From an uncultured virus (IMG/VR IMGVR_UViG_3300024429_000007) (lineage: Duplodnaviria; Heunggongvirae; Uroviricota; Caudoviricetes): a stretch of 20,000 nucleotides of DNA. The DNA is taken from positions 51,288 through 71,287 of the IMG/VR virus record IMGVR_UViG_3300024429_000007; one strand, given 5' to 3'. Under the pieces are notes generated by a model. That model was not told the origin of the DNA and searched no databases. It saw only the letters and a list, made by a program, of their open reading frames with translations. The translations under genes and the position numbers were made by a program. Positions 1-20,000 of the stretch are shown piece by piece (position 1 is the first letter of the stretch; each line of letters begins with the position of its first letter).

Positions 1-235
1 CAGTAGTTCCGGCCTTATTCGTCAAAGATGTTATGGAAACAACCGGATAGTTACTGAGACGTAGAACGAGATTCGGAAAGCGCAAGAAGATTTTCTCGGT
101 GTAAGTAGCTAAATCGAAAACTCTTCCGCAAAGATCTGGGATCAGTTCATTGATCGCTTCAGTAACCATCGTCAATTTGAAGCTCTCTGTCATATTTAGG
201 AATTGAATGACCTCTTCAAGAGATACAATCGCCAT
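1..235 (-). CDS. Head-tail connector protein (HK97 gp6-like), 3' end outside the window
   Basis: Absent from the ORF track; manual translation from ATG 235 (RBS GGAGG): MAIVSLEEVIQFLNM...DLCGRVFDLATYTEKIFLRFPNLVLRLSNYPVVSITSL. The CGRxF...TYTE...L.L.NYPVxSI pattern and the position after the capsid gene fit connectors. Confidence 0.75.
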   Translation of the reverse strand, partial: MAIVSLEEVIQFLNMTESFKLTMVTEAINELIPDLCGRVFDLATYTEKIFLRFPNLVLRLSNYPVVSITSLTNKAGTT

Positions 236-247
236 TACCGCCTCCGC

Positions 248-721
248 TTACCTCTTCCTTTTCTTTCGCCCGGGGCGTCCCGACCTCGTTACCAGTACCT
301 CGACATCCTCTACGGTCAAGGCGGTCTCCTCGGTCGGAGGTTCGGCTTGACTCTGATCATCACTTTTCTCTTCGGGCGACTCATCCAACTCAAATGTCAT
401 GGGACTTGGCGTCTCCCCTTCAGCCGTCTCGACTTCAATCGTCTCGACTTCAATCGTCTCGACTTCAGCCGTCTCGGTCTCAGCCGTCTCGACTTCAATC
501 GTCTCGGTCTCAGCCGTCTCAACTTCGGTGTTTTCAGCGTCCGGCAGGACTTCCGGTACTTCCGGCACTTCCACGAAACTCCCCTTCCGAGGCGTTTTCA
601 GAGCGATGATCGAATTCGGATGAGTAACCTTGGCATAACCTTTCTCGACAGTTACGACTTCATCGTAAGTCCAAATCTGAAACCAGGCGATCTTTGAAAA
701 CTTCTCAGAATACATTCTCAT
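248..721 (-). CDS. Small head-associated protein with acidic pentapeptide repeats and a basic C-terminal tail
   Basis: 157 aa, GGAGG RBS, directly after the capsid gene; E(V/T)ET(A/I) repeats; ends RSGRPGRKKRKR. Confidence 0.7.
   Translation of the reverse strand: MRMYSEKFSKIAWFQIWTYDEVVTVEKGYAKVTHPNSIIALKTPRKGSFVEVPEVPEVLPDAENTEVETAETETIEVETAETETAEVETIEVETIEVETAEGETPSPMTFELDESPEEKSDDQSQAEPPTEETALTVEDVEVLVTRSGRPGRKKRKR
421..525. repeat. 7 x 15-nt imperfect coding tandem repeat
   Basis: Units such as cagccgtctcgactt, caatcgtctcgactt, cagccgtctcggtct; encode EVETA/EVETI/ETETA/ETETI. Confidence 0.95.
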
Positions 722-738
722 CTCAAATCCTCCACAAA

Positions 739-779
739 GAAGAGACTCGTAGAAGTTTCGTCTTCCAAAACGTCTCTTC
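739..779 (-). terminator. Stem-loop after the capsid gene (partial terminator or mRNA-stabilising hairpin)
   Basis: GAAGAGAC...GTCTCTTC outer stem with an inner G-U-containing stem on the minus strand, followed by a short TTT and the next RBS. Confidence 0.5.
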
Positions 780-800
780 AGTAAAATTCAGGACCTGCGC

Positions 801-1946
801 TTAGCCGATCTTAACTCCGGTCAGCTTGGCTTGAGGCAGAGGATTCGACAACACGACGGTAACGTCCTCGAAGATGTCGAAACTCGTGTACTGACTCGAA
901 AGCTTGATCTCTTCATACGTCAGCTTCTGGCGCTCACCGACCCACAGAAAATCCCAGTTAAGCGCGAAGAGAGTCGTCGTAGATCCGGTGATGATCGTGG
1001 TCAACAGATTGGTCGTTGCGAGTGACGCGCTGATAGTCACCGTCGTATTCGGCGATGAATAAGAGACAACCGAGATGGTAGCGGCGATGATGCCGTCTGC
1101 CCCGCAATCCATGTTGACCGTGGCCCCAACCTTATAGTCCAGACTCACATCACCGACAATGGTGAACTGAGTCCCGGAGACGTAGGTTGACACCAACCGT
1201 TGCGCGGCGTACCCATCAGCATTGAGACCGATCGTATCCGGGACATTCGAAGAGGTAAAGATCGGAATTTCGAGGTACGAGGGTACCCGGAATCCGCCCT
1301 TCACGTCCATCATGTCCAGGAACATCTGCTGCGGCTGAAGTGCGCTCGACAACTGACGCCGAGCAGCCAACGACATAATCAGCATCTTCGGCTTAAACGG
1401 TGCGCACTTGTCGATGAACTCATCCATCTTGGCGAGAGTGAGTGCCGCCCCGACCGCGGTATTCGCTATCCGAAGAGTCCGAGCGTCGGTGATCAACGTG
1501 TCGATCCCGTCGTACTCGTAATTCTCGTTCGGAGCCGCGAAATGCTTCGCCCAGATCATGCACCACTCTTCCTTGTTCTTGAACTCCAGAATCCTCTGTT
1601 CAATCTCCTCGGTCTTCAGATCAAGCTGATCCTTGGTGGCGAGAACTGCGGTACGCATGATCTCACCGTTGACGCCAATGGTCCGATACGTGAATTCCTG
1701 ATCGGCGTAGGTGCCCTTTCCGCCGGTGGTAAATGTCTTCGTATCGGGGCTGTAGAAGGCAATCTTATTGTCAGTAGCAGGAGTCCTCTGCACGAGAATC
1801 CAGGATTTGCCCGAACCTGTCCGTCTGGGCATGTTCGCGCGAATCGGATTGTCGAATGTTGCCAGGTGTTGGATCACCCTGTCGATCTCTTTTGGAACCA
1901 AGACATCGACATCGCTTAACTTCAACGCTTTCTCGATCTGATCCAT
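801..1946 (-). CDS. Major capsid protein, HK97 fold, with an ~75-aa beta-rich insertion
   Basis: 381 aa after the protease/scaffold; VLVPKEIDRVI, EEWCMIW...EYDGIDTLI, LTLAKMDEFID, MLIMS, YLEIPIFTSSNVP and C-terminal AKLTGV patterns of HK97-fold capsid proteins; starts MDQIEKAL. Confidence 0.9.
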   Translation of the reverse strand: MDQIEKALKLSDVDVLVPKEIDRVIQHLATFDNPIRANMPRRTGSGKSWILVQRTPATDNKIAFYSPDTKTFTTGGKGTYADQEFTYRTIGVNGEIMRTAVLATKDQLDLKTEEIEQRILEFKNKEEWCMIWAKHFAAPNENYEYDGIDTLITDARTLRIANTAVGAALTLAKMDEFIDKCAPFKPKMLIMSLAARRQLSSALQPQQMFLDMMDVKGGFRVPSYLEIPIFTSSNVPDTIGLNADGYAAQRLVSTYVSGTQFTIVGDVSLDYKVGATVNMDCGADGIIAATISVVSYSSPNTTVTISASLATTNLLTTIITGSTTTLFALNWDFLWVGERQKLTYEEIKLSSQYTSFDIFEDVTVVLSNPLPQAKLTGVKIG

Positions 1947-2021
1947 CTCACCAGACTCCTATCGATTGTTGTGAGTTACTTCTGAAAATAACTGACTGAC
2001 GGGGAGAAACGCATATCCGCG

Positions 2022-2903
2022 CTACTTCCCCTCCAACTTCCCAAACAGGAACCCGAGCTTATCCCGAGGCTCCAAGTCCTGATACGCCTTATCCTCGGTG
2101 AAAGGCTTCTTCTCCTGATCTCGCCGCTCCCCTTCTCTCGTCAAACCCTTTCGAATGGGAAGCTTTGACATTACTTGCGAAAGTTTTTCCACTTCCGTCT
2201 TCATTGTGACCACCTGCTCGGCCATCTCAACGAGCCGATCGCTCTCGATCTGGGAGGCGGCGTCCTTAACGCTCTTTTGAACCTCCTGCAGAGTCTCCTC
2301 GATGGCATTGACGACCTCGTCGGTGGACTTTTTCTTCTCCTCCCCCCCTTTCCCCTTCTCCTTCTTCTCTCCCTCTCCCTTCTCAACCGCTTTTGAAAGC
2401 TCCTTCAGCGTATTGAGAACAGCAGTGAGAGGGCCACGATCTGCTTCGGGAAGATCGGCGATTTGCTTCTCCAGGCCTTCTGTCATCCCCGCAGCGATCT
2501 CCCTGGACTTCTGAAGTGCGGCGTCCTTTGCATCCTTTATGGCCTTCTCCGCGGCTATCCTCACAGCGTCCTCTTCCTCTTTCGACTTCTGCTGTGGGGC
2601 AGGATATTTTGTTTCCACAGCTTCGACCAAGGCGATCACGTCGTCAACGAGCTTCTGGGTACCCCCTTCCACTTGGCCACGCAGATTCTTCAGGGCAGTC
2701 AGAACCTTCCCGATCTGACTCTTCAGGTCGTTCTCAACCTCCTCCTCGCCACCGCCCTCGTCTTTCTTGACCTCGACCTCGATCAGATCCATGATCTTCT
2801 CGATATTGCCCCATTGCTCATCCTCTGCCGTGAGCCCAAGCAGATCCCGGATCGCCTCTTTCGCAGGACCTAAGCCGATCTTCTCCAGATCCTTGATTTC
2901 CAT
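2022..2903 (-). CDS. Nested in-frame scaffold protein from an internal start
   Basis: GGAGGAGG 7 nt before an in-frame ATG (MEIKDLEK...) immediately after the protease domain; 293 aa, E/K-rich. Confidence 0.65.
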   Translation of the reverse strand: MEIKDLEKIGLGPAKEAIRDLLGLTAEDEQWGNIEKIMDLIEVEVKKDEGGGEEEVENDLKSQIGKVLTALKNLRGQVEGGTQKLVDDVIALVEAVETKYPAPQQKSKEEEDAVRIAAEKAIKDAKDAALQKSREIAAGMTEGLEKQIADLPEADRGPLTAVLNTLKELSKAVEKGEGEKKEKGKGGEEKKKSTDEVVNAIEETLQEVQKSVKDAASQIESDRLVEMAEQVVTMKTEVEKLSQVMSKLPIRKGLTREGERRDQEKKPFTEDKAYQDLEPRDKLGFLFGKLEGK

Positions 2904-3443
2904 TGGAAGTCCTCCTCCGTTCCTCTTCATTTTCTCGACATAGTAAGACAGGATTTCAGCAGTCTTCAGCGTCGGGACTGAAACTATCGAGACCTCGGCA
3001 CCTTCGTAAGCAATTGCCTCCTCGATAATCCCTCGGCGTTTGTCCTGCGTCGAGCGCGACTCAGCTATCCCCTTGATCGAAAGCTTATTCAGAACCTTCT
3101 CTTTGATCTTCTGCCAGATATCAGGAACAGTCTTCGAAATCAGAATTTTAAGCCATGCACCCCAAATCTCCGGTTCTTTTTGAACCAAGACGACCTTTGC
3201 CTCCTCGATTGCTCCGATCTCTTCATCTTTCAGATGATTATGGAGAACAGTGGTTAAGACGCGAGCATCCCTAACCAAGTCCTCCAAAGCAGGCTTAGTC
3301 ATCCTAAAGTTTTCACTGTCGATTTCATCGGTCGAAGCAAGGGCTTCGACGTACCACTTTCCTTCTTTTTCGTACTCCTTGTAGTGGTCCTTCTGAATCG
3401 GGTCCTTAAACGATAAGTTTTTCTGAATCAGCTTCTTGTCCAC
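2022..3443 (-). CDS. HK97-family prohead protease fused to a coiled-coil scaffold region
   Basis: ASTDEIDSENF, LHNH (His), LSIKG (Ser), EVSIVSVP motifs; acidic helical C-terminal part. Start moved to GTG 3443 because GAGGAGG lies just upstream. Confidence 0.88.
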   Translation of the reverse strand: MDKKLIQKNLSFKDPIQKDHYKEYEKEGKWYVEALASTDEIDSENFRMTKPALEDLVRDARVLTTVLHNHLKDEEIGAIEEAKVVLVQKEPEIWGAWLKILISKTVPDIWQKIKEKVLNKLSIKGIAESRSTQDKRRGIIEEAIAYEGAEVSIVSVPTLKTAEILSYYVEKMKRNGGGLPMEIKDLEKIGLGPAKEAIRDLLGLTAEDEQWGNIEKIMDLIEVEVKKDEGGGEEEVENDLKSQIGKVLTALKNLRGQVEGGTQKLVDDVIALVEAVETKYPAPQQKSKEEEDAVRIAAEKAIKDAKDAALQKSREIAAGMTEGLEKQIADLPEADRGPLTAVLNTLKELSKAVEKGEGEKKEKGKGGEEKKKSTDEVVNAIEETLQEVQKSVKDAASQIESDRLVEMAEQVVTMKTEVEKLSQVMSKLPIRKGLTREGERRDQEKKPFTEDKAYQDLEPRDKLGFLFGKLEGK

Positions 3444-3456
3444 TCTCAAAACCTCC

Positions 3457-6400
3457 TCAAGTCTCACCGCCAGGCTCTGCTGGCGTTCTCTCGACGTACC
3501 AATGATCCTCCGCACGCTTAAAGAGAAACACTCCTTTCAGTTTCTTGCCCTTAAACTGAATCTTTTTCAACTCAGGCTTGTCGATCAGCATAATCGCTTT
3601 CCCAGAACCCAAAAGTCGAATGAACGATGGAGTATCCGTCGTCGGATTCAGGGGAGTCCCGGGCTTGACATAGCCAGTCTTCCGGTACTCTTCATTGCCC
3701 CAATTATCTTCCCGAATCATTCCGCCAGTCTCGTCAGCCTCTAATATATTATCATTCAGCTTAAAAATCAAGTACTTTTCTCCGGTTTTGATCCAGAGCA
3801 AGAATCTTTCACGTGTCGGACCCTCCCGGACAACCTTCGGACCCTTCCAAAACTGATACGTGAATCGAAATTCGGTCACGGCAGCTTTCGAAACTCCGAC
3901 AGACTCGGGTTTGGAATCCTTCTCGGATTTAAGTCGTTCAAGAAAAACTTCAAACTCTTTAGCAGCACCTTTGATCTCTTCACTCGCAAAATACTCCGCC
4001 AGTTGCTCTTTAATGTTCGGATTCCGATTGTCGGCAAATTTTTTCGCTGCCTCGCCGTCTTTGACGAGCTTCACATAATCAACGTCATCGCCTTTTCCGG
4101 ACCACGGATTGGTCTCCTTCCCAAGCCACTTCACAAAGCAAGGCCAGCAGAACCAAGCGTGCCCGTGACCATTTGCCCAGATAATCTCGAGTACCGGCTT
4201 ATGAGAGCATTCCATACACGTGTCATGGCGATGACGAGCTTTCTCGATTGCTTCCCATTCGTCTCTTCTCGACCCGACCCAGAGAACCTCGACCGGCGCT
4301 TCCTTCTCGACAGATTTCCCAAAAGGATCCCGGTCCCCCTTCTGAGCTTTACTCAGGATCCCTTCCTCTTTCCATCTTTTGACCAAAACCTTTCGCATTT
4401 CGAATGCCTTCGGCTTATCCTTCACCGTCCAATACTCTTCTTCCGTCTTAACGTGTTTTCTCCAATGCTTCGGAAGCGCACTAATGGTCGGCGGTGGAAG
4501 GAAACCCTGCTCGATGGCTCGGTTCGAAAGGACGTAAGGAATCTGATCGTCGGGATTGATACAAAGCCACCCGAGCTCTGGACCCAGACCTTCTTCCTTG
4601 CCGGGCGGAATGACGAAAGCTTTCAGAATATCTTCTTCTTTCAGTCCCCTATTCATCGGATCATCGACTGAAACTTCCGATTCCGCGGGCAGACCCATTT
4701 CTTTCATGACCTCAATCAATTGCGGTTCGATCCATTGCCGGATCTCCTCATCGGTCATTCCCTCACCCTTCAAAACTGCAAAAGCCCGGCTGTTCAGATC
4801 CGCTATGTGATTCCACAACACTTCGCTGCCGAGAATCTCCTGTTGATCGGGCTCATCATCAGATTTTTTCGTCTTCCAGGCTCGAAGCTGACGGAAAAAG
4901 AATCGTCCCTTCTTAAGAACCTTCCCATCAAAAAAATATTCGTGGAGCCACGGCTTTTGCGAAAGGTACTCCGCCTTCCCCCGATCGACAATAACAAATA
5001 CCCCGGGAAATTCCTTCGTCGCTCCGAGGACTCCTGGTTTAACGACACCTTCAAATGTCATCCAACTTTTCGGTTCCGGAGATTTGCGAGTCGCAACCAA
5101 TTCGACTCGAACTGTCGTTCCTGGTTTCGTACTTTTCTTCTCTCTCTCCGCCCACTCGCCCGTCTGCAAATTGATTTTGTAGTATTTCGTAGAATCGGCA
5201 TTGATCTTTCTCAAATCGCCCATCGAGAGAATCGGTTCTTTGATCGCACCTTCTCTTTGAATCATTAGGGTCCATCCGACCAAGAACTCCTTTCCCAGGC
5301 TTTGAATTCGCAAATCCGCGTGGACCGATCGCCCTCTCGCGTGAGTGTGCATCATATAACTGTAGTCCCCGCTCTCGTCGGGGTAAACGCTAAAGGGATC
5401 GGCTTTCGCTTTTTCAATCTCTGCTTTTTCTTGTTCCTCTCCCTCCGACTTCCGAACGGAGACCCAGAGGATCTCCGACATTCTTCTTTTGTTCTGCTGT
5501 GCTGATGGTAAGCTGGCTGCGATTGCTCCGGAACCAGTCAGAGCGAAGCGTTTCTGACTGGCCTGGCGCTTCGTTCTTTCAAAAAGCGCTTTCCATTTGA
5601 TCGGACAGGCGGGACTAGTCGAAACAAAGAGATATTTGCAATGCCCGGCCAACTTTTCAGCAAGCGCCTGTACCTGATCCTGGGTAACTTCTTTCTTATC
5701 CCAATCCTTCTGAAGTAGAATCGCATTCAACTTTCCAAACTTTGTGATGTACTTGAACAGTTTTTCCGAGTACGGTGGATCGAAGTAAATCATATCGACC
5801 GAGGGAATCTCCATCGTCAAGGCGTCTAAATTGGTAACTGTCCCCTCGATTTCGAAAGAACGTAGTTGCTTCGCGTAAAATCCGAGCTTGGATTTGAATT
5901 CTGCAAAACTCCATTTTCGATACGGTCCGCCAAACGACCCAAACCAATTCAAGAGGCAGGCAGACAACACTCCAAGATAGTAATGTCCAAACTTCGCCTC
6001 CCTCGCCCGAAGGATATATCCATCTATAAACTTCTGAGCATGCTTCCTACCAGCCAGGATTGGAAAGAGTTTTTTTGCATTTTGAAAATAGTACCCCTCG
6101 ACTTCATTTACAGATTTAAGAAATGCTTTGAACTCTTCTTCGTTCGGCTTATTTTTCAAAAACATCGCCCGGGCGGTATAAAAAGGCGCCGTCGAGTAAT
6201 CGTTTGCAATGATCCTCTTTCCTTGCTTCGCCATCTCCGCTAAAAACAGAGCAGTCCCACACATTGGATCGAAAATTGTTTTGACATCCTCCGGAACCAA
6301 TTTCGCAAATTGATTCTTTAGTCTCCCCTTGCTTCCCAAATAGAATATCTTCTCGATGTCAAGAAAATCGGCCTTCAGCGTTAAGGGGTCAGCTAGATCG

Positions 6401-6510
6401 AAACCTTCGAAGTCGGGAATTGTCCGTGCGAAAACTTCAGTTGGAATGGAGAAGTGAACATTGTCCCCCTCGATTTTCAGAATTTTGGCTCGATATTTGA
6501 CTCTCCCCAT
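3457..6510 (-). CDS. Multidomain protein: D12/Dam-class N6-adenine DNA methyltransferase + LigD phosphoesterase (PE)-like domain + putative Zn module + second degenerate PE-like domain
   Basis: MTase: YLGSK, IFDPMCGT, IANDY, YFDPPY (aa ~55-352). PE-like: HTHARGRSVHADLRI...WMTFEGVVKPGVLGA...VIVDRG...FDGKVLKKG (aa ~381-545). CMEC...WFCWPC. C-terminal GYVKPGTPLNPT...LLGSG...FKGKKLKGVFLF...W. Confidence 0.8.
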   Translation of the reverse strand: MGRVKYRAKILKIEGDNVHFSIPTEVFARTIPDFEGFDLADPLTLKADFLDIEKIFYLGSKGRLKNQFAKLVPEDVKTIFDPMCGTALFLAEMAKQGKRIIANDYSTAPFYTARAMFLKNKPNEEEFKAFLKSVNEVEGYYFQNAKKLFPILAGRKHAQKFIDGYILRAREAKFGHYYLGVLSACLLNWFGSFGGPYRKWSFAEFKSKLGFYAKQLRSFEIEGTVTNLDALTMEIPSVDMIYFDPPYSEKLFKYITKFGKLNAILLQKDWDKKEVTQDQVQALAEKLAGHCKYLFVSTSPACPIKWKALFERTKRQASQKRFALTGSGAIAASLPSAQQNKRRMSEILWVSVRKSEGEEQEKAEIEKAKADPFSVYPDESGDYSYMMHTHARGRSVHADLRIQSLGKEFLVGWTLMIQREGAIKEPILSMGDLRKINADSTKYYKINLQTGEWAEREKKSTKPGTTVRVELVATRKSPEPKSWMTFEGVVKPGVLGATKEFPGVFVIVDRGKAEYLSQKPWLHEYFFDGKVLKKGRFFFRQLRAWKTKKSDDEPDQQEILGSEVLWNHIADLNSRAFAVLKGEGMTDEEIRQWIEPQLIEVMKEMGLPAESEVSVDDPMNRGLKEEDILKAFVIPPGKEEGLGPELGWLCINPDDQIPYVLSNRAIEQGFLPPPTISALPKHWRKHVKTEEEYWTVKDKPKAFEMRKVLVKRWKEEGILSKAQKGDRDPFGKSVEKEAPVEVLWVGSRRDEWEAIEKARHRHDTCMECSHKPVLEIIWANGHGHAWFCWPCFVKWLGKETNPWSGKGDDVDYVKLVKDGEAAKKFADNRNPNIKEQLAEYFASEEIKGAAKEFEVFLERLKSEKDSKPESVGVSKAAVTEFRFTYQFWKGPKVVREGPTRERFLLWIKTGEKYLIFKLNDNILEADETGGMIREDNWGNEEYRKTGYVKPGTPLNPTTDTPSFIRLLGSGKAIMLIDKPELKKIQFKGKKLKGVFLFKRAEDHWYVERTPAEPGGET

Positions 6511-6519
6511 CTCTTCTCC

Positions 6520-7941
6520 TTAACCAGTGGATTCGACCTGCTGAACCACCCTATCGGGAATATCTTTCACAGAAGGATACGATTTCGATCGCGACCGATG
6601 TGTGAAAACGTAGTACCCATCCTCATCTCTGCCGACGCTAACGCCCCGTAATCTTCCACCTTTTCGCGGATACGTACCCTCGCCCTCCTCAAGATCGGAG
6701 ACCTTTTTGTTGGTGAGCTTCGGAAAGGGGTGCTTCATCTTCTCAATGCTAAGTTGCTTATTCATTTTTTCAACATCTATCTCGGGCTCATCGGTGACAA
6801 ACCAGACAAATCGCCCTTTGCGTAGCTCATCCGGCACAGTCTCCATTTTAAGAACACCACTATCGAATTCTGCGCTCCGGCGATAGCCGGGGACCCAGTT
6901 TTTCATTTCTTCGGGGGGCACTCTCCACAACAAATCCATCGCCTTCGTGAAAGCTTTCTCGATTAACAAATTGACAGTCTGACCGATCTTAATTGCAATC
7001 GAAAAATAATCCGGCTCCTTTTTTTCAACCCAAATTTCAACGACTATCGGCTCATATAAATGAAGGCGATTGAAACCTGATTCATCGTCGTGGTACAAAT
7101 TCATAGTATGAAACTTCATCGTCAAAACCGTTCCGATCTGAGCCTTGATGTTGGTATTGTAACTACGTCCGACGTAGACGTATTCCTTGCCTTTGATTTC
7201 CTTCACCCGTTTCGGATCAACCTTATCCGACGGCCGGAATCGCAAATACAATTCGTAATTGAAAGTGTCCGGCCCAACCTTCGTCGAATTTACCTGACCG
7301 ACAAGACAGTGAACTTCGGCGAACTTTTTCTGCTTGAAGACCCCAGAAGTCATGCCTGACATACTATATCCCGAGCTAGCGGTATCGAGAAGTTTGATCA
7401 TCGCGCCTTCTGAACCAGGGGCCTTCAGACACTTCTGGAGGGCAGACTCGGCTTCTTTCAGCGTCTCACAATACAGCGAAGGCGTCAGATTGAGAATCAA
7501 ACTTTCACTTGGTACGCCCATCGTCGATTGCGGAAACGCGAATTTCTCCAAGAATTCCCGGCGCTCTCTCTTCGTGAGCTTATGGATGTCCCGGTCGTAA
7601 TATAGACAGTCAAAGACATTATAGGTAATCGTCTTCCTGGTGATGACTTCCTTTTTATGCAGGAGCGCCGCCATCTCTTCTCTGGGACGATGCTTTCCAC
7701 CAACCCAGTATTCCATTTCTCCAATCAAACAGAAATTCTTAACGCGGTCCCTTATTTTTGGAACCTCGTCGACAAGATCCGGAAGACTGCTCTCAACCCA
7801 CTTGCCGCTGTCCGTAAAGATCTTAACTTTGTCCCCAGAACAAAAAGTCACCAGGACGATCCCATCGTACTTCTTCTCGATCGCTACTTGCGGGATCGCT
7901 CCGGACTTGAGCACAAAATCTTCGTCCTTTTCAAAATTCAT
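6520..7941 (-). CDS. ATP-dependent DNA ligase (adenylation + OB-like domains) with C-terminal accessory extension
   Basis: Motif I EKKYDG, III LIGEM, IIIa YNVFDCLY, IV EGAMIK, V FKQK, then a beta-rich OB-like region; about 145 extra C-terminal residues. RBS GAGGA; ATGA overlap with the upstream gene. Confidence 0.88.
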   Translation of the reverse strand: MNFEKDEDFVLKSGAIPQVAIEKKYDGIVLVTFCSGDKVKIFTDSGKWVESSLPDLVDEVPKIRDRVKNFCLIGEMEYWVGGKHRPREEMAALLHKKEVITRKTITYNVFDCLYYDRDIHKLTKRERREFLEKFAFPQSTMGVPSESLILNLTPSLYCETLKEAESALQKCLKAPGSEGAMIKLLDTASSGYSMSGMTSGVFKQKKFAEVHCLVGQVNSTKVGPDTFNYELYLRFRPSDKVDPKRVKEIKGKEYVYVGRSYNTNIKAQIGTVLTMKFHTMNLYHDDESGFNRLHLYEPIVVEIWVEKKEPDYFSIAIKIGQTVNLLIEKAFTKAMDLLWRVPPEEMKNWVPGYRRSAEFDSGVLKMETVPDELRKGRFVWFVTDEPEIDVEKMNKQLSIEKMKHPFPKLTNKKVSDLEEGEGTYPRKGGRLRGVSVGRDEDGYYVFTHRSRSKSYPSVKDIPDRVVQQVESTG

Positions 7942-9089
7942 CGAATTCCTCGTTCATATAATTTCTGCAAGTAATCCAACGTCTGTGAAACCGAATACGT
8001 CTCCTGGACTCGATATGCCATCATCGCCGAAACTGAGGTCTTCTGCGGATAGAATCTTCTATTCATCACAACCCGGTCTTGACGCATCGATTGTTTCGCT
8101 TCACGATTCGCGGCCACGCCCTCTTTCCCGGCCAATCCAAACTCGGCTTTTTGAATTTCCAAATGAAATCGCGCCTTCTCCACAAACTCTTCTGGAAACC
8201 CTTCTTCGCCCAGACTCTTCTCAATCTCCGAGAGAACTCCGTCTTTGTCCTCCTTCTCCTCTTCCAAATCTCTACTCATTTCGACCCGAACAAATTCCTC
8301 GTGATTATCGACTTTCAAATCCGCTAACTCGTAGTGCGTAGTGAACGGACCCTGATAGAGATCATATAAAATATGGACGCGAGGTCGATCCTCCGGTGCA
8401 AACATCCGATAGATTCTAAACTCCAATGGGATCCTGAACGAGTCCGGTAAATCCTCTTCCGCTTTGACCAAAATATCGATGTCTCCGGTTGTTTTGCCAT
8501 TGTTAGCCAGACCACCGACCAAATAGAGAAACGGCTTCCTCAATAGGAACGATTCGAACTTTTCCAGGACTTCCTCAACGGTGACCTCTCGTCCCTTCTT
8601 ATCGCCCGATGGCTTCACTTCAGCGTACTCATCGTCCTTCTCTTCTTCTTCCGTTGTCTCTTTCTGACCTTTTCCTTGTTCCTTATCGACTTTGGCATTC
8701 TCTTCGGCCTCCTTGAGTAGAATCTCGATCTCAGTCTTACTCAGTTCCTTCGCTACCCTCTCCCAGAGCTTCTTCGCCGCCGATTTCATCTCATCGGGAT
8801 TCACGGTATACTTATATTCTTCTGGATCGAGCTTCTTACACCGCGCAATCTCCTTGTAAACCTTGACGGCGACAGCGACAATCTCCACCTCACTGAACTT
8901 GATCTCTTTGTCCGGGTCCAAGAATGTGGCGTACCATCCCGCACAAATCCGGGCATCATCCTTCAATGCCGCCCAGTCTTTTGTTCCGTCTGGCTTCAAT
9001 GCCGCCCAGTCTTTTGTTCCATCTGGATCGTAGTCCGAAATGTCCTTGATCTTCTCGATTTCAAGATTTAGATTCTGCATGTTCCGCAC
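7938..9089 (-). CDS. Multidomain protein with a Pol-beta-superfamily nucleotidyltransferase-like domain
   Basis: YLVGGLANNGKTTGDIDILVK fits hG[GS]x9-13DhDh; candidate third carboxylate in RVHILYD; N-terminal helical domain (DYDP...DDARICAGWY). Confidence 0.65.
   Translation of the reverse strand: MRNMQNLNLEIEKIKDISDYDPDGTKDWAALKPDGTKDWAALKDDARICAGWYATFLDPDKEIKFSEVEIVAVAVKVYKEIARCKKLDPEEYKYTVNPDEMKSAAKKLWERVAKELSKTEIEILLKEAEENAKVDKEQGKGQKETTEEEEKDDEYAEVKPSGDKKGREVTVEEVLEKFESFLLRKPFLYLVGGLANNGKTTGDIDILVKAEEDLPDSFRIPLEFRIYRMFAPEDRPRVHILYDLYQGPFTTHYELADLKVDNHEEFVRVEMSRDLEEEKEDKDGVLSEIEKSLGEEGFPEEFVEKARFHLEIQKAEFGLAGKEGVAANREAKQSMRQDRVVMNRRFYPQKTSVSAMMAYRVQETYSVSQTLDYLQKLYERGIR
8961..9026. repeat. 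33-nt in-frame tandem duplication (PDGTKDWAALK x2)
   Basis: 8961-8993 and 8994-9026 are identical except for one synonymous base. Confidence 0.95.
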
Positions 9090-9408
9090 TCTTCCTCTTC
9101 GGGACCGGCTTCTTTATATCGATGTAGCCCGATCCCTCACATTTTTCGCAGGCATCCCGGACTCCGAAAAGCCTACGTCGCTCTTTCGGATCCCTTTCGG
9201 CCAACAGCTTCTCCAGACATTCACACTTTTTGATCACCTTCTGCGCTTCGAGGTTCTCCAGAAGCCGAACCAGCTCTCGATTTACGGTGTTCTTGAGCGT
9301 AGTCTTGATCTGGTCCACCTGCCGATCGTCCAGCGGACTAATTCGCAGGAGATCCAATACCTCACCCATCAAACCCAAGATTGTCGTCCTGATCTCTTTC
9401 GCAATCAT
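9061..9408 (-). CDS. Hypothetical protein with possible Zn-binding cysteines
   Basis: 115 aa, coupled to both neighbours; CEC and CEKCEGSG motifs. Confidence 0.7.
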   Translation of the reverse strand: MIAKEIRTTILGLMGEVLDLLRISPLDDRQVDQIKTTLKNTVNRELVRLLENLEAQKVIKKCECLEKLLAERDPKERRRLFGVRDACEKCEGSGYIDIKKPVPKRKSAEHAESKS

Positions 9409-9665
9409 CAGTCTCCTTCCTTTCTGACAAAATCTTCAATCCTTTGCAGTGTCTTACTCTGAGTTTCCTGCTCCTTCTTGATCCATTTCAGATCGGTCTC
9501 AACTCCAGTCAGCCGATGCTGAACATCATTTGAAAGTTTTGCGATAACCTTTTCGATCTCATGAATCCGCTTTTCATTCTGCGAAATTCTCCTCGACAGA
9601 AATCCAAGCAGAACGAGTAACAGTGTGAGAACGGCACCCGCTACGATCTGAAGAGCTAATAGCAT
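9408..9665 (-). CDS. Single-TM membrane protein with coiled coil (XhlA/holin-like architecture)
   Basis: N-terminal hydrophobic helix LQIVAGAVLTLLLVLLGFL followed by a heptad-rich region; RBS AAGGA. Confidence 0.6.
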   Translation of the reverse strand: MLLALQIVAGAVLTLLLVLLGFLSRRISQNEKRIHEIEKVIAKLSNDVQHRLTGVETDLKWIKKEQETQSKTLQRIEDFVRKEGD

Positions 9666-9674
9666 CGATTTCCT

Positions 9675-10457
9675 TTATCCAACTGCGACTTCAACCATTT
9701 GCTCAATTTGAATTCTGCCTGGATTCAAGAGATCTCTGCCACCGAGATCTCGGACACCGAGAAACTTGAAACACCATTCTTCGTAATGACACATCACCGT
9801 TCGACACCCGATCTGAGCCGCCAACTGCGTGATCGATGAACAAATCCCGACCGTCGCCACCGCCTGCTTCAAGATCCAAGCGGTCTCCCACAGAGGCCGG
9901 CCATTCTCAACCTGAGCATCCCGAACTGTTCTTTCGTCTTTTCCCCCAACGTTCACAACTGGAAACGGAAACTCCGCCGCAAACAAAGCCGGAATTTCCT
10001 TTCGTTTCGAGACCGAAGACGGATGAACCGCGATGAATTTTTCGGGGAGATCGACTTCCGGTGTATGCGCGAAGGCAATTTCAAATTCTGTCAGATCGTC
10101 GTGGAGATCCGGCAAGATCGGGTAAAAAACTCTGTCGAAAGGATATCCGGCCTTTTCCACTTCTGGGTCGACCCGGAAAAGCTCAACGTCACCGTCCCAA
10201 TCACGCGATCTCTGTTTTCTTCCCGCACGATTCAGGATCTCCGCAAAAGGAAAAACCGCCGATTCTGAGATCGGGATATCCGAAGATCGTATAAAGAGAT
10301 CCACGACTCCTGCATTCCAGTCGTCGCAAAATGCTACCATCCCCTCATTCGGCGCAAGAAATTGCCGTGCGGTCTTCAAAAACTTAGCCACTCTGAGCGT
10401 GTCCCCGACCAGTAGCCCTCCCAGATTTACTGCTGCGCTTGGGCTCAGTTCCTTCAT
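9675..10457 (-). CDS. Glycosyltransferase, GT9 (heptosyltransferase)-like
   Basis: GGLLVGDTL, IAVHPSS..KRK and A..VGICSSITQLAAQIG match GT9 patterns (GDxL; HP; GxDSGxxHLA). Confidence 0.75.
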   Translation of the reverse strand: MKELSPSAAVNLGGLLVGDTLRVAKFLKTARQFLAPNEGMVAFCDDWNAGVVDLFIRSSDIPISESAVFPFAEILNRAGRKQRSRDWDGDVELFRVDPEVEKAGYPFDRVFYPILPDLHDDLTEFEIAFAHTPEVDLPEKFIAVHPSSVSKRKEIPALFAAEFPFPVVNVGGKDERTVRDAQVENGRPLWETAWILKQAVATVGICSSITQLAAQIGCRTVMCHYEEWCFKFLGVRDLGGRDLLNPGRIQIEQMVEVAVG

Positions 10458-11244
10458 CTGTTGTTACCTTCTCCTCTATCTCAACCTCGACGACTTTTTT
10501 TTTCTTAGCCTCGAACTGTGCCAGGTACTTAATCAAAGCCGGATCCGGCTCAACTTCAGCGACTCCTGGCCAAGCGTCCGGGACTATTGGGTGAAGGTTC
10601 TCCATTCCCGGGATCCAACCCTTCCAAATTCGCTCGTACCAGAGTGGATGAAGGGGTACTCGTCGGCATTTTTCAAGTTGCGCTTCTGGCGGAAGCGCCA
10701 ATCCGAAATGATGGAAATGGACTTCATGCGCAGGAATGTTTATCTCTCTCCAGCCCCGGGCAATTCGCCCCTCGTCGAAATGGACATCCCGACTCACAGC
10801 GACCACGCCCGTCGGATGCTTGATCACAAGCTGATGGTTCACGTCTTTCCAGTACCCGGTAAATGTCATCGAATAAAGCTGGTAGGGATGTACTTCGATC
10901 CAATCCATAGCTTTGTCCAGCATTGGCGGCAAGATGATCTCATCCGGGTCGAAAACCAAGATCATGTCGCTCTCCTGGAACAGACTCATCCCCAGATTTC
11001 TCACGAACGCCTCACTCGGGTACTCTTCCTTCGTGATCTTCAACTTCGGACACTTCAGGCCTTCTAAGATCTCCTCGGTTCTGTCAGGCGTGATCTCTCT
11101 GCCGCAGAAGTAATGCCCCTGAGAAAGCAGCACGTTGATCTCAACAATACGCTCCGATTCCAAGAACGGCGTCAGACTCTGCTCGATGTACGTCTCATCG
11201 GTCGAAGCGATCATCATCAGCCCAAAAATCGGTTCATCGCCCAT
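10384..11244 (-). CDS. Glycosyltransferase, GT2/GT-A fold
   Basis: DETYIEQSL, EAFVRNLG, ILVFDPDE (DxD), HFHHFG. Confidence 0.75.
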   Translation of the reverse strand: MGDEPIFGLMMIASTDETYIEQSLTPFLESERIVEINVLLSQGHYFCGREITPDRTEEILEGLKCPKLKITKEEYPSEAFVRNLGMSLFQESDMILVFDPDEIILPPMLDKAMDWIEVHPYQLYSMTFTGYWKDVNHQLVIKHPTGVVAVSRDVHFDEGRIARGWREINIPAHEVHFHHFGLALPPEAQLEKCRRVPLHPLWYERIWKGWIPGMENLHPIVPDAWPGVAEVEPDPALIKYLAQFEAKKKKVVEVEIEEKVTTDEGTEPKRSSKSGRATGRGHAQSG

Positions 11245-11280
11245 TCAGTACCTCACTTTCTAATTTATTACGCGCCTTAC

Positions 11281-11838
11281 TCACTCCCCGTTCAGCGGAT
11301 CTATCGGACCGAACACTTCATAGTCGGATAAATCAACTTCGGAGAACGGATCGGGCTTCCACGCCTTGAGAAAAACCCCCGGGACCTGAGGATCTTTTCG
11401 TAATAGCTGTATCTCGCAATCGGAGAAAATATGCTCCATATCGGATAGTTCGTATCGCCAGAAATCGAAAGGAGCAGTATGGTGGGGAAAACCAAGAGAT
11501 CGCGTTGTAATTAGAATCATCCCTCGCGGTTTACAAACCCGTTTAATGTTCGAAATAACCTTCTTCCAGTCCCTTACGTGCTCAAGAACTTCGGTAGAGA
11601 GCACGACATCAAATCGATTCTCTCCGAAATGCTCTATGACCCTCTCCGCCGAAAGAACCAGATCGACCCTCGGCCCACTCATCAAATCTATTCCGATGTA
11701 TTCGCTCGGGCCAAAAGATTTAATTCGAGGACGGAAGCTGCCGTTTATGTCGTAAGAGCCGACCTCGAGGACACTTTTCCCCTCAATCTCTTCTCGACCC
11801 AAACACCTCATTCCGAATGCAAGACAAGATTCATGCAT
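11281..11838 (-). CDS. Class I SAM-dependent methyltransferase (type 11-like)
   Basis: VLEVGSYDINGS, YIGID, FDVVLSTEVLEHV, FPHH..PFDFWRY. Confidence 0.9.
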   Translation of the reverse strand: MHESCLAFGMRCLGREEIEGKSVLEVGSYDINGSFRPRIKSFGPSEYIGIDLMSGPRVDLVLSAERVIEHFGENRFDVVLSTEVLEHVRDWKKVISNIKRVCKPRGMILITTRSLGFPHHTAPFDFWRYELSDMEHIFSDCEIQLLRKDPQVPGVFLKAWKPDPFSEVDLSDYEVFGPIDPLNGE

Positions 11839-11850
11839 CTGCCTATGTCC

Positions 11851-12002
11851 TTATCGGGAAAGGAACGGGCTTGACACTCCCCCACGACTGAAGCCGGGGG
11901 GATTATCGGGCGGTCATCGCAAAGAACCTAGTTCCATGCAACTACCGAGGGCTGTGCCAAACAGCCACTACTCCAAGAGACACCTACCTCCGGGAGGTAC
12001 TT
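11851..12002 (-). ncRNA. Putative TnpB omegaRNA (right-end RNA) scaffold plus flanking guide
   Basis: GGCTGT-TTGGC-ACAGCC hairpin overlapping the tnpB remnant, right-end hairpin, terminal TCAA; the guide would be the flank GCCCGTTCCTTTCCCGATAA. 5' boundary uncertain. Confidence 0.55.
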
Positions 12003-12145
12003 TGTGCATATTCCTTTCACAGACCTAAACTGCCTGTATGCCCTCAAGCTCTCACTTATACTTGAGTTGATCTGTGAGAATGGCCTTCGGCCAGCACTTC
12101 TTCATCCCCACGATTGAAATCGGGGGCTTTCAAAGTGCAATTTCT
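11871..12145 (-). mobile_element. Non-autonomous IS200/IS605-family mini-element (275 bp) without tnpA/tnpB
   Basis: Left end: TTAT | 15 nt, AAAG, then bulged hairpin 12106-12126. Right end: matching bulged hairpin 11879-11901, ending AGTGTCAA. TnpB-like C-terminal remnant KYLPEVGVSWSSGCLAQPSVVAWN* at 11928-12002. Confidence 0.85.
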
Positions 12146-12691
12146 ATAACACTTCCGGATCACCCGCGCATCCCAGAGCGCATTGTGCTTGTCCGCTTTG
12201 GAAGAGAAAAGTCCGGCGAACGCTTCCCGATTCACGTCCGTATCTTCTCCAACTATCCAGAGGAGCGTACACAGATCGAAGGGGATGTAGTAAATCTCAT
12301 CAGGAACCTTCAGCGCACCGCCCCAAAGCTCGCAAAAAAGGACCCAATCGTATGCCAGACAGTCCGACCAGAGTTCGATCTTTACTGCACTATGCCGATC
12401 GAGGAGAACCTTGAACCATTGGCCCAAGTTGGCTTTAATGTGCTGCGGATTGTTCCTGGTCCGCACCTCATCGGGAAAGCCGCGCACTGTAAATGTGTGA
12501 TCGTAGAGCAAATGCTCAAAGACGTTCTTCTTGAACCACTTATTTTTCAGAGCCCTCTGATCCCAACCGATAAACTCGGCGTAGAACGTCTCATCGGTCT
12601 CCGCGATCAGGCCGATACTCACCAGGGTTGTCTGCTGATGCAACCCGGTAAACTCAGAATCAAAGAACACCTTCAGCCGTTTCTCTCCCAT
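12056..12691 (-). CDS. DEDDh 3'-5' exo(ribo)nuclease, Rv2179c-like; C-terminus replaced by mini-IS sequence
   Basis: FFDSEFTGL, LVSIGLI...FYAE, AYDWVLF, PFDL, KHNALWDA; residues after RKCY come from the inserted element. Confidence 0.85.
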   Translation of the reverse strand: MGEKRLKVFFDSEFTGLHQQTTLVSIGLIAETDETFYAEFIGWDQRALKNKWFKKNVFEHLLYDHTFTVRGFPDEVRTRNNPQHIKANLGQWFKVLLDRHSAVKIELWSDCLAYDWVLFCELWGGALKVPDEIYYIPFDLCTLLWIVGEDTDVNREAFAGLFSSKADKHNALWDARVIRKCYRNCTLKAPDFNRGDEEVLAEGHSHRSTQV

Positions 12692-13440
12692 GTCCAGAAC
12701 CTCCCTAAATCAATTCGAACGCTTCGCCTCGCGCTATCGGTCAAAATACCGCCCGAATTTCGGGCTTGTTCCAGCAGCTTCCGGGTCAATCTGACATCGT
12801 GCAGATTATAGCTCAAAAGCTCATCATATCTTTCCTGCTGATACAACAGCGGGGCTTTCGATCCGTATCCGATCTTCTTCAGACCCAGAGTCCCTTCGGC
12901 CAATCCGTCCAGGCCGAATGTTCCATCGTAGATCGTCTTATCTCCCAGTAACTCTTCCGCTTCCATAACCGAAGCACAACCGAACCGCGATTGGACGTAC
13001 CTCAGCAGAAGATCCAACTCAATCCACTCGGCCGTCCGCATCGTATTCAAGACTTCGCCTCCTTTGAGCGACGGCTCGCAGAAGACCCGAGTCCCAGAGA
13101 TCAAAACCATTCCATCGGACACAAAATCAGCGACGCGGTGATTCCCCAGGACGACTCTGCTGTCGAACTTGACACCGTTGAACGTCACCACCACGCGGTC
13201 TCGCAGAAGATTCAGCAGACCGGCCTTTCCCGCTTCGTGCAGGAAAAAATGATACCGATCGGTCTTGAAGTCGTAGGCGACCGCCGAAGCAAAACCCATC
13301 CCTCCCGGGTCATCCCATCCTCGTTCAACGGTACGAACTTCCTTTGCGATCTCGACATCGTAAACCACGCAAGTCAATCTCTCAGTCCCCGTCTTCTCGA
13401 CTTTCGTCTCGCTCCTCTCCATGTCGGTCTCGTTCATCAC
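12673..13440 (-). CDS. RNase H-fold 3'-5' exonuclease (YprB/RNase_H_2-like)
   Basis: VYDVEI, VTFNGVKFD, LDGLAEGTLG..K.G.G..AP, YNLHDVRLT. Confidence 0.85.
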   Translation of the reverse strand: MMNETDMERSETKVEKTGTERLTCVVYDVEIAKEVRTVERGWDDPGGMGFASAVAYDFKTDRYHFFLHEAGKAGLLNLLRDRVVVTFNGVKFDSRVVLGNHRVADFVSDGMVLISGTRVFCEPSLKGGEVLNTMRTAEWIELDLLLRYVQSRFGCASVMEAEELLGDKTIYDGTFGLDGLAEGTLGLKKIGYGSKAPLLYQQERYDELLSYNLHDVRLTRKLLEQARNSGGILTDSARRSVRIDLGRFWTWERNG

Positions 13441-14746
13441 TCAGTTCCCCCTTCGCAGATTTGAAGTCGCTCTCCGTTCCACTCAAGCCCCCCTCGACAA
13501 AAAATTCGTCCTCGATCAACCAACGCGCTTCCTCTTTCGTTATGATTTCCTGCTTCACGTAGCTCGAAATCGTCTGGGCCCGCGACAATGGATCCCCCAA
13601 GTCCATCGGAATCAGCTTGAAGTATACGTCCGAAAAGACCGGGTGAACGAGACTCAGGTTCATCGCATAGTTTACCATCTGAATCAATGGCTTGAAGACC
13701 CGCGATTGCGAGACTTTCAGCGCCATCTCTGCGGTCGCCCGGTTGATCTCGGTCGTGACCCCCATCTCAAACGGCTGCAATCCAAAATTTCGGTAGACGA
13801 TGCGCTCGACTTGTATATTCAACTCGGCCAATTGCATATCTGCATTGGCACGCTTGAGTTCAATCCACTCCGCCTTACCGACGTTCCGAAATAGCTTGAC
13901 AGTAAACTGACTATCCTCTCCGCTCTGAAATTCGGCTTTGGCTCGCTCGTAAGCGTCCTTCGCAATGTGATCCAATACCAAAATTCCCGGTGGGATCTTA
14001 TCCTCTGTGAACGAGTCGGCGATCCATTGCACGGAGAACATCAGCGATGCGATCTCATTGACGATGGTCTCAATGATCGGAAGTCCATAAGCCGTCCACG
14101 TAGTCGGATAAAGCTCGAAGTACATCACTTCATCTTTAGTAAACTTTACGAGGTCATACGGCTCCATCTTCTGAACGTACCCATAGAGAATACCGTGCAC
14201 ATCCTTGATCGGAATAAAAGTCGCGCCATCCCGAGCCATTATCTCCAAAAGCGTGCCGTCCAACGATTTGATTTTTTCGATGATCCCTTCGTCAATCACC
14301 ATCACGTCGGTCAAAACTTGTCCAAAGATTTTACGTAGACTCTCCTCGTTCGAGTTCGGGTCCCGCAGAAACTCCCTCACCGCGCTCGCATTCTTCTCGT
14401 CACCACCCCTGAATGGACGGACGACCCATGGCAACGATGAGACCGATCGAACCAGTGCATCCACACACGGCCGAACGTAAGAAGATCTCTCGTAAATCTT
14501 CCGAAGCATCGCATAAGACAGCCGGCCCGTTCTCGGCTGCCACTCCGGGAAGGCGTAGTCATCGTAGGTGGTATCACGCCCCTTCACGTATCTGGAATCT
14601 CGCCGCCCGGGCGCGATCATATCCATACCGGAACTGTAATCCTCCCCCTCCCGCTCCTTCCGATCCATCATCTCGCTCCGGATATCCTGCGCTTTAACCG
14701 TCAAAGCTTGAGAAGTTTCCATAGCAGGATTTACTCTAAAGGGCAT
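13382..14746 (-). CDS. Portal protein (HK97-like)
   Basis: VRPCVDALVRSVSSLPW, YGLPIIE, PPGILVL, FGLQPFEMG, ITKEEAR; downstream of terminase; start ATG 14746 chosen from the AGGAG RBS. Confidence 0.9.
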   Translation of the reverse strand: MPFRVNPAMETSQALTVKAQDIRSEMMDRKEREGEDYSSGMDMIAPGRRDSRYVKGRDTTYDDYAFPEWQPRTGRLSYAMLRKIYERSSYVRPCVDALVRSVSSLPWVVRPFRGGDEKNASAVREFLRDPNSNEESLRKIFGQVLTDVMVIDEGIIEKIKSLDGTLLEIMARDGATFIPIKDVHGILYGYVQKMEPYDLVKFTKDEVMYFELYPTTWTAYGLPIIETIVNEIASLMFSVQWIADSFTEDKIPPGILVLDHIAKDAYERAKAEFQSGEDSQFTVKLFRNVGKAEWIELKRANADMQLAELNIQVERIVYRNFGLQPFEMGVTTEINRATAEMALKVSQSRVFKPLIQMVNYAMNLSLVHPVFSDVYFKLIPMDLGDPLSRAQTISSYVKQEIITKEEARWLIEDEFFVEGGLSGTESDFKSAKGELSDERDRHGEERDESREDGD

Positions 14747-14769
14747 TCGCCGTGCTCCTCTCGTCACAC

Positions 14770-15024
14770 TTATTCGACGATCTCCACTTCGAAATCAGCA
14801 AGTTTGAATTTGATGCCCGTCTCTTCCGGCTTCCCATAACCCTCGATGAAGTTTCCATCAGCGATCAGACCGCGCGCATACATCTGAGCTAAGTGCCCTA
14901 TGTGCCCTTCAATCGTATGGAATGGATAAAAAGATTTACGGAATTCCTCCAGGAACTCATCATCGAATTTCGTTTCGTCTATTTCAACTTCAATGATCTG
15001 AGTAACCCGAACTGTTTTCTTCAT
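14770..15024 (-). CDS. Hypothetical protein
   Basis: 84-aa protein-like ORF filling the terminase-portal gap on the operon strand. Confidence 0.7.
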   Translation of the reverse strand: MKKTVRVTQIIEVEIDETKFDDEFLEEFRKSFYPFHTIEGHIGHLAQMYARGLIADGNFIEGYGKPEETGIKFKLADFEVEIVE

Positions 15025-15156
15025 ATCTGAACCTGTCCCGTCGAAGGGGATTGAAATATGGAAATGGATCTCACCTCACCGCAGACCCAAGTTGCATCCA
15101 CTGCCAGGCGTTCGATCCCACGAGCGTTTCCACAACCTCAATCCCCTTCAAATCAT

Positions 15157-16689
15157 TTACGCAAGCTGCAGTCGAGCCCTCCTTGGACCCTTGCCAACCG
15201 TTGTATTCCGCTCCCGTAATAGCTCAAGCAGCACCTCCCGCGCTCTCGGCTCTGTGCCTCTGAATTCTCCTTCCGCAGTCATCGAATCGAAGTCGCCCCC
15301 GGTAGGCTCATCCAATCCTCCGAGCGCCAAGTCAGCCGAATCCAAAACGTCCTCCCGATACCAATCCGGCCACTCCCAAAATTCCTCCATCTCATCCTCT
15401 AAGCCCTCCACGTATCCCACCGCACCGGAATTGAATTTCATCGCCAGGCGCTGTCTCCTCTTCGGTCGAGATTCAAAAACGTGCACCGGCTCTACTTCGT
15501 GCGTCACCCCCTGTGCATTTGCTATCAGAAGCTGCACCCCGTTCGCCTCACACCTGAATTTCAAATCCGGTCCCCACTTCAAATCTATCTCGTTGAATAC
15601 CTGCCCGATCTCGTCCAACTCCCATTCCCCCGCCCGGATGTCCAGTAACCAAGATCGATGCGCCTCAGTCCCCTCGGATTCCAGTTTCCCCGCTACCGTG
15701 AATACCGTGCGCGCTCCTACCTTGCCCAACGATGCCCCCAAATCTACCCCGCATATCTTCTCCATCGGAGGGACTTCCAACTCTCCCAACCGCTTCTTCG
15801 CTACCGCACTCTCCCGAAATCGTATCTGTCCCATCCGTCCCAACGCCGACGGGTCCTGCTGATACTGTGCCAGAAAAAATGGTGTGCCCATCACCTTGAG
15901 CCGTCGTCTCAACTCCTCCGTCGAAATCATCGCTTCCCAAATAGACTGACCATTTAAGCTCGGCTCCCCTCGATCGTCCACCAGCGCCGCAGTCTGTAAC
16001 ATCTCAAAGATCCCCGTGCGCCGTAAATCTACCCATAAGTCCGCCGGCCCATACCGCGATTGAACGAAGTGCATCTCCCCGTCCGGTAACAACATCCCCA
16101 TCAGTTCCTCCAATACCCAACCCCTCAGTAGCTCCGCGTTCCGCCCACTGCAGTTCGAAGCATCCACCAAATCCTCACACAAAATCGTATCGTAATGACC
16201 GCCAATCTTCGATGAACCGATCCCGATACAAGAGACGTTCGGCTCGGAATCCAAACTCCGCCGACCCGCAAAGATCAATTCCGTTCCCGTATCCGTGCTG
16301 CCCTCATCGAAAAACGGTCCGAAAACTTTCATCGTCTCGTTGCGCTGTAACTGTAAACGAATCTCCCGCTGTACCTTCCGCGACTGGGGCAACGTCTTTC
16401 CCACCAACAATACCCGCCGCTCCCGACTCTCTACGCTCTTCGTCAATACAAACCCCTTCGTACAAGTGATCGTCTTCCCAAAACCTCGAGGTCCAGCTAT
16501 CACCGTAAACCGATTCCGATTCTGAAAGTTTACCCACTTCCGATGAAAAGCCTCTACCTGGTATCCGAAGATCACCCGATACAAAAATTCCCAGTCCCCG
16601 CGATCCACCGCATCCCGCACCTCGAGTACCGTCCCCAAATCCTCCACCACGTCCGCTATATCCGATGTCTGTAACCGTTTCAAGTCCAC
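15157..16689 (-). CDS. terL: Terminase large subunit
   Basis: Walker A GPRGFGKT, GGHYDTILCEDLVD (Walker B region), FLAQYQQDP, nuclease motifs CGVDLG, CEANG, EDVLDS. Confidence 0.92.
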   Translation of the reverse strand: MDLKRLQTSDIADVVEDLGTVLEVRDAVDRGDWEFLYRVIFGYQVEAFHRKWVNFQNRNRFTVIAGPRGFGKTITCTKGFVLTKSVESRERRVLLVGKTLPQSRKVQREIRLQLQRNETMKVFGPFFDEGSTDTGTELIFAGRRSLDSEPNVSCIGIGSSKIGGHYDTILCEDLVDASNCSGRNAELLRGWVLEELMGMLLPDGEMHFVQSRYGPADLWVDLRRTGIFEMLQTAALVDDRGEPSLNGQSIWEAMISTEELRRRLKVMGTPFFLAQYQQDPSALGRMGQIRFRESAVAKKRLGELEVPPMEKICGVDLGASLGKVGARTVFTVAGKLESEGTEAHRSWLLDIRAGEWELDEIGQVFNEIDLKWGPDLKFRCEANGVQLLIANAQGVTHEVEPVHVFESRPKRRQRLAMKFNSGAVGYVEGLEDEMEEFWEWPDWYREDVLDSADLALGGLDEPTGGDFDSMTAEGEFRGTEPRAREVLLELLRERNTTVGKGPRRARLQLA

Positions 16690-16704
16690 CCCATTCCCTC
16701 ATCC

Positions 16705-17073
16705 CTAAATTCTCGCAATTCGTCTTCGTTCTTCCTCAGCGTTATTCTCAATTATAGCTTGCTCTAAATCAGTTTCACTTCTTACTATAAACGCGATAAA
16801 ACCCCAGAGTTCAAATGGAAAAGGAGGATGGCTACCATCCTCTTTCAAGCAGAGCATATTGTAAGAAGGAAGACTCCCACCCAATAATACACCCATTCCT
16901 TCATATCCACATAGATCACAATGACGCGGGATACTCAGCGAGTTTCCACACTTTTCACACCTCCCCGGATCTGCCGGTTGCCCGCTCTTAGGCGGAGACG
17001 CCGGCGTCGGCCGCGGCTTCTTTACCCTCGCCACAGGTGGCGGATTATATCCCTCGCCGATAGCTGTCCACAT
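16705..17073 (-). CDS. Hypothetical Zn-ribbon protein
   Basis: GGAGG RBS before ATG 17073; Pro-rich N-terminus; CEKC...CDLC. Confidence 0.6.
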   Translation of the reverse strand: MWTAIGEGYNPPPVARVKKPRPTPASPPKSGQPADPGRCEKCGNSLSIPRHCDLCGYEGMGVLLGGSLPSYNMLCLKEDGSHPPFPFELWGFIAFIVRSETDLEQAIIENNAEEERRRIARI

Positions 17074-17267
17074 CAAATCCTCCGAACCAAAAGCCACGTC
17101 AACAACACAGCCGACCAGACGCGATTGCGAAGAGTTACCCGGCCCTTCCCGATATTAAATTGTCGCCAAAAATGCCGGGAGCCCTCAGAATTCTCTCCCC
17201 CTCGACCGCTTTCTCAATTTAATTGTCAGCATCTTCGATCACCCTAAATAAAAAAACGATAGCCCTC

Positions 17268-17594
17268 TCAAGCTATCGCCGTCTCTACCACTAAATCAAA
17301 TCGCACACTCTTGTCAATCGTCGCATCCACAAACGTCATCTTCAGTTGCCCCAACCAATTCCCCGCCGTCGCCAAATCCGCCGATGTCAACGTGCACTTC
17401 ACTATCCCCCGAGCCTTCTGCGTTACGTCGAAATCCCCCGTCACCTTCTCACACATCACCGTTGTCAAATCCTCCGCCTGAACAATCTTTAACGCCAATC
17501 CCACTCCCGTCAAGTCCACCTCCTGCCCTGCACCGTCCGTTACCTCAAATCTCAAAACTTTCTGCTCACCCTGTATCAAGTATATCGTCGCCAT
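17268..17594 (-). CDS. Ig-like virion protein resembling the BppU N-terminal domain
   Basis: GGAGG RBS; QGE...LRFEVTD..G..VDLTG...GIVKCTLT..DL...G...GQLKMTF.D pattern. Confidence 0.6.
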   Translation of the reverse strand: MATIYLIQGEQKVLRFEVTDGAGQEVDLTGVGLALKIVQAEDLTTVMCEKVTGDFDVTQKARGIVKCTLTSADLATAGNWLGQLKMTFVDATIDKSVRFDLVVETAIA

Positions 17595-17647
17595 CAGTCC
17601 CTCCGTAGAGGTATAGCGCCGGGCGGGGATCATAGCGCTATACCTCT

Positions 17648-17715
17648 ACCCCGATCAATACTTCCCGATCCGTCTCCACCGCCACCCCGATCAATACTTC
17701 CCGATCCGTCTCCAC
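17648..17715. repeat. 32-nt direct repeat x2 with 36-nt period (VETDREVLIGV x2 in a small acidic ORF ending at 17638)
   Basis: accccgatcaatacttcccgatccgtctccac at 17648-17679 and 17684-17715. Confidence 0.85.
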
Positions 17716-17973
17716 AGTAACCTCGATCAATTCCTCGGTGTCCGTCGCCAATTCCTTACCACTCCTCCCAATTACCCAGGTCAAGAAGACGATCAGAGGA
17801 TTGAAACCCCACTTCGATTGTAGCCTTAACCACGATCGCCATCCGGCAGTCTCGTCACAGGCCGGTCGCACTCACTGTCTTCGATGAAAATGAAACCTAA
17901 CGGTATTTGATGCCATATATTACCGAGACGCCCCCGACCGCCCTCTTGACCCAAGATCGAAACTCGATGCCGT

Positions 17974-18141
17974 CTAAATTCTGGTCGAAAATGTATGAAT
18001 ATAAGTATCGCTACGAGTGTACGTTATCCGACAATCCTCTTTTCGATCTCTGTGCATTGCTCGGTGACACGCAATTCCCATGTGATGAAATTCCCTTCCG
18101 CAAGTATGACAATAACAATTCTTTGCCGCAATCACCCACAT
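17974..18141 (-). CDS. Small C2H2-like zinc-finger protein
   Basis: GGAGGT RBS before ATG 18141; CHTC...F......H...H spacing; 55 aa. Confidence 0.65.
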   Translation of the reverse strand: MWVIAAKNCYCHTCGREFHHMGIACHRAMHRDRKEDCRITYTRSDTYIHTFSTRI

Positions 18142-18269
18142 AGTACCTCCCGCAATTATCCAAATACAGAAACAGTGTCCCAATGCAGTCAGGGTCGGGG
18201 GAGCGTAAGCTTTCCAGCGGTTTCATCGCAAGCTACGCCTTTTGGCCTCACAACGACCCCAACCGGAAA

Positions 18270-18362
18270 TGAAACGTATTCGAAGCGGTGTGAATGACAG
18301 GGCGAAATCGAAACCCGCCCAGGTACTACGAGTGAAACGTGTCGAAGCGGTGTGAATGACAG
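18270..18362 (-). repeat. Two 30-31-nt direct repeats with a 32-nt spacer (CRISPR-like mini-array candidate)
   Basis: Minus strand CTGTCATTCACACCGCTTCGA(C/AT)ACGTTTCA at 18333-18362 and 18270-18300. Confidence 0.85.
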
Positions 18363-18405
18363 AAACAGTATCTCGCCCCCCCCCCAACCCGTGACCACAG
18401 CCCCT

Positions 18406-18434
18406 AAAATATGCGCACATCACCCCCCTGTCAA
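18406..18434 (-). promoter_or_regulatory. Sigma70-like leftward promoter
   Basis: TTGACA (18429-18434), 17-nt spacer, TATTTT (18406-18411), A-tracts upstream (UP-like). Confidence 0.65.
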
Positions 18435-18737
18435 GTACTTTTTTTCCAAAAAATTATTTCTGCCCCAAAATATACGACGAACGCTATCCGTAAGCCGATG
18501 AATCATAACCTATTATCTCTGTATATTTTTCAATGAAAGTTTTTTGCCGGACATAGGATTTTTTTCTCTAATGCCATCTCCATCTCAAATTGTTTTACAT
18601 TTTCACAAACGCCTGTCTGCCATCCGGTTACGCCATTCCTTCTGTATCTTCCCCTTTCCACTTGTCAGACAATCCTGCTCTAAGTCCATCACACACAACG
18701 GCATAGGCCAAGTGTGTCTTGTCAAGGTGCAAAGCAT

Positions 18738-18813
18738 AAGTTACAAGTTACAAGTTACAAGTTACAAGTTACAAGTTACAAGTATAGGCATAAAGCTTCA
18801 AGCTTCAAGCTTC
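18738..18813. repeat. 7-nt tandem repeats (AAGTTAC)x6 and (AAGCTTC)x3
   Basis: Counted at 18738-18779 and 18793-18813. Confidence 0.95.
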
Positions 18814-18840
18814 AAGTGTCCTTTGCTTTCCTGCCTTGCA

Positions 18841-18938
18841 TCCATCCCCTTGCATCCATCCCCTTGCATCCATCCCCTTGCATCCATCCCCTTGCATCCA
18901 TCCCCTTGCATCCATCCCCTTGCATCCATCCCCTTGCA
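18841..18938. repeat. (TCCATCCCCTTGCA)x7 perfect 14-nt tandem array
   Basis: Seven exact copies plus a preceding partial CCTTGCA. Confidence 0.97.
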
Positions 18939-19198
18939 TATTGCCCGGTGCATTACAGCCAAGTGGTGCAAAGCAGCCGCCGCTTTGGTTCATTTGAGCC
19001 TAATCAGCAAGCATCGGTCGAGGGAGCTTTGGCATACATAAACTTTTATCTTCACCGCCCGCAAGGGCTTAGGGCAGCAGTCCCAGGACTTGGCACGCCA
19101 TTTGCTTATGTGTGAGGTGTAACACAAAAGCAAATACAAGGCTTTCGGGCTTATGTCCGACTGCCAAACATCCCACACAGAGGGGAGGTGACAACACA

Positions 19199-19645
19199 AT
19201 GGAAAGCATCGACAGGAAAAAGGCTGCTGCTTTGGGTTTCTCGATCGAAGAGATAGATCTGATCGAGGAGAAGCGCGAAGCAAAGGCTTTCGAGGGGGCC
19301 AAGAGTGGATTGGAAAACTCCGATGAACTCAAGGCTCTCAAGGCTACGGTAAAGGGCTTCGGGCATGCTGTTCGGATAGTTGTGGAAGTTACCAAGAACA
19401 CCGAGGGAAAACTTCAGAACCCGACAACACGTGTCACGTACCCGAGCAAAGCCAAGTCCGCCACCAGCAATGATAATAGCAATGGTGGGCGTTCAAAGCC
19501 CTGCACCGTCGACGGCGTCGAGTATCAGTCTTGTCAAGAAGCTTGTGACAAGTTTGAATTTCCAACGAAGGATGACTCCGCCAAGCGGGTACTGGATCGG
19601 ATGTTGAAGCAGGGAAAAATCAAAGCCTTTGAGTTGACCGAGTAA
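19199..19645 (+). CDS. Putative DNA-binding protein with a C-terminal NUMOD1-like HTH
   Basis: GGAGGTG RBS 8 nt before ATG 19199; 148 aa; KPCTVDGVEYQSCQEACDKF resembles the K.v.idG..y.S..eA HTH module. Confidence 0.65.
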   Translation: MESIDRKKAAALGFSIEEIDLIEEKREAKAFEGAKSGLENSDELKALKATVKGFGHAVRIVVEVTKNTEGKLQNPTTRVTYPSKAKSATSNDNSNGGRSKPCTVDGVEYQSCQEACDKFEFPTKDDSAKRVLDRMLKQGKIKAFELTE

Positions 19646-19668
19646 CATCGGTCGAGGGGCTTTGTTGC

Positions 19669-19700
19669 AACAGGACAAGGTAGCAATACCTTGTCCTGTT
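19669..19700 (+). terminator. Perfect 14-bp hairpin with GCAA tetraloop after the plus-strand gene
   Basis: AACAGGACAAGGTA-GCAA-TACCTTGTCCTGTT followed by TGCATTTAT (weak U-tract). Confidence 0.6.
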
Positions 19701-19752
19701 TGCATTTATGCCAAAAATCGGTCTTTTGTAGATGTAATTCCAAAAGGACACA

Positions 19753-19950
19753 ATCGGACAAAAGAACATGAACAAGCACACATCGGACAAAAGAACATGA
19801 ACAAGCACACATCGGACAAAAGGACAAAGGACAAGGGGCAAGGGGATGGACTTGGGGATGCACACAAGGAGCAAGGGGATGCACACAAGGGGCAAGGGGA
19901 TGGACTTGGGGATGCACACAAGGGGCAAGGGGATGGACTTGGGGATGCAC
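19753..19950. repeat. 29-nt repeat x2 plus partial, then G-rich 33-nt repeat x3 with one 21-nt shortened copy
   Basis: ATCGGACAAAAGAACATGAACAAGCACAC at 19753 and 19782; ACAAGGGGCAAGGGGATGGACTTGGGGATGCAC at 19831, 19885 and 19918; short variant at 19864-19884. Confidence 0.95.
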
Positions 19951-20000
19951 ACAAGGGGGTTGACAAGGAAGACTTGGGCTTTTTGGACTTTCCAAATTGG

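Follow-up and report, generated by a model that had tools for sequence, protein, structure and literature searches.

Two copies of a structured RNA cassette (S1 and S2) lie on the minus strand of the window, as the analyzed stretch of 20,000 nucleotides of viral DNA is called here, and would be transcribed from a promoter of the host type. Each cassette is enclosed by a long closing stem and contains short segments related to YVTN-type protein repeats encoded elsewhere in the same genome. The homology, the stems, the codon pattern of the segments and a recurrent motif, GTTTCA, can be read directly from the DNA. We tentatively propose that the cassettes give rise to anti-tag decoy RNAs, which would bind type III CRISPR complexes aimed at the 17-copy repeat without activating Cas10.

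Genomic setting

The window, located at the right end of a virus record of 71,287 bases (G000, 58% complete), carries, on its minus strand, genes encoding a terminase, a portal protein, a ligase-like protein and a methylase. A near-identical record (L001/G001; 117,770 bases, 87% complete) gives no comparison, because it represents the same virus (two blocks, 19,134 and 12,111 nt long, show a single difference each). The only dataset found to carry the stretch was a DNA run from a subsurface metagenome (X1); no RNA dataset carrying it was found. A contig of this run covers 17686–18767 without differences. Since X1 may be the source sample of the record, this match does not independently argue against an assembly artefact.

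Several further features of this virus were recorded. Low-depth contigs of run X1 (records 3, 4, and 6) are 86–90% identical over 18379–18684 and 19070–19414, which points to a second related virus in the run; one of them extends into the 5′ arm of the S1 stem. Short tandem repeats with units of 7, 14, 29, and 33 nt are clustered at 18723–18945 and 19753–19971, where they flank a divergent gene encoding 148 amino acids without a Pfam or PHROG match. These clusters possibly mark an origin or a genome-end region. Large head-region proteins, in which an adenine methylase or ATP-dependent ligase domain is fused to other domains, are encoded at 3457–7941 (minus strand). The intergenic segment 11880–12002 (minus strand) gave a weak Rfam match (sot0042, E 0.008, far under the gathering score). 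The gene at G000:C1:14115–15485 (minus strand) encodes a class I tRNA synthetase (E/Q) catalytic domain with an F5/8-type-like insert and adjoins YVTN and glycosyltransferase genes; it is kept in a second virus (L103:1573–2943, minus strand). The helicase of G001 contains an intein with a LAGLIDADG domain.

Relatives of the locus

Relatives were sought with a degenerate ACDETAGK pattern, which yielded 67 metagenome loci. Four of them belong to this virus, two come from relatives with intact YVTN genes of this type (L066 and L103), one carries the motif out of frame (L073), and the rest are chance matches. L073 is syntenic with the window (terminase 78% identical) and is the single independent relative carrying the cassette. 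Its TTGACA-17-TATTTT promoter is directly followed by a homolog of window positions 17965–17750; S1 and the zinc-finger gene described below are missing. Viral scans with the repeat, the terminase, gene A and three motif patterns returned only this virus or unrelated matches, none of 56 genome loci was a relative, and the exact repeat core occurred in one viral record only, which is the same virus. In L073, Rfam gave no match to the cassette and one weak match elsewhere.

L073 differs from the window in other places, too. Its portal gene (748–3159, minus strand) is about 340 amino acids longer, and the extra part appears intein-like by eye. Different tandem repeats (6617–6714) occupy the place corresponding to the clusters of the window.

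A gene encoding a 55-aa zinc-finger-like protein is located between the two cassettes (18141–17974, minus strand). Judged by its seven homologs (50% to 76% identity), it is a real gene of a mobile family. YVTN-like or cassette-like flanks were seen at none of the 38 zinc-finger loci from other records (39 loci in total). At positions that are nearly always R and mostly G in the family, the protein has C and S, respectively; it may be decaying. A YVTN origin of parts of this protein (GIAC, SDT, IHT) was considered and dropped, as the changes are single residues relative to its family.

Promoter and transcript ends

The sigma-70-type promoter upstream of S1 (TTGACA at 18434, 17-nt spacing, TATTTT ending at 18406, minus strand), pointed out in an earlier note on this DNA, was confirmed. 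Its score of 10 out of 12 places it among the two top-scoring of seven promoter-like sites between 16500 and 20000 (shuffled sequences 3.3 ± 1.6), and the same hexamers with the same spacing precede the homologous cassette of L073 (6168–6140). Transcription is predicted from this promoter to start near 18400. The promoter spacer (GVMC) was considered as a further YVTN-derived piece and dropped, since a 2x contig differs at that Cys codon.

Directly behind S2, a 37-aa acidic ORF (17751–17638, minus strand) is conserved in L073 and has no PHROG match. It is followed by a 108-aa gene (17594–17268), 3′ of which a terminator-like hairpin (17280–17255, minus strand) may end the transcript ahead of the packaging genes. 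In L073, a similar hairpin with a T run was recognized by eye, but was not called as a terminator by the scan.

YVTN homology of the cassettes

A 19-nt core of the repeat noted in S1 has copies with three mismatches at three other places of the genome, all within genes built from 42-aa units. A profile search identified 17 YVTN-type units in three genes (A, B, and C). Gene A has homologs named YVTN family beta-propeller proteins, and its Pfam match (YNCE) stayed under the cut-off of that family. Positions 18317–18211 of S1 are 73.6% identical to gene A over 110 nt (E 4.8e-14), and the score of S1 against gene A was reached by none of 200 shuffled sequences. S2 as a whole is not significantly similar to gene A (24 of 200 shuffles reached its score). 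S1 is roughly collinear with consecutive gene A units, and the interior of the cassettes, linkers included, is almost wholly a YVTN patchwork.

In S1, the YVTN-like pieces DTVSVIHTAS, VIHTASNT, GVACDETAGK, and DTVSV are distributed over three different frames with stops between them. Insert F1 (18372–18339, 34 nt, DTVSVIHTAS; mean unpaired probability 0.51) overlaps the proximal copy of the repeat. The segment formerly regarded as a spacer (18332–18301) aligns in its 3′ half to gene A (RDSNSVS codons) and pairs with 18378–18370 (0.83–0.98); its 5′ half shares TACCTGG(G)CG with a linker of L073. The core of insert F2 (18300–18276, (S)VIHTASNT) overlaps the distal repeat copy and matches gene A at 22 of 25 positions, the homology reaching 18317. 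A long hairpin follows (18276–18204), whose 3′ strand is insert F3 (18239–18210, GVACDETAGK; mean unpaired probability 0.24). F3 agrees with gene A at 25 of 30 positions, and all five differences are in third codon positions. Finally, the short piece DTVSV (18179–18163) is situated outside the stem, and a profile match spans 18239–18163 (E 1.2e-5).

The pieces of S2, beyond the zinc-finger-like gene, read VSV..ASNTV, TVSAT, ACDETAG, and MAIVVKATIEVG, a gene start. Insert a (17929–17889, minus strand) comprises 33 nt encoding VSV..ASNTV, 2 nt shorter than in L073, followed by GTTTCATT. TVSAT (17878–17865) has a 14/14 match in a YVTN gene of L066, and ACDETAG (17862–17843) agrees with gene A at 19 of 21 positions. 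Insert c (17842–17800) consists of 35 nt from an ATG, corresponding to the start of a YVTN gene (MAIVVKATIEV(G)), and ends in GTTTCAAT. It is closer to gene a of L103 (31/35) than to gene A of its own genome (28/35).

All inserts are in mRNA sense and have no open frame in common; they read as consensus motifs of the YVTN family beta-propeller genes, whereas the cassettes are not open reading frames. Translation by frameshifting was rejected, because S2 and L073 do not have the same indels. None of the long inserts exactly reproduces any YVTN unit compared. Eight inserts, with boundaries set by eye, were scored against six YVTN genes, and the mismatches to the best unit were distributed over codon positions 1, 2, and 3 as 6, 2, and 25 (221 sites, p 7.5e-7). 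The inserts differ from their best unit by 4.5 mismatches per 30 nt; real units differ from their nearest neighbor by about 6.5. Between S1 and S2, ACDETAG differs at six sites, all of them synonymous third positions. This bias holds although the frames of F1, F2, and F3 differ and S2 and L073 are separated by a 2-nt indel. The ACDETAG match of L073 was built into the search pattern, in which codon positions 1 and 2 of ACDETAGK were fixed; the other insert of L073, which the pattern did not cover, has 2, 0, and 4 mismatches at the three codon positions. Both L073 inserts may extend 3–4 nt beyond the boundaries used.

Closing stems and RNA fold

The closing stem of S1 is formed by 18399–18376 (5′ arm) and 18203–18184 (3′ arm, containing CGACCCT) and has 20 base pairs, four of them G-U, and one bulge (pair probabilities 0.82–1.0). 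The arms of the S2 stem (17955–17931 and 17799–17775) form 25 uninterrupted base pairs, including eight G-U, and the stem of L073 has 20 base pairs. The 65 pairs of the three stems include 17 G-U pairs, and none is mismatched. The stem energies are −36.4 kcal/mol for S1 (−24.2 on the other strand) and −40.5 kcal/mol for S2 (−16.8 on the other strand). Because the opposite strand pairs 11–24 kcal/mol worse, the minus strand is the one that corresponds to the RNA, which agrees with the earlier argument from G-U pairs.

In a scan for such stems, ranks 1–3 among the 4,739 windows of the minus strand were taken by those of S2 and S1. With a coarser step, none of 6,697 windows drawn from the opposite strand and an additional 40 kb went beyond −34.4, compared with −38.6 and −35.4 for the two cassettes. 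In this coarse scan, the L073 stem came sixth of 289. All 23 compared pairs are kept between S2 and L073, with seven one-sided changes and one two-sided change. On these two sequences, the stem is preserved with consistent or compensatory changes, as in a conserved structured non-coding RNA. The S1 stem differs in sequence from both.

The z-scores of the whole RNA folds are modest (−1.68 for S1, −2.88 for S2, and −1.41 for L073). The inserts are only 37–53% unpaired, and two of the anti-tag-like 8-mers described below are mostly paired (unpaired probabilities 0.21 and 0.34). In S2 and L073, pairing of one insert with another is possible, and one-sided changes agree with it; the interior of S1 folds differently. 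Since the V-S and (D)E-T codons are complementary, the inserts may be kept for internal pairing.

The repeat pair of S1

Promoter and adjacent sequence had been interpreted in the earlier note as a two-repeat mini-array followed by a structured RNA with an anti-repeat loop. The layout of its elements is as described: in minus-strand order, a 37-nt lead is followed by a 30-nt repeat (18362–18333), a 32-nt spacer (18332–18301), and a 31-nt repeat (18300–18270), the two copies differing by one indel and one substitution. As text, the loop ATGAAAC is indeed complementary to GTTTCA(T). The statement that the window lacks a cas gene holds as well, none of its 19 ORFs being cas-like.

The nested fold proposed for the 3′ part is the minimum-energy structure only of an isolated 86-nt fragment (z-score −1.97; 10 of 200 shuffled sequences fold equally well). 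In the 251-nt leader it has a probability of 0.00, and so have the helices GGGGUCG/CGACCCU, GCUU/AAGC, and GCG/CGC (looked up by text). The reason is that CGACCCUGACU is engaged in pairing with the RNA's 5′ end (0.82–1.0). The suggested switch, in which either repeat pairs with the loop, fared no better, both pairings having a probability of 0.00 in this leader. The lead, taken for a guide, supplies the closing stem with its 5′ arm. Repeats and scaffold are YVTN-coding look-alikes, and only the last 6–8 bases of the repeat resemble a CRISPR repeat. Rfam, searched as recommended in the note, returned nothing for the locus (E ≤ 5) and seven weak matches elsewhere. The best match of the spacer elsewhere in the genome has 10 mismatches in 32 positions. 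Relatives in which 30-nt repeats stay constant and 32-nt spacers vary were not found, and a repeat pair of this kind is missing from L073. The YVTN origin of the repeats and the "scaffold" and the second cassette (17955–17775) had been missed. What is supported of the earlier reading is a promoter-driven structured RNA of the minus strand. A connection with CRISPR is plausible, though with exchanged roles: the spacer-like part is formed by the "repeats". The original version takes the lead and the 32-nt spacer for guides, the 30-nt copies for CRISPR repeats, and the 3′ fold for a scaffold or switch. It can point to the promoter and the 30 + 32 geometry; against the findings of this paragraph, it is barely credible.

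GTTTCA and anti-tag-like 8-mers

Each cassette contains GTTTCA exactly twice, in every case at the 3′ end of an insert, whereas its frequency in the genome is 0.46 per kb. The cassettes of the window contain four copies in 398 nt, compared with 0.18 expected (P 4e-5). Six of the nine inserts in the three cassettes end in GTTTCA-N-T/A; those without it are GVACDETAGK of S1 and TVSAT and ACDETAG of S2. Among the six inserts ending in the motif, three are about 35 nt long (11 codons plus 2 nt), two have 33–34 nt with small deletions, and one has a 25-nt core. In five of six cases, the junction between insert and motif falls after the second codon base. The motif follows unrelated inserts (..KILVA and ..IEVG). 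The second slot is occupied by ACDETAGKILVA in L073 and by ACDETAG and the gene start in S2, GTTTCA ending both. In S1, GTTTCA is also readable as the V-S codons of NTVSAT, which is found three times in gene A.

The six 8-mers were compared with GTTTCAAT, the complement of the crRNA tag AUUGAAAC. Five agree at seven of eight positions, among them GTTTCACT (18338–18331; mean unpaired probability 0.87) and GTTTCATT (18275–18268; 0.52) of S1, and the one behind insert c of S2 is identical to it (8/8). Thus, a segment followed on its 3′ side by a tag complement, the arrangement of an anti-tag target, is present for six of nine inserts. Tags of the AUUGAAAC type are also common in type III CRISPR. 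As no host, array, or cognate spacer was found, the match rests on a common tag of I-B arrays of unrelated organisms: PMC3479195 reports AUUGAAAC as the tag of I-B crRNAs from two organisms.

On the 5′ side of the inserts, no tag-like 8-mer was detected (four to eight mismatches of eight at the 30 positions tried), the best-matching sites share no PAM or 5′ flank, and no conserved repeat sequence beyond 6–8 nt follows the inserts. The missing 5′ tag and the missing PAM would fit a mimic of the target, but not a guide.

Host, CRISPR, and effector searches

No CRISPR array was found around the 143 motif matches, and no host array or cognate spacer in 5 + 401 + 401 genomes, a weak search. The 401 + 401 genomes, from two phyla, gave low-complexity or ordinary gene matches only (two candidates scored per genome). 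A gene of L103 (116–1132, plus strand) is a viral copy of a heptose-7-phosphate kinase-like gene; because its closest named homolog is only 57% identical, the host cannot be named from it. A Pfam scan of 99 + 19 ORFs gave no effector gene, and RVT_1, PF07282 (Cas12f/TnpB), the Nop domain PF01798, RAMPs, and IS110 PF01548 had no match in either of the two incomplete records.

The element was compared with known RNA families on this basis. A CRISPR mini-array is contradicted by the YVTN-coded 30-nt copies, the lack of relatives with variable spacers, and the lack of a 5′ tag or PAM. Solitary repeat units or Racr RNAs have a nearly complete host repeat, whereas only 6–8 nt are conserved after the inserts. 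The GGY/NN tandem units of VIPR were not seen, and there was no RAMPs match in the two incomplete records. TIGR-Tas and bridge RNAs come with a gene for a Nop-domain or IS110 protein and with 36-nt units or guides on two strands; here, neither domain was matched in the two records and all inserts are on one strand. For a Cas9, IscB, or TnpB type of RNA, no effector was found by the PF07282 search or among the scanned ORFs, and the "scaffold" has a probability of 0.00. A DGR or retron would require a reverse transcriptase, for which there was no match, and the differences are not adenine-specific. The element thus matches no tested family, and the mechanism discussed below is a proposal.

Discussion

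According to the decoy model, each protospacer of about 35 nt with the complement of a crRNA tag at its 3′ side would act as an anti-tag target, which a type III complex binds and cuts with Cas10 staying off. A virus with at least 17 copies of a repeat could not escape by point mutation from mismatch-tolerant type III spacers directed at it. An abundant harmless copy might occupy the complexes and pair with the crRNAs before the YVTN mRNA appears. Because host spacers would stem from many units and from related viruses, the best decoy would be a consensus in which codon positions 1 and 2 are fixed and position 3 is free. The closing stem could protect the RNA or free it through RNase III cleavage, and relatives' YVTN genes or a host array read backwards may have been the source of the inserts. 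Since the decoy would be cleaved by Csm3 and then let go, the effect would depend on abundance. Transcription of the cassettes, a matching host system, binding, and protection are presumed in this model. Put more generally, the cassettes could represent a re-programmable RNA anti-CRISPR mimicking the target, in which consensus, wobble-free repeat copies with the self signal of the host absorb type III (or VI) complexes; this, too, we consider possible rather than probable.

A cis-acting leader is the alternative to be taken most seriously, although we regard it as unlikely. A rearranged YVTN relic would control processing, translation, or terminator read-through by its stem and its V-S/E-T pairings, and GTTTCA would serve internal pairing or protein binding without any relation to CRISPR. 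The position directly behind a conserved promoter and ahead of the terminator-like hairpin 17280–17255 suits such a leader, as do the patchwork interior, the collinearity of S1 with gene A units, and the mutual pairing of the inserts in S2 and L073. However, it gives no reason for the divergence in third positions, the three inserts of about 35 nt, the junction after the second codon base, or the exchange of a gene start in front of a kept GTTTCA, and the interior of S1 does not fold like those of S2 and L073. It appears improbable that the locus is neutral debris, produced by decay of a YVTN gene, local duplications, occasional short gene conversion, and interruption by the zinc-finger gene. 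Frameshifts and stops throughout the cassettes, the absence of S1 and the zinc-finger gene from L073, the atypical C and S of the zinc-finger protein, and the non-significant overall similarity of S2 to gene A would all be explained by decay. It does not account for the two long-range stems that rank best on the minus strand, for wobble pairs being exclusively G-U with no pair broken between the viruses, for the lack of an exact copy among the long inserts, or for motifs that keep their amino acids while the flanks are replaced.

Distinctly unlikely, in our view, are guide RNAs against related viruses or for silencing of the YVTN genes, with sense inserts directing host Cascade or another effector against the template strand and GTTTCA as the stub of the next repeat. 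The 8-nt 5′ tag, which crRNAs keep, is missing, and the 3′ stub is kept although it is trimmed to 2 nt in I-B crRNAs (PMC3479195); in addition, a common PAM, a repeat beyond 8 nt, a GGY/NN pattern, and an effector domain in the two incomplete records are lacking. Very improbable is a template for reverse transcription that diversifies or homogenizes the YVTN repeats in the manner of DGRs or retrons. The inserts have the required sense orientation, and the closing stem around a long hairpin resembles the a1/a2 and msd parts of a retron, but neither record contains RVT_1, the differences are not adenine-specific, and the indels break the frame.

The decoy model has its closest counterpart in the anti-tag target RNA of type III systems. 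Such an RNA of 35 + 8 nt, a protospacer with the 8-nt tag complement at its 3′ end, is cut by Csm3 with Cas10 remaining inactive, in vitro and in cells (10.1101/369744; PMC6755085; review PMC11127173). These papers worked with a synthetic imitation of an antisense transcript of the host, whereas here the anti-tag RNA would be encoded by a virus, with several per RNA. The cassettes also differ from the RNAs described there in having a closing stem and a repeat-family consensus. The anti-crRNAs of Clostridium thermocellum likewise consist of a reverse-complement spacer with flanking pieces of the repeat and can accompany lower crRNA levels, as far as described in PMC3479195. They are made by the host from an intact array and have repeat tags of 15–22 nt, whereas the cassettes are viral with 6–8 repeat-like nucleotides.

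Racr RNA anti-CRISPRs mimic the repeat of the crRNA; they are small, promoter-driven RNAs carried by viruses, and a role in disarming CRISPR in the absence of cas genes has been proposed for them. Compared with these and with solitary repeat units as defined in the available text of 10.1101/2023.03.03.530964, the cassette lacks a complete repeat, and its mimicry would concern the target. It is reminiscent of virus-borne mini-arrays as described in part of PMC6858448 and 10.1101/2023.03.03.530964 in that it is cas-less and promoter-proximal and has inserts of spacer length related to other viruses; unlike mini-arrays, it has no conserved repeat, 5′ tag, or PAM, its inserts belong to one family, and it is enclosed by a long stem. 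Indifference to the third codon base is shared with the VIPR vrRNA (available text of 10.64898/2026.04.26.720920), but GGY/NN units and a RAMP-domain match are missing, and the third base is present and variable. A full-text literature search, with most subscription journals and preprint supplements outside its scope, returned no paper on a virus-made target mimic or anti-tag decoy or on a YVTN-linked non-coding RNA of phages.

Type III immunity tolerates mutations, and the available text of 10.1101/369744 names as ways of escape only deletion of the target and a match to the crRNA tag, both of them rare. If the decoy model is true, tag-matched decoys for a repeat that cannot be deleted would be a third escape route from type III immunity, and the cassettes would represent a class of RNA anti-CRISPR acting on the side of the target. 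Even without a link to CRISPR, the viruses carry a conserved non-coding RNA that keeps the codon phase of protein motifs without an open frame.
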